From an uncultured delta proteobacterium (lineage in GTDB: Bacteria; Myxococcota_A; Polyangia; Polyangiales; Polyangiaceae): 64,000 nucleotides of DNA. The translations under genes were made by a program, and so were the position numbers. Positions within the stretch are counted from its first letter, which is position 1; the number at the start of each line of letters is the position of its first letter. The notes beneath the pieces were generated by a model. The model had not been told where the DNA came from. It saw only the letters and a program-made list of their open reading frames with translations, and made no database searches. The stretch lies in assembly GCA_963782055.1 (NCBI GenBank), contig CAWAIF010000003.1, positions 4,256,001 to 4,320,000 on the forward strand, given 5' to 3'. Positions 1-64,000 of this stretch are shown in pieces.

Positions 1-1
1 C

Positions 2-1003
2 ACCGTGCGTGACCAGTTCGGCCCTGGCCGCGCCCTCGCCCTGGGGCACGGCTTCTTCGGCGCGATGACGGAGGTGGAGGACGGCGGCGCGACGGTCTAC
101 ATCCCGGCGCTGCACGCGGTGACCTTCGCCATCGACTGGTGGGGCATGTCCAAGGCGGACCTGGACTCGGTCATCGCGCACATCGTCCAGTCACCCGCGC
201 ACGGCTTCGACTTCGTCGACCGCGTCCACCAGGCGATGGCCAACTGGCTGGTGATGACGGCGGCGATGAAGGGCCCGCTGGCGAGCGAGGACGCCTTCAA
301 GCGCCCGGCGAGCGGGCCGGGCACCGGCACCGACGGCGGCGGCAACTCCAACGCGGGCGCGCTGGTCTACGACCCGGCGCACGTCTTCTACTTCGGCGCG
401 AGCATGGGCCACATCCTGGGCGGGACGATGGCCGCGCTCAACCCCGACGTGGAGCGCGCGGCGCTGGACGTCGGGGGCGCGGCCTGGACGCAGATGATGC
501 CCCGCGCGAGCCCCTTCTCCAGCTTCTCCTTGTTCATCAAGAGCACGCTGAACGACGAGCTCGCGGCGCAGGCGCTGCAGGTGATGGGCGCGCGGGAGCT
601 CGACCGCATCGACCCCGCTACCTACGCGCCGTACCTCATCGGCGCCAAGCTGCCGGGCAACCCGGACCGCAAGGTGCTGCTCCAGATCGGCATCGGCGAC
701 GCGGGGGTACCCAACGTGGCGAGCTTCTTCCACGCGCGGGCGCTCGGGCTGTCGCAGGTGGCTCCGAACCCGGGCGCGGTGTGGGGGATCCCCGACGCCG
801 ACGCGTCCACGCTCGGCTCGGCGCTGACGGTGTGGGACTTCGGCATCGACCCCGGCGTCTACCGGGAGCCGGTGGCGCCCGACGCCAACGCGGTGCACGA
901 GGGGGTCCGGCGGGATCCCAAGGCCATCGCGCAGATGGACGCGTTCTTGAAGCCGGATGGGGTGGTGATCGATCCGTGCCAGGGGCCGTGCAAGGCGCAG
1001 TGA
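2..1003 (+). CDS. Alpha/beta-hydrolase-fold protein, 5'-truncated by the window edge
   Basis: Frame is open from the window start. It has a nucleophile-elbow motif YFGASMG and a C-terminal His (NAVHEGVR), with GC3-rich codons. Confidence 0.6.
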   Translation, partial: TVRDQFGPGRALALGHGFFGAMTEVEDGGATVYIPALHAVTFAIDWWGMSKADLDSVIAHIVQSPAHGFDFVDRVHQAMANWLVMTAAMKGPLASEDAFKRPASGPGTGTDGGGNSNAGALVYDPAHVFYFGASMGHILGGTMAALNPDVERAALDVGGAAWTQMMPRASPFSSFSLFIKSTLNDELAAQALQVMGARELDRIDPATYAPYLIGAKLPGNPDRKVLLQIGIGDAGVPNVASFFHARALGLSQVAPNPGAVWGIPDADASTLGSALTVWDFGIDPGVYREPVAPDANAVHEGVRRDPKAIAQMDAFLKPDGVVIDPCQGPCKAQ

Positions 1004-1084
1004 ACGCCGTGGTCACCGACGCCGGGGGACAGGCCCCTCGAACCACGTTGCCCGCGACCGCGGAGCTGGGGTAATGGATCTCTC

Positions 1085-1510
1085 ATGAAGAAGCCGGCGA
1101 TCGTCTCGGACATCATGACCACCAAGGTGGTCACCATCTTCGAGGAAGAGAACCTGGTGGGGATCGACAAGGGCATGTCGATGTTCAAGTTCCGTCACCT
1201 GCCGGTGATCGACGGCGACAAGCTCATCGGACTGGTCACGCACCGCGACCTGCTTGCCGCCGCGGCGAGCAGCCTGGAGCCGGGCGGCGTCCAGAAGACG
1301 ACGCACCTGAACGAGAACTCCTTCGTGCGCGACATCATGCAGCGCGACGTGGTCACCGTGCGGCCGGACACGCCGCTGGCCGACGCCGGCAGGTTGATGT
1401 GGGACCAGAAGCTGGGGTGTTTGCCGGTCGTCGGGGAGGGCAACAAGCTCCTCGGCATCGTGACCGAGGCGGACTTCCTCCGGCTCGCGCTGGCTCTCCT
1501 CGCCGGCTGA
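1085..1510 (+). CDS. CBS domain pair protein
   Basis: Two CBS repeats: VSDIMT..RHLPVID..GLVTHRDL and VRDIM..GCLPVV..GIVTEADF. Confidence 0.9.
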   Translation: MKKPAIVSDIMTTKVVTIFEEENLVGIDKGMSMFKFRHLPVIDGDKLIGLVTHRDLLAAAASSLEPGGVQKTTHLNENSFVRDIMQRDVVTVRPDTPLADAGRLMWDQKLGCLPVVGEGNKLLGIVTEADFLRLALALLAG

Positions 1511-1666
1511 GCGCCTCTTCCACCGGCCGACGCGCCGCTCAGAGGTGGAGGCTGCGGCTGCCTCCTCCGCCGCCACCTCGACGGCCCGGCCGCCGAGCTC
1601 GCGGATGGTGGTCGCGGGTGACCGCGTTTGGGCCCGCGGCGGCGACTCTGGTACCCTCGGCCACGG

Positions 1667-2890
1667 ATGAAGTACCTCTACGGCGACTCCGCGCCATTCC
1701 CGCTGGGCTACAACTTCCTCCTCACGCTCGAGGCGTTCATGACGGCCGCCACGCGGATCGTCGAGCTGGACACGATCGCGGGGCGGGCGCTGGGGCTCGC
1801 GCAGGAGAGCGCCCTGGTGCGGCAGCGCGGCATCGACTCGCTGGAGGTGTTCCACAACGAGCTCATGCGTGCGGTGAACGAGGCGGCGGCCGACGCGCAG
1901 CACACGAGCACTGTGGAGTACGCGCAGCGGGTGGGCGAGTTCGCCGCGCGCATCGTCGACGACTACCGGCGCGCCGCGGCGCAGACGAACGAGTCGGAGC
2001 AGACGAGCGCGCAGTCGGAGGTGCTCCGCGCGCGGGGAGAGATCCGCGCGAAGCTGGACGGCCTGTTCAAGGTGGCGCGGCTGCCGGTGCAGGAGCAGGT
2101 GATGACGCTGCGGCTCGGCGAGGGGAAGGATGCGAGCTACGACGTCTCCTGCGTGCTCACCAGCACGCACGGTATCGTGAGCACCTTCCGGCTCGGCGCG
2201 CCCGACGGCACGTCGTGGACGCGCCCGCGGCGGGTGAGCGAGCTGGCGAGCGGCATGGAGCCGAAGGTGGGGGTGAAGAAGAGCTGGCTGAAGGGGACGG
2301 TCACCGCCGAGAAGATGCGCCTGGACAACTGGATCGTCGGCGACGTGACGCTGCGTGACGACTCGGCGGAGATCGCGCTGCGCAAGAAGGCGGGGGAGCC
2401 GGACACGCTCGTGCTGCGCGTGCGGCAGGATGGCAACCGCACCGTGGTGGAGGCGGACCACCCGGGCGACACCAGCGCCGAGGCGATTGGCGGGGAGCTG
2501 GACGCCGAGGACGCCGACATGGTGGAGCGGCTGGTGCTCGCGCTGCGGGTGGACGTGAAGGAGCTGCTCCCTCACAAGGAGGAGCTGCTCGCCGCCACCA
2601 TCAACGGGGCCGACGTGCTGGGCGGCGAGCAGGTGCTGGGGCTCATCGCGCGGCTGGTGGAGATGTTCACGCCGACGGTGATCGAGATCACCCGGCGTAG
2701 CCCCAGCCCGCAGGAGCTCTCACTCAAGGCGGAGTCGGACGGCGGGCGGCGGGAGGAGCTGTACCTGCGCAAGGAGGAGCTGGTGAAGAAGCTCCAGCCG
2801 CTCAGCGCCGCCGGGCGGCAGATCTTTGCGCCGCTGGGACTGGACACGTGGGTGCCGGCGACGACAATCCGGCCGCCGCCGGTCGGCTGA
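1667..2890 (+). CDS. Hypothetical protein
   Basis: Long ORF with host-like codon usage, starting MKYLYGDS at ATG 1667. No family recognised. Confidence 0.75.
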   Translation: MKYLYGDSAPFPLGYNFLLTLEAFMTAATRIVELDTIAGRALGLAQESALVRQRGIDSLEVFHNELMRAVNEAAADAQHTSTVEYAQRVGEFAARIVDDYRRAAAQTNESEQTSAQSEVLRARGEIRAKLDGLFKVARLPVQEQVMTLRLGEGKDASYDVSCVLTSTHGIVSTFRLGAPDGTSWTRPRRVSELASGMEPKVGVKKSWLKGTVTAEKMRLDNWIVGDVTLRDDSAEIALRKKAGEPDTLVLRVRQDGNRTVVEADHPGDTSAEAIGGELDAEDADMVERLVLALRVDVKELLPHKEELLAATINGADVLGGEQVLGLIARLVEMFTPTVIEITRRSPSPQELSLKAESDGGRREELYLRKEELVKKLQPLSAAGRQIFAPLGLDTWVPATTIRPPPVG

Positions 2891-3064
2891 CGGCGCCTGG
2901 CGGCCGGGGGCGCGGGCGGCACGAGGCGGGCGCAAACGCGTCGCGCGAGCGGCACGCGTCGGGCGACGGCGAAGCCGCGCGGGCACAAAACGACGAGACC
3001 CGGGTCGGCCACGCCGCCCGGGTCCCCTCGCGCCTGGCGCCCGTGAGGGCGCCGGCTGACTGCG

Positions 3065-4261
3065 CTACTTCTTCTTCGGGGCCGGCTTCGGACCGGGCTT
3101 GCCGTGAACACCCGGCTTGCCGTGAGCGCCCGGCTTGCCATGGCCGTGAGCGCCCGGCTTGCCGCGGTCGCCCGGCTTGCCGTGGTGCATGCCTGGCGGC
3201 GGCGGCAGGAACTGATGCGCGAACTCCGCGCCGCTGCCGAACGTCCCGGCCCACGCGACCTTGCCGTCCTTGATCTTGAACAGCTCGGCCAGGTGGATGG
3301 TGCCGCTCTTGTTGCTCGCCTTCACCGGGCCCATCGGCCCCTTCATCGTGCCGGTGAGCTCCACCTCGGACACCACCCAGTCGCCGACCGGCGTCACCGT
3401 GGTCGGCGTGAGCTTGATGTCCGGGAACATCTTGGTCATGCGCGTCCACGCCTTCTTGGCGGCGTCCTTGCCGGTCGCGTCGGCGGCCTGCGTGTAGTCC
3501 GCTTCCACCACCTTGTCGGAGAGGCCCGCGAGGTACGCCTTCTCGTCCTTCTTCTCGAAGGACGCGTACCAGGCCTTGATGGCGTCGGCGTTCTTCGCCT
3601 CGTCCGGCGTGTCCTTCGCGGCCACCGCCTCCACCTCGGCGGTGGGGATCGGCTCGAGGCCGCGCGCCTTCATCTTGGGGTTCCCCTTCCCCAGCTGGTG
3701 CATCATCGTCAGGTGGTCCATGTACAGGTGCTGCTTGGAGATCAGCCCGTCGTCGTTGAACCACATGATGTCGAGGACGAACTGGCCGACCTTCTTGCCG
3801 GTGGCCTTCCCGCCCATGAACTCGCCGGTGTTCGTGCCGCTCACGAACGTCTCCTCGGCGACCATGTTGCCCTTCGTGAAGACGCGCAGCGACTTCACCC
3901 GCACATCGGGGAACGCCTTGAAGTACGCGTCCATGTCCTTCTGGATCTCGTCCTTCTTGCTCTCCTTCCACCCCATGAAGCCGGGCTCCGCCATCACGCC
4001 GTCGGGCGCGTAGAGCGCGGCGACCTTCGCGGCGTCGTGCGCCTTCCAGGCGGCGTCCATGTCCACCATCGTCTTCTTGATGAGGTCCGCCAGCGGGGCC
4101 TTGGGTGTGGCGGCGGGCGCCGCGGATGCCGAAGCGGTGGGCGCCGGCGTCGTCGCGGTGGGTGCCGCAGACGCGGCGGTGGTCACCGGCTGGGCCTCCT
4201 TCGCCCCGCCGCCGCACCCCACTGCCAGAAGAACGATTCCTCCCAACCACAGATTACGCAT
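3065..4261 (-). CDS. Lipoprotein with two SnoaL/NTF2-like (ester cyclase) domains and a C-terminal HGKPG repeat tail
   Basis: Lipobox LAVGC and an Ala/Pro/Thr linker. Two SnoaL-like domains (AFPD/MFPD ... GT.TG/GTMKG), then GKPG repeats. Confidence 0.8.
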   Translation of the reverse strand: MRNLWLGGIVLLAVGCGGGAKEAQPVTTAASAAPTATTPAPTASASAAPAATPKAPLADLIKKTMVDMDAAWKAHDAAKVAALYAPDGVMAEPGFMGWKESKKDEIQKDMDAYFKAFPDVRVKSLRVFTKGNMVAEETFVSGTNTGEFMGGKATGKKVGQFVLDIMWFNDDGLISKQHLYMDHLTMMHQLGKGNPKMKARGLEPIPTAEVEAVAAKDTPDEAKNADAIKAWYASFEKKDEKAYLAGLSDKVVEADYTQAADATGKDAAKKAWTRMTKMFPDIKLTPTTVTPVGDWVVSEVELTGTMKGPMGPVKASNKSGTIHLAELFKIKDGKVAWAGTFGSGAEFAHQFLPPPPGMHHGKPGDRGKPGAHGHGKPGAHGKPGVHGKPGPKPAPKKK

Positions 4262-4601
4262 TGTCGACCTCGTTTTGGGGTCCGGGGGTAGGCCCCCGTT
4301 CTCGGGCGCCGTTCCGGACCACTACGTGGGGCGATGGCGTCTATCAGAACCGTGGCCCTGTCAACGGTCGTCTCGCCGGCGGCGTACCGACTGGACGGAT
4401 TGTCACCGCCCCGCATAGCGCCCGGGTCTCTCGGCCCCGCCCCTCCCTCCGCCTCCTCCCCCTGTCCCGGGACACCCCCCCAGGCCACCCATGCCACCCA
4501 CGTTTCGACGCCAGGTCATTAGCAAGCACTCGAAAGGGCCTCGAAACGTAGGGGGGGCGGGGAGGGAGAAGGGGGGCACGGGGTGTGCAGTGGGGGAGGG
4601 G

Positions 4602-5108
4602 ATGGATGCCATCATGTTCGGGCTCAAGCGGGCCTATCAGTCGACGCTCACCCTCGGGCGCGCCATTTGCTCCAAGTTTGCGTCGGGGCTCACGCCGGCG
4701 CGGCTGGACATGATGTACGCGGTTCACGACAACGCGATGAACTACGTGACGCAGATGAAGCTGCGCCGGCTGCTCGGGGTGTCGCGGCCGACGGTCAGTC
4801 GCATGTTGAAATCGCTCGAGGAGCTGGGATGGGTGGAGCGCGGCCCGGGGCCGCACCTGGACAGGCGGACCCGCAAGGTGCGGCTCACCGAGCGGGGCGT
4901 CGCGCTGCTCAAGCGCGTGCTCGCCGCCGTCCTCGCCACCGACATGGTGAAGTTCATCGTCGACACCTCGCTCTCGATGGGGAGGTTCTGGGACGCCGGC
5001 CGCTGTCTGGTGGAGCGCGACCGCACCGAGGGCATCCTGCGGCGCATACGGCACGACTTCGGCGACACCGCGAGCATCGAGTACCCGTGGGACCACCCCG
5101 ACGACTGA
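4602..5108 (+). CDS. MarR-family transcriptional regulator
   Basis: Winged-helix motifs: LGVSRPTVSRMLKSLEELGWVER..DRRTRKVRLTERG. Confidence 0.85.
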   Translation: MDAIMFGLKRAYQSTLTLGRAICSKFASGLTPARLDMMYAVHDNAMNYVTQMKLRRLLGVSRPTVSRMLKSLEELGWVERGPGPHLDRRTRKVRLTERGVALLKRVLAAVLATDMVKFIVDTSLSMGRFWDAGRCLVERDRTEGILRRIRHDFGDTASIEYPWDHPDD

Positions 5109-5145
5109 CGCGGCGCACGGCCGCGCAACGTCAGGTGCCCGGGCG

Positions 5146-7137
5146 TCAATGCTGGGCGATGCGCTGATCGCAGGGCTTGGCGTTCTCGTCCTGACCCCGG
5201 CCGGGGATGCGAGTGGGATCCTCGTTCATCGCGCGGCCCGCCCGCTCGATCTTGTTGACGATGAGCCGGTCCAGGTTGCCGGAGGTGTAGTCGCTCTGCG
5301 TACCCCCACAGCTCGCGACCGGGTCGCCGCCACCCGTCGACTGGGGGCCAGCCCCGCCGCGCAGGACGAACATCTCGGTGCCCCCGGTGTACTGCGCGAT
5401 CTGCCGGAAGACGACCTGGCCGAGCTCGTCCATGCCGGAGGCCGCGATGGTGTAGACCTGCACGCCGGCGTGCGCGGCGGCCTGCGCGTCACGCGCGTAG
5501 CCAGGCTCGTCCTTGTAGTCGAGGTGCGGCGGCGCATCACCGATGACGAAGAGCAGACGCGCGCTCGCATCCGGACGCCACGCGAGGCCGGTGAGCGCGT
5601 CGTGGATGCCGCGGTTGACGTCCTCCGGCATGTCGCCGCCGCCGCCGGCCGAGAGCGCCGACACGATGCCGGTGAAGCGCTGCACATCGCCGGTCATGCC
5701 GAAGACGCGCGTGACGTAGGCGTCGCTGCGATCGCGGTACTCCACGAGCCCCACGTGCACGCCGGTGAGCGAGGCGGCCACGCGGCGCAGCGTCGCCTGC
5801 ACGGCCGTGATCTCCTCGCCCATCGATCCCGTCGTATCCAGCGCGAAGGCCACGTCCACGCTGGCGCCGCCGAGATCGCGCGGCTCCTTGCCGTCGAGCA
5901 GCACGACGCCGTCCGCCGTGGCGGCGGAGAACTGCGCGCTCGCCACATTGCCGCCGCATCGCGCGGTGGCAGCGAGCTTGTCGCCGCGCAGGCCCTCGGC
6001 GCGCGGAAAGAGGAGGGCGCGCCCGCTCGCCATGGTCTTGAGCGTGGTGGTCTTGCCCGACGCGTCCGCCACCGTGACCGCGCAGTTGGGAATGGGCTTC
6101 CCCTTCACGTCGCGCACCACGAGGAACTGCCGGTGCGTCACGTCGAGCGGCGTGATGCCGAGACCGCGGGAGGAGGCCAGCAGCTTCTGGAACTCGCTGT
6201 AGTTGGCGTTGTCGTCCCACTCGCCGGCGCGTACCGGACCGCTGGCGAAGTGCCCGCGAGGCCCGCCGCCTGACCGGCCGAAGCCGGTGGCGGCCGCGCC
6301 CGCGCCGTGGCCGATGGTGCCCACGGCGCCCAGCCCGATGCCCTCTCCGTGCCCGCCGCCGCCCTCGCCCGTCGCGCCGGCGACGCCCAGGCTGCCCGAC
6401 CCGAACGCGTCGGCCGCGCTGCTGCCCGACAGCAATCCCTTCGCGGCCTTCTTGGCGCCGTCTCCGTCACCGAGTGGGTCTGCCTTCACCCCGGTCGCGC
6501 CGATGGCCGAGACCAGGCCGATCACGCCCCACTCCGACGCTTCGCGATGACCCACCCCGCGCTCCGTCCTGGCGTCGGCCACTGCGTCCGCGTGGCGATG
6601 TCCCGCGGCGGAGGGGTCCACGCCTCCTTCCTCACCCTTCGCGCGAGCGCCGGTGCTCGTGGCCTCCCCGGCCACCGCCGACGTGGACCTGCGCGCGGAC
6701 GCCGCGGCGCCGTCGCCGTCGATCGCGCCGGAGCGACCACCCTCGTCCGCGCGGGAGGCGACCAGGTAGTGCCGCATCAGCTCCAGGTGGTCCCGCGCCT
6801 CCGCCGACTCGTCCCGCGGCGCCTGGCTGGCCGCGACCAGCGCACCCGTGTGCGCGGCGAGCGACGCGGTGATCAGCCCGAGCAGCGGGAGCACATCCAC
6901 GATGCGCCCCGCCCGCGCGAAGCCCTCCGCCCGGCACACCGCCAGCGTGAGGTCCCCGCTCCGTACGACCCCCTGCCCTGCCCCCTCGAATCCCGCGGGA
7001 ACGCACACCACCCCCCGCTCGTCCACCACGCGATCCCCGCCCGCGCCAGCCAGCACGTCACCCAGCCGCACCGGCGTGCGCAGGCGTCCGGAGAAGAGCA
7101 CCGAGTCGTTCCACGTCGCGACCACGTCAACCAGCAT
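5146..7137 (-). CDS. vWA-domain protein with an N-terminal AgmX/GltG-like glycine-rich region
   Basis: MIDAS motif DTTGSM, plus GGGDMPED and IGDAPPH. One TM segment and GEGGGGHGEGIGLGAVGTIGHG. Confidence 0.8.
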   Translation of the reverse strand: MLVDVVATWNDSVLFSGRLRTPVRLGDVLAGAGGDRVVDERGVVCVPAGFEGAGQGVVRSGDLTLAVCRAEGFARAGRIVDVLPLLGLITASLAAHTGALVAASQAPRDESAEARDHLELMRHYLVASRADEGGRSGAIDGDGAAASARRSTSAVAGEATSTGARAKGEEGGVDPSAAGHRHADAVADARTERGVGHREASEWGVIGLVSAIGATGVKADPLGDGDGAKKAAKGLLSGSSAADAFGSGSLGVAGATGEGGGGHGEGIGLGAVGTIGHGAGAAATGFGRSGGGPRGHFASGPVRAGEWDDNANYSEFQKLLASSRGLGITPLDVTHRQFLVVRDVKGKPIPNCAVTVADASGKTTTLKTMASGRALLFPRAEGLRGDKLAATARCGGNVASAQFSAATADGVVLLDGKEPRDLGGASVDVAFALDTTGSMGEEITAVQATLRRVAASLTGVHVGLVEYRDRSDAYVTRVFGMTGDVQRFTGIVSALSAGGGGDMPEDVNRGIHDALTGLAWRPDASARLLFVIGDAPPHLDYKDEPGYARDAQAAAHAGVQVYTIAASGMDELGQVVFRQIAQYTGGTEMFVLRGGAGPQSTGGGDPVASCGGTQSDYTSGNLDRLIVNKIERAGRAMNEDPTRIPGRGQDENAKPCDQRIAQH

Positions 7138-7178
7138 GTCGGATGGACAGTACCGGGCATCCGAAGGTTCCGCAGACC

Positions 7179-8162
7179 TCAGGACATGAAGATCCCCGCC
7201 ACCGCGTCCCGCGCGGCGGCGAAGCGCTCCTCCCAGGTGCCACGCACCACCAGCACCTGCCGCCCGCGCGCCGCGAGCTCCGCGAGGCCCCGCGCGTGGA
7301 ACTCCGCGCGGTCGGCCGGACGGTAGCGCACCGGGTCGGGGACGAAGGGCACGTCCACGTCGGGCACGATCGTCAGATCATAGCGGAGCGCGTCCGCCTC
7401 CTCGCGCACCCAGGCCGGGCACGACCCGAACAGCAGCTCCGACCACATCACGGTGGCCAGCACGTCGGTGTCGCAGACCAGCACCCGGTTCGCGAGGCGC
7501 GCCAGCGCCTCCTCCGACGCGAGCTGCCCCCGCGCGATGCGCTCCATGTCTTCCGCCTCCATAGCCCCGCCGCGTGGCTCCAGCAACGTGCGCGCGTACT
7601 CCGGCACCGCCACCGTGCCCAGCTCCTCCGCCAGCCGGCGCGCCAGCGTCGTCTTGCCCGTCGACTCCGCGCCGAACACGCACACCCGCTTGACGAAATA
7701 CGGCCGCACGCACCCCGGCAGGAACCGCCAGTGCGTCCACGGGTCCTGACGGATCGCCGTCGCGCTCACGGGCACCACCTCTCGCGCGACGTCGACCGGC
7801 ACCCACTCCGCCCCGAGCTCCGCCGCCAGCCGCTCCCCGTACGGCTCCGACGCGAACACGACGTCCGGCGGCGCGGGCAGCACCCGCAGCAGGCTCTCCC
7901 GCCAGATCTCCCAGAAGCGCGGGTGCTCGTGCGGCTCCTGCGGGTTCTCGTCGGTGAGGTGCACCACGCGCGCGTCGGGGAACAGCTCGCGCATCCACCC
8001 GAAGCGCAGCGCCCCCGGGATGGGCTCCCGCGCGAGCGTCCCCACCACCACCGTGAGGTCGTCGACGTACGCCCGCGCGAAGTCCACCAGGTGCACGTGC
8101 CCCGCGTGCGGCGGCATGAACTTGCCGAGCACCATCCCGCGACCGCGCCGGCGCCCGCTCAT
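7179..8162 (-). CDS. nadR: NadR-type bifunctional NMN adenylyltransferase / ribosylnicotinamide kinase (no HTH)
   Basis: GKFMPPHAGH (HxGH), VSATAIR, Walker A GAESTGKTT, VPEYAR, CDTD. The start codon overlaps the upstream stop (ATGA). Confidence 0.85.
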   Translation of the reverse strand: MSGRRRGRGMVLGKFMPPHAGHVHLVDFARAYVDDLTVVVGTLAREPIPGALRFGWMRELFPDARVVHLTDENPQEPHEHPRFWEIWRESLLRVLPAPPDVVFASEPYGERLAAELGAEWVPVDVAREVVPVSATAIRQDPWTHWRFLPGCVRPYFVKRVCVFGAESTGKTTLARRLAEELGTVAVPEYARTLLEPRGGAMEAEDMERIARGQLASEEALARLANRVLVCDTDVLATVMWSELLFGSCPAWVREEADALRYDLTIVPDVDVPFVPDPVRYRPADRAEFHARGLAELAARGRQVLVVRGTWEERFAAARDAVAGIFMS

Positions 8163-11026
8163 GCGGCCCCCAGCGCGCGGCGCACGTAGAGCCGCAGCAG
8201 CTCCGGCGACGCCTCCGGACACACGATGCCGCTGCCGGCCAGCGCGGCGATGGCGCGCTCCGTCCCGAACGTCGCGCCCGTCGCCTGGAACAGGTCCACC
8301 GTGCGGTAGCGCTCGGGACGCGCCCCCGAGAGCGCGCGGCCCAGCGCCACGAACGCCGCGGCGTCCTCCTCGGCCTCGCCGCGCCGCAGCGCCGCCACCC
8401 GCGCGCGCCACGCCGCTTCCCCCACCGCGCGGGCGGGCGCGCCCTCCGCCGCCATCGCCGCGAGCAGCGCGTCGAGCGTCGCCCCGTGAGGGCTCGCCAC
8501 GTGCAGCGCGCACGTCCCCGCCGGCGGCGCCGCGACCACGTGCGCCACCGCGGCCGCGGCGAAGTCCACCGGCGTCACGTCGAAGCGCAGCCCCGCGCGC
8601 AGCGCCGCCGCCGGCACGCACCCCGCGCGCGCGGTGCCCCGCACGAACATCCCGAGCAGGTCTCGCGCCGGCGCGTGACCCGTGCGCGAGTCCCCGGTCA
8701 CCAGCCCGAGGCGATGCACCACGACCGGGCCCAGCCGCGCCCCCGCCGCGCGCGCGACCTCCTCCGCCCCCCACTTGCTCTGGGCGTAGCCGCCGTGCAC
8801 CGCGCGCGCCTCGCGCAGGTCGTCGTCCTCCACGTGCGCGCCGCGCGGACAATCGCTCGCCACGAACACCGAGAGCGTCGAGACGTGGTGCAGGCGCTTC
8901 GGCCGGCCCTCAGCGAGCAGCCGCGCCACCTCCGCCGTGCCGCCCACGTTCGCCGCGCGCAGGCGCTCGTACGGCCACACGAGGTGCACCACCGCGCCGG
9001 CGTGCACGATGGCGTCCACCTCGCGCGCCGCCGCCGACCACTCCGCCTCGCGCAGCCCGAGTCGCGGGCGCTCCAGGTCCCCGACCAGCACGCCCAGCCG
9101 CGCGCGCTGCTCCGCCCCCGGCGTCATGCCGTGCGCGGCCATCGCGGCGAGCACCCGGTCGCGCGCGTGCGACGCGTCGCGCCCGCGCGCCAGGCAGCGC
9201 ACCCGCGCGCCCGTCCGGTCGAGGAGCGTGGCCACCAGCCGCGCGCCGAAGAAGCCCGTCGCGCCCGTCACCAGCACCGTGCCCGGCGCGCCCGCCGTCG
9301 CCGCGCGGAACGCGCCCGTGCGAAGAGGCCCCATCGCCCGCGCCGCGTCGCGCCGCAGCTCCTGCGCGCCGCGCGCGTCGTCCGATCGCGCGCGCAGCAT
9401 CGCGCGCGCCGTGCGCCCCTCGACGATGGCGGGCGGCGAGACGATCAGACCTCGCGCCTCCGCCGCCGCGGCGAGCTCCAGCACCGCCATCGAGTCGGCG
9501 CCCAGGGCGAAGAAGTCCGCCTCCGGGTCCACCGCCGCGAGGCGCAGCACCTCGGCGATCGCCGCGCACAGCGCGACCTCCGCGGGATCCCGCGGCGTCG
9601 TGGTCGCCGGCAGCGCTTCGCCCGCCGCCGGCCGCAGGTCCACCAGACGCGGCAGGTCCACCTTCCCCGCCGGGGTGCGCGGCAGCGCCTCGCACGCCAC
9701 CCACCGCGCCGGCACCATCCACGCCGGCAGCGTCGCGCCGAGGTGCTCGCGCAGCGCCTCCGCGGGCGCCTCGCCCGCGACGAAGGCGGTGAGCACCCGC
9801 CCCTCGGGCACCACCGCGCACTCCCGCACCGCGGGGTGCTCCAGCAGCTTCGCCTCGATCTCCTCCGGCTCCACCCGCCGGCCGGCGAGCTTCACCTGCC
9901 GGTCCAGCCGCCCGAGAAACACCGGCCCCGCCGCCCCGCGCCGCACCCGGTCGCCGGTGCGGTACCAGCGCTCGCCCTCGCGCACGACGAAGCGCCCGGC
10001 GGTGAGCTCCGGGCGCAGCAGGTAGCCGCGCGCCAGACCGGGTCCGGCAATCCACAGCTCGCCCTCCTCCCCCTCCGCGACCTCCCGCAGCGCGCGGTCG
10101 ACCACCTCGAGGCGCGCGCCGCCGATCGCCTCCCCCAGCCGCGGCTCGTTCCAGGTCGTGTCGCACACGCACCCGCTGGCGCAGATGGTCGCCTCCGTGG
10201 GCCCGTAGACGTTGACCACGCGCACCCGCGCGGCGAGCCGGCGCACCGCGTCCGGCGGACACACCTCGCCCCCCACCACGATCGACCGCAGCCCCGGCGG
10301 AAGCGCGCACCGCGCAAGCAGCGCCGCCACCGCCGGCGGCAGATCGGCGTGAGTGACGCCCAGCTCCCCCATCCGCCGCGCGAGCGCCGCGGGCGCCAGC
10401 TCGCCCGCCCCCCCGTCGATCACCAGCGTGCCGCCCGCGAGCAGCACCGTCCCCACGTCGGAGATGGAGGCGTCGAAGCCGGGCGAGAGCACCCAGAGCG
10501 CCCGCGTCGAGGCGTCGACGCCGAAGAGGCGCACCTGATCGTCGAGCACCCCGAGCAGGCCCCGATGCTCCACCAGCACCCCCTTCGGCGCGCCGCTCGT
10601 TCCGGAGGTGTAGACCACGTAGGCGAGGTCGCCGTCCGCCCCCACCTCGTTGCCCGCCGCCTCGTGCGGCGCCCCGTCCGGACCCGCCGCGCCACGCATG
10701 CGCATCCACGCCGCGTCGATGACCGCGCCCGCCCGCGCGTCCTGCAGCATCCAGCGCGCCCGCGCCTCCGGCAGCGCACAGTCCACCGGCAAGAACGCGG
10801 CGCGCGCGTACCAGGCGCCGAGCATGGCCGCCACCAGGTCCGCCGAGCGCGGCAGTCGCAGCGCCACCACGTCCTCTCTCCCCGCGCCGACCGCGCGCAG
10901 GCCCACCGCCACCGCGAGCGCGCGCCGCCGCAGCTCGGCGTAGCTCACCCGCACGCCGTCCTGCTCCACGGCCGCGAGCGCGCCGCGCTCCCGCGCCACG
11001 GCCTCGAAGCGCGCGACGAAGGTCAC
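8159..11026 (-). CDS. Single-module NRPS-like protein (adenylation - thiolation - thioester reductase)
   Basis: A domain: YTSGTSGAPKG, FDAS, NVYGPTE, YRTGD, GKVD. T domain: DFFALGADS. R domain: TGATGFFG, YAQSK. GTG start at 11026 overlaps the upstream TGA. Confidence 0.92.
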   Translation of the reverse strand: MTFVARFEAVARERGALAAVEQDGVRVSYAELRRRALAVAVGLRAVGAGREDVVALRLPRSADLVAAMLGAWYARAAFLPVDCALPEARARWMLQDARAGAVIDAAWMRMRGAAGPDGAPHEAAGNEVGADGDLAYVVYTSGTSGAPKGVLVEHRGLLGVLDDQVRLFGVDASTRALWVLSPGFDASISDVGTVLLAGGTLVIDGGAGELAPAALARRMGELGVTHADLPPAVAALLARCALPPGLRSIVVGGEVCPPDAVRRLAARVRVVNVYGPTEATICASGCVCDTTWNEPRLGEAIGGARLEVVDRALREVAEGEEGELWIAGPGLARGYLLRPELTAGRFVVREGERWYRTGDRVRRGAAGPVFLGRLDRQVKLAGRRVEPEEIEAKLLEHPAVRECAVVPEGRVLTAFVAGEAPAEALREHLGATLPAWMVPARWVACEALPRTPAGKVDLPRLVDLRPAAGEALPATTTPRDPAEVALCAAIAEVLRLAAVDPEADFFALGADSMAVLELAAAAEARGLIVSPPAIVEGRTARAMLRARSDDARGAQELRRDAARAMGPLRTGAFRAATAGAPGTVLVTGATGFFGARLVATLLDRTGARVRCLARGRDASHARDRVLAAMAAHGMTPGAEQRARLGVLVGDLERPRLGLREAEWSAAAREVDAIVHAGAVVHLVWPYERLRAANVGGTAEVARLLAEGRPKRLHHVSTLSVFVASDCPRGAHVEDDDLREARAVHGGYAQSKWGAEEVARAAGARLGPVVVHRLGLVTGDSRTGHAPARDLLGMFVRGTARAGCVPAAALRAGLRFDVTPVDFAAAAVAHVVAAPPAGTCALHVASPHGATLDALLAAMAAEGAPARAVGEAAWRARVAALRRGEAEEDAAAFVALGRALSGARPERYRTVDLFQATGATFGTERAIAALAGSGIVCPEASPELLRLYVRRALGAA

Positions 11027-11817
11027 CGCGGCACCTCGTAGTCCTCCAGCGTGGAGCCGCGCGAGCGGTTGTCCTCGTCCGGCGCGCCCAGGCCCGCGGC
11101 GTGATCCCCCAGGTGGACCACGCGCACGTCGATCGAGAAGCGCGTCCGCCCGCTGTCGTGGGCGCGCGTGGCGTGCAGATGCGCGGCGGAGAAGAGCACC
11201 AGCTCCCCCGCGCTTGCGGCGATGGGCATCCCCTCGTCGGGCGGCGACCCGAGCAGCCGCGGGTAGGGCGCGTCCGGAGCGGGCCGCGGGTTCTGGAAGC
11301 CCACACCGGCGCGCCACGCCGCGTAGTCGAAGGACGCCGAGTCGTTGGGCACCGCGCACCCGAAGGCGCCCGTGTGGATCACGAACGTCTCCTCCGCCCG
11401 CGCGTCGAGGAGCGGCGTCCACACGTTGATCTGCGCGCGCGGGTTGGCGTACCAGGTGTCGCGGTGCGCGTGGTAGGCCGGCGCCGCGGCCGCCACGCGA
11501 TGCCCGCCGCTCGGCACGACGCGCAGGCGCGGCGTGTCCACCGCGTGCTCCGCCGGGTCGATCCCGGCGGCCACCAGCGCCGCACGCACCGCCTCGCGCA
11601 CCTGCGCGTCCGCCGCGATCTCCCCCCGCAGCGCGGTGACGCGCTCGAACAGCGCGGCAGGCGAGAGGCGCTCGTGCACCGTCGAGAGCGGCAGCGCCCC
11701 GGAGAAGGCGCGCTCCGCCCGCGCCACCAGCAGCTCCGCGAGCGCCCGGCTCTGCGCCGACGCCGCGACGCGCACCACCTCCCCGCGGTAGAGCGCTCGC
11801 CGCCGCTCGGCGCTCAC
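11023..11817 (-). CDS. Putative Fe(II)/2-oxoglutarate-type oxygenase (PhyH-like)
   Basis: HRD..INVWTPL..GELVLFSAAHLH..RFSIDVR gives an HxD...H triad plus a downstream Arg. GTGA overlap with the upstream gene. Confidence 0.65.
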   Translation of the reverse strand: MSAERRRALYRGEVVRVAASAQSRALAELLVARAERAFSGALPLSTVHERLSPAALFERVTALRGEIAADAQVREAVRAALVAAGIDPAEHAVDTPRLRVVPSGGHRVAAAAPAYHAHRDTWYANPRAQINVWTPLLDARAEETFVIHTGAFGCAVPNDSASFDYAAWRAGVGFQNPRPAPDAPYPRLLGSPPDEGMPIAASAGELVLFSAAHLHATRAHDSGRTRFSIDVRVVHLGDHAAGLGAPDEDNRSRGSTLEDYEVPR

Positions 11818-12578
11818 GACGGCCTCCGCGCCAGCGCGATGCACCGCTCGCTCTCCAGCGTCAGCGGCTCGCACCGCAGGCTCCCGGCGAGCTCCACCTC
11901 CCCGAACCCCGCCTCCTCCAGCAGCCGCACGATCTCGTGCGGGGCGTAGAGCCGGGTGGAGCCGCGCCGCGCGATCCGCTCGCCCGAGGGCATCTCGTAG
12001 GTCCAGGTCTGGTCCAGCGTGCCGCGCCGCAGGTCGAGCGAGGACTCGCGCACCACCCGCACCTCCCCCGCAGGCACGACGTGGCGCGAGATCATCACCG
12101 GCGCGAAGCGCGCGAGCACGCCGGGCACGTTGGGGTAGTCCAGCGCGAAGCAGCCGCCGGGGCGCAGCGAGTCGTGCGCGGCCCGCAGCATCGCCACGTT
12201 ACGCGCGTCGCTCTCGGCGTGGCCGAAGCTCGTCGCCCAGTTGAAGGCGCCGTCGCAGGGCTCGGGCGCCACGAAGCGCTCGGCGTCGCCGTGGGCGATC
12301 GCGCAGCGGACCCCCGCGTCCCCCGCCGCCGCGCGCGCCCGCCGCACGTACTCCGCCGACTGGTCCACGCCCACGACGAAGACGCCTCGCCGCGCGAGCG
12401 GCACCGCCAGCCGCCCGACGCCGCAGCCCTGATCGAGCACGCGCGAGCCCGCGCCCGCGCCGAGCACCCCCACCAGGAAGGCGACCGTCGCGTCCACCGT
12501 CTCGGCGTGGAGCGTCTCCAGGACCACGTCGGCGAACACGTCGTCGTAGAACGCCGGCCACCAGTCCCGCGCGTTCAC
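11814..12578 (-). CDS. Class I SAM-dependent methyltransferase
   Basis: VLDQGCGVGR, GVDQS and LRPGG motifs. GTGA overlap with the upstream gene. Confidence 0.88.
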   Translation of the reverse strand: MNARDWWPAFYDDVFADVVLETLHAETVDATVAFLVGVLGAGAGSRVLDQGCGVGRLAVPLARRGVFVVGVDQSAEYVRRARAAAGDAGVRCAIAHGDAERFVAPEPCDGAFNWATSFGHAESDARNVAMLRAAHDSLRPGGCFALDYPNVPGVLARFAPVMISRHVVPAGEVRVVRESSLDLRRGTLDQTWTYEMPSGERIARRGSTRLYAPHEIVRLLEEAGFGEVELAGSLRCEPLTLESERCIALARRPS

Positions 12579-14470
12579 GAGGCCCCCAGGCGGTAGCGCG
12601 CCTCGAGGAGGCTCGCCGAGAGCACCATCATCAGCGCGGGGTCCCACGCGTGCCGCTCGGCGGGCGAGAGCGCGTCCAGCCCCTCGAGCCGACGCACGAC
12701 GGCCGCCCTGTCGAACGCGGGCGGCAGCGAGGGTCCTCGCAGCACGTCGTCGGCCAGCGCGCGGGCGGCCGAGCCGGCGCGCCAGAGCGGGGGCGCCATG
12801 AAGGGGTGCTTGCGCCGGCGCACCACCGCCTCGGGCAGCAGCGGCGCCATCGCCTCGCGCAGCACGTGCTTCTCCACCTCCCCGGCGATCTTCACCTCGG
12901 TGGGGAGCGTCCGCACGAAGGCGAACAGCTCGTGGTCGAGCATGGGGAGGCGCCCCTCCACCGAGTGCGCCATCTCCATTCCATCCCCCAGCGTCCGGAG
13001 GATGTAGCCGGCGAGGGCGAGCTTGGTCCACGTGTACGCGGCCTGGTCGACCCGGTCCCGCCCCGCGAGCTGCGCCGGATCGAAGGACGCGACCATCTGC
13101 GCGTACGGGTCCCCCGCCGCGTGGGCGCGCAGGAACCCGGGCGCCGCCAGCGACGTCACCCGCCTGCCCAGCGCCGCCTTCGCCTCCATCCAGCTCGGCA
13201 CGAAGCCGAGGGCGGAGCGCACCGCGTCCAGCGGAAGCCCCTCGCCCACCGGCATCATGATCCCCGCCGACGCGCCGTTCGCCGCGGCGAGGCGCGCCAC
13301 GCGATCGGCCCCCGCCCCGGCGGCGAGCAGGCCGTCGCGCCGGAAGTGCGGGTAGCCAGCGAGGACCTCGTCGGCGCCCTCCCCCGTCATCACCACACGA
13401 AAGCCCGCGTCGCGCACCGCGCGGCTGAGCAGGAACTTCGCGGCGGCGTGGGCGTTGACCACCAGCCCCTCACCGTGGGCGATCGCGTCGGGCAGGGCGC
13501 GCGCCAGGTCCTGCTGCGACGCGCGCACGGTGATCAGGCGCGCCCCCAGGCGGTCCGCCGTCTGCTGCGCCAGGCCGAGCTCGTCGTAGTCGTCGTGGTC
13601 GAAGGAGACGGTGAAGCAGGTGATCGGCCCGCGCGCCCGCCGCGCGGCGAGCGCCGCCACCGCGCTGGAATCCAGGCCGCCGCTCAGCTGGAAGGCGACG
13701 GGCACGTCGGCGCGCATCCGCAGGCGCACCGCCTCGTCCAGCCGCTCGCCGAGCGCCGAGGCCACCTCCGGCGGCGCCAGCTTCTCCTCCGCGCGCGGGA
13801 CATCCAGGTCCCACCAGCGCGCGGTGCGCACGCCGGCGGAGGTGGCGGTGAGCATCGTCCCCGGCGGCACCTGCCGCACGCCCTCGAAGAGGGTGCGGTC
13901 TTCTTGCGTGTATTGTGCATGCATCGCGAAGGCGAGCGCGGCGGCGTCCCATCGCGCGGGCACGCCCATCGCGAAGAGGGCCTTGGCCTCCGAGGCGACG
14001 AGCAGCGCGCCCCCCGCCCGTGCGTACACCAGCGGCCGCACGCCGAAGCGGTCACGGGCGCAGAAGAGGCGGCGCGCGCGCGCGTCCCACAGCGCGAAGG
14101 CGAACTCCCCGCGCAGGTGCCGCAGGCAGTCCTCCCCGTGCTCCTCGTAGAGGTGCAGCAGGATCTCCGAGTCGCTCCGCGTCCGGAAGCGGTGGCCGCG
14201 GCGCTCCAGGTCTGCGCGGATGCGCGCGTCGTCGTAGAGCTCGCCGGTGACGACGGCGACGACCGCACCATCCTCGCTCGCCAGAGGCTGCGCGCCGCCG
14301 GCGGGGTCCACGATGGCGAGCCGCACGTGGCCGAGCGCCGCCTCCCCGCCCGGCGCCGTCCACACGCCACGCCCGTCCGGCCCGCGGTGGACGAGGGCCT
14401 CCAGGCCGCGCTCCACGCGCGCGGCGCACACCGGCGCCTCCGGCGAGAAGAGGGCGACGAGGCCGCACAT
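12575..14470 (-). CDS. asnB: Asparagine synthase (glutamine-hydrolysing)-like amidotransferase
   Basis: N-terminal MCG, HRGPD, RDRFGVRPL, LSGGLDSS, GEGADE, MAHSVEGRLP. Confidence 0.92.
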   Translation of the reverse strand: MCGLVALFSPEAPVCAARVERGLEALVHRGPDGRGVWTAPGGEAALGHVRLAIVDPAGGAQPLASEDGAVVAVVTGELYDDARIRADLERRGHRFRTRSDSEILLHLYEEHGEDCLRHLRGEFAFALWDARARRLFCARDRFGVRPLVYARAGGALLVASEAKALFAMGVPARWDAAALAFAMHAQYTQEDRTLFEGVRQVPPGTMLTATSAGVRTARWWDLDVPRAEEKLAPPEVASALGERLDEAVRLRMRADVPVAFQLSGGLDSSAVAALAARRARGPITCFTVSFDHDDYDELGLAQQTADRLGARLITVRASQQDLARALPDAIAHGEGLVVNAHAAAKFLLSRAVRDAGFRVVMTGEGADEVLAGYPHFRRDGLLAAGAGADRVARLAAANGASAGIMMPVGEGLPLDAVRSALGFVPSWMEAKAALGRRVTSLAAPGFLRAHAAGDPYAQMVASFDPAQLAGRDRVDQAAYTWTKLALAGYILRTLGDGMEMAHSVEGRLPMLDHELFAFVRTLPTEVKIAGEVEKHVLREAMAPLLPEAVVRRRKHPFMAPPLWRAGSAARALADDVLRGPSLPPAFDRAAVVRRLEGLDALSPAERHAWDPALMMVLSASLLEARYRLGAS

Positions 14471-14471
14471 C

Positions 14472-15401
14472 TCAGTCCGCGCGCTCCGGGCCGGCGTCGA
14501 TGCGAAGGAAGACCTTGCGCGCCTCGCTCGCGCGGGCGGCCGCGAAGGCGCGGCGATGATCGCCCAGCGCGAAGGTCTCGCCGAGCAGATCGGACACGTC
14601 GACGCGACCGGTGGCCAGCCAGGCCACCGCCTCCTCGAAGGAGCCGTAGCTCACCGCGCGCAGGACGAGGTCCTTGCGCACGGCGAGGCCCACGTCCAGC
14701 GGCACCGGCGTGTGCGAGCGGCTCTTGAGCACCAGCGTGCCGCCCGGACGCAGGGCGCGGAGCATCGCGTCCATCGCCCGCGCGTCGGCCACCGACTCCA
14801 CGACCCAGTCCAGGCCCGGCGGCAGCGGACGGGCCGGGTCGCATGCGGGCACGTCCCCGAACCCGGCGGCGGCGAGCACGCGCACGATCAAGGTGGGGAT
14901 ACGGCCGGTGCCCACCACCGCGCCCCGCCCGCCGAGGTCCAGGCCGGCGCGCAGGACGCCGAGCGCCGCGGCGAGCGGCTCGGTGTACGCGGCCAGGCGG
15001 AAGGGCAGCGCCGGGGGCACCAGCAGCACCGCGCGGGCGGGCACGCGCAGGGCGCCGGCGAAGGCGCCGTCGCGGTCCACGCCGAGCAGCGCCGGGGACG
15101 CGCACCGCTCCCCGCGCGTGCACTCCACGCACGCGCCGCACGGCACCGAGGGGACGACCGTCACGCGATCGCCCGGGCGCAGGGGCGCCGCCGCCGCGCC
15201 CACCTGGGTCACGGTGCCGGCGAGCTCGTGCCCCAGCACCACCGGGTCGGCCGACGGGAGCAGGCCGTCGGCGACGTAGAGATCGGTGCGACAGATGCCG
15301 GCCACCGCGACGTCGATCACGACGTCGTCGCTCGCGACCGGCGCGAGCGGCGGCACGGTGCGCAGCGACACCTCACCTGCCTGTTTGACGAGAGCGTGCA
15401 T
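14472..15401 (-). CDS. Zinc-binding (MDR family) alcohol dehydrogenase
   Basis: GICRTD, GHE and a structural-zinc motif CGACVECTRGERC. SD GGAGGAG at 15411-15417. Confidence 0.88.
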   Translation of the reverse strand: MHALVKQAGEVSLRTVPPLAPVASDDVVIDVAVAGICRTDLYVADGLLPSADPVVLGHELAGTVTQVGAAAAPLRPGDRVTVVPSVPCGACVECTRGERCASPALLGVDRDGAFAGALRVPARAVLLVPPALPFRLAAYTEPLAAALGVLRAGLDLGGRGAVVGTGRIPTLIVRVLAAAGFGDVPACDPARPLPPGLDWVVESVADARAMDAMLRALRPGGTLVLKSRSHTPVPLDVGLAVRKDLVLRAVSYGSFEEAVAWLATGRVDVSDLLGETFALGDHRRAFAAARASEARKVFLRIDAGPERAD

Positions 15402-15478
15402 GGGACCTTGCTCCTCCAGAAGCCCAGGATCGGGCCAGGCATTCCCGCCTGGGAAGGGACGGCTCGCCGATTCGGTAG

Positions 15479-15512
15479 ATAGAGTTATAATGACTCTTTA
15501 GGCCCACGCAAG
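15479..15512 (-). promoter_or_regulatory. Palindromic operator AGAGT-N7-ACTCT (NrtR-like GT-N7-AC box) overlapping a sigma70-like promoter
   Basis: AT-rich patch atAGAGTtataatgACTCTtt (15479-15499). The minus strand reads TTGCGT-N16-TATAAC, upstream of the dehydrogenase-to-nadR operon. Confidence 0.65.
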
Positions 15513-15542
15513 GCCCCCTCCGTCGGCGCGCCCGGGCGCGCG

Positions 15543-15980
15543 TCACCCGGTGGGCTCCACCTTCACGTTCACGTCCACGCCGGCGCGCACGCTCTGGGTC
15601 ACCACGCAGAAGTCCTCGAAGGTCCCGAGGCACTTGTGCAGCGCCGCGTCGTCGGCGGCGACGCCCGGGCGGATGACGACGTCGACCTTGCCCACGCGCA
15701 GCCGCTTCTCCTCGTTGCGCACCATCTCCACGTGCACGTCCGACTTCAGGTCGGTGAGCGTGACCCCGGCGCGCTTGAGGCAGAACAGGAGGCTCGCCGA
15801 CAGGCAGTCGCCGATCGCGGCCGCGAGCAGCCGCGCGGGGTTGGGGCCACGGTCCTGACCGAGGGGGGGCGGCTCGTCGAGGGTGAGCTCGGCGTAGGTG
15901 TCCTTGTCGAAGCGGACCCGAAACTCGAAGTCGTCGACCTGCTCGATGTGAAGGTCGAAGTGACCGGCGGGGGTTGTCAT
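15543..15980 (-). CDS. OsmC-family protein
   Basis: GPNPARLLAAAIGDCL and a second Cys in DFCVVTQSV. Confidence 0.85.
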   Translation of the reverse strand: MTTPAGHFDLHIEQVDDFEFRVRFDKDTYAELTLDEPPPLGQDRGPNPARLLAAAIGDCLSASLLFCLKRAGVTLTDLKSDVHVEMVRNEEKRLRVGKVDVVIRPGVAADDAALHKCLGTFEDFCVVTQSVRAGVDVNVKVEPTG

Positions 15981-16143
15981 GCAACAAGCGTAGCCGAAGC
16001 CGTCACTGCCAGACCAACGGCGAGGCCGCCGCGTCCGGCGGGTTGGGGCCGTGCGCCCCCGTCCGGGCAAGAGGCTGCGGGGCGCGGCGTTTCGTTGTAC
16101 GATGCACACAGGTGGGAATCACCCACGGGGCCCGGAGGGCACC

Positions 16144-16989
16144 ATGATCCTGAAGAACGGCGTCCTTGGCACCGCGCTCGCCCTCCTCGTCGTGACGAGC
16201 TGCGCGAGGGGCAAGTCGGTGGCTGACACGTCCGGCTCTGACGGCGGCTCCACCACGGACGGCGGCGTGATCCCGGATGGTGCTCTGCCGTGCACCGGCT
16301 CCTGCAACGGCGACGAGGACGGCGACGGCGTGCCCGACGGGACGGACAAGTGCCCCGGGACCCCCAAGAACGCGAAGGTCAACAAGGACGGCTGCGCCGA
16401 CTCGCAGCTCAAGCCAAAGCTCGAGCCCAACTTCCCCCCGTACGGCCTCACGTGGACGCCCACCGGCAGCCTCGGCCGGGCGGGCGGACTGACGTGGACG
16501 TACACCGGCATCGACCGTGGCGACCTCTTCCACATCTACTGGATCGTCTGCGACGATCCGGCCGACCCGTGCGGCCTCTCGCTCGACGGGCCGATCGACG
16601 CGCCGGGGGAGAGCTGGGCCTACAGCGCGGGGGACTCGGATCTCCCCAACGGCAAGCTGGTCTTCACCAACACGACCAACATCCTCCTCGCCGACTCGAG
16701 CAAGGTGCCCCTCAGCGGCCGGCTGACGGTGACGATCGTCGACGCCAGCGACGCGCCCATCCCCTTCGTCGACGTGGGCACGCTCGGCGTGACGGCGCGC
16801 GACGGCCAGTACGGCGCCGAGATCACCGGCACCGGCTACAAGGTGACGGCGCTCGCCGAGGTGGAGGACAGCAACACGTCCACGTGGACGCCGTACGACG
16901 ACTACTACGACGCCGCCCCGACGGCCGACACCGGCGACGCCGGCGGGAACGTGTACGTCTCCTTCGGCGCGTCGTTCTACGACAAGTGA
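16144..16989 (+). CDS. Secreted/lipoprotein with a thrombospondin type-3-like Ca-binding repeat
   Basis: Lipobox-like VVTSC and DEDGDGVPDGTDKCPGTP. Confidence 0.7.
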   Translation: MILKNGVLGTALALLVVTSCARGKSVADTSGSDGGSTTDGGVIPDGALPCTGSCNGDEDGDGVPDGTDKCPGTPKNAKVNKDGCADSQLKPKLEPNFPPYGLTWTPTGSLGRAGGLTWTYTGIDRGDLFHIYWIVCDDPADPCGLSLDGPIDAPGESWAYSAGDSDLPNGKLVFTNTTNILLADSSKVPLSGRLTVTIVDASDAPIPFVDVGTLGVTARDGQYGAEITGTGYKVTALAEVEDSNTSTWTPYDDYYDAAPTADTGDAGGNVYVSFGASFYDK

Positions 16990-19900
16990 AGGCAGGCCTC
17001 CGCGTTTGGGCTGGAGCGCTCCTGGTGCTCGCGGCGTCGAGCTGTGGCGCCCCGCCGGGGCGTTCGTCGAGGGCGCCTCACGCGGGCGCTGCTGCGGAGG
17101 CCGGGTCGTCCTCTCCGAACTGCCCGACGGCTCCGCGCGCCGTCGTGGGGGCCGACCCCGGCGCGACCGAGATCCTCGACACCGCACACTCGGCGGGGGC
17201 CCGCGGCGCGGTCTCGCCGACCGGGACGCTCGCCACGCAGTCGTCCGACGGCACCATCCGTCTCTGGAACGTGCACTCGCGCAAGCTGCTCCGGTCCTTC
17301 CACTTCGACGTGACGAGACGGTTCGGCGGGGACCTGGCTTGGACGGCGGCCGGCGATCGCTTCGTCGCGGCCGTCGACGGGGGCCTCGTCACCTTCGGGC
17401 TCGACGGGTCGCGCGTCGCGACAGCCGGCGTCACCGTCGCGGTGCGCTCCACCGGCGACGCGGACGCCCCGTTCGTCACGGCGGGTGCAGTCCCCGGTCC
17501 CATCCGGGCCCTCGATGCCCATCTCGCGCCGCGCTTCGCGTTCGGTCCCCCCGCCGACGCCGGTCCGACGCAATCCGCGGTCTTCGAGGACGACTCGCCA
17601 CGCGGCCGCTGGGTGGCGCAGGCGCACGAGAAGGGCCTGGTGGTCTGGCCGGTCGCGGGCAAGGGCGGCCACGCGCACGTGCTCCCGCTGCCGGCGAGGG
17701 CGGTCGGCGGCGCCTTCGCGGTGCAGCCAGGCGGGGACGTCGCGGTCTACGCGTACGACGAGCTGGTCCGCCCGCACCGACGGGCGGACGGCGGCGTCGA
17801 GCCCGCCACGTGGCTCACGCACGCCTTCGTCGTGGACCTCAGGCACGATCAGCCGCCGGTCGAGCTTCCCAACCTTCGCGGCGTCGTGCCGGACGCGCTC
17901 GCGGTCTCCCCCGACGGGCACACCGCGGTCCTGGGCGCCTCGTCGACGTCGGCGTCGGATGCGGTGGGGCTCGCCGCGTGGGACCTCTCGACGCGGACCC
18001 TCCGGTGGACGCAGCGGCTGTCCGATCTCGACGCCGAGCTCGCTCGCGACCTTGCCGGGGCCAATCGCTCCGTTCAGCAGCTCGTGTTCGCGCCCGACGG
18101 GCGCACCGTCGTGGCGATGCTCGATGCCGGCACGATGCTGCAGCTCGAGACGTCGACGGGCATCTCGCTCGGGCAGTTCGGCCACCCCATCCAGGCCGCA
18201 CGCGACCTCGCATTCCTCGGGGAAGATCGGCTCATCGCGACCTCGTCCGGCGCGCTCGCCGACTGGTCACTCCCGGCGGGACGCGTGTCGCACCAGCCCC
18301 ACCAGCCCTCCGACCTTCCCCCGTTCGTGCAGGGCGACACGATGTTCACCGTCCGCTTGCCCAAGCTCTCGCCCACGACTCCGCTGTGCCCGCCGGACCA
18401 CGCGCCGCTGGCCGTCGAGCGGCACACGCTGGACACGGACGAGCCGCGCTCCAGCTCGAAGTGGCTCGCGCTCGTGAAGCCGTCGGCCGCCTGGCCCGCC
18501 ACGAAGTGGCGGACGCTGTACTGCGTACCGCTCGGGGGCGGCGATGCGCCGGGCGCGGTGCAGCCCACCTGGAAGCGCGACAACCCGATCGAGGCCTGGG
18601 ACCCCTCTCGCGGGCTCGTCATCGTTCCGTGGGGGGCGGCGAAGGATCCACTCGGCGCGACGCCCCGCGCGGTCGTGGAGATCGCCACCGGGCGCAGCGT
18701 CGTGCTCCGGGGGTCCGCGGGCAGCATGCTCGACCCCCTGCACCCGTTCTTCGTGGCGGGAGGCTCGTTGGTCGCGGCGATCGTGCGCGTGCCGACGCAG
18801 ACCATGAGCGGGCTCTACGTGTGGGACGCGAAGACCGGGGCGCTGGTGATCAAGGGGTTCCGCTTCGGCACCGGCCCCACGACGGCCGTCGTGCCGGACG
18901 AGCCCGAACTGACGGCGGTGGCGGTCTCCGACGACGGCTCCACCCTCGCCGCCGCGTACCGGCGCAAGCTCGCCATCCTGACGCCGCGTCACCCGGACCG
19001 GCGCGTCGACGTCTCGCTCGACCGTGAGGCCACCGCCCTGGCGGTCTCCCGGGACGCGAAGACCGTCTTCGTGGGCACGCTGGATGGCGACCTGCTCGTC
19101 GTTCGCGATGGCCGCGTCGTGTCCCACGTCCGCGGCACCGGCGGAGGTTACGTCACCGCGCTCGCGGCGTCCCCGGGGGCCGGCGTCGTCGCCGCCGCCA
19201 CGACCGATGGGGCGATTCGCGTGTTCGACGCCGAAGCCGCGCGGCTTCGCGGCACCCTGGCGACCTTCCAGGACGACGAGTTCGTGGCCCTCACGCCGGG
19301 AGGCGCGTACTCGGGGACACGCGAGGTCGCCGACCGCGTGGGGTGGGTGTTCGACCGCCCGCTGGAGCGCTTCGGGTTCGAGCAGTTCTCCGCCGCGTTC
19401 GACTCACCCACTCTGGTGCGCCGGCGTCTGGCAGGCGAGGCGGTGGACGTCTCGGCGACCGTGGAGAGGCCGCCGACGGTGACGCTCACCCCCCCGGCCT
19501 CCCGCATCGTCTCGACGCGGAGCGCACGCCTGCACGTGCACGTCGGCTCCGCCGCGCGCGTCGACACCGTCCGCGCCTTCGTGGAAGGGCGGTTCGCCGC
19601 GGAGAAGGCCGTCTGCGCGCCGACCGGCGACGTGGACCTCGACGTCCCGCTGCTCTCGGGACGCAACCGCGTGAGCGTCATCGCCTTCGACGCCGAGGGC
19701 TACGCGTCCAATCCCGCCGTCGTCGACCTCGAAGCGCGCGTCCCGAATGCCCCGAAGCCGGACGTGTGGGTGATCTCGGTCGGCGTGAGCCGGTACCCGA
19801 ACGTCCCCGGCGGGGACCTGCCGGCGGCGAGCGGGGATGCGCGGGCCGTCGCCCGAGCGCTCTCCGGCCTGGCAGGGTCCGGCTACGCGAAGGCGCACGT

Positions 19901-20528
19901 GACGACGCTGACCGACGACCAGGCGTCACCCGACGCGATCCGCGCCGCGCTCGCGCGGCTCTCCCGGATGTCGCGCGACGACGTCGCCTTCGTCTTCCTG
20001 GCCGGCCACGGGCTCGCGCTCGGTCCCGGCGCCATGGTGTTCGCCACGGGCCGCGTCCGGTGGGACGTGCAGAAGAGAGGCCTGACGCGCGAGTCCATCG
20101 CCGGGGCGACGCTGGACTGGAACGACATGGCGGCGGCGGTCGGCCACGCGCCCGGTCGCGTGGTGATCCTCCTCGACGCGTGCCACTCCGGAAACGTGAC
20201 GCAGTCGCTGGTGGTGCCCAACGAGAGCCTGGCCGACTCGCTCGTCCGTGAGCACCGCGCGGGCGCCATCGTCTTCTCCGCCGCGAAAGGCCGCCAGTTC
20301 AGCCTGGAGGACCCGGTGTCGAAGCGAGGCTTCTTCGCCGGCGCGTTGCTCGCCTCCCTGAGGAGCGCGACGACCGACAGGGACCACGACGGCTTCGTGG
20401 AGCTCGGCGAGCTGCTGGACGAGACGACCCGCCGCGTCGCGCTCCGGACCGCGGGCAAGCAGACGCCGTTCATCGCGCGCCGCGAGCTCTTCGGCGACTT
20501 CGTCGTCGCCCCCGTCGCCCCGCCGTGA
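16986..20528 (+). CDS. WD40-repeat protein with a C-terminal caspase-like (peptidase C14) domain
   Basis: WD-like repeats (DGTIRLWN, DGAIRVFD) and catalytic FLAGHG and LDACHSG. GTGA overlap with the upstream gene. Confidence 0.85.
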   Translation: MKAGLRVWAGALLVLAASSCGAPPGRSSRAPHAGAAAEAGSSSPNCPTAPRAVVGADPGATEILDTAHSAGARGAVSPTGTLATQSSDGTIRLWNVHSRKLLRSFHFDVTRRFGGDLAWTAAGDRFVAAVDGGLVTFGLDGSRVATAGVTVAVRSTGDADAPFVTAGAVPGPIRALDAHLAPRFAFGPPADAGPTQSAVFEDDSPRGRWVAQAHEKGLVVWPVAGKGGHAHVLPLPARAVGGAFAVQPGGDVAVYAYDELVRPHRRADGGVEPATWLTHAFVVDLRHDQPPVELPNLRGVVPDALAVSPDGHTAVLGASSTSASDAVGLAAWDLSTRTLRWTQRLSDLDAELARDLAGANRSVQQLVFAPDGRTVVAMLDAGTMLQLETSTGISLGQFGHPIQAARDLAFLGEDRLIATSSGALADWSLPAGRVSHQPHQPSDLPPFVQGDTMFTVRLPKLSPTTPLCPPDHAPLAVERHTLDTDEPRSSSKWLALVKPSAAWPATKWRTLYCVPLGGGDAPGAVQPTWKRDNPIEAWDPSRGLVIVPWGAAKDPLGATPRAVVEIATGRSVVLRGSAGSMLDPLHPFFVAGGSLVAAIVRVPTQTMSGLYVWDAKTGALVIKGFRFGTGPTTAVVPDEPELTAVAVSDDGSTLAAAYRRKLAILTPRHPDRRVDVSLDREATALAVSRDAKTVFVGTLDGDLLVVRDGRVVSHVRGTGGGYVTALAASPGAGVVAAATTDGAIRVFDAEAARLRGTLATFQDDEFVALTPGGAYSGTREVADRVGWVFDRPLERFGFEQFSAAFDSPTLVRRRLAGEAVDVSATVERPPTVTLTPPASRIVSTRSARLHVHVGSAARVDTVRAFVEGRFAAEKAVCAPTGDVDLDVPLLSGRNRVSVIAFDAEGYASNPAVVDLEARVPNAPKPDVWVISVGVSRYPNVPGGDLPAASGDARAVARALSGLAGSGYAKAHVTTLTDDQASPDAIRAALARLSRMSRDDVAFVFLAGHGLALGPGAMVFATGRVRWDVQKRGLTRESIAGATLDWNDMAAAVGHAPGRVVILLDACHSGNVTQSLVVPNESLADSLVREHRAGAIVFSAAKGRQFSLEDPVSKRGFFAGALLASLRSATTDRDHDGFVELGELLDETTRRVALRTAGKQTPFIARRELFGDFVVAPVAPP

Positions 20529-20605
20529 CCCCACCGGAGCCCGCGCCGGTCGTCAAGCGGGGGTAGACGCTCGCGCGCGGCGACCCCAGTGCTTATGGTC
20601 GCCCT

Positions 20606-22375
20606 GTGACCACCTCAGGCCACCCCCCCGTCGACCTCGCCGCGATCGCCCGAGCCATCCTCGACGGCTTCGACAAGCACTACCGCATTTTCCGCGCCAT
20701 CAGCGCCGGGGCCAAGAGCCGGTTCGAGCACGCCGACTGGGCGGCGGTGCAGCGCGCGCGCATCGAGCGCATCGACATGTACGACCAGCGGGTGCGCGAG
20801 GCCGTGGTCGTCCTGGCGGAGCGCCACGGCGAGACGCTCGGCGACGCGGTCTGGCCGGGCATCAAGCAGGCCTACATCGCGCTCCTGGTGAACCACCAGC
20901 AGCCCGAGCTGGCCGAGACCTTCTTCAACTCCGTCGCCTGCCGGGTGCTCGCGCGCACCTATTACACCAACCGCCACATCTTCTGGCGGCCTGCGATGTC
21001 CACCGAGCACATCGCGTCCCACCAGAAGACCTACCGCTCCTACTACCCGGCGCGCGAGGGCGTGCGCGCGATGATGCGCGCCATCGTCGCCGACCTCGGG
21101 CTCTCGAGGGAGTGGGAGGACCTCCGCCGCGACATCGCCGCGGTGATCCGCGCGATGTCGGCCTTCCTCCCGCGGCCGATGGTGGTGCAGCCCAACATCC
21201 AGGTGCAGGTGCTGTCCTCGCTCTTCTACCGGAACCAGGCGGCGTACCTGGTCGGCCGCGTGATCAACGGCAACGAGCGCACACCCTTCGCGGTGCCGAT
21301 CCGGCACGACGGGGAGGGGCGGCTCTACCTCGACGCGCTGCTGCTGCAGCGGGTCGAGCTCGGCGCGCTCTTCTCCCTCGCCCGCGCCTACTTCATGGTG
21401 GACATGGAGGTGCCGTCGGCCTTCGTCCACTTCCTCCAGTCGATCTTCCCCGAGAAGCCCGCCGCCGAGCTCTACACCGCGATCGGGCTGCACAAGCAGG
21501 GCAAGACGCTCTTTTACCGCGACATGGCCGAGCACCTGGAGCACTCGTTCGACCGCTTCGTCGCCGCGCCGGGCGTGCCGGGCATGGTGATGACGGTCTT
21601 CACGCTCCCCTCCTTCCCCTTCGTCTTCAAGCTGATCCGGGATCGCTTCGACGCGCCGAAGGACCTCGAGCGGGCGCAGGTGGTGGCGCAGTATCGCTTC
21701 GTCAAGCTGCACGACCGCGCCGGGCGGATGGCCGACACCCTCGAGTTCAGCGACGTGGCCCTGCCCATCTGGCGCTTCTCCGCCGAGCTGCTGGCGGAGC
21801 TCGAGGCGAAGGCGCCGAAGATGCTCGAGCGCGACGGCGACCACCTCGTCATCAAGCACGTCTACATCGAGCGCCGGCTCACCCCGCTGGACGTCCACCT
21901 CGCCCAGGCGAAGAACGAGGAGCAGGTGCGGCACGGGCTGCGGGAGTACGGCAACTGCCTGCGCGAGCTGGCCTACGCCGGGATCTTCCCCGGCGACATG
22001 CTGCTCAAGAACTTCGGCGTCACCCGGTACGGGCGGGTCGTCTTCTACGACTACGACGAGCTCTCCGAGCTCTCACGCGTGAACTTCCGCCGCATGCCCG
22101 CCCCCACCACCGACGAGCAAGAGTGCGCCGGCGAGCCGTGGTTCTACGTCGGCCCGAACGACGTCTTCCCCGAGGAACTCCCCACCTTCGTCTTCCCCCA
22201 CGCGCGCTGGCGGGAGATCTTCGAGCAGGAGCACCCCGACCTCTTCACGGCCGACTTCTGGATCGAGACGCAGCGGAGGGTGGCGGCGGGCGAGCAGATC
22301 GCCATGTTCCCCTACCCGCCCGAGCGCTGCTTCCCGCACGCGCACCGGAGGGCGCGGGGAGAAGGCACGCGGTGA
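20606..22375 (+). CDS. aceK: Isocitrate dehydrogenase kinase/phosphatase
   Basis: ELAETFFNSV, KQGKTLFYR, APGVPGMVMTVFTLP, HDRAGRMADT, FPGDMLLKNFGVTR, FYDYDE. Confidence 0.95.
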   Translation: MTTSGHPPVDLAAIARAILDGFDKHYRIFRAISAGAKSRFEHADWAAVQRARIERIDMYDQRVREAVVVLAERHGETLGDAVWPGIKQAYIALLVNHQQPELAETFFNSVACRVLARTYYTNRHIFWRPAMSTEHIASHQKTYRSYYPAREGVRAMMRAIVADLGLSREWEDLRRDIAAVIRAMSAFLPRPMVVQPNIQVQVLSSLFYRNQAAYLVGRVINGNERTPFAVPIRHDGEGRLYLDALLLQRVELGALFSLARAYFMVDMEVPSAFVHFLQSIFPEKPAAELYTAIGLHKQGKTLFYRDMAEHLEHSFDRFVAAPGVPGMVMTVFTLPSFPFVFKLIRDRFDAPKDLERAQVVAQYRFVKLHDRAGRMADTLEFSDVALPIWRFSAELLAELEAKAPKMLERDGDHLVIKHVYIERRLTPLDVHLAQAKNEEQVRHGLREYGNCLRELAYAGIFPGDMLLKNFGVTRYGRVVFYDYDELSELSRVNFRRMPAPTTDEQECAGEPWFYVGPNDVFPEELPTFVFPHARWREIFEQEHPDLFTADFWIETQRRVAAGEQIAMFPYPPERCFPHAHRRARGEGTR

Positions 22376-22461
22376 CCGCTCAATCGCCAGGGGGTGCTCC
22401 CGCCGGTGGCCACCGCCGCCCTCTTGCGCGCCCGGCGCCACCTCGGCAAGACTCCGGTCCC

Positions 22462-23799
22462 ATGCGCCGCGCACTCGCCGCTCCGATCCTCCTGCTCTTC
22501 CTCTTCGCGCTCGCCTGTGACAGGCGCAGTGCCCCGGCGCACGGGGCGCCCGCCGCACCGGATGCCTCCGCCTCGACGGGCGCCGCTCCGACGACCTCCC
22601 CGTCGACGTCGGCGTCCACCGCGGCCAGCTCGCGACCCGCCGTGCCGATGCCGCCGCCGAGCGAGACGGCGCCGCTCGCGAAGGCGAGCAACGCCTTCGC
22701 CTTCGCGCTCTACGATCAGGTCCGGTCGCGGCAGGGCAACCTCGCCATGTCGCCCGCGAGCGTCTCGTGCGCGGTGGCGATGAGCTACGGCGGGGCGCGC
22801 GGGGAGACGGCCGCCGAGATCCGCAAGGCGCTCCGCTTCACCGGCGACCCTGCCGCCGTGATGAGCAGCTGGGGCAAGCTCGCGCGCGCGCTCTCCAGCG
22901 CCGGCCGTCCGGTGACGTCGACCATCGCCAGTCGCCTCTTCGGCGAGGCGTCCTTCCACTTCGAGGAGGCGTACCTCGATCGGACGCGCGTCGCGTTCGG
23001 CTCCGAGCTCGAACGGGTGGACCTCGCGCACGCGCCGGAGCGGGCGCGCGCGCACATCAACGGCTGGGTCGACGGACAGACTCACGGCCGGATCAAGGAC
23101 CTCATCCCCGCGCGCGCCCTGACGCCCCAGACCCGGCTCGTGCTGGTCAATGCGTTCTACTTCCTCGCGAGGTGGGCCCATCCGTTCGACGGAGGCGCGA
23201 CGCGCGACGAGCCCTTCACCCTCGCGACGAGCGCGAAGAAGAAGACCCCGATGATGCACGAGCGCACCACCGTGTCGTACGCGAAGGTGCCCGGCGCGGC
23301 GCTCGTCGCGCTCCCCTACCAGGACGACGTCGCGTCGCTGCTCATCGTCCTGCCGGACCAGGTGGGCGGGATCGCGTCGCTCGAGGGCTCGCTCGCGACC
23401 AACCTGGAGGGCTGGCGCGCCAGGATGACGTCGCAGCTCGTGGACGTGACGCTGCCCCGCTTCGAGATGAATCCGGACACGCTGGCGCTCGCACCCGTCC
23501 TCCGTGCGCTCGGCATGCGCACCGCCTTCGACCGCGCGAAGGCCGACTTCACCGGCATCGCGAACCCGCCCGATCCGAAGGAGCGCCTCGCGATCGACGC
23601 CATCTTCCACAAGGCGTTCGTGAAGGTGGACGAGGTGGGCACCGAGGCCGCCGCGGCGACGGGGCTGTTGATGGCGCCCGCCGGCATCGGCGTCGCGCCG
23701 AAGCCGGTGAAGTTCGTCGCGGACCATCCGTTCTTCTTCGCGATCGTCGATCACGCGACGGGGTTGATCCTGCTCGACGGGCGCCTCGCCGAGCCCTGA
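22462..23799 (+). CDS. Serpin (serine protease inhibitor), probably exported
   Basis: SNAFAFALY, SPASV, LVLVNAFYF, hinge VDEVGTEAAAAT, FVADHPFFF. Lipobox-like LAC. Confidence 0.92.
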   Translation: MRRALAAPILLLFLFALACDRRSAPAHGAPAAPDASASTGAAPTTSPSTSASTAASSRPAVPMPPPSETAPLAKASNAFAFALYDQVRSRQGNLAMSPASVSCAVAMSYGGARGETAAEIRKALRFTGDPAAVMSSWGKLARALSSAGRPVTSTIASRLFGEASFHFEEAYLDRTRVAFGSELERVDLAHAPERARAHINGWVDGQTHGRIKDLIPARALTPQTRLVLVNAFYFLARWAHPFDGGATRDEPFTLATSAKKKTPMMHERTTVSYAKVPGAALVALPYQDDVASLLIVLPDQVGGIASLEGSLATNLEGWRARMTSQLVDVTLPRFEMNPDTLALAPVLRALGMRTAFDRAKADFTGIANPPDPKERLAIDAIFHKAFVKVDEVGTEAAAATGLLMAPAGIGVAPKPVKFVADHPFFFAIVDHATGLILLDGRLAEP

Positions 23800-23849
23800 T
23801 CGGCGGCGCAGGCCGGGCGCGCCGCGCGTATCCTGACCCGGTGAGCGGC

Positions 23850-25697
23850 ATGGACCTCGTCAGCGCCTGGGCGCTCCTCCTGCTCGCGCTGATCGTGCTG
23901 GTTCGCGGGGCGCGCGGCGCGGGCTGGGCGCGCTGGGCGCTCGGCGCCGGGGTCCTCGCCGTCGTCGCCGGGGCCTTCGCCGTCCGCCCGCGGGCGCGGC
24001 CGGCGCGCGCGGATCCGGACACGCCGGCGCGCACGACACCGGGGGAGTACGTCTCGTCGGCGGCGTGCCGGAGCTGCCATCCGTCGGAGTACGCGAGCTG
24101 GCACCGCAGCTTCCACCGCACCATGACGCAGGAGCCCGGTCCGGCGATGGTGGGAGCGCCCGTCTTCGGCAGCGACGCCCCCGCCGGTGCGCCCGCGCGG
24201 CTGGAGGCGCGCGACGGCGCGGTGTGGGCGACCTACGAGGACCCGGACGCGACGCCGGGGCTCGCGGCCGAGGCGGGCGGGAGCGCGCCGCGCATCACCC
24301 GCCGGGTGGTGCTCGCCACCGGCTCCCACCACTACCAGGGCTACTGGACCAGCGGCCCGCGCCCCGGGGAGCTCGCGATGCTTCCGTGGGTTTACCTCGT
24401 CGCGGAGGAGCGCTGGATCCTCCGGCGCGACGCGTTCGTGCAGCCGCCGGACGCGCCGCAGCACGACGTGCACTGGAGCTCCAACTGCATCCAGTGCCAC
24501 GCCACCGCCGGCCGCCCCGGCTACGATCCCGACGGCGCCCCCGGCTCCCCCGTCCGCAGCGAGGTCGTCGAGCTCGGGATCGCGTGCGAGGCGTGCCACG
24601 GCCCCGGCGGCGCGCACGTGCGCAAGCACCGCAGCCCGCTCGAGCGCTACGAGGCGCGCGGCCTGCCTGACCCATCCATCGTCGACCCCGCGCGCCTCTC
24701 GCCGGCGAAGGCCTCCGCCCTCTGCGGGCAGTGCCACGCCTACGCGTACCCCAAGGACGAGGACGACTGGTGGCGCCGCGGCTACACGCGGAGCTTCCGC
24801 CCCGGCCAGAGGCTGGACGCCTCGCGCACGGTGCTCTCTCTCGACGACCTGGACCGCCCCGGCGCGCCGTGGCTGGACGCCAGCGCCCGCAGCATCTTCT
24901 GGTCGGACGGCGCCATCCGGGTCGGCGGCCGCGAGTACAACGCCCTCACGGCGTCGCGGTGCTTCGCCGGAGGCCACGGCGATCGCAAGCTCTCCTGCCT
25001 CTCCTGCCACTCGATGCACGATCACGAGCGCGGGCGCGTCGACCCGGTGCATCAGGTCACGCCGGGCAAGGACGGCGACGGCGCCTGCGCCGGGTGCCAC
25101 GCCGACGTCGTGGCGAGGGGCGAGGCGCACACCCACCACGCGCCCGGGTCCGCCGGCGCCGCGTGCATGGGCTGCCACATGCCGCGGACCACCTACGCGT
25201 TGCTCGGGGCGATGCGCTCGCACCGCATCGACAGCCCGAGCGTGGCGGTCGCCCTCGCCACGGGCCGACCCACCGCGTGCAACCTCTGCCACGTCGACCG
25301 CACCCTCGCGTGGACGGAGGACCGCCTGGCCGCGTGGTACGGCCAGCCGCGGCACACGCTCGACGCGCGCGACAGGACGGTGTCCGCCACGGTCCGCGCC
25401 GCGCTCCAGGGCGACGCCGCGCAGCGCGCCATCGCCGCCTTCGCGCTCGGCACCCCCGAGGCCCGCGCGGCCTCCGGCGGCGCGTGGGAGGCGCCGGTCC
25501 TGGCGGCCCTGACCTCCGACCCCTACGCCGCGGTACGCGCGGTCGCCGCTCGCAGCGCGCGCGCCCTCGCCGGCGCGGGCGGCGCCCCGCACGATCCGGC
25601 CGCCGTGCTCGAGGGGGCGGGCGGAGCCCCCGATCCGGCGGCGCTGCACGCAATCCTTGTCGACCGCGACGATCGCGCGGTTACCATCTCGGAGTGA
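23850..25697 (+). CDS. Membrane-anchored multiheme (octaheme) c-type cytochrome with a C-terminal HEAT-like tail
   Basis: Eight CxxCH motifs: CRSCH, CIQCH, CEACH, CGQCH, CLSCH, CAGCH, CMGCH, CNLCH. Two N-terminal hydrophobic segments. Confidence 0.85.
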   Translation: MDLVSAWALLLLALIVLVRGARGAGWARWALGAGVLAVVAGAFAVRPRARPARADPDTPARTTPGEYVSSAACRSCHPSEYASWHRSFHRTMTQEPGPAMVGAPVFGSDAPAGAPARLEARDGAVWATYEDPDATPGLAAEAGGSAPRITRRVVLATGSHHYQGYWTSGPRPGELAMLPWVYLVAEERWILRRDAFVQPPDAPQHDVHWSSNCIQCHATAGRPGYDPDGAPGSPVRSEVVELGIACEACHGPGGAHVRKHRSPLERYEARGLPDPSIVDPARLSPAKASALCGQCHAYAYPKDEDDWWRRGYTRSFRPGQRLDASRTVLSLDDLDRPGAPWLDASARSIFWSDGAIRVGGREYNALTASRCFAGGHGDRKLSCLSCHSMHDHERGRVDPVHQVTPGKDGDGACAGCHADVVARGEAHTHHAPGSAGAACMGCHMPRTTYALLGAMRSHRIDSPSVAVALATGRPTACNLCHVDRTLAWTEDRLAAWYGQPRHTLDARDRTVSATVRAALQGDAAQRAIAAFALGTPEARAASGGAWEAPVLAALTSDPYAAVRAVAARSARALAGAGGAPHDPAAVLEGAGGAPDPAALHAILVDRDDRAVTISE

Positions 25698-26122
25698 CGC
25701 GAGAGGACACCGACGACGCCGCGCGGGTCGCCACCCGCCACCTGCGCGCGGGCTTCGGCGGCCTGCTGGTGTTCCTGCTGCTGGGGGCGGTGCTGGAGGG
25801 CCTCTTCGCCTTCAAGGTGGGCGGCTACCTGGACGCCGGCAACGAGACGCGGCGGCTGTTGCTGCGGCTCGCCCACGCCCACGGCACCCTGGTGGCGATC
25901 GTCAACGTGCTCTTCGCGCTGGTCGCCGGGAGGGTGCCGGGGCGCGCCCGGCGGCTCGCCTCCGGATCGCTGCTCGCCGCGCTGGTGCTGCTCCCGGGCG
26001 GCTTCTTCTTCGGAGGCCTCTTCGTCCACGGGGGCGATCCCGGCATGGCGGCGGCCCTGGCGCCTGCAGGTGCTCTGGCCCTTGCGGTGGGCATCGGCGC
26101 CGTCGCCGCCCGGGTGCGCTGA
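25694..26122 (+). CDS. Small integral membrane protein (about 4 TM, HAH motif)
   Basis: Four hydrophobic stretches and RLAHAHGTL. GTGA overlap with the cytochrome gene. Confidence 0.7.
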   Translation: MTREDTDDAARVATRHLRAGFGGLLVFLLLGAVLEGLFAFKVGGYLDAGNETRRLLLRLAHAHGTLVAIVNVLFALVAGRVPGRARRLASGSLLAALVLLPGGFFFGGLFVHGGDPGMAAALAPAGALALAVGIGAVAARVR

Positions 26123-26152
26123 CCGCAAGCAAGCTGACGATCGGGCGATTGG

Positions 26153-27118
26153 TCAGGGGGCCTTCTCGGCCACGAACAGGTCCAGCTGCCCGTTCCTGTT
26201 GGATTCCATGTAGAGCCGACAGCCGTCGGCGGAGAGCCAGTTGGCCCGCTCGTCGCTCGCGCTGTTGAGTTCCATCGCGTTGGACAGCGGACCGAAGGCC
26301 TCCGCGGTGGAGTCCCGGTGGGCGAGGAAGATGTCCGCCTTGCCCGCCGATGCCAGGTCGGTCCGGCGGGAGCTCACGTAGGCCCACAGCCCGTCGCTGG
26401 AGATGACGACGCCGTCGTCATCCTCCGGCGAGGAGAGGTCGGGCACCGGCATGGGAGCCCCCAGGCCCGCGTCTCCCGCACCCGCCCGCCAGACGCTCAG
26501 CGATCCGCCGCGGGCGGAGACGAAGTACAGGCTCCCGTCCGCGGCGGGGAAGGGCGCGACGTCGGTCGTCGGCGACTGCAGCAGTGCGGGGAGCTGGAAG
26601 CCGGTGCCGAAGGCGTCGCCGGGCGCCTGCCGTGTCGCCTCGAACAGGTCGTAGCCGGAGCCCCCGCCGGAGCCGGAGAAGTACAGGACGAGGCCGTCGC
26701 CAGTGACGCCGGGGTCCACCGGGTGGTTCGGGTCGACGCCCTGCTCCAGGGTCGGCGTGCCGAAGGCGTCGGTGCGGCTCGCACGCACCGCGTGCATGAC
26801 GTGAGCGGCGCTGCCGGCGTCGCCGGCCGGCACGGTGGTGCCGTACCACAGCTCCAGCTCGTCCGTGGTGAGCGACTGCTTGAACTCGTCGTGGACGTCG
26901 TTCAGCTCGGCCATGGGGACGAGCGACGTGAAGGGCTTCGCCGGATCGCACGCGAGGGTGGAGGAGGCCTCCGGCGCCGCATCGCCTCCCCCACTGTCGC
27001 CCCCAACGCCGCCCCCATCCTGCGGGCCCAGGCCATCGAGCGAGACCAGCAGCGAGCAGCCCGCCACGGCGACGGCGAGGCCGACCAGGGCGAAGAATGG
27101 TCCGACGGAACGCCGCAC
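26153..27118 (-). CDS. Lipoprotein with PD40/TolB-like beta-propeller repeats
   Basis: Lipobox VAGC and repeated S/T.DGL.LYF.S.R and DLF.A.R units. Confidence 0.75.
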   Translation of the reverse strand: MRRSVGPFFALVGLAVAVAGCSLLVSLDGLGPQDGGGVGGDSGGGDAAPEASSTLACDPAKPFTSLVPMAELNDVHDEFKQSLTTDELELWYGTTVPAGDAGSAAHVMHAVRASRTDAFGTPTLEQGVDPNHPVDPGVTGDGLVLYFSGSGGGSGYDLFEATRQAPGDAFGTGFQLPALLQSPTTDVAPFPAADGSLYFVSARGGSLSVWRAGAGDAGLGAPMPVPDLSSPEDDDGVVISSDGLWAYVSSRRTDLASAGKADIFLAHRDSTAEAFGPLSNAMELNSASDERANWLSADGCRLYMESNRNGQLDLFVAEKAP

Positions 27119-27206
27119 GATGCCGCAGCATACCGCGACGCCCGCGGCGGCGTCACGGACGTGTGACCCGCCGCGTCGGCGCGTCGTGCGCTATGTTGAT
27201 GCTCGC

Positions 27207-30200
27207 GTGACGCTCGTCGGCGACCGGTTCGAAATCCTCTCCCTCGCCGGCACGGGCGGCATGGGCCGCGTGTTCCGTGCGCGCGACGCGCAGGGCGGGG
27301 CGCTCGTCGCGCTCAAGATGCTGCGCGAGGACGCCGAGCCCGACGCGCTCTCCCGCTTCGCGCGCGAGAGCGAGGCGCTCGCGCGGCTGGAGCACCCCGG
27401 CATCGTCCGCCACGTGGCCCACGGCAAGACGCGCCAGGGCGTGCCCTACCTGGCGATGGAGTGGGTGGAGGGCGAGGAGCTGCGCCTGCGGCTGAAGCGC
27501 GAGGGCTCGCTCGACCCCGATCAGGTCGTCGTGCTGGCGCGCAAGCTCTCGGAGGCGCTGGCGCACGCCCACGCGCGCGGGATCATGCACCGCGACGTCA
27601 AGCCGTCCAACGTCATCCTGCGCGGCGACGACCTGGCGACGGCGGTGCTCGTCGACTTCGGCCTGGCGCGCACCGGCACCGACGATTCTCACGCGCACCG
27701 GCATGCTCGTCGGCACCCCGACGTACATGGCGCCGGAGCAGGTGCGCGGCGACGGCATCACCCCCGCGGTGGACGTCTTCGCGCTCGGGTGCGTGATGTA
27801 CCAGACGCTCACCGGCGTCACGCCCTTCGCCGCCAACGGCACCACCGCCGTGCTGGCGCGCCTCCTCTTCGACGAGCACGTGCCGCTCGCGCGGCTGATG
27901 CCCATGTTGCCCGCCGCCCTCTCCGATCTCATCGGGGCGATGCTGGTCAAGGTCGTCGCCGCGCGCCCGTCGATGGCCGACGTCGCCGCAGCGCTGGACA
28001 GCCTGGGCGCGTCGGTGCCGGCGGTGCGCCTGCCCGAGCCGCCGCGGCTGAGCGCCGCCGAGCAGCGCGTGGTGAGCGTCATCCTGGCCGGCGCCGCCGA
28101 GGAGGCGGCACCCGACGAGGACGACACTCTGCGCCACGCCGGGGCCGATCTGGGGGACGCGGACGTCGCCCGCCTGCGCGCCATCGCCGCGCGCTTCGGC
28201 GCCGAGCTCACGCCGCTCCCCAACGGCGCGCTCGTCGCGGTGCTCACCACCAGGGACGCCGCGACCGATCTCGCCGCGCGCGCGGCGGAGTGCGCGCTGG
28301 AGCTCAAGCGCGAGCTCGCCACCACGCCCATCGGGCTGGCGACCGGGCGCGCGCAGACCGACGACGAGGGGGTGCCCATCGGCGAGGCGATCGACCGCGC
28401 GGCGGCGCTCGTCCCCTACCCGAGCGACGCGGTGCGCATCGACGAGGTCACCGCCGGCCTGCTGGGCACGCGCTTCGTGCGGCAGGCCGGGCCCGAGGGC
28501 ACGCTCCTCCGGCGACGCAGCGTCGGCTCCGACCCCGTGCGCACCCTGCTCGGCCGGCCGACGCCGTGCGTGGGCCGCGACGCCGAGCTGGCCACGCTGC
28601 AGGGCGTGGTGGCGCAATCGGCGAGCGAGTCGGTGGCGCGCGTCGTGCTGGTGACCGGCCCCGCGGGCACCGGCAAGTCGCGCATCCGCCAGGAGCTGAT
28701 GGTCCGCGCGCGCGCGGCCAGCGCCGACACCGCGCTCTGGATCGCCCGCGGCGACTCCGTCGGCGGCGGCGCCCCCTTCGGCATGCTCGCCCAGGTGATC
28801 CGGCGCGAGGCGGGCGTGCTGGAGGGCGAGTCGGCCGAGGAGAGCCGCGCCAAGCTGCTGGCGCGCACCGCCCGCGACCTGCCCGCCCAGGACGCCCGGC
28901 GCGTCGCCACCTTCCTCGGCGAGGTCATCGGCGCGCGCTTCGACGACGACGACGACGTGCAGCTCCGCGCCGCCCGCAACGACCCGCGGCTCATGGGCGA
29001 CCAGATGCAGCGCGCCTTCGTCGACTTCGTCGAGTCGGAGTGCCGGCAGCGCCCTGTCCTGCTCGTGCTGGAGGACCTGCAGTGGGGCGATCAGCCGACG
29101 GTCGCCGCCGTCGACGCGGCGCTGCGCGTGCTCGAGGAGTGCCCGTTCGCCGTCGTGGCGCTCGGCCGCCCGGAGGTGGCCGAGATCTTCCCCGACCTGT
29201 GGAGCCAGCGCGGGGTGCTTCCCCTCCCCCTCTCCCCCCTCCCCCGGCGCGCGGCGGCGCGGCTGGTGCGCGCGGTGCTGGACGATTCCACGCCGGACGA
29301 CGTGGTCGCCGGCCTCGTCGAGAAGGCTGCGGGCAACGTCTTCTTCCTGGAAGAGCTGCTGCGCGCGCAGGCGGAGGGCCACGGCGCGGAGGTGCCGCCG
29401 ACGGTCGTGGCGATGGTGCAGAGCCGCCTGGGCGCGCTGGAGCCGGAGGCGCGGCGGGTGCTCCGCGCGGCGAGCGTCGTGGGCGAGACCTTCTGGCGCG
29501 GGAGCGTGCGAGCGCTGCTCGGTGACGACGCCGGCGCCGCCGACCGCTGGCTGGACGAGCTGGTGCAGCGCGAGGTGCTCACGCGGCGCACGCGCAGCCG
29601 CGTCGCCCACGACGTGGAGTACGTCTTCCGCCACGCGCTGGTGCGCGAGGGCGCCTACGCCATGCTGACCGACGCCGACCGCTCCCTCGGCCACCGCCTC
29701 GCCGCCGAGTGGCTGGAGGCGGGCGGGCAGACCTCCGCGCTCGTCGTCGCCGCGCACTACGAGCGCGCCGGGGAGAGCGCGCGTGCGGCGGTCGCGTACC
29801 TGCGCGCCGCCGAGCAGGCGCTGGAGAGCAACGACCTCGCAGGCGCCATCGACCACGCCGAGCGCGGCGTCGCCCTGGGCGCCACCGGCGAGCTGCTCGG
29901 CTCGCTACGCAACGTGCAGGCGAACGCCCACCACTGGCGTGGCGAGACGGAGAAGATGCAGGCGGCCGCGGCGGAGACGGTGAACCTGCTCCCGCACGAC
30001 GACGCCCGCTGGGCCGAGGCGATGGGCCTGCTCGCCGTCGCCAAGCAGCGCCTCGGGCACTCGGAGGACCTGACCTCCGTCGCCGACAGCCTCTACCGCA
30101 TGCTCTCGGCGGCGCGGGGCAACCTCGCCCTGGCGCGCGCAGGCGGGCGCATCGCGTCGCTGCTCTTCTTCGCCGGCAAGCAGGAGCCCGCAGCGGCCAT

Positions 30201-31041
30201 GCTGGACGCCGCGGAGAAGGCCGCGCGCGGCGGGGGCGCCGACGTCGAGGCGCGCATCCACCAGGCGCGGGCCCCGCACGCGCGGCAGGCGGGGCGCCCG
30301 GCGGAGGCGCTGGCGCACGCGGAGGCGGCGGAGACGGCGTACCGGGTGGCGGGCGATCTGCGCAACGCCTGCCACATGACCGGCGTGCGCGGCTTCGCCC
30401 TCTCCGAGCTGGGCGCCTACCGCCGCGCGGAGACGGTGCTGCTGGAGGCCCTGGCCACCGCCGAGCGTCTGGGGCTCGCCACGGTCGCGGCCACCGCGCG
30501 CGCCAACCTCGCCGTGGTCTACCTGCACCTCGGCCGCCACCGCGAGGCGGAGGCGACAGTGCGCGCCGCCATCCAGGCCGTCGTGTCCAGCGACCGCCGG
30601 CACGAGGGGGCCTCGCGCGCGTACCTGGCGATGATCCTGCGCGACGCCGGCCGGCTCGACGAGGCGGAGCGCGAGGCGCGGCGGGGCCTGGTGCTGCTGG
30701 AGGCCGCGCTCGCCCTGCGGCCCCTCGCCGGCGCGGTGCTCGCGACGGTGCTGCTCGCCGGCGGCCGGGTGGAGGAGGCCCTCGCCGTCGCGCAGTCGGC
30801 GATGCGCGAGGCGGACGAGAGCGTCAACGTGGAGGAGGGCGACGCGCTGTTGCGGCTCACCCTCGCCCGCTCCCTCTTCGCGACCGGCCACCGGGACGAG
30901 GCGCGCTCGGTCATCCACGCCGCGCGCGACCGCCTCCTCGCCCGCGCCCGCACCATCACGCTGCCGGAGCTACGGCGGACGTTTCTGGGGAACGTGCCGG
31001 AGCACGCGAAGACGTTGGAGCTGGCGGTGGAGTGGGGGTGA
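27207..31041 (+). pseudogene. Ser/Thr protein kinase - AAA ATPase - TPR protein, frameshifted near 27687
   Basis: GTGGMG, HRDVKPSN and DFGLA are in one frame. GTPTYMAPE, Walker A GPAGTGKS and LEDLQW continue in another frame. May be a sequencing indel. Confidence 0.75.
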
Positions 31042-31292
31042 TGGGGGGGCCCCCTCCCGGCGCCATGCTCGGGCTCGTGCTCGCCTGCGCGCAGGCCCAC
31101 GGTGAGGAGCGGGGGCAGCGCGGTGGGCCTGCACGCAGGCTTGCGCGCGAGCCCTGCGCGTGGCGCCCCTCCCCTCGATGTCGCGCTCGCGCGCGCCATC
31201 GGGGAGGCTGTTGTGCTGCACGGGGCGGACCTCTGCGCGGGGAACGAGGGGGACAGGCCCTCCCTCCGATTCTCCGAACGCGTGTGGGCGTC

Positions 31293-31433
31293 GCGAGGGG
31301 GCTTCGTGCGGTGCCACGCCAAGCCGGCGGAAGGATCGCGCCAGCCTTCCTGGTGCGCGTGCGGGATGCGTCACTGCGGCTGTCACGCTCCTTCCGCCAT
31401 GGGAGGGCATGGCACCGCACGAAGCCCCCTCGC
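31293..31433. repeat. Perfect 24-bp inverted repeat overlapping the DUF559 start
   Basis: GCGAGGGGGCTTCGTGCGGTGCCA (31293-31316) and TGGCACCGCACGAAGCCCCCTCGC (31410-31433). Confidence 0.85.
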
Positions 31434-31776
31434 TCTTTCTCCTTCACACGTATGCGCGCTCGATGCGCCGGCAGGGCACGCGGTCGGAGCAGATGATGTG
31501 GCTGGCGCTCAAGGGGCGGCGGCTTTGCGGGGTGAAGTTCAGGCGGCAGCACGTGCTGGGGGGCAGCTACATCGTGGACTTCGTGGCGCTGAGCGAGCGG
31601 CTGGTGGTGGAGGTGGACGGGGGGTGCACCGGGAGCCGGAGCGGGCGGCGGCGGATGCGGCGCGGCAGCGGGTGCTGGAGAAGCTCGGGTACCGGGTGCT
31701 GCGGGTGGCGGCGGAGCTCGTCGAGCGGGACGTGGGCGCCGCGCTCGCACGGGTGCGCGCGGCGCTCGGACGGTGA
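31409..31776 (+). pseudogene. DUF559 (Vsr-like) endonuclease, frameshifted in a G-run at ~31620
   Basis: MRRQGTRSE..KFRRQH..YIVDF..LVVEVDGG, continuing in another frame as VH..D..R...LEKLGYRVLR. SD GGGAGG precedes ATG 31409. Confidence 0.75.
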
Positions 31777-31869
31777 GCGGGGCGGCGGCTGGCCGAGGGG
31801 GCCCGCCAATATTGGCGGCTCACGCCGCCAATATTGGCGAGAAGCGGACCTGACGTTGGTGTGGTCCTC

Positions 31870-32125
31870 GGCTTCCTTCCGGTGTGGGTGCTGGGCGTGG
31901 TGGACTTCCACGGCAGCCGGCTCATGGCGCTCGAGGTGCTGGCGCGGCCGAGCGCGGCGAAGGTGACCGGCGCGATGGCGCGCGCGTTCGACGCGCACCG
32001 CGCGCCCGGGCGGCTGCTGACGGATCGGGGGACGGTGTTTCGCGCCGAGGTCTTCGAGGAGCTGCTGCGCGCCCGCGGCGTCGCGCACGCGCTGATCAGG
32101 CCGTGTCACCCGTGGACGAACGCCC
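31870..32125 (+). pseudogene. Integrase core (rve/DDE) fragment of an IS3/IS481-like transposase
   Basis: VVDFHGSR..LLTDRGTVF..IRPCHPWTN, truncated before the catalytic E and lacking an N-terminus. Confidence 0.65.
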
Positions 32126-32337
32126 AAGCACACCCCGCCGAGGGCCGCCCCGTGCCGCTCACCAGCCTCCCCGAATGGCGCGCTCGCGCGCCATTCCTGG
32201 GGAGGGGCGCCACGCGCAGGGCTCGCGCGCAAGACTTCGTGCGGGCCGGAGTCAGGGCATCACGCACCCGCGGGCGGCACGCGCGAAGTCGAGCACGAGC
32301 CCGAGCATGGCGCCCGGAGGGGCACCCACCCTCCTCC

Positions 32338-33795
32338 TCAATGCGGCGGCTGGATCGGCGCCTTCTTCTCGCTCTGCACGCACGAGGACAGGTCGAAGAA
32401 GAGGAACTCCAGCGCGTTGAGGTTCGGCTGGTAGTCGGGGTCCTGGTCGGCGCAGAAGCCGCTCGGCGTCCCGGCGACGTGGACGTCGGAGAAGACCGCG
32501 CGCCCGCACTGCTGATCCTCCGGCGCGTTCACCGGGGTGTTGAAGGAGAGGTAGAGCGTCGAGTAGTCGCTGTTCGGGTTCCCGTCGCCCGGGTCGGTGG
32601 TGTAGATCCAGCGCGTCGCCTTGTCGCCGGCGACCATGTCGACGTCGCCGCGGGTGTCGCGCAGGTCGAGCTCGCCGGGCGTGCCGCCCGGCTGCACGTT
32701 CTGGATCCAGGTGGCGAACGCCTTCCCCTTGGGGAAGCTCTGGTCGATGACGTACGGCGGCGAGTAGTGGACCGAGCCGTCGTTGCCCGCCCAGTTGGCC
32801 ACGCCGTTGAAGTCCGCGGGGCCGCGGCACGTCGGATCGTCCCCGCTGCGCGCGCACTGCGCCTCGTTGGCGAAGAAGTTGTACGCGAAGTGGGTGCTGA
32901 AGAAGCGCCCGCCGGAGTTCACGTAGTCCTCCACGTTCTGGTAGCCGCTCTGCCCCCGGTCGTGGGTCGCGCCCTCGCACGACATGAACACCAGGTCGTA
33001 CTGGTCGAGCGTCGGGGCGTCGTTGAACAGGGTGGAGGACGGGCCGTACGCGTACGGGCGCGCCGTCTCGCCGCCGACGCCGTCGTAGATCTGCACGCGG
33101 CCGCCCTTGTCGAACTCCTGCGGGTCGATGCCGATGGTGTTCATGATGAAGCACTCGCCGTAGTCGGCCGCGCCGGTGGTCACCGCCATGAGCGGGATGT
33201 TGTCGTCGGGCGAGCCCTCGTGCTGGCGGCGCGGCAGCCGCATGATCTGCTCGTGCGCCTTGTCGTGCGGGTCCAGCTTGGTGTTGAAGTGGTTGTCCTC
33301 GGCCACCTTCACGAAGGGCATGTCGATGACGCGCCGCCACTTGCCGAGCTGCATCACCAGCGGCACGTGCGCGCCGTCGGGCACGTCGTTGATGATGAAG
33401 TGCCCGTTCTCGTCGGTCGTGGCCGCCACGAGCGGCTTGCCGGAGGCGGGCGCCTGGCACGGCGTGCACACCGGGCCCGTCGTGATCGGGTCGAGCGGTG
33501 CGTTGGGCACGTAGACGAACACGTTGTACAGCGGCAGGGTGCCCTTGGGGTCGTAAACGGTGCCGCTCACGCGGGTGCCGCGGTCGTGCTGGCGACACTG
33601 CAGGTTGACGCACCCGGGGGGCGGCCCGCCGTCCCAGCCCGCGCCGAAGCCGGGGTCGCCGCCGCCCGGCCCCCCGGCCCCCCCGCCGGAGGAGCCGTCG
33701 CCGGGGACGCTGCCGCACGCGACGCACGCGAGCACGAGCAGCACGACGAGGGACAGGACGAGTCCGGGGCGGGTGACGAGGTGCGTGCGGTTCAT
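32338..33795 (-). CDS. Myxobacterial Cys-rich secreted/lipoprotein with a carboxypeptidase-regulatory-like domain
   Basis: Signal/lipobox LACVAC, VSGTVYDPKG..TTDENGHF, CGRAVFSDVHV, LEFLFFDLSSC. Confidence 0.75.
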   Translation of the reverse strand: MNRTHLVTRPGLVLSLVVLLVLACVACGSVPGDGSSGGGAGGPGGGDPGFGAGWDGGPPPGCVNLQCRQHDRGTRVSGTVYDPKGTLPLYNVFVYVPNAPLDPITTGPVCTPCQAPASGKPLVAATTDENGHFIINDVPDGAHVPLVMQLGKWRRVIDMPFVKVAEDNHFNTKLDPHDKAHEQIMRLPRRQHEGSPDDNIPLMAVTTGAADYGECFIMNTIGIDPQEFDKGGRVQIYDGVGGETARPYAYGPSSTLFNDAPTLDQYDLVFMSCEGATHDRGQSGYQNVEDYVNSGGRFFSTHFAYNFFANEAQCARSGDDPTCRGPADFNGVANWAGNDGSVHYSPPYVIDQSFPKGKAFATWIQNVQPGGTPGELDLRDTRGDVDMVAGDKATRWIYTTDPGDGNPNSDYSTLYLSFNTPVNAPEDQQCGRAVFSDVHVAGTPSGFCADQDPDYQPNLNALEFLFFDLSSCVQSEKKAPIQPPH

Positions 33796-33911
33796 GACAG
33801 TCTCCAGTGTGGGAAGTGCGTGGTCTGCGTACCCGTCAATCCGCAGGAGGGAAGCGCGACGCGTAGCGGAGCGCCCGCGTAGGCAGGGCGGCGCGTGCCG
33901 CCCCTGCGGGA

Positions 33912-35930
33912 TCAGTGGTACTTGCAGCCGGTGATCTCGTCGTGGCCGTCGGCGCTCATCTCGCGGCCGCCACCCTTCTCGCAGAGCAGGATGTCGCGCT
34001 GGCCGTCGTTGGCGTACAGCTCGTCGAAGCCGTCGCCGCCGTGCAGCACGTCGTTGCCGGCCTCGCCGTAGATCTTGTCGTTGTCGCCCAGGCCGAACAG
34101 CTCGTCGTCGCCGCCCAGGCCGTGGATCTCGTCGTCGCCCTGCCGGCCCCAGATGATGTTGCCGTTGTCGTTGCCGTAGAGCACGTCGTCCGCGGACGAG
34201 CCCTCCAGCACCTCCAGGTCGGGGTGGAGCGTGGTGCCCTGGCTCGCGTCGCAGTAGGCGCCGTTGTACTTGTTGCTCTGCGGGTTGTAGGCGTGCCCGT
34301 AGAAGGCCGTCTTGATGGAGGGGTTGTCGCCCCACTGCGCGAGCTGCGCCCAGAGGGGGAGCTTGCCGCTGCGGGCGAAGCCGGCGATGTCCACGCCCGC
34401 GCCGCCGGAGTACTCGTGGCCGCCGCAGGGGAAGTCGCTGACGAGCTGGTCGTTGCCGTCGCCGCCGAAGAGGTGATCGGCGCCGTCGGTGTAGGTCACC
34501 TGCCCCTTGAGCTTGGCCCGGTTGATGGTGAGCTCGCTCTCGCTGAGCAGCGCGTCATCGCCGCCGTTGCCGTACAGCCAGTCGTTGCCGGTGACGCCGC
34601 TGAAGATGACGTCCTGCTCGTCGCCGCCGGTCAGGACGTCGTTGTCCCTGCCGCCGTTGATGTGCCCCGTGAAGTCGCGCGGGAAGTTGCCCTGCAGCGT
34701 GATGTGGTCCGCGCCGTCGCCGCCGTACGCCGCGACGTAGCGCAGGGTGTGCGGGACGTCGCAGATGACGTTGCTCTGGCCCTTCTGGTGACAGAGCTTG
34801 CCGATGGCGTCCAGCTTGGTGCCGTCGTTGCCGTTCACCTCGATGCGCTTGCCGTTCGGGTGGATGACGAGGTGGTCCTTGTCGGTCGTCCCCATCACCA
34901 CGAGGCCGAAGTCGCGGGCGTGGTTGTCGACCATGACCGCCACGTGCCCGGCGGCGGGCGCGGCGCCCGGCTTGCCGAAGGGCTGGCCGTGGAAGGTGTC
35001 GTGCCCCTCGCCGTCGACGACGTCCGCCTTGCTCGGCACGTCGAACTTGTCGTCGCCGAAGCCGCCCACGAACTTGTGGTTCTCGTGCGCGGAGATGAAG
35101 TGGTCGTTGTACGGGGAGCCGACGATCACCTCGATGTCGTCGAGCGGCTCGTTCTTGCCGTCGCCGTAGGCGCAGCCCTGGTGGTGGGCCTGCGTGGGAT
35201 CGTCCTTCTGGATGCACGGGTCGTTGAAGTTGACGATCTCGCCGTCGATGCCGTCCATGGCGTGGTCGAAGCCCGGCTCGGGGTCGCCCGGGGGCATCGC
35301 CGTCATGAAGCTGGCGACGTCGGTGCCGGGCCCGCCGAAGAAGGAGTCGTTGCCGGTGTCGCCGCGAAGGTAGTCGTTGCCCTCGCCGCCGTGCATGACG
35401 TCGGTGCCGTGACCGCCGATGAGCAGGTCGTCGCCGGAGTCGCCCCAGAGGGTGTCGTCGAGCAGGTCGCCGTAGAGGATGTCGTCGCCCGCGCCGCCGT
35501 GGATGTCGTCGCCGCCGGCGCGCCCGTGGATCACGTCGTCGCCGTCGCCGCCGTAGATGGTGTCGTTGCCGGCGCCCCCGTCGATGTAGTCGTCGCCCGA
35601 GCCGCCGTGGATCTCGTCGGCGCCGCCGCGCGCGCAGATGATGTCGTTGCCGCCGTTGCCCCAGATGACGTCGTGGGCGTCGGTGCCGATGATGACGTCG
35701 GGGCCGTTGGTGCCCACGAAGACGTGATCGTTGTTGGTGTCGTGGACGGTGGCCTTGAGGTTGGGGTCGGCGCAGGGGTCGGACTTCCAGACGGGGGGCC
35801 CGCCGCCGCCGCCGTTGTTGAGGGCCTCGGGGGTCTGGTCGGTGACGTCCTCCTGCGGGGCGCCGGAGCAGCCGGCGAAGACGACGGCGGCGACGAGCAG
35901 GGCGAGGGGGGTGAGCGTCCGAACGTTCAT
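33912..35930 (-). CDS. Lipoprotein with RTX/hemolysin-type Ca-binding repeats
   Basis: Many GGxGxDxLxG nonapeptides and lipobox FAGC. Confidence 0.85.
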   Translation of the reverse strand: MNVRTLTPLALLVAAVVFAGCSGAPQEDVTDQTPEALNNGGGGGPPVWKSDPCADPNLKATVHDTNNDHVFVGTNGPDVIIGTDAHDVIWGNGGNDIICARGGADEIHGGSGDDYIDGGAGNDTIYGGDGDDVIHGRAGGDDIHGGAGDDILYGDLLDDTLWGDSGDDLLIGGHGTDVMHGGEGNDYLRGDTGNDSFFGGPGTDVASFMTAMPPGDPEPGFDHAMDGIDGEIVNFNDPCIQKDDPTQAHHQGCAYGDGKNEPLDDIEVIVGSPYNDHFISAHENHKFVGGFGDDKFDVPSKADVVDGEGHDTFHGQPFGKPGAAPAAGHVAVMVDNHARDFGLVVMGTTDKDHLVIHPNGKRIEVNGNDGTKLDAIGKLCHQKGQSNVICDVPHTLRYVAAYGGDGADHITLQGNFPRDFTGHINGGRDNDVLTGGDEQDVIFSGVTGNDWLYGNGGDDALLSESELTINRAKLKGQVTYTDGADHLFGGDGNDQLVSDFPCGGHEYSGGAGVDIAGFARSGKLPLWAQLAQWGDNPSIKTAFYGHAYNPQSNKYNGAYCDASQGTTLHPDLEVLEGSSADDVLYGNDNGNIIWGRQGDDEIHGLGGDDELFGLGDNDKIYGEAGNDVLHGGDGFDELYANDGQRDILLCEKGGGREMSADGHDEITGCKYH

Positions 35931-36094
35931 GGTGTGGGCCTCCGGGGAGGGCACTACGCAATGAGCGTGCCCTCGCGAGGGGGCGCGATTTCGCGGGATT
36001 TCGCGGGGCGGGCGGGGGATTGGGGACCGGGAGGAGACCGCGGGGGACCTGGGGGCGGCGGCGCCGGGGGTGGGGGTGGAGTGACCAGCGCGGG

Positions 36095-37354
36095 CTACTT
36101 GCTCCGCAACCCGTGCTTCCTCAGCAGCTCCCGCAGGTGGTGCCGCTCCACCCCCGACACGATCGACGCGCGCGAGAGGTTGTCCCCCACGCGCCGGAGC
36201 AGCGCCTCCAGGTAGCGCCGCTCGAAGTCGTCGACCACCGAGCGCTTCGCCTCCTTGAAGGCCTCGACCTCGCCGCCGCCCGCCTTGTCGTGGCGCGTGG
36301 ACAGCACGCGCTCGAAGGCGAGGTCGGCGGCGGTGATGGTGGCGCCGGTGGCGATCATCGCGGCGCGCTCGACGACCGCGCGCAGCTCGCGCACGTCGCC
36401 GCGGTACTCGCGGCGGGCCAGCTCCTCCATCGCCTCCGGCGCGATGCGGCGGGCGGCGTGGACCTCCTGCGGCAAGGCCTGGACGAAGTGCAGCGCCAGC
36501 ATGGAGACGTCCTCCGGGCGCTCGGCGAGGGCGGGGATGGCGGCGCGCGCCTGCGCGATGCGCACGTAGAGGTCCTCGCGGAAGCGACCCTGGTTGACCG
36601 CCGCGCGCAGCGCGCCCTTCGACGCGGCGATGACGCGCGGACGCGGGGTGCGTTCGAGCGCGCGCTCCAGGCGGCCCTGCGCGGCGAGGTCGAGCTCGCT
36701 CACGTCGTCCAGGAAGAGCGTGCCGCCCTGGGCGGCGGCGAGCACGCCGTTGTCGCCCTCGAAGAGCTCGTCCTGCATGGCGATGGGCATGGCCACGCAG
36801 TCGAGCACCACGAAGGGGCCCTCGGCGACGCGGCTGGCGGCGTGCACGGCGCGCGCGGCGGTCTCCTTGCCGGAGCCGGGCGGGCCCTCGATCAGCAGCG
36901 CGAGGTCCGTGGAGGCGAGGCGGGCGAGCCAGGCGAAGAGCGCCTGCATCGCTGAGCTGGCGCCGAGCATGGGGCCGAAGCTGGCGAGCATCGTCCGGGG
37001 CGCGTCGCCCGCGGCGTCCTCGTGCTCCACGCGGATGGCCGTGGAGCCGAGGGTGAGGACCGCGCCGAGGGGAACGACCGCGCGCTCCAGCCGGGCGCCC
37101 TCGAAGGAGGTGCCGTTGCGGCTCTCCAGATCGTGCACCGAGACGCCGTCGCCCGTCGCGCGCAGCTCGGCGTGGAAGGAGGACACGGAGGGGTCGGTGA
37201 GGCGCAGGTCTGCCTGGCGCGCGCGGCCCACGACGGCGACCTCGCCCGCGACGCTGCCACCCACGTCGGGGCCGGCGACGACGGTGACCTTGATGCGCCG
37301 GGGGGCGAGCCTGGCCGCCCGCTGGGCGAGGGTGAGGGTGTCTCCTTCGTGCAT
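36095..37354 (-). CDS. FHA-domain sigma54-type (Fis-family) regulator with a degenerate AAA domain
   Basis: FHA (GR..DPSVSSFHA..DLESRNGT), GPPGSGKE, FREDLY and a C-terminal HTH. The GAFTGA loop is absent. Confidence 0.85.
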   Translation of the reverse strand: MHEGDTLTLAQRAARLAPRRIKVTVVAGPDVGGSVAGEVAVVGRARQADLRLTDPSVSSFHAELRATGDGVSVHDLESRNGTSFEGARLERAVVPLGAVLTLGSTAIRVEHEDAAGDAPRTMLASFGPMLGASSAMQALFAWLARLASTDLALLIEGPPGSGKETAARAVHAASRVAEGPFVVLDCVAMPIAMQDELFEGDNGVLAAAQGGTLFLDDVSELDLAAQGRLERALERTPRPRVIAASKGALRAAVNQGRFREDLYVRIAQARAAIPALAERPEDVSMLALHFVQALPQEVHAARRIAPEAMEELARREYRGDVRELRAVVERAAMIATGATITAADLAFERVLSTRHDKAGGGEVEAFKEAKRSVVDDFERRYLEALLRRVGDNLSRASIVSGVERHHLRELLRKHGLRSK

Positions 37355-37417
37355 CCCCTCATCTTATGCGAAGCGGGCGCCGCCCCGCGCGCGATGCTGC
37401 GTGATAGATTCGAGCGC

Positions 37418-38161
37418 GTGAGAGTCCCGGCGATGCTCGCGCTCCTGCTCGTCGCGGGCTGCACCTACGACTTCGACCGCTTCGACGCGGCGGGCGGGGG
37501 CGACGGCGGGGCCGGTGGCCCGTGCAATCCCGCGTCGTGCCCCGGGCACCTGTGCACCGACGGCGCGTGCGCCGACTACGGCTCGTGCAAGGCGCTGCTC
37601 GCCGGCAGCCCCGGCGTCGCCTCCGGCGTGTACGAGATCGCCACCGCGAGCGGGGCGTTCAAGGCCTACTGCGACATGACCACCTCCGGCGGCGGCTGGA
37701 CGCTGGCCGGCCGTAGCGTGGCGTCCGCCTCGAAGAACGACACCTTCGGCTGGATCGTGCAGCGCGGGACCCCCGACGACGACACGCAGGCCTACAGCCT
37801 GGACCCCATCGACCGGAAGCTGAGCTTCACCGAGGTGCTGGTGGGCAGCGTGGCGAGCGGCAAGGCTTTCGCCAACGCCTACGTCGTCACCGTGCCGAAG
37901 GACCTGACCGGCTGCCTCACCCAGGCGTGCGGCACCTCCAACGGCGCGGTCGCCGCCGGGAGCTGCAGCCCGGCGACAGGGAGCACCCCCAGCATGCTGC
38001 GCAACCTCGGCTTCACCAGCCAGAACCGCGGCTTCTTCATGCACGACACCGGCACCCAGGCGAGCTACGGCCTGCTGGCGAACGGCTTCTCCCTCTTCTA
38101 CGCCACCTGCAACGAGGGCGGCCTGCTGGACGGCCAGCAGGGCATGATCTTCGTCCGGTAG
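37418..38161 (+). CDS. Lipoprotein with a fibrinogen C-terminal-like (YCDM..GGGWT) domain
   Basis: Lipobox VAGC and SCKALL..SGVYEI..AYCDMTTSGGGWTL. The start is uncertain (37394, 37418 or 37433). Confidence 0.75.
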   Translation: MRVPAMLALLLVAGCTYDFDRFDAAGGGDGGAGGPCNPASCPGHLCTDGACADYGSCKALLAGSPGVASGVYEIATASGAFKAYCDMTTSGGGWTLAGRSVASASKNDTFGWIVQRGTPDDDTQAYSLDPIDRKLSFTEVLVGSVASGKAFANAYVVTVPKDLTGCLTQACGTSNGAVAAGSCSPATGSTPSMLRNLGFTSQNRGFFMHDTGTQASYGLLANGFSLFYATCNEGGLLDGQQGMIFVR

Positions 38162-38216
38162 AGGCTGTCCGGCCGGCCGCGGCTCGGCCGTCGGTCCCCT
38201 CGGCCGCGCGTCCCGC

Positions 38217-38245
38217 TTGACGGACCGCGGGCCGAAAAGTATGTG
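38217..38245 (+). promoter_or_regulatory. Probable sigma70 promoter of the tRNA
   Basis: TTGACG-N17-TATGTG, ending 15 bp upstream of the tRNA. Confidence 0.45.
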
Positions 38246-38260
38246 TGCGGTCCCGATTTT

Positions 38261-38336
38261 TCCGGCTTAGCTCAGTTGGTAGAGCAGGCGGCTGTTAACC
38301 GCCGGGTCGCAGGTTCGAGTCCTGCAGCCGGAGCCA
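38261..38336 (+). tRNA. tRNA-Asn(GTT)
   Basis: Acceptor stem TCCGGCT/AGCCGGA, D-loop AGTTGGTA, anticodon loop CTGTTAA, T-loop GTTCGAGT, encoded CCA. Confidence 0.97.
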
Positions 38337-38394
38337 CTTTTACCCGTGCGCGAACGCCCCGGACCGGGTGGTCGACGACGACGGTGGCGAAGAA

Positions 38395-38425
38395 CGCCGA
38401 GGGAAGCCTCGGCGCTCTTTCTTTG
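38395..38425 (+). terminator. Rho-independent terminator after the tRNA
   Basis: Hairpin CGCCGAGG-gaag-CCTCGGCG followed by CTCTTTCTTT. Confidence 0.6.
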
Positions 38426-38546
38426 TCGTCCGCGATGGTGGCGCCCAGCGGGCCGCCGGGGGCCCTCTCTCAGCATGCTGCGGGCGCGAGGGCCGAGACG
38501 GTTTACAGCGGCTGCTAACCGCCGGGGCGAGCCGAGAACCCGGTGG

Positions 38547-39026
38547 TTAGCTGCGCGTCCCCTCCTGCGGTCGTGGCCGTCCCGTCTCCGGGTCGATCTG
38601 CTTCACGAGATGGTCGGTGATCTTGAACATGCTCTCGACCTCGCCGGCGAACTGCTTCTGGAAGTACTCGGCGGGGCTGGCGCAGCCGGCATCCCGCGCC
38701 GCCTGTTCGTAGTTGCCGTGGAGGAGCGTGTTGCGGACCGCCGAGACCTTCTTGATGCCCTCCTCCTGGTCCCCCCACGGAAGCCGGATGAGCCCCTTGC
38801 TCACTCCCTTTTGGAGCAGGTTGAAGAGGGTGTCCTTCTCGCCGGCATCCGCGCCCAAGACCGCGCGGACGAAGCGCTCGAGGGACAAGCAGACGAGCGC
38901 CGCCTCTGCGAAGAACAGGAGGCCGTCCTGCGGATCGCCGTCCTTGAACCCCAGGTTGTGTTGGCGGAGCAGCATGAGCTCGCGCAAGAGGTGCTGGAAC
39001 TCGGGGTGGTCCTCTTTGAATCCCAT
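38547..39026 (-). CDS. Small helical protein with a HEPN-like RxxxxH motif
   Basis: SAVRNTLLHGNY, preceded by a SLERFVR helix. Last gene of the defence operon. Confidence 0.6.
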   Translation of the reverse strand: MGFKEDHPEFQHLLRELMLLRQHNLGFKDGDPQDGLLFFAEAALVCLSLERFVRAVLGADAGEKDTLFNLLQKGVSKGLIRLPWGDQEEGIKKVSAVRNTLLHGNYEQAARDAGCASPAEYFQKQFAGEVESMFKITDHLVKQIDPETGRPRPQEGTRS

Positions 39027-39031
39027 TGCTC

Positions 39032-40606
39032 TTACCTACTCTCCGTTCGGGTCACCCAGCGCCGGAGGTGTTCGACGAGGTGCTCGAGCCCGTCACCGGG
39101 TACGAGGGGAATGGCGCCGACCGCCCCAGGCTCCGGTCCGCCGATCGCAAACTGCTCCGCCTCGTCGCCGGGGTAGAGCACGAAAGCCGTCTGCACCGCC
39201 GGAAGCGCATCGCGGTACGCGTGCATCTTGGCGATGTCGCTCCACTTGAACGACTTCGATTCGTCCTGCTCGAGCCCCGCCGCCCCACTGCGTTCGATTC
39301 GCAGCTTTGCGTCGAGGACGTGCATCGTATCGACGGCTCCTGCGCGGACCCGGACCACGACATCAGGACGAAGCTGCAGCGAGGCCGAGCGCCTGGCATC
39401 GTGGTGTGCCTGGCTGAAGGTGAGGTTGTAGTAGACAGCCACGTCCTCACCCCAGGCCACGCGGAGCCCCCAGGGTAGATCCACTTGAACGTCGTCCACG
39501 CGCGGGCGCTCTGCGGAATCGGGAGGCCTCCCGAGCACCTGCTCCACGGCGCGCACGACGGCGAAGAAGCACCAGAGCTCGTACAGGGCTGCGACGTCCT
39601 TCATGCCGAGCAGGCGTGAGAGAACATCGTCGGTTGGTAGCCGCGTCGCGGCTCGGAGGAGCAGGTGGTGTCGAAAGACGTCGCGGTATCCACGTCGTCT
39701 TTGGAGCACGGAGGACGCGGCGGGCACGTGAGAGAGGCGGCCAACGTTCTCCCAAAGGGAGTGATCGCGTATCGGTCGCAGAGCTCGTCGCATGTCTCGG
39801 CAGTCGAGACCGACGCGGGCCCAGAACGGGCTTCCCCCTGGGCGAGCGCGAGCCAGCGCATCGACCCGCTCCACGATCTCGGCGAGCTGGCCGAGGAAGG
39901 CTTGGACGAAGCGATTCTCAGCTGTGTCGACCGAGTGGAGGACTCGCGGGACGTCGACGTGCGTTGGAAGATGCCCGCGAAGCGTCTGAGCGAGCGCAAG
40001 CCCACGCGCGGCGCCGCGCGCGCGCTCCATCGGCTCTGCTCCCGCGGCCAGGCGCGCGACGGAACGGGCGTCCACACGTCGGGCATCCGCAAGGCCGACT
40101 CGATCTCGCTCCGCTTCAAACCGCCGATGCGGATCGGCGAGAATCGCCGCCATCGACGAAGCGAGGCCCGTGTCGCGCGGTCCGAGAATCAGCTGCCGCG
40201 CGTAGAGGAACGCGTGCATGAGGATCGCGTTGTTCGCAACGAGCGTGCGATCATGGGGCAGGCCCGCGCTCTGATCTGCGGCATAGGGCAGCGCGAGCGC
40301 GACCTCCGTGAGCTCCGTGAGGAGCGCGTCGAACGTGTCCTCTCCCCACTTTCCGCATTGTACGAAGAGCGTGCCGAGACGGCCCACGGCGAACCGACCT
40401 ACCGAGTTGCCAAAACGAAGCAGGAGGGCGCCCTCCGAGATCCTCTCGGCGTGGCCCGGCCCCACGGCCTCCGCGAGCGCGGCTATCTCCGGGACCACTC
40501 CCGACACGATCCACTCGATCTCTCCACGGACGCGGAGAGCCGACGGAAGGTCCTCCGGTGTGACTCCGCGAGCGCGCGAGCGAAACGAGAGCGTGCCGAG
40601 AGCCAT
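39032..40606 (-). CDS. McrC-like DUF2357 / PD-(D/E)XK nuclease
   Basis: DTAENRFV, LYELWCF, LRPDVV, LDAK, KMHAYRDAL. Lies directly downstream of the McrB-like gene. Confidence 0.85.
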   Translation of the reverse strand: MALGTLSFRSRARGVTPEDLPSALRVRGEIEWIVSGVVPEIAALAEAVGPGHAERISEGALLLRFGNSVGRFAVGRLGTLFVQCGKWGEDTFDALLTELTEVALALPYAADQSAGLPHDRTLVANNAILMHAFLYARQLILGPRDTGLASSMAAILADPHRRFEAERDRVGLADARRVDARSVARLAAGAEPMERARGAARGLALAQTLRGHLPTHVDVPRVLHSVDTAENRFVQAFLGQLAEIVERVDALARARPGGSPFWARVGLDCRDMRRALRPIRDHSLWENVGRLSHVPAASSVLQRRRGYRDVFRHHLLLRAATRLPTDDVLSRLLGMKDVAALYELWCFFAVVRAVEQVLGRPPDSAERPRVDDVQVDLPWGLRVAWGEDVAVYYNLTFSQAHHDARRSASLQLRPDVVVRVRAGAVDTMHVLDAKLRIERSGAAGLEQDESKSFKWSDIAKMHAYRDALPAVQTAFVLYPGDEAEQFAIGGPEPGAVGAIPLVPGDGLEHLVEHLRRWVTRTESR

Positions 40607-40612
40607 CGCCCG

Positions 40613-43108
40613 CTACTCGATGAAACTCACGAACCCGTTGGCGCGCAGGCGCTTCTGCATTCGCCACAGCTTCGCTGCGGTTCGCGGGAGGAGAGGCGCC
40701 TCGCCGTTGGCGGAATGTAGCGCGCCTTTTGCGACGCTCCACGAATCGAGGTCGTGCCCTTCGGCCGCGCCGGAGCCAATCGCTACGACGAACACACGGC
40801 GGAGCACTGCATCGAGCTCCGCCTGCGTGCCGTTCAGCTTCGGAAGTACCTTCGCGAGGACAGCAATGTCGAACGCAGCGAGGAGAGCCTCGTCGCTGGC
40901 GCTCGTCTGCTCCGCGGCAAGCACAGCGAATCGGGCGATCTCACGTGCGACGCGGTAGCCGAAGTGACGGTTGTCCTCCACGAGGGCAGCATGGACGGTG
41001 GCAAGGAGCTTTCGAAGCCTTCCTTCGCAGAGCGCCTCGAAGCGCGACCACTCTTCATCGGTCGCGCGGCCTAGCAGCTTGAGGCCACCCGACAACTTCG
41101 ATAGCGCCAGCGGTGTCGAGGCCGGGTCCTCGCTCGCCGCTCTTCCCGAGAGAAGGTCGAGGTCGACGTCGTTGAACTCCAGCACGAAGGCCCGGTCGAG
41201 CACCTTCGGGCTGAACATGTAGGTGGTCTCGTCGACGTTGACGGTTCCGACGACGAAGAGGTTCGACGGCAGCGCCAGGCGTCGAGGGATCTCCTCGTCG
41301 ACGTCCTCGTCGTCGTGAAGCGCCAGCTCCTCGCCCGACTCCATCGCCGAGAGAAAGTCGGAGAAGTAGTGCTCGACGCGGGCGAGGTTCATTTCGTCGA
41401 AGATCAAGAAGAATGGGCGCGGCGCACGTCCCTCGGCTGCAGCGAGGGAGACCTCCTCTTGTGCGCGCATGACGAGGTCGAGCGTTGGGGTCGAGGCGTA
41501 GGCGCGCGTCAGCGGGTTGTAGAAGCCGAGGAGCGCTCGGGAGTCCGTCCAGTCGGGCCGGACGGCGACGAGCTCGTACGTAGGCGAGAGAACGGTCGAC
41601 GCCGTTGCGGCGCGATCCGCGACGAGCACCTCCTTGCCGTCGATCGTCTCGCGCCGTAACGACAGCCGATCGCCGGCCGACAACGTCGTCTGGAAGGTGC
41701 GCTTGCCGTCCCCGCTCAACAGCACGATGAGGAGGTTCGGCCGGGCCGGGTCCTTGTAGACCGACATCGACTCGACTTGCCTCCCGAGGAGACGAACGTC
41801 GATGCGTCGCCCCTCTCCGGTGAGCGCGTCGAACTCCTTTGCGAGTGTCGCTGGTACGACGAATCGGCCTCGCTTGAGCATGTCCGGGGCGAGCACCTTC
41901 TCCGCGCCGTCGGTCTCACCGTTCGTGGTACGCGGCGAGAACAGCCTGGCCACCTCCAACGCCAACTGAGTCTTTCCAGTTCCGGAGATGCCGGTCAGGA
42001 GGACGAACCTCCGTGCCTGAAGCGCGAGGAGGTACGATGCGAGAAGCTCGGCAGGGAACGAGAGAGAACGACTCTCGAGTTGCGCGATGACGCCGTCGAA
42101 GTCGATCCCTCCCGAAGGCGCGGCAACGGGCGTGGGCGCGTCCACGACAACCGCACTCGCTTGGGGTGCCTGCGCCAGGGTGTTGAACGTGCTCTCGGTC
42201 AGCCGAACGAGTGTTCGTCGCCAGCCGGGCATGTCCACGACGCGGGGCTCCGCGTCGTCCCAGCGGACAGGAAGTCGATGCGGGTACTCGGACCCCGAAA
42301 CGAACTGGTACGGCCCGGTCACGGTGCCGATCCCGAGCACGCGCTTCGTGCCGGCGTTCGCGACGATCCTGTCGCCGACTCGGATGTTCCTGAACTTCCA
42401 GGCTTGGGCTACCCCTCCGCCCCAGTCATGGTCTTTCCTCGCCGCCGCCGCGCGTCGGTCGAACTCGGCCTCGTCGATCCCCGACAGATCGCCGAGTTCC
42501 TTCCAGCCGATGAGAATCACCTGCTTCTCACGGCACGTTGGCCATTCGCCGCCGACTTCACCAGGCGAGATCTTCCAGTACGAAGGCCCGTCACGCGGCC
42601 CATCGTCGTCGCTGGCCTCGTCGGGCTCGCCGTCCACCGCACCGCCGGCCGCGTCAGCCTGATACCGAAGGGTCAGCGCGTGGACGACTTGCTCCGCGAA
42701 AGGTTGGATGTCGTCATCGGGGAGAGGAAGGATGAGCGAGTCGGCGCCCGCGAGGCGGATGAACTCCGCCTTCCGCTTGGCATTGTCGCCGCTCTGCTTC
42801 GTCGGATTGTAACGCCAGACGAGGTTCGCGCCGTTGTGGCGGCTCGTCCCGAGCATCGGAGAGCCCTTGCGCTTCTCCATGACGAAGAGCTGGAAGTTCT
42901 GCTGGCGCGTGTCGGAACCGGAAACGAGGCTCACGTAGAACGGTCGCAGGCCCGACACGCTCACCTTGAACGACCCGATTAGCACCGGCCGATCGGCGAC
43001 GAAGACAAAGTCGCGCGCGTCCGCATTCTGCAGCTCCTCGACTCCCGCGGCCTTCGAGACCGCGCGTCGGAACCGCTCGCCAAGATCTCTTGCTTGTCTC
43101 TCGTCCAT
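40613..43108 (-). CDS. McrB-like AAA+ GTPase with an EVE/PUA-like N-terminal domain
   Basis: GISGTGKT, VRPDW, DEMNLARVEHYFSDFLS, GTVNVDETT..SPKVLDRA. N-terminal YWKISPG..IGW..GD.I..GIG.V.G.Y..HR..V.W. Confidence 0.88.
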   Translation of the reverse strand: MDERQARDLGERFRRAVSKAAGVEELQNADARDFVFVADRPVLIGSFKVSVSGLRPFYVSLVSGSDTRQQNFQLFVMEKRKGSPMLGTSRHNGANLVWRYNPTKQSGDNAKRKAEFIRLAGADSLILPLPDDDIQPFAEQVVHALTLRYQADAAGGAVDGEPDEASDDDGPRDGPSYWKISPGEVGGEWPTCREKQVILIGWKELGDLSGIDEAEFDRRAAAARKDHDWGGGVAQAWKFRNIRVGDRIVANAGTKRVLGIGTVTGPYQFVSGSEYPHRLPVRWDDAEPRVVDMPGWRRTLVRLTESTFNTLAQAPQASAVVVDAPTPVAAPSGGIDFDGVIAQLESRSLSFPAELLASYLLALQARRFVLLTGISGTGKTQLALEVARLFSPRTTNGETDGAEKVLAPDMLKRGRFVVPATLAKEFDALTGEGRRIDVRLLGRQVESMSVYKDPARPNLLIVLLSGDGKRTFQTTLSAGDRLSLRRETIDGKEVLVADRAATASTVLSPTYELVAVRPDWTDSRALLGFYNPLTRAYASTPTLDLVMRAQEEVSLAAAEGRAPRPFFLIFDEMNLARVEHYFSDFLSAMESGEELALHDDEDVDEEIPRRLALPSNLFVVGTVNVDETTYMFSPKVLDRAFVLEFNDVDLDLLSGRAASEDPASTPLALSKLSGGLKLLGRATDEEWSRFEALCEGRLRKLLATVHAALVEDNRHFGYRVAREIARFAVLAAEQTSASDEALLAAFDIAVLAKVLPKLNGTQAELDAVLRRVFVVAIGSGAAEGHDLDSWSVAKGALHSANGEAPLLPRTAAKLWRMQKRLRANGFVSFIE

Positions 43109-43115
43109 GCTCGCT

Positions 43116-43901
43116 CTACCCCCGACCCGCAGCAATGCCCTTGAAGACTCTTTCGCGATGCCACGGCAGGTATGCGCGGTGACTATCGTTGAGTCCGTGG
43201 ACCCTCAGCGAGGCGTCGAGACCGAGGAGCTGCCGGTCGTGGCTCTCGAGCGCGGACGACACGACCACCGCGCCGTCGTCCGCTAGGGAGATGAATCCGC
43301 GGTCAAAGGCTGCGTCGAGATGCGGAGCGAGCAGCACGCCGTTGAACACGTCGAGCCTCTCGGCGTCGCTCGCGCAGTCGGCCCACGGCTTGATGTGGCT
43401 CGCGCGGAGGAGTTCGGGAACGGCGAGGCCGGTGATCGCGCAGCGACCCTCCCAGTATTCGAGGAGCCCCTGTCGGAAGACGCCCTGCCCGACGCGCTGG
43501 ACGACCAGCCGTTCCGCCTCGGTGTTCCGTGGCAGCGAGACGGTCTGCTTCTCGAACGTGTGGAGCAGCTCGTCGGGAAGCGTCTTACTGAGCTGGTACG
43601 CGCGCCGGAGCAGACGGTGGAGCTCCGGAATGCTGGTAACGGTTCGACCCCCGAAAGCGCCCTTGGGGAGGGGGGCCGCCATCGGTGTGCCGTACTGCCC
43701 GAGGGCGCGCGTGACGTTTTGCTGCGAGAAGGTCGCGAGGAATACCGCATCGCCGAATGTGCCGAGCCAGATGCGGAGCGGGCACTGCGTGCTCGCGAAA
43801 GCGAGCCAGTCGCCCTCACGTGGGAGTTCCTGGTCGAAGCCGTTGTCCGTCGCCGCCTTCTCGAGGCGCGAGAGGATCATAGGCGAGAGCGCGGTGGTCA
43901 C
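43116..43901 (-). CDS. HNH endonuclease (HNH_2 type)
   Basis: RVGQGVFR..CAITG..LRASHIKPW..NGVLL..HLDAAFDRG. GTGA overlap with the upstream gene. Confidence 0.88.
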   Translation of the reverse strand: MTTALSPMILSRLEKAATDNGFDQELPREGDWLAFASTQCPLRIWLGTFGDAVFLATFSQQNVTRALGQYGTPMAAPLPKGAFGGRTVTSIPELHRLLRRAYQLSKTLPDELLHTFEKQTVSLPRNTEAERLVVQRVGQGVFRQGLLEYWEGRCAITGLAVPELLRASHIKPWADCASDAERLDVFNGVLLAPHLDAAFDRGFISLADDGAVVVSSALESHDRQLLGLDASLRVHGLNDSHRAYLPWHRERVFKGIAAGRG

Positions 43902-45899
43902 AGGTCCACCCGGAAAAAACGCGTCTCGTCAGACCGCGCGCTGAGCTCGACTCGGACGCGTTCGCGAATCTCGCCCCCGGGCGGCTCGGTCGTCGTCGTC
44001 ACGATGTACTGGAACGGGGCCGTTTCCTCGTCGGGACCGAGCGCCAATGCGGTCTCGAAGAGGCGCGCGTAGGTCCACGGATTGAGGTCGCCCTCGCGCG
44101 GGCTGTCGTGAAGGAGGAAGGCGGGCGCCGAGGACGTTCCCTCGACCGCGCAGAGCAGAGCGGCGAGGTCGAAGAGCACGAGCCGGAGGGAATTCAGCGC
44201 CACCGACCGTCGGCGACCGCGCCACTGGATGTGCGCGTGGAGTCCCTTGCCGTCGAGGGTGACCTCGCCCTTTGCCTCCTTCGCGACGACCTGCTTCACG
44301 AGCGCGTCGAACCACTTGGTGAGCTCGCCGGTCGAGTACGTGCTCAGGTGTTCGTTCTTCTGTTCAGCGATGAGCTTCTCGGCGTCCTTCGCCTTCCTCT
44401 CGGCGGCGCGCGCATCTTTGAGCGCCTTCACCGCCGCAACGAAGTTCCGTAGCGTTCCCTTCGCGGCCCACGCGGCTTGGCTCTCTTCGGTGGCCCGCGT
44501 GATCGCGAGCTGGTGGGCTTCCACGGCGCGTTCGAGGTTCGTGATTCTGGTGTTCAGCCCCGCGCGCTGGCCCTTCAGCTTCGCGAGCTTGTCGGCGTTC
44601 GACGCGACCTCGTCGGCGACCTTCTTCTGGTGCGCGTCGCTCTCCTGCGCAAGCTTCCTCGCCGCGTCGGGATCGGGGAGCTTCGGCATCGGGCACACGA
44701 ACTTCGCCTTGTTGACATCGAGAGGAGTGTCGTCGTAGGGGCACGTCGGGTGCTTCGCCTGTCGAAGAGCCGCCCAAGCTTTGGCGTTGTCCGTCGCGAC
44801 CAGTCCCAATTGCTCCTTGCCGCATTTGACTTCGTCAACGACGTCGGTGATGCGCTGCTCAACCTCGGCAAGCTCAGCGCGCGTGGCTTCGAGAGCCTGC
44901 TCGTCTGCCTTCTGCGCCGTCGTGATCTCGACGGCGGTCGTGCTGCGGAGCCGTTTCTCGACGGCGGCTTCAAGGGCTCGCACGTGAGCGTCGTGCGCGG
45001 CCTGCTCGTCCTCCAGTGCCTGTTCCGGCGGTGGTGGTGGCGGCCAGATTGTTGACTCGTCCCTCTGAAGTGCCGCTGCGACGTCTCGGCGTAGCACCTT
45101 GAAGCGCTCATCGGCTTGGCGTGCCTCCGAGTCGGCGGTGCTCGCCGCTTGCGACGCACCCGCCGCCTGCTTGCGGGCGATGTTCGATTGCGCCGAGTAG
45201 AGGCCAACCGCCATGCGGAGCACGTTCAACCGCGTCTCCGAAGCAGCCTTGCGAACCGGCGAGTGGGAGCTGGATTCGGGATGCCGCCAGTGGGTCAGTC
45301 CGTCGAGCCGACACTCTTGGTCCCGTGTGAGCCATGCCAGCACGTACTGCCAGGGGATCTCGATGTCCGAGAGCTCCTTCAGCAACTCGCGGTGCGCATC
45401 GGTGAACGCGACGACCTCGAGCGCTTCGCGGAACGCGCCGAACGAGCCCCGGTGGGTGTCATCGGCGAGGGCGTCGAGGCTCTCAGCTCGTAGCGCTCGG
45501 TCATCGGCACGCGCAGCGAAGGCACGGCGTACCACCCACGTCTCGCCGCAGAGGCGAACCTCGGCGCCGACGCCGCCGTCGGGGAAGCGAGTACGGATGC
45601 CTGCCGTGTCCTCGGGATCAGCGAAAGTATCCTCACCGAGGCAGTAGCGAATCTGTCGACAGAGCAGAGTTTTCCCTGCCGCGTGGCCCGTCGAGACCTG
45701 GTCGGCGGTCGGGCCCGCAGGCGACGCCACGATGTTCAGCCCACGGCGGAAAGGGATGTTGCGGCCATGCTCAGGGGCGTCGTCGGTGAAGTCGTGCCAC
45801 AGGCGCAGGCGCTTGACCCAGAGACGCGGTTCCACGAGTCCGGCGCCGGGCTTCAAATCCGGTGCAGGCCACCGGAGGTCCAGTGTGTCGCGGTCCCGT

Positions 45900-45910
<11 letters not shown>
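43898..45910 (-). CDS. SMC/Rad50-like ABC ATPase with a long coiled coil (ABC-three-component/Lamassu-like)
   Basis: Walker A-like GHAAGKT, coiled coil with a central CPYD..CP zinc-hook-like motif, and Walker B-like FLLHDSPRE. GTG start inferred at 45910. Confidence 0.72.
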
Positions 45911-50414
<4,504 letters not shown>

Positions 50415-50416
50415 GG

Positions 50417-53189
50417 TCAGTCCACCCTCGGCAGGAGCACGAAGAGGCCGATCACGTCGGCGGGAAGTAACGCCTTCACGCTGTAGCTTCCTCGCGCATC
50501 CGCGGCCTCGCGCACGCGCCGATGGTCGGCGAGCAGCGCCTGTGCGCGGCGCTCGGCGAAGGCGTCGAGCTCAGGAACGCGTGTCTCGATGTGGGCGAGG
50601 GCTTGCTGCACGGCGCGCTCGCGCACGTGCGACGGCGGGTCCACCGCGGGGGGCGGCGCCAGGAGCGCCAGCGCCTCGGCGCCCTCGAGCGGCGTGGGCG
50701 AACTGCCAGTCCAGGCGAGCGCCGTCGCTTCTTCGACAAGCAACGTCGAGGTCCTGCCTGCACGCTGGCTCACGAGCTGATGTCGGAGGCGTAGTAGCGC
50801 GACGACGGTGCGACCGGTCACTTCCGCCGAGGTCCAGCAGCCGACCCGCCCGAGAACGCCGGGATCACTCTCCGCATCCTCCACGCTGCCGCCGAGCGTG
50901 CGTTCGAGCAGCGTCTCCGCGAGCACCGAGATCAGCGGGTGGCTCCGCTGCACCGAACGACAGCGCGGCGCAGGGGGATACGCGAAGTCGATGAGGATCG
51001 AGCCCGTGAGCCCTTCGGACTCCAGGCGCTCGCGCACGTCGTCAGGCAGCGCACCAAGTGGGGCCTTGAAGCCTCGGCGCAGCGCCTCGAGTCCAGAGCC
51101 GAGCCTGGCAAGCGCGCGCCCCGCGAAGCGCTGTACATCCTCGCGCCCGCCCACGGCCACGAGCGACTTGTGCCACTCGGGCAGTACGTCCTCCGGCTTG
51201 AGCCTGCGCTGCGCGAACACGGTTCGGTTCTTCTTCGCTTTCTCCGCTGCGTCCTTCCAGCTCTCGTCAAATAGCTGGAGCTGCTTCATGTTCGCGGCGT
51301 CGCCGCCGCGACGCTTGAGGAGCACCGCCTTGAGGAGCACTTGCGTGAGCACGACGCCGTCGTCGGGCACCGGAACCGGCACGCCGAGCTCCTCGCGGAT
51401 CTTGGCGGCTTTTCGCAAGATGACGTCCAGCACCGCGCCGTCGACGGGGTTGTTCGCCCCATACATCAGAGTCGCGCGCACGACGGGCCGCTCCTGACCG
51501 AAGCGGTCGACGCGGCCCTCACGCTGCTCGTGGCGCGTGGGGTTCCAGGACAGATCGTAGTGCACGACCGCGTCGAAGTGCTCTTGGAGGTTGACCCCTT
51601 CGGAGAGGCAGTCCGTTGCGACGAGCACCCGGCGCTCGGCGTCGCCGAGAAGGTCGACCTTCTCCTTGCGCTCGTCCGAGGTCAGCTCGCCGGTGACCAC
51701 ACTCACCGTGACGTTCTTGAACTTCCCCTCGAGCTGGCGCCCGAGGTAGTGCGCGGTCGCGATGTAGCGGCAGAACACGACGGGGTTGAAGCCGTCGGCG
51801 ACGAGCTCGCTCAGATGGTCCGTGAGCACTTTGAGCTTGGGATCGCCTGACTGCCCCGCGAGGCGCTCAGCCTGTGCAATCGAGATCGTTGAGCGCGGGA
51901 TCGTCCGTGCCCGCTGGCGGCTCGACATCATCGTCGGGGAGCGCGTCGGCTGCGCCGTCGAACACTCGGCTCTCCAAGGCATCGACGTCCTCGTCCTCCT
52001 CGATGCCAGCGCGGGTGCGCAGGGCCTGCACGGCCGCTGCGGGGCTCGAGGCCACGCAGCGCATCAGGGCGAGTGTGCCCCAAAAGTTTAGCCGCTGGCG
52101 CCGCTCGTCGCCCCCCGCCGACTCGACCACCGCAGCGCAGTAGTCGAGGACCGCGTCGAAGAACTTCTCCCAGGCGCCCGTGAGCTTGTACGTAAGCTCC
52201 TTGGTCTCGCGTCGCGGGAAGAGGTTGCCCTCTTTCCACTCGGCGATGTCGGGCCGACGGCGCTGCACGAAGTGCCGCGAGAGTCTGTCGCGGAGGCTGT
52301 CTCGCTCGGGACCGCTCGCGTCCGCCAGCTTCGCGAAGTCTCGATCAAGCAGCCCGAGCAGTCGAAAGAACGCGGCCTCATCGCCGCTGTGCGGGGTGGC
52401 GGTAAGCATCACGAGGTGCCGCGTGGGCGACTCCGTGAGCCCCTTCAGGAGCTCGTAGCGCTGATGGCGCCCCTGACCGGTGGCCGCGCAGGTGTGCGCC
52501 TCATCGACGATCACGAACTCCGGGCACGCGCGCAAGAACTCGGCGCGACGCCGCTCGCTCTTGATGTAGTCGAGGCTCACCACCGTGTGCGGGCACGCCG
52601 AGAAGATGCTCTCGCTCGGCGGCAGGCTTCGCTCGAGTCGGTTCGCACTCGCGGCGGTGACGGCGACCGGGTGGATGTGGAAGCGTGCCTCGAGCTCACC
52701 CACCCACTGGTCGACCAGGTGTGGCGGACACAGCACCGCGAGGCGCTCGATGTCGCCACGGTCGAGCAGCTCGCGGGCAATCAGCGCTGCCTCGATCGTC
52801 TTGCCGACGCCCACATCGTCGGCAATGAGCAACCGCACCGGATCGAGCTTCAGCGCCATCAGCAACGGCACCAGCTGGTAGGCGCGCGGCTCGACGGCGA
52901 TTTGACCGAATCCACGGAAAGGTCCGGCGCCGCGCCGTAGGGAAAGCAAGAGGGCGTCGCGCAGCAGCAGCGCCGCGTCGTGTCCCGCCTTCTGTCGCGG
53001 ATCGGGGCGTGGGAAGGTGGCTTCGGTCACCGGCTCGGCCTCGAGGGCGACATGGATGAGCGTCTGGTCCTCTTCAGAGCCGGACACGGGGCGCACGCGC
53101 AGCGTCTCCCGATCGCTGCCCGTGAGCACGATCCACTCGCGACCGCGCGCGCGGACAAGACTTCCAGGTGAATAGCTCACGTCACTCAT
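50417..53189 (-). pseudogene. SNF2-family helicase (DrmD-like), frameshifted at ~51881
   Basis: LIADDVGVGKT, DEAH and TATPH are in one frame. LVATDCLSEGVNLQ and QREGRVDR are in the next. One extra base in ctc-G-att explains the shift. Confidence 0.8.
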
Positions 53190-56100
53190 GCCGGACGCCC
53201 CAGCGCCTTGGCTAGGCGATCGAGTGAATTGGTCCACGCAGCTTCGTCGCCACCGAAGGTGATGACCTCGAAGCCCTTGTCCTCCAGCTGACTCGCGACG
53301 TCCGGGAGCAATGCCTCGACCAGCGCCGCGACGTAGTGGCTGCGCCAGACAAGCGGCACGTGAACCTCGCCAACGACGAGCGGTTCCGCGTCGGAGGATG
53401 GAAGCTCGCGCGAGCGCGCGAGGTCGAGGAAGCGGACGAGCGAATCGTCCGCGCCTGCCGGTCGGGGGCGCGAGCTTCGGCGCGACACGGGCGGGGCGTC
53501 CAGCCCGGTGGTCGCGGAGCGCGCGAGCCGCAAGAGCAACGACTTTGCGTCGGCGTCACGACGATCGATGCGCTCGTGATCGGGCTGATTGAAGTAGGAC
53601 ATGAGGCACCGATAGCAAGCGGCGACGCACGCGGTGTCGGGAGCGTCGACGAGGTCGTGGGGATCCGCCGGGAGGCTCGCGTCGTCGGTCACCGCAAAGT
53701 GCATGATGGAGAGCGCCTCGCGCGCAACCTCGGCCAGGCGCTCAGGCTCGGCGACGAGCCGCGTGAGCACGCCTGCGCCGCCCTCGGTCGCCTCGTACAA
53801 GAGGAAGCCGCTGCGCTCGTCGCGCGTGGGCATCGGCTCAGCGAGGATCTCACCCTCCTCGAGCTGGAAGACCGCCTCGATGCCGCGCAGGAGCGCGTGC
53901 TGCACCGTTGCCAACGTGGACTGCGACAGCTCCTGCCCGGTGGGCTGCAGCAAGAGCGCGTTCTTGCGGTCCTGCACGCTCGGCACGATCCACTGGCGCG
54001 GCGATGCAGTCGGATCGATGGGTTCGTCGCTCTCGTCCTCGTTCTTCGCCCAGTAGCCCGAGACCGGGTCGATGTTGAAGCCGAACTGAGTGCGGTTGGC
54101 CCGGCGGCGCAGACCCTTATTGAGGCGAGTGATCGTCGCACCCGGGCCGTACGCCAGGCGCAAGATCTCGCCCTCCGCGTCAGCGGCTGCGCCGCGGCGC
54201 ACGTCGACGACGTGATCTCGCACCGCCCACTCGAAGGTGGTCTGTAGCTCGTAGCCTTGCCGCTGCCGCTCCTCGTCGTTCGCGGTGATGCGCTCGGCAG
54301 GCTGCGTAGCGACGTTCTCGATGCGATAGACGTGGTTCACGATCTCGGCGTCGCCGAGCGAGGCACCGCAGGCGTGACACATCGAGGCCTGGTCGTTGAA
54401 GTGCCCGGCGCCGCAGCCCTTACAGATGCGGACTGACTTCGTGGGCAGCCGCGTGTCCGGTGTCGCGCTCCCCTGATGGCTGAGCGAAAGGAGCGCGCGC
54501 ACGACGCGGTAGGCTCGGCCCTCGTGGTAGACGAGGCTGCGTGGGCCAAACTCCGAAAGCGCCAGGAAGCGCGGGCGCTGCAGGTACGTCTGGCGACCTC
54601 GCCCGTCGTTCGTCGCCGGCACGTACGCCATGAGCGGAAGGCGCGGGAAGTTGTAGCCCGGCAGGAAGCCCTCCGTGGCGAGGTAGCGATACGTGTAGAA
54701 GTCATTCGACTGGCTACTCGTGCCCTTCTGAAGCAGCTCGAGCTGATCTCGCGCCTGCAAGTACCGACTCTTGGCGGCCTTCTTCTCGGCCGGTGGCGCG
54801 GAGTAGTCGCTCTCGGTACGGTGTGCCGCGTCGCGCTGTTGCTCCGCGGCGAGGAAGAGATCACGCCAGCGGCTGAATGCTTTGTCGAATCTGTTGACCG
54901 CTTGCGCCACGACCTCGGTCGCGAACTCATCGCGCCCGGGGTACCAGGGCGCGAGCTCCTCCCTCAGGTCGTCCTCAAGCAGGTCGAGCACGCGACGGAT
55001 GCGCCGCACAGCCTCCTCGGCAGCGCGCGCCGTGCTCATCGGGGCCCTCACCTCGGGCTTCAGCGGCCGGGTGGGCTCGGCCAGCACCAGCAGCTCGGCG
55101 ATCGAAGGATCGAGCGGCTCCTCGGTGCACGCGAGCCACACCGCGGAGAGATGGCTCTCGACGAGATCCCGGTTCGCGAGGTCGAGGAGCGGCGGCCGCA
55201 CTTCGCCGTGCACCATGCCCTTCGGATCCCGGAAGAAGTACTGGTCGTGCGGCCCTTGCGACGAGCAATAGGTGAGGACGAGGGCCGCCTGGCCGCTGCG
55301 GCCGGCACGACCGCTGCGCTGGGCGTAGTTCGCCGGCGTCGGCGGCACGTTGCGCAGGTACACGGCGTTAAGCGCCGAGATGTCGACTCCGAGCTCCATT
55401 GTCGGGGAGCAGAAGAGGACCGGCAGGAAACGGTTGGCCTCGCCGATCTCGCGCAGGTGCTTCTCGTCCGCGGCTAGCTCCTCTCGTTCCTTACCACCGT
55501 AGCGGAAGCGCTTCTCGCGCACCGCGCGCTTCTCGCCGTCGACCTGCGCTGTGTGCTCACGCGCCTCGAAACCGAAGAGCGGATGCACAGGGTCGCGCAG
55601 CAGGCGTGCGAGGTTCGCGTAGAAGTCGCGAAAGAACGCGCTCTCGTTCGGGTGCTTCGGGTCGATCGTCGGTGTGCCCTTCTTGAAGAGCACGCACGCG
55701 TCGTTAAGGCGCCAGCCGGTCTGGTTGCTGAATGGCGTGACCTCCTCCGAGATGAGCCCGTGCGTGGACGCGGCGCGGAGGAGCGCCTCGATGAGCGCGT
55801 CGAACTCCTTGGACTTCAGCGCGCGCACCGCGGTGCTGTCGTCCCACAGCTTACGGCCGCTCGGTGAGGTCGAGGCACGCAGCAGCTTGCCGAGTGCGCT
55901 ACGTGAGCCGCCGCGCACTATCAGGTCCTCGTCGCGCAGGGTCGTGTCCCGACGCGAAGGTGGCGTGATCATGAGCCAGCGCGCGCGACTCGGCTTCTCG
56001 TCGATGCCGAAGCCCCACGGGGCGCGCAGCCGGCTGTGCGACTTTGCGACGATCTGTTCGATCGAGGTCGGCTCCAGAACTTGGCTGCGGATCGCCATCC

Positions 56101-58525
56101 ACTTGCGCAGGTGGTCGAGTAGCTCGCGGTAGATCGCGGCACGCACGCGGTGCGACGCACTCCGCAGCACCGCCGGTGCAGCGGCGAACAGCTCGTCATC
56201 GGCGGCCAGCTCGTCGAGGCCCAGGTAGTCGACTTCGACCAGCTCGAGCTGCTCGAGGTTCGGGTTCGTGTAGCGCCAACCGCGACGCTGATCGAACCAG
56301 ACGCGATACGAGAGGACCTGCCGCAGGGTGCTCTCGGCTTCCTGTAGGTTGAAGCCCTTCAGCCCGGGTTCGAGCAGCCACTCGGTACGGATCTCCTGGG
56401 TCGCCCGGTCGAAGCCGAGCGACTTCTGCTGTGCGCCGCCGAGTTCGTCGCTGCGGAGCCCCTTTTCCCCGGCAATCTCGAGAGCGCCCAGGAACGCCGC
56501 GCGGATGAGGCTGACGAAGAGGAAGTCGTTGAAGTGGCCCGCCTGCAGCGCCGCGTCTTGCCGATTGTCTGTGAAGCCGAGGAGCTTGCGCGTGTGCGGC
56601 TCGAGCCCCGAGTCGGAGCCGTGCATCCAGCGCAGAGCGCTGCCGACGAGCACGGTGGTCGCCGAGCTTCGGCCTTCCGCCGACAGCGACGCCAGCCGGT
56701 TGCGATCACGGGCGGCGCCGCCCTGCGTCGCCCCGCAGCGCAGGCAAAAGCGAAATTTGCCGGGCAGGAACCACGCTTTGGTACCCGCACCGAGCTTACC
56801 GTTCGGAGCGACCGTCACCGAGCGGGCACGCGCTCCCCGGTAGTGAGCTTTGAGGCGGGGATTGCCGCCGGAGTCGTATTCGAGCCAGGTCTCTGGATAG
56901 TCGTCGTCGCGATCCGCGAACGAGAAGTCGGCGTCACGAGCGTGCGGAGTGAGGAAACCGAAGACCTCGCGGTCGGCCGCGTCGTCCGTATCGTCGCCAG
57001 CGCTCTCGTCGTCGTCGTCCGCGCGCGCCGGCGCGGCGTCATCGATGTCGCGTGCGAGGAAGCTCCGGTCGCCGCCGTCGTTGACGAAGCGCACCGGGTG
57101 ATATTCATGGCCGCAGTCACGGCAAAAGTGCACCGAGTAGAGACGCTTATCGGGTTCGCCCGGCAGGAACTGCTGTCCGTCGACGGTCGCCGTGCGCTGG
57201 CCGGGCGCCTCGAGCGTGGCGTACGCATGCCCGGCGCCGGAGATGAACTGGTGCAGCTTGAAGGCGAAAAAGCTGCGCTCGCTCGCGTCCGGTGAGCTGG
57301 TGCGCTCGCGCTCGGGGATGCTCGAAATGAGCAAGAGCGAGCGGAGCGCTGTGCGACAGGCGGAGACGTCGCGGCCGGCGTCGTCGCTGAGAGCGCGGGC
57401 GGCCTCCTCGACGGTAAGCGGGCGAGCGCGCACCCAGCGCTGGTCAACTTCGGACCACGACACGCCGAGACGTGTCTCGACCCAAATGGTCAACGGATGC
57501 GTACGCAGCGCGGCATCCGTGATGGTCGACGAGAGCCCCGTGTCGATCGCCGGACCGAGCGCCTTGCGCACCGAGATCGCGTTCTGCGCGGAGTCGGTCA
57601 CGCGCTCGAGCGTTTCGACGATGACGTTGCTCTCGGGTATCTCTATCGAGAAGAGCTTTGAGGCCACGCGCGCGACGACGCGCCCCTTGTCCTCGAGCGA
57701 ACCCTCGCTGGCCATGGTGGCGGAGGTGCCGATGCATTGGAGCTTCTCGGGCGACAGACGCTCGCGAACGCGGCGAACGAGGAGCGCAACGTCAGCGCCC
57801 TGGCGACCGCGATAGGTGTGCAGCTCGTCGAGCACGAGGAAGCGAAGCCCCGCGCAGTTCCCGATGACCTTGCGATCCAGCTCATCCTGCCGGGTCATCA
57901 GGAGTTCGAGCATCATGAAGTTGGTCAGGAGAATATCGGGCGGGTTCTCGGAGATCCGACGACGCTCCTCCGTGTCCTCCTGCCCCGTGTAGCGGGCAAA
58001 CGTGACGGGCTTCTCCCCGGTCACGTTCTTGATGAACTTATCGAGCTCCTCGAGCTGGCTGTTGGCCAGCGCATTCATCGGATAGATGATGATCGCTCGC
58101 GTCCGCGGCGCGGTTCGCGTGCGTTTCTCGGCGAGCACGGCGTTCACGATCGGGATGAAGAAGCAGAGCGACTTGCCCGAGCCGGTTCCCGTGGTGACGA
58201 CGTAGCTCTCGCCCTGCGACGCGAGCGCGATTGCCTGCTCCTGGTGCTTGTAGAGCGAGAGCGGCGCGCCGCCGGCCCCAAATATTTCGGCCGTCCTCGG
58301 CTCGAGCGCGCCGCCCGTGATGAGGCTCGCGAGATTGGCGCCACGCTTGTAGCTGGGGTTGATCTGGATGAGCGGCTCTGGCCAGAAGCGGCCCTCGGCG
58401 TAGATCGCTTCGACCTGCTGGCGGATGTCCTCCGCATGGATAGTGGTGAAGGACGTCGCGAACTTCCGGTACTCGCCGACGACCGTGTCGCGCAACGAGA
58501 AGACGTCCATCCACTTTGCGCTCAT
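53186..58525 (-). CDS. Large DEAD/DEAH-box helicase with a C-terminal DUF1998 Zn domain (DrmA+DrmB / DruE-like)
   Basis: TGTGSGKS, YPMNALANSQ, DELH, SAT, TMELGVDI, QRSGRAGR, YEATEGGAG, CVAACYRCL. Confidence 0.9.
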   Translation of the reverse strand: MSAKWMDVFSLRDTVVGEYRKFATSFTTIHAEDIRQQVEAIYAEGRFWPEPLIQINPSYKRGANLASLITGGALEPRTAEIFGAGGAPLSLYKHQEQAIALASQGESYVVTTGTGSGKSLCFFIPIVNAVLAEKRTRTAPRTRAIIIYPMNALANSQLEELDKFIKNVTGEKPVTFARYTGQEDTEERRRISENPPDILLTNFMMLELLMTRQDELDRKVIGNCAGLRFLVLDELHTYRGRQGADVALLVRRVRERLSPEKLQCIGTSATMASEGSLEDKGRVVARVASKLFSIEIPESNVIVETLERVTDSAQNAISVRKALGPAIDTGLSSTITDAALRTHPLTIWVETRLGVSWSEVDQRWVRARPLTVEEAARALSDDAGRDVSACRTALRSLLLISSIPERERTSSPDASERSFFAFKLHQFISGAGHAYATLEAPGQRTATVDGQQFLPGEPDKRLYSVHFCRDCGHEYHPVRFVNDGGDRSFLARDIDDAAPARADDDDESAGDDTDDAADREVFGFLTPHARDADFSFADRDDDYPETWLEYDSGGNPRLKAHYRGARARSVTVAPNGKLGAGTKAWFLPGKFRFCLRCGATQGGAARDRNRLASLSAEGRSSATTVLVGSALRWMHGSDSGLEPHTRKLLGFTDNRQDAALQAGHFNDFLFVSLIRAAFLGALEIAGEKGLRSDELGGAQQKSLGFDRATQEIRTEWLLEPGLKGFNLQEAESTLRQVLSYRVWFDQRRGWRYTNPNLEQLELVEVDYLGLDELAADDELFAAAPAVLRSASHRVRAAIYRELLDHLRKWMAIRSQVLEPTSIEQIVAKSHSRLRAPWGFGIDEKPSRARWLMITPPSRRDTTLRDEDLIVRGGSRSALGKLLRASTSPSGRKLWDDSTAVRALKSKEFDALIEALLRAASTHGLISEEVTPFSNQTGWRLNDACVLFKKGTPTIDPKHPNESAFFRDFYANLARLLRDPVHPLFGFEAREHTAQVDGEKRAVREKRFRYGGKEREELAADEKHLREIGEANRFLPVLFCSPTMELGVDISALNAVYLRNVPPTPANYAQRSGRAGRSGQAALVLTYCSSQGPHDQYFFRDPKGMVHGEVRPPLLDLANRDLVESHLSAVWLACTEEPLDPSIAELLVLAEPTRPLKPEVRAPMSTARAAEEAVRRIRRVLDLLEDDLREELAPWYPGRDEFATEVVAQAVNRFDKAFSRWRDLFLAAEQQRDAAHRTESDYSAPPAEKKAAKSRYLQARDQLELLQKGTSSQSNDFYTYRYLATEGFLPGYNFPRLPLMAYVPATNDGRGRQTYLQRPRFLALSEFGPRSLVYHEGRAYRVVRALLSLSHQGSATPDTRLPTKSVRICKGCGAGHFNDQASMCHACGASLGDAEIVNHVYRIENVATQPAERITANDEERQRQGYELQTTFEWAVRDHVVDVRRGAAADAEGEILRLAYGPGATITRLNKGLRRRANRTQFGFNIDPVSGYWAKNEDESDEPIDPTASPRQWIVPSVQDRKNALLLQPTGQELSQSTLATVQHALLRGIEAVFQLEEGEILAEPMPTRDERSGFLLYEATEGGAGVLTRLVAEPERLAEVAREALSIMHFAVTDDASLPADPHDLVDAPDTACVAACYRCLMSYFNQPDHERIDRRDADAKSLLLRLARSATTGLDAPPVSRRSSRPRPAGADDSLVRFLDLARSRELPSSDAEPLVVGEVHVPLVWRSHYVAALVEALLPDVASQLEDKGFEVITFGGDEAAWTNSLDRLAKALGRPA

Positions 58526-58734
58526 TTCTTCCCCCCTCGTCGCACGTGCACTTCGTCTGCGCTTTCGACACCACCCGCGCGCACCCAGGTGTCGACCTCG
58601 GTGAGCTTGAACTTCCAGAGGCGACCGATCTTGTGCGCCGGCAGACCGCGGTGCTCGATCCAGCGGTAGATGGAGTCTTTCACGACGCCGAGATGCTTCG
58701 CGACGTCTTCGACCGAGACCCAAGGCTCTGTCAT
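58522..58734 (-). CDS. Excisionase-like HTH (HTH_17/MerR-type) DNA-binding protein
   Basis: WVSVEDVAKHLGVVKDSIYRWI..LPAHKIGRLWKF. ATGA overlap with the helicase gene. Confidence 0.88.
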   Translation of the reverse strand: MTEPWVSVEDVAKHLGVVKDSIYRWIEHRGLPAHKIGRLWKFKLTEVDTWVRAGGVESADEVHVRRGGKK

Positions 58735-58804
58735 TGCGGTCGTTCCTTGCAGGGTGGCCGGGGCAGAGGCTCGCATGAGCGCCTCAGCCTATCGGCCTGC
58801 GCGA

Positions 58805-58856
58805 GGGTCGACAAGAGCCAGCTAAAGTCGGCCAAAGTCGGTAACAGTCGGCGATA
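58805..58856. repeat. 10-bp-phased direct repeats (aaAGTCGg) upstream of the HTH gene
   Basis: gctaaAGTCG gccaaAGTCG gtaacAGTCG g, plus an in-phase GTCG at 58807. Confidence 0.7.
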
Positions 58857-58978
58857 GCTTCGCGGAAGCCCGCTCGTTCGACCGCTTGACCACTATGGCG
58901 CGCACGAGCGCGGAGCGAGCTGTCGAACTGCGCGCGATGCTCGGCTGCGACCGGCCGTGTCGCAGCAACGGGGCGACG

Positions 58979-59410
58979 CTACCTGGCCGCCGGCAGCCCG
59001 CGCGCGAAGCGCCGTCGCTGATCGCGCCAGTCAGCCACGCGCACGAGCGCTCGCAGCCCTCGCTCGGAGGCGCGATCACGACCGGCAACCACCTCCGCGA
59101 ACAGGACCTCTTCCTGGATTGCGGGCGCGAGCAGCGTCAGGTCGATCAGCTGCGTCATCCGCGCCCGCGTGAACCCGAGCACGCGCGCGGCGTCGGCCTG
59201 GTCGGCGAACATCCGCTCGTCAATCAGCCGGACGATCTCGTGCGCGAGTGCCAGCATCCTCGCGACCGCGAGCGGCCTCGGCGTCGCCGTGGGGCGATCG
59301 GCGACGGGCGAGCGCGATAGACCGACGGCCCGGCCGCGACGCCGGAAGAACGACGCCTGGACCACGACGTCCCCATCCGCCGGTCGCACCGCCGCTCCTC
59401 CGCCCCCCAT
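58979..59410 (-). CDS. Recombinase-associated HTH-like hypothetical protein
   Basis: ARMLALAH..ADAARVLGFTRARMTQLIDLTLLAPAIQEEVL. TGATG overlap with the recombinase gene. Confidence 0.7.
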   Translation of the reverse strand: MGGGGAAVRPADGDVVVQASFFRRRGRAVGLSRSPVADRPTATPRPLAVARMLALAHEIVRLIDERMFADQADAARVLGFTRARMTQLIDLTLLAPAIQEEVLFAEVVAGRDRASERGLRALVRVADWRDQRRRFARGLPAAR

Positions 59411-60942
59411 CAGATCGCCTCCGCCACTGGTACGCGCGCCGGCTTCGCTTTCGCTCCGACGAGCGCGATGCGCACCTGCTCACGCTCCGCGTCGAGCACC
59501 ACCTCGTCGACGACGGCGTGCACGAGCACCACGCGGTTGGCATCCGTCAGCGCGTCCCACATCGCGTCGAAGCGACCGAGCGCGCGCTCAATCCAAGCCG
59601 CGTCGGCCTCGAGCCCGACGAGTCCGCGGAGCTCTCGCTGCACGTCGGCGAGGCGGGCCTGCTGGGCCGCGACGATCCCCGCCTCCTCGTCGACCCGGCG
59701 CCTCAAGACCGCCTTGGCAGCCTCGGGCGCCTCCGGCAGCGCGAGCGCGAAGCTGTGCACGCGCGATGAAGCCTCGCCGAGGGTCTTCGGCAGAGTGTCC
59801 GCCTCGTGGGTCAGGACCTCCCGCCGCAAGTCGATCCTCCCCTGCAACGCAGCGCAGACCCGTCCGGCGAAGTCGGGCGTTCGCGCGTTCTCACGAAGCA
59901 CGTCGACGACGAGGCTCTCGACCTGCTCCAACGGCAGCCGCGTTCGAGCGGTGCACTTGTCCGTACCCTTCTTCTGCGCGGTCTCGCACCGCAAGTAGCG
60001 ATACGTGCGGCGCCCACGCCGCGCGTACTCCACGATCATCTTCGCGCGACATCCCGCGCACCGGGCAAGCCCCCGGAGGATACTGTCTCCCTCGCCGCGG
60101 CGATTCAGCGCCGGCGCCGAACGGTTGATGAGGCCTTGCACCCGATCGAACGTCGCGACGTCGAGGACTGCGGCGTGCTCACCGGGGAAGCGCTCGTCTT
60201 CGTGGCGCGTGTAGCCCGCGTAGATGGGGTTCTTCAGCACTCGGAGCACCGCGTCCTTCGTCCATCGGCGCTGCTTCTTCGTCGTCACACCGACACCGTT
60301 CAGCTCGTCGATGATCCTCAGGATCGAGCGGTGCGCCTCGTAGAGCGCGAAGATCTGCCGAACCACGCGCGCCTCGGCGTCATCGACCGCGAGCTTGCCC
60401 TCGACGATTTGGTAGCCGATAGGAACGGGTCCGCCGGTCCACTTCCCCTTGCGGCGGGCGGCGACCACCTTGTCGCGCGTGCGCTCGGCGATCATCGATC
60501 GCTCAAATTCGGCAAAACTGATCAACATGTTCAGCGTGAGCCGTCCCATCGCGTCGGCGGTGCTGAAGTTCTGGGTGACGCTCACGAACGCGGCCTTCGC
60601 GCGATCGAAGCGGTCCATCAGCTTGGCAAAGTCGAGCAACGATCGGCTGAGGCGATCGACCTTGTAGACGACGACGATGTCGATCTTGCCGGCGTCGACG
60701 TCCTCGAGCAGCCTCTGGAAAGCAGGCCGCTCGATGTTCGCGCCGGTGAAGCCGCCGTCGTCGTACCGATCGTCGACGACCGTCCAGCCCTCCTGCCGAG
60801 CGATGTATGCGAGGCAGGCCTCGCGTTGCGCGTCGAGCGAATTGAAGTCCATCTCGAGCCCCGCCGACGTCGACTTGCGCGTGTAGATCGCGCATCGCTT
60901 CTGCGTCGTCGCGTCGGCGGCGGCTCGCGTCATCCGGCTCAT
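59410..60942 (-). CDS. Large serine recombinase (resolvase + recombinase + Zn-ribbon + coiled coil)
   Basis: AIYTRKS, SLDAQ, YKVDRLSRS, FAEFERSMIAER, NPIYAG, CAGC..YLRC..C. Confidence 0.93.
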   Translation of the reverse strand: MSRMTRAAADATTQKRCAIYTRKSTSAGLEMDFNSLDAQREACLAYIARQEGWTVVDDRYDDGGFTGANIERPAFQRLLEDVDAGKIDIVVVYKVDRLSRSLLDFAKLMDRFDRAKAAFVSVTQNFSTADAMGRLTLNMLISFAEFERSMIAERTRDKVVAARRKGKWTGGPVPIGYQIVEGKLAVDDAEARVVRQIFALYEAHRSILRIIDELNGVGVTTKKQRRWTKDAVLRVLKNPIYAGYTRHEDERFPGEHAAVLDVATFDRVQGLINRSAPALNRRGEGDSILRGLARCAGCRAKMIVEYARRGRRTYRYLRCETAQKKGTDKCTARTRLPLEQVESLVVDVLRENARTPDFAGRVCAALQGRIDLRREVLTHEADTLPKTLGEASSRVHSFALALPEAPEAAKAVLRRRVDEEAGIVAAQQARLADVQRELRGLVGLEADAAWIERALGRFDAMWDALTDANRVVLVHAVVDEVVLDAEREQVRIALVGAKAKPARVPVAEAI

Positions 60943-61115
60943 CGCGGAGCTTCCTTCGACTCGGTGCCGACGTGCGGATCAGCATTCCGCTCGAGCACGA
61001 CCACGAGTCGCTCGAGGAGGTCGGCGATGCGCGCGAGGTTGCGCGTGAGCTCGGGCACCGTGTGATCGTAGAATCGGTGCCCCATCTGCGTGCGGTAGAA
61101 CGGGACGTCGCTCAT
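60939..61115 (-). CDS. Small hypothetical protein
   Basis: MSDVPFYRTQMGHRFY, with ATGA overlaps on both sides. Confidence 0.6.
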   Translation of the reverse strand: MSDVPFYRTQMGHRFYDHTVPELTRNLARIADLLERLVVVLERNADPHVGTESKEAPR

Positions 61116-61663
61116 CCCGCCCCCCACGGCTTCGTGAGCCCGAAGAAGGTGAAGCCGTTCCAGCTCGTTCCGGTGATCAGCCGCGCCACCTTCGAGAGGC
61201 TGTCGTGGCGTTGCCCGCGGAAGACGAAGCCGTCGTCGTCGACGGCGACGACGTGAACGGTCTTGCCGAACTGTCGCCGCAGCGTGGTCCCCGCCGGCGG
61301 GAGTCGCGGGTCGCGCTTTGCTGACGCGTCGACGCCCGGCGCAGGCGGCTCCGCCGCCGCTAGCCTCGCGACGAGCACCTCCTTGGAGACGGGGAAGCCC
61401 CGCCGCCGAATCGGCGCATCGACGACGAGCTCCCGGATGCGTGCCTTCGCGCGCTCGGAGAGACCGCCGTACGCCATCTCCTGGAGCCGGTAGGCGATCC
61501 GCTTCCGCAGGTACGGACCGTTGTGGGACCGAGAGTCCTCCTTGAAGACGTCACGGTACCTCGCTCGCAGCGCAGGAACGTTCATCGACTCCAGCGCGAT
61601 GACTGCTTCCTGCACGTTGTCGGGGACCATTTCTTTTGCCACTGCGACGTTGCTGTTCGTCAT
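61112..61663 (-). CDS. DUF2924 domain protein
   Basis: LRKRIAYRLQE..GGLS, GTTLRR, SLSKVARLITGTSWNGFTFFGL. Confidence 0.88.
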   Translation of the reverse strand: MTNSNVAVAKEMVPDNVQEAVIALESMNVPALRARYRDVFKEDSRSHNGPYLRKRIAYRLQEMAYGGLSERAKARIRELVVDAPIRRRGFPVSKEVLVARLAAAEPPAPGVDASAKRDPRLPPAGTTLRRQFGKTVHVVAVDDDGFVFRGQRHDSLSKVARLITGTSWNGFTFFGLTKPWGAG

Positions 61664-61666
61664 CGA

Positions 61667-61945
61667 TCACCTCACCGCCGGGCTCTCGTCCCGGCTGGTA
61701 GACACAGCCCCAGACCCGCCCCGGCCAGCAACTGAATCTCGACTTCCCGATGTCTGCGCGTGTGCTTCCGCGCCGGCGCGCGCCTCCTTCTCCCGTGCAA
61801 CCAGCGCCGCGAGCCGCTCCCGGAGGAGCAGCGTCAGCAGCCCGTCCGCTACGATCTCTGCAGCGAGCTTCTGCCGCCGTGCGACGTCAGCGTCGTCCTC
61901 TCCAACGCCGGGCCTCTCGGGCCTCGACGCTGATGTGAGGCTCAT
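61667..61945 (-). CDS. Small hypothetical protein
   Basis: MSLTSASRP.. start overlaps the upstream stop (ATGA) and the ORF fills the operon gap. Confidence 0.45.
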   Translation of the reverse strand: MSLTSASRPERPGVGEDDADVARRQKLAAEIVADGLLTLLLRERLAALVAREKEARAGAEAHAQTSGSRDSVAGRGGSGAVSTSRDESPAVR

Positions 61946-62697
61946 GCGAACGGGTCGACCTCCGCCTGCGAGGACGCTTCGCCCTCGTACTTGGCGAGCA
62001 CAGCCTTCGCCCGCGCGACCTGCGCGCCCTTGAGATCCCGGACTCGCTGCACGCCGAGCTCCGCGAGGATCGCGTCGACGTCGGCGCGAGGCAGCGCCTT
62101 CATCCGCGCGACGAGCTCCGTCGCGACCGCCGCGTCGATCGGCCGCTCGCTCCCCGGTGACGCGCCACCGGTCGCCGGCTTTGCCGCGTCGTCGCTGTCT
62201 CCCGCGCCGCCCACGGCGGCCTCGAGATCGTGCGCTGCCGCGCCGGTGATCTGCTGGCGCAGGGCCGCATCGATCTTCTCCTCGGGCAGGATGGTGTACT
62301 TCGTCTTCGGATCGCCGGCCTCGCCGTGGCGCTCGATCTCGAAGCTCCACTTGTCGAGCCCGTACTTGTCGCGGACCTTGAGCACGTCCTTGAACCACTG
62401 CGTGCCGCCCTCGATCACCTTCATCGCGCCCTCGGCGAGCACGAAGAAGTTGATCGCGACGCGGAGGCTCGGCCGCTTGCCGTCCGCCTGATGCGCAGGG
62501 TTCTTCGCGTCGAACGTCTCGTAGCGCTCGCCCGTCCACACGACCTCACGGGCGTGCGGCTCACCGCAGAAGATCCCCGTCACCTTGTCGCCGTTGCTCG
62601 CGAGGCGGACGAAGATCCCTCCCGCGCTCGCATGCTTCTCCGCCAGCCCCTTCGCCGTTTCCCAAGCAGTCGTCATGTTGGTCGTCCTTTCGGTCAT
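61942..62697 (-). CDS. Putative phage-type single-stranded DNA-binding protein
   Basis: IFVRL..GD, FEIERHGEAGDPKTKYTILP and an acidic/aromatic tail EVDPFA. Alternative start at 62676. Confidence 0.5.
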   Translation of the reverse strand: MTERTTNMTTAWETAKGLAEKHASAGGIFVRLASNGDKVTGIFCGEPHAREVVWTGERYETFDAKNPAHQADGKRPSLRVAINFFVLAEGAMKVIEGGTQWFKDVLKVRDKYGLDKWSFEIERHGEAGDPKTKYTILPEEKIDAALRQQITGAAAHDLEAAVGGAGDSDDAAKPATGGASPGSERPIDAAVATELVARMKALPRADVDAILAELGVQRVRDLKGAQVARAKAVLAKYEGEASSQAEVDPFA

Positions 62698-62936
62698 CGG
62701 GTGATCTCGTTCGTTCTGTCGATCTCGTTGAGGAGCGCGCGAAGTGCCGCGCGCCCTTTCGCCGCCCGTGGTCGCGCCACCTCGGGCAGGCGCGCGCGGA
62801 GCACGTCGCTGAGGCCACGCGCGATCGCGGTCTCGATCGCGGGGTCGGTGTCGTACATCTCGAAGACGCCGAGCAGCGTCAGCGTCACATCGCGAAACAC
62901 CTTGCGCAGCGCGTCCCGCTCCTCTTGCGTCGTCAT
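62694..62936 (-). CDS. Small hypothetical protein
   Basis: SD GAGGAG upstream; translationally coupled to the next gene. Confidence 0.6.
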   Translation of the reverse strand: MTTQEERDALRKVFRDVTLTLLGVFEMYDTDPAIETAIARGLSDVLRARLPEVARPRAAKGRAALRALLNEIDRTNEITR

Positions 62937-62954
62937 CGTTCGCTCCTCGCGGCG

Positions 62955-63785
62955 TCAGTGAGCCGCGCTCTGCATCCGCAAAGCGGGTCCGCCGAGCGGA
63001 AGGGACACGCCCTCGCCGAGGAGCGGACGCAGCTTCTCGAGCGTGCGCAGGCGCTCGCGCTTCACGCGCTGGTAGACGAGCTCCCGGGCGTCGTCCGCGA
63101 GGTCGCCATAGTGACGGGCGACGTAGTCACGAAGGCGCTCGCCGTGGAGGTACGTCGCGATGACGACCTCGAGCTTCGCCGGTGCGATCCGATCGCCGAC
63201 GCGCGCCACGAGAAGCTCGATGAGCTCCTCGCGCTCGTCGTCGTCGAGCGCCTGCTCGTTCGCCCCCGACGCGAAGAGGTCGAACTCCTCCACCGCGAGC
63301 GCTTCCTCCTCGAGGACGGTGAGACGCAGGCGTGCCTGCTGCTCCGCGCGCAGGCGGCGAAAGACGGCGCGCTGCGTGTCCTGCCGCAGGTACATCGCGA
63401 TGCGCGTCGGTCGAGCGTCGAGCGGGAAGCGTCCGACGGCCTCGAAGAAGGCCTCGAACGCCATCTGGTCCAGGTCGTCGCGGCCGAACGCATCGCCGCA
63501 GATCCGACCACGGAGGCGGAGCAGCATCGGTGCGTACGCGATGAGGAGCACGCCGGCCCAGAGAGGGCCCGGCCTCTCCTGCTGTTCGCGGACGAGCGCG
63601 CGCGTCAGCGCCTCTCGCTCCGCGTAGCGTCTCTCGGACTCGTCGTTCATCACGGCGAGGATCGAGAGGATGGAGGCGTGAGCCGCGAGCGTTGGCTCCC
63701 GAGCACGCGCCTCCTCGAACGTGTTCTCGTGCTTGATCGACATGACTTCGTCCCGCAAGGGATTCCTCAGCTGCCTCAGACTCAT
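62955..63785 (-). CDS. Sigma70/ECF-like factor
   Basis: Region-2-like AYAPML..DDLDQMAFEAFFEAVGRF and region-4-like VYQRVKRERLRTLEKLR. SD GGAGGAG. Confidence 0.6.
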   Translation of the reverse strand: MSLRQLRNPLRDEVMSIKHENTFEEARAREPTLAAHASILSILAVMNDESERRYAEREALTRALVREQQERPGPLWAGVLLIAYAPMLLRLRGRICGDAFGRDDLDQMAFEAFFEAVGRFPLDARPTRIAMYLRQDTQRAVFRRLRAEQQARLRLTVLEEEALAVEEFDLFASGANEQALDDDEREELIELLVARVGDRIAPAKLEVVIATYLHGERLRDYVARHYGDLADDARELVYQRVKRERLRTLEKLRPLLGEGVSLPLGGPALRMQSAAH

Positions 63786-64000
63786 GGCTCCTCCGCCGGC
63801 GGCGGGACCCGGAGCGCGCGCGACCACGACCCGAAGGCGCGTGGGGCGGCGCGCGCCGGGCTTCGGGAGCCTCTGGCCGCATCCGCAGTTACTGGTTGTC
63901 GTTGACCCGAGCGCGCGCGGCGCTCAGGCAGCCCTCCCGCTGGCCGTGGGCGAAGCGCCCTGCGGACAAACGGTCTCGTTGCTCTCGGCGCACCGGCGGC

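Follow-up and report, generated by a model that had tools for sequence, protein, structure and literature searches.

The window analysed here, a stretch of DNA of 64,000 nucleotides, carries six minus-strand ORFs (7179–15401; Table 1) that may together supply an NAD look-alike. Our best explanation, which we hold tentatively, is that the pathway makes the substrate of NadR within the cell, namely a look-alike of nicotinamide riboside (NR) that would be converted into an NAD look-alike without a cleavable N-glycoside. We observed directly the gene set, its co-occurrence in other loci, an NrtR-type box, the company that the operon keeps in the corresponding regulon, and the mutual exclusion of the pathway and PnuC.

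Table 1. Features of the six-gene operon and its predicted operator (positions in the window)
Feature	Position	Strand	Characteristics
Zn-dependent dehydrogenase P0001, 309 aa	14472..15401	-	ADH_N domain
AsnB-like glutamine-dependent amide synthetase P0002, 631 aa	12575..14470	-	GATase_7 + Asn_synthase
Class I SAM methyltransferase P0003, 254 aa	11814..12578	-	Methyltransf_25
Fe(II)/2-oxoglutarate oxygenase P0004, 264 aa, uncharacterised family	11023..11817	-	PhyH-like fold (predicted)
Stand-alone A-T-R NRPS-like enzyme P0005, 955 aa	8159..11026	-	AMP-binding + PP-binding + NAD_binding_4
NadR without HTH P0006, 327 aa	7179..8162	-	HxGH nucleotidyltransferase + P-loop kinase
NrtR-type operator (predicted)	15478..15500	.	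AT-rich 23-bp palindrome, GT-N7-AC core; 77 bases upstream of dehydrogenase start

The ORFs are joined by a 1-bp gap at 14471 and four 4-bp overlaps, as the first-pass annotation had described when it proposed that the co-oriented genes form one unit, and the recurrence of the set bears this proposal out. All six genes are clustered in 21 loci, the window counted, which fall into 17 clusters at 70% identity. Besides the window, the co-occurrence was seen in 15 of the 80 metagenome loci and 5 of the 19 genome loci examined; many of the loci without the full set are short contigs. Because nadR lies with the other five genes in these 21 loci, among which six distinct gene orders were found, it belongs to the unit, and the lack of synteny that had been named beforehand as evidence against this was not found. 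Three neighbourhoods are well preserved: the dehydrogenase adjoins AsnB in all 37 loci with both, the methyltransferase adjoins the oxygenase in 65 of 67 loci, and the A-T-R enzyme adjoins NadR in 30 of 37. No seventh conserved gene shared across lineages was found in 105 loci, which also show no recurring exporter and no recurring ribosyl or phosphoribosyl transferase. The carriers of the six genes are many soil and water bacteria. A PADLOC search of the gene set gave a generic methyltransferase domain (P0003) as its sole match and no profile specific to a defence system, and the search for phage or plasmid carriage gave only distant oxygenase homologues (23–39%). The set had been thought to match no described cluster, and no description of it was found in the literature searched, few subscription papers being within its coverage.

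The dehydrogenase P0001 falls in the threonine/polyol dehydrogenase branch and is about 35 residues shorter than its solved relatives; its C37, H58, E59, E141, R167, and S227-R228 are invariant among 102 aligned homologues. P0002 scores 427 bits with TIGR01536 (cut-off, 267) and retains both the PP-loop and the N-terminal Cys. In the profile search with P0003, the closest solved relative was 9RI2 (NmbA, an amine N-methyltransferase; E 4e-38), which is far ahead of the second-best match (E 6e-24), and each of the 44 PDB matches at E ≤ 1e-8 carries the label of a methyltransferase or of a hypothetical protein. The possibility that P0003 transfers an aminocarboxypropyl group to nicotinate, which would give an exact acyclic isostere of NR, was kept as a sub-case only, since the solved relatives are methyltransferases. 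P0004 has no close solved relative by sequence and a weak PhyH score (21.3 bits; cut-off, 22). Its predicted structure (pLDDT 96) can be superposed on PtlH (Z 15.5, rmsd 3.8, 219 aligned) and shows the features of a PhyH-like enzyme, a double-stranded beta-helix with the HxD...H triad and the 2OG-binding Arg; H118-x-D120, H215, and R226 are invariant in 105 aligned homologues. Distant relatives of this oxygenase lie in sugar-nucleotide gene sets.

P0005 consists of A, T, and terminal R domains with no C domain, keeps the carrier Ser and the YxxxK motif, and has MxcG as its top NCBIfam match (480 bits; cut-off, 2300). In the A domain, the Asp by which an alpha-amino group is bound is retained, and the acidic floor of the pocket is constant. 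Most A-T-R homologues have the ten-residue pocket code D-A-S-D-[IV]-G-[VC]-[VI]-C-K, which has no printed match in the literature searched; its D, A, S, D, G, and C do not vary among the 41 aligned A domains. P0006, the sole NadR of the window's genome, matches four solved NadRs over the full length (E 1e-36 to 8e-22) with HAGH and Walker A intact. It does not reach the cut-offs of TIGR01526 (292 bits; cut-off, 341) and NF005988 (129 bits; cut-off, 201), and the former score lowers its strict family filing, not its likeness to NadR. K14, F15, H22, F103, S105, E217, and D262 align with functional residues of the phage NadR Bas30_86 (PMC13464706), whose D115 and Y86/G89 loop residues differ in P0006. 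Such an ordinary-looking NadR would count against a look-alike substrate.

NadRs linked to PnuC are 56–62% identical to P0006 and nest among the cluster NadRs (SH-aLRT 94) in a quick, unfinished tree with a weak backbone, which gives clustering and not direction. Among 24 genomes with a NadR of the P0006-type clade, 15 have the dehydrogenase and lack PnuC, while 9 have PnuC and lack the dehydrogenase; the two are thus exclusive in all 24. PnuC was not found in the window's genome (97% complete) with Pfam PF04973 or tblastn, nor in any of the 16 carriers in the sample of the window's phylum and the 4 carriers in the planctomycete sample. From this exclusion, it seems that the five enzymes provide NadR with its substrate from within the cell. 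Given the kinship with PnuC-linked NadRs, whose partner PnuC can be aligned with the riboside transporter 4QTN, the simplest substrate of NadR would be true NR.

The window's genome also has nadA, nadB, nadC, nadD, and nadE, together with two PncB-like ORFs; Pfam PF04095 gives a true PncB of this type about 20 bits. A de novo route to NAD was found in 13 of the 16 carriers (11 with nadA and 2 with 3-HAO and nadC). In the remaining three, which are fragmented MAGs (G146, G141, and G301; 93%, 89%, and 87% complete, respectively), none of nadA, nadB, nadC, and 3-HAO was detected, and at least two of them have PncB-like genes. The idea that the set is a route feeding NAD synthesis is consistent with these three carriers, which would be better explained by a true NAD source than by a look-alike; a general replacement of de novo synthesis is weakened by the window's genome and the 13 carriers. 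All 9 PnuC genomes have nadA as well, so that redundancy with de novo synthesis says little in this regard. Matches of the nadD type occur in all 34 genomes and nadE in most, and a bypass of NadD and NadE by AsnB and NadR was rejected as unnecessary; it would also leave four genes unexplained.

NrtR is a regulator of NAD metabolism that senses ADP-ribose. With a matrix made from the boxes of other clusters, the predicted operator before the dehydrogenase gene ranks first among all sites in the 7.58-Mb genome (26.0 bits); with a second matrix made from non-cluster boxes, it scores 9.2 bits and narrowly misses the 10-bit cut. The first-pass annotation does not mention this box, which lies inside 7179–15512. 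The consensus of its core agrees with the NrtR palindrome in PMC2330246. Boxes of this type precede 11 of 38 operons with the first matrix (0.44 in shuffles) and 8 of 43 with the second (0.13 in shuffles); about 70% of the operon starts have none, and none of the 72 nadR upstream regions has a box directly before nadR. The identical box type precedes nrtR-pncA-nadD, pncB-nrtR, and pncB-nadE-nrtR in the carriers G081, G375, and G161, and is also found before genes for ADP-ribosylglycohydrolase, NADAR, microbial PARG, Nudix, and Sir2 proteins. In one locus (L087), nrtR is divergent and beside the dehydrogenase. The window's genome encodes two nrtR genes and has a box of 17.0 bits located 31 bases before a pncB-like/pncA-like/nrtR operon, and nrtR is present in 4 of the 5 other box-bearing carriers. 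A box-like site at nadE of the window's genome (16.3 bits) was left out of the count, as it overlaps the start codon; a scan for sigma-70 promoters found none. The operon is thus predicted to be a member of the NrtR regulon in part of the carriers, and the box and the PnuC exclusion support the link to NAD metabolism suggested earlier.

We infer the following reactions from the chemistry of the enzyme families, and likewise infer the product, its role, and the in vivo regulation. The A-T-R enzyme would activate one non-standard or polar alpha-amino acid and, by itself or together with the dehydrogenase, reduce its carboxyl group to a primary alcohol. The methyltransferase would put a methyl group on an amine, the oxygenase would add a hydroxyl group, and the dehydrogenase/AsnB pair would form a primary carboxamide, the group by which nicotinamide is recognised. 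The kinase of NadR would then phosphorylate the alcohol and its adenylyltransferase would add AMP, giving an amino-alcohol-ADP conjugate that is NAD-shaped and lacks the N-glycosidic bond cleaved by NADases and ADP-ribosyltransferases. Made upon a rise in ADP-ribose and retained in the cell, it could either block enzymes that consume NAD or take the place of NAD in a cleavage-proof form. Since no ribosyl or phosphoribosyl transferase recurs and the divergent PncB-like gene of the regulon lacks close orthologues in other carriers, the phosphorylatable hydroxyl would have to come from the set; this PncB-like gene was rejected as the ribose-attaching enzyme, as other carriers have only partial matches of 30–39%. 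The box with its regulon company, the PnuC exclusion, the position of the A-T-R enzyme beside NadR, the alpha-amino pocket, the absence of an exporter, and the window's de novo NAD genes argue for the look-alike, and against it stand a genome without NadR (G025, see below), the boxless majority of operon starts, and the unmatched pocket code. It is somewhat unlikely, in our estimation, that this ADP-ribose-triggered, non-glycosidic mimic is an antidote to NADases and ADP-ribosyltransferases or an uncleavable redox cofactor, and that relatives that have lost the synthesis genes take up its precursor via PnuC, as a shared, vitamin-like compound.

A new route into the true NAD pool, which we regard as unlikely, would account for several of these results. 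The five enzymes would make or remake a pyridine carboxamide (for example, by methylation, oxidation of the methyl by the oxygenase and dehydrogenase, and AsnB amidation on a ring derived from the A-T-R aldehyde), a nucleoside phosphorylase or phosphoribosyltransferase of the host would provide the ribose, and NadR would complete NAD, the pathway replacing the uptake of NR by PnuC. The PnuC exclusion, including the planctomycete carriers, the ordinary NadR residues, the co-regulation with pncA, pncB, nadD, and nadE, and the three carriers in which no de novo route was detected all agree with this reading, as may the keeping of the genes as a set even where they are distributed over contigs, which by analogy is typical of cofactor pathways. 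However, the set contains no ribose-attaching enzyme, no short chemistry leads from an alpha-amino acid to a 3-substituted pyridine with an amine N-methyltransferase and one oxygenase, the NadR kinase would be superfluous for a free base, which would take the way of PncA/PncB, and the three genomes in question are the fragmented ones discussed above. If the operon instead is an ordinary NRPS-like cluster for an amino aldehyde or a carboxamide of the piperazine or pyrazine type, NadR would be a hitch-hiker or an accessory off the product path that tops up NAD(P). G025 (99% complete), which encodes the five enzymes but lacks NadR, L114, which has five genes and no NadR within the locus, and G101, G396, and G301, in which nadR is apart from the remaining genes, point in this direction. 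We consider it improbable, since NadR is retained through six gene orders and has no evident riboside source without PnuC, the box is placed before the dehydrogenase and not before nadR, and the exporter or tailoring variation typical of secreted-product clusters is missing.

Repair or recycling of NAD, NMN, or NR that has been oxidised, methylated, or adducted in an attack on NAD, back to a substrate of NadR, is quite improbable: the methyltransferase and the A-T-R enzyme, with its pocket for an alpha-amino acid, are enzymes that build molecules and do not repair them. The regulon company of ADP-ribose clean-up genes fits such a role, as do the sugar-nucleotide setting of the oxygenase's distant relatives, which suggests a nucleotide-linked substrate, and the persistence of the oxygenase beside NadR or PnuC-NadR in loci and genomes that did not show the other genes (L093, L115, L126, and G050/G187/G317). 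Duplicated housekeeping genes in clusters are frequent marks of the target, and one close group only (9 loci; 79% median identity) has a tandem NadD-like gene before nadR. Nevertheless, the suggestion that the other five enzymes make an exported antimetabolite, against which NadR confers self-resistance, has no support and is highly improbable, because NadR activates riboside analogues and would activate the antimetabolite, no exporter recurs, P0006 as the only NadR of the genome is no resistant duplicate, and control by a regulator of NAD stress fits the guarding of the cell's own NAD pool better.

It is likely that either the NAD look-alike or the route to true NAD is correct, and no precedent was found for either. 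Phage defence systems and interbacterial toxins use the destruction of NAD as a central weapon, and the only counters known to us remake NAD from salvaged parts. If true, the set would provide a cleavage-proof NAD look-alike made by the cell, or a route to the NAD pool that starts from an NRPS-like reductase; if NadR is merely accessory, the operon is a further NRPS-like cluster. A natural inhibitor of NAD-consuming enzymes or an orthogonal cofactor would be relevant to enzymology, drug discovery, and cofactor engineering.

Several known systems share parts with the present set. NAD serves as a natural-product building block in the altemicidin (sbz) pathway, in which SbzP, a PLP enzyme, joins NAD and SAM. 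The NAD link, a 2OG oxygenase, a methyltransferase, and a carboxamide product are common to both, whereas the six genes include no PLP family and have no seventh partner across lineages; the altemicidin enzymes dismantle the dinucleotide, while NadR would build one. Stand-alone A-T-R reductases include the fungal glycine betaine reductase ATRR, which follows the logic of amino acid to amino alcohol, MxcG of myxochelin, and the bacterial pyrazine-forming ATReds. P0005 has the same layout, with an intact carrier Ser and a YxxxK reductase, and differs from these systems in a setting without a condensation domain or siderophore genes and in the lack of a printed match to its pocket code in the literature searched. 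Coupling to a kinase-adenylyltransferase is not known to us in any of them. NmbA, the nearest solved relative of P0003, methylates an amino-acyl amine in the bacillithiol pathway (PMC12719100), and no bacillithiol genes recur in the loci. The PnuC-NadR salvage III systems (phage NARP3, PMC13464706; L. lactis NadR, PMC7221760), which restore NAD during NAD stress, share with the window a two-domain NadR without HTH that keeps the catalytic residues, and the closest relatives of P0006 are likewise members of pnuC-nadR operons; unlike in salvage, neither the locus nor the 16 carriers of the phylum have pnuC, and five biosynthetic genes are present instead. Among the tabulated targets considered from the NrtR regulon study (Rodionov 2008, PMC2330246), there is no NRPS-like or AsnB gene; the palindrome, an nrtR gene in the genome, and a regulon with pncA, pncB, nadD, nadE, and ADP-ribosylglycohydrolase are common to both. 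The known targets of NrtR in that study also include pnuC-nadR, in Hahella and Streptococcus.

The six-gene set is real, and two separate lines of genomic evidence link it to NAD. In the genome of the window (G000, where the window spans C3:4256001-4320000; 7.58 Mb, 72% GC, 97% complete), it encodes a Zn-dehydrogenase (P0001), AsnB (P0002), a methyltransferase (P0003), an oxygenase (P0004), an A-T-R enzyme (P0005), and NadR (P0006). The family assignments in the first-pass annotation were borne out by domain searches, and its layout of six genes with near-continuous junctions also held (see table). For P0004, the PhyH profile match was below threshold; the predicted structure (pLDDT 96) resembles PhyH-like enzymes (PtlH, Z 15.5), and all 105 homologues aligned, out of the 120 listed, share the HxD...H triad. 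The flanking OsmC and VWA genes did not recur beside other clusters in the loci compared.

Features of the window and of related loci (G, sampled genomes; C, contigs; L, cut-out loci)
Feature	Location	Strand	Remarks
VWA-domain gene	window 5146-7137	-	co-oriented, 41 bases downstream of nadR
Six-gene operon	window 7179-15401	-	one 1-bp gap and four 4-bp overlaps
NrtR-type box (predicted)	window 15478-15500		AT-rich palindrome, GT-N7-AC core
OsmC-like gene	window 15543-15980	-	upstream of box
Kinase/vWA-like/PurA-like operon	G000 C2:396453-399677 (L268); G375 (L266)		kinase with J-domain in G000
Box, divergent PncB-like gene, PncA-like gene, nrtR, then AAA ATPase	G000 C3:3688748-3691880 (L215, L217)		
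First nrtR, then PncB-like ORF	G000 C3:59547-61841 (L214, L216)		
Box before SPFH and NAD-kinase-like pair	G081 L256:4070-6016		
Box before 2OG oxygenase and DUF4291 pair	G081 L259:2432-3653		
nadR-oxygenase group with pnuC	L126:5857-11787; L127		pnuC on opposite strand
Tandem NadD-like protein	e.g. L094:6653-8056		directly before nadR
nadR apart from remaining pathway genes	L178:5953-11359; L181		

Among 401 genomes from the phylum that includes the window, 27 have an oxygenase match. Eighteen of these are cluster-type, four are weak, and five are more remote, at 33-36% identity, with four of the five situated in sugar-nucleotide gene sets. At L002, L048-L050, and L052, remote relatives (30-36%) belong to a conserved set of sugar-nucleotide genes that, read by eye, contains cytidylyltransferase, epimerases, C-methyltransferase, and deacetylase-like and aminotransferase-like genes. 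A metagenome scan provided 154 confirmed matches. The full six-gene set occurs together at 15 of the best 80 of these, in the window itself, and at 5 of the 19 loci from genomes. These 21 loci, with a median identity of 46%, fall into 17 clusters at a 70% identity threshold and display six gene orders, divergent ones among them. Wherever both partners are present, dehydrogenase and AsnB are adjacent in 37/37 loci, methyltransferase and oxygenase in 65/67, and A-T-R and NadR in 30/37; the pieces of split operons are still found within one genome. A Rhodopirellula MAG has the gene order of the window, with nadR truncated by the contig end; in its phylum, 4 of 201 genomes carry a dehydrogenase orthologue, one of them with all six genes consecutive. 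Named homologues are known from Archangium, Acanthopleuribacter, Nocardia, Ca. Eremiobacterota, and others. Cultured bacteria with an oxygenase orthologue include Archangium violaceum (JRI60_07255), A. lipolyticum (WP_257458299), and Acanthopleuribacter pedis (WP_207862965). Several variants were also seen. In one close lineage (L055-L059, L061, L062, L078, L094), a protein with tandem NadD-like domains immediately precedes nadR-methyltransferase-oxygenase; L093 and L115 hold nadR-oxygenase only; and at L178 and L181, nadR follows an operon with vWA-like and AMP-binding (CapK-like) proteins. L283 (G545:C41), with a single in-frame TAG inside the oxygenase match, and L046, whose reductase domain matches weakly, may be decaying copies.

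The first of the two lines is a mutual exclusion between the gene set and PnuC, the nicotinamide riboside (NR) importer. Of the 401 genomes, 42 match NadR, 24 of them with E below 1e-70, and 21 match the dehydrogenase, 17 of them with E below 1e-31. A search for PnuC covered 30 selected genomes, among them the 24 with a strong NadR match: 15 of these 24 have the dehydrogenase without PnuC, nine (six genera) have PnuC without the dehydrogenase, and none has both or neither; no P value is attached to this exclusion because the E-value cuts were chosen post hoc, many of the assemblies are fragmented MAGs, and related genomes do not count as independent. In eight of the nine PnuC genomes, pnuC immediately precedes nadR. 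None of the nine has a methyltransferase orthologue, and three closely related ones retain a lone oxygenase. The NadRs linked to PnuC, one of which comes from L173, are 56-62% identical to P0006; a rapid and incomplete tree placed them among those of the clusters. Two exceptions were found: G025 (99% complete) has the five enzymes without NadR, and G153 has the dehydrogenase alone. At L126 and L127, nadR is grouped with pnuC, the oxygenase, a TonB-dependent receptor, and a methyltransferase from a different family; this is an uptake version that retains the oxygenase.

The second line concerns predicted regulation. The core of the box is that described for NrtR, whose DNA binding is suppressed by ADP-ribose (Rodionov et al., PMC2330246). 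Of 38 upstream regions, 11 have such a box no more than 200 bases from where the dehydrogenase gene starts (300 shuffles: mean 0.44, maximum 3), and about 70% of the operon starts have no box. With a matrix built from the sites of other clusters, the window site is the top site of its genome (26.0 bits). The second-best lies before the kinase/vWA-like/PurA-like three-gene operon, which is also boxed in G375; the pncB-like/pncA-like/nrtR operon is preceded by a weaker site of 17.0 bits. The PncB-like and PncA-like genes there have no Pfam match, and a close orthologue of this PncB-like gene is absent from 54 other genomes. G000 has two nrtR genes, the second of which occupies C3:3688748-3689479; the PncB-like ORF after the first has, by eye, apparently degenerate catalytic motifs. 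Four of five other box-bearing carriers tested have nrtR within nadD, nadE, or pncB operons, and G081, G375, and G161 share a box pattern between the cluster and an nrtR-containing NAD-gene operon; at L087, nrtR is the divergent neighbour. Further copies lie before genes for ADP-ribosylglycohydrolase, NADAR, microbial PARG, Nudix, and Sir2 proteins, and some before unrelated genes, purL among them. For the two boxed pairs of G081, the box suggests a role in ADP-ribose stress. Twelve boxes from outside the clusters served to build a second matrix, which is not fully independent because its training sites were chosen by a cluster-box-derived pattern; it gave at least 10 bits at 8 of 43 operon starts (shuffles, 0.13) and no box at 15 pnuC or 72 nadR upstream regions; the window site, of a variant subtype, scored 9.2 bits.

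The enzymes themselves offer clues to the product. The A domain retains the Asp that binds an alpha-amino group; of its ten pocket positions, six do not vary across the 41 sequences, Ser239, Asp278, and Gly301 (GrsA numbering) among them. We take this code, which had no match in the literature searched, to be intermediate between Tyr-type and Glu/Gln/Lys-type pockets; it suggests a large side chain ending in a hydrogen-bond-donating or cationic group. AsnB retains the glutaminase Cys and is therefore predicted to form a primary amide. The dehydrogenase, some 35 residues short, falls in the threonine/polyol branch. NmbA, an enzyme that methylates an amino-acyl amine (PMC12719100), is the nearest solved relative of the methyltransferase, and residue comparison indicates that NadR keeps both active sites (PMC13464706, PMC7221760).

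The NadR kinase requires a primary alcohol. Since no ribosyl transferase recurs in the loci, such an alcohol would most simply come from reduction of an amino-acid carboxyl, presumably by the adjacent A-T-R enzyme; AsnB would add a nicotinamide-like carboxamide, and NadR would convert the alcohol to an amino-alcohol-ADP. This conjugate would resemble NAD and lack the bond cut by NADases and ADP-ribosyltransferases, which fits the predicted ADP-ribose control and the ADP-ribose clean-up genes among the other boxed genes. We favour this product tentatively, at slightly under an even chance, all of its reactions being read from the genes. NadR might instead be merely accessory, which is improbable, or the genes might form a repair pathway, which is a little more so; the earlier proposal of NadR as self-resistance appears very improbable.

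The main rival, a true NR or NMN product with host enzymes supplying the ribose, is rather unlikely. It accounts for the swap with PnuC, the ordinary character of NadR, and the three genomes (G146, G141, and G301; 87-93% complete) in which no nadA, nadB, nadC, or 3-HAO (kynurenine route) was detected; however, no chemistry could be formulated for it, and no ribose-attaching enzyme recurs across the loci. The related suggestion that the operon feeds NAD synthesis, taken as replacement of the de novo route, is mostly not borne out. G000 holds nadA, nadB, nadC, nadD (105 bits, slightly below the 112 cut-off), and nadE, and 13 of 16 carriers have a route (11 match nadA, two of them partially, and two have 3-HAO with nadC); in the other three of 16, no route was detected. 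As nadA is also found in 9/9 PnuC genomes, such redundancy does not exclude a second NAD supply.

The gene set can be compared with two known systems. It resembles PnuC-NadR salvage, with synthesis replacing import, and differs from it in the absence of pnuC. No A-T-R cluster with NadR was found in the literature searched, and passages of a survey of viral NAD-ADP-ribose systems mention NadR and NrtR without peptide synthetase or asparagine synthetase (PMC9503650); as far as that literature goes, the set is undescribed. In working logic it is like the A-T-R amino-alcohol pathway, and it belongs neither to PnuC-NadR salvage nor to the described pathways of the latter kind.
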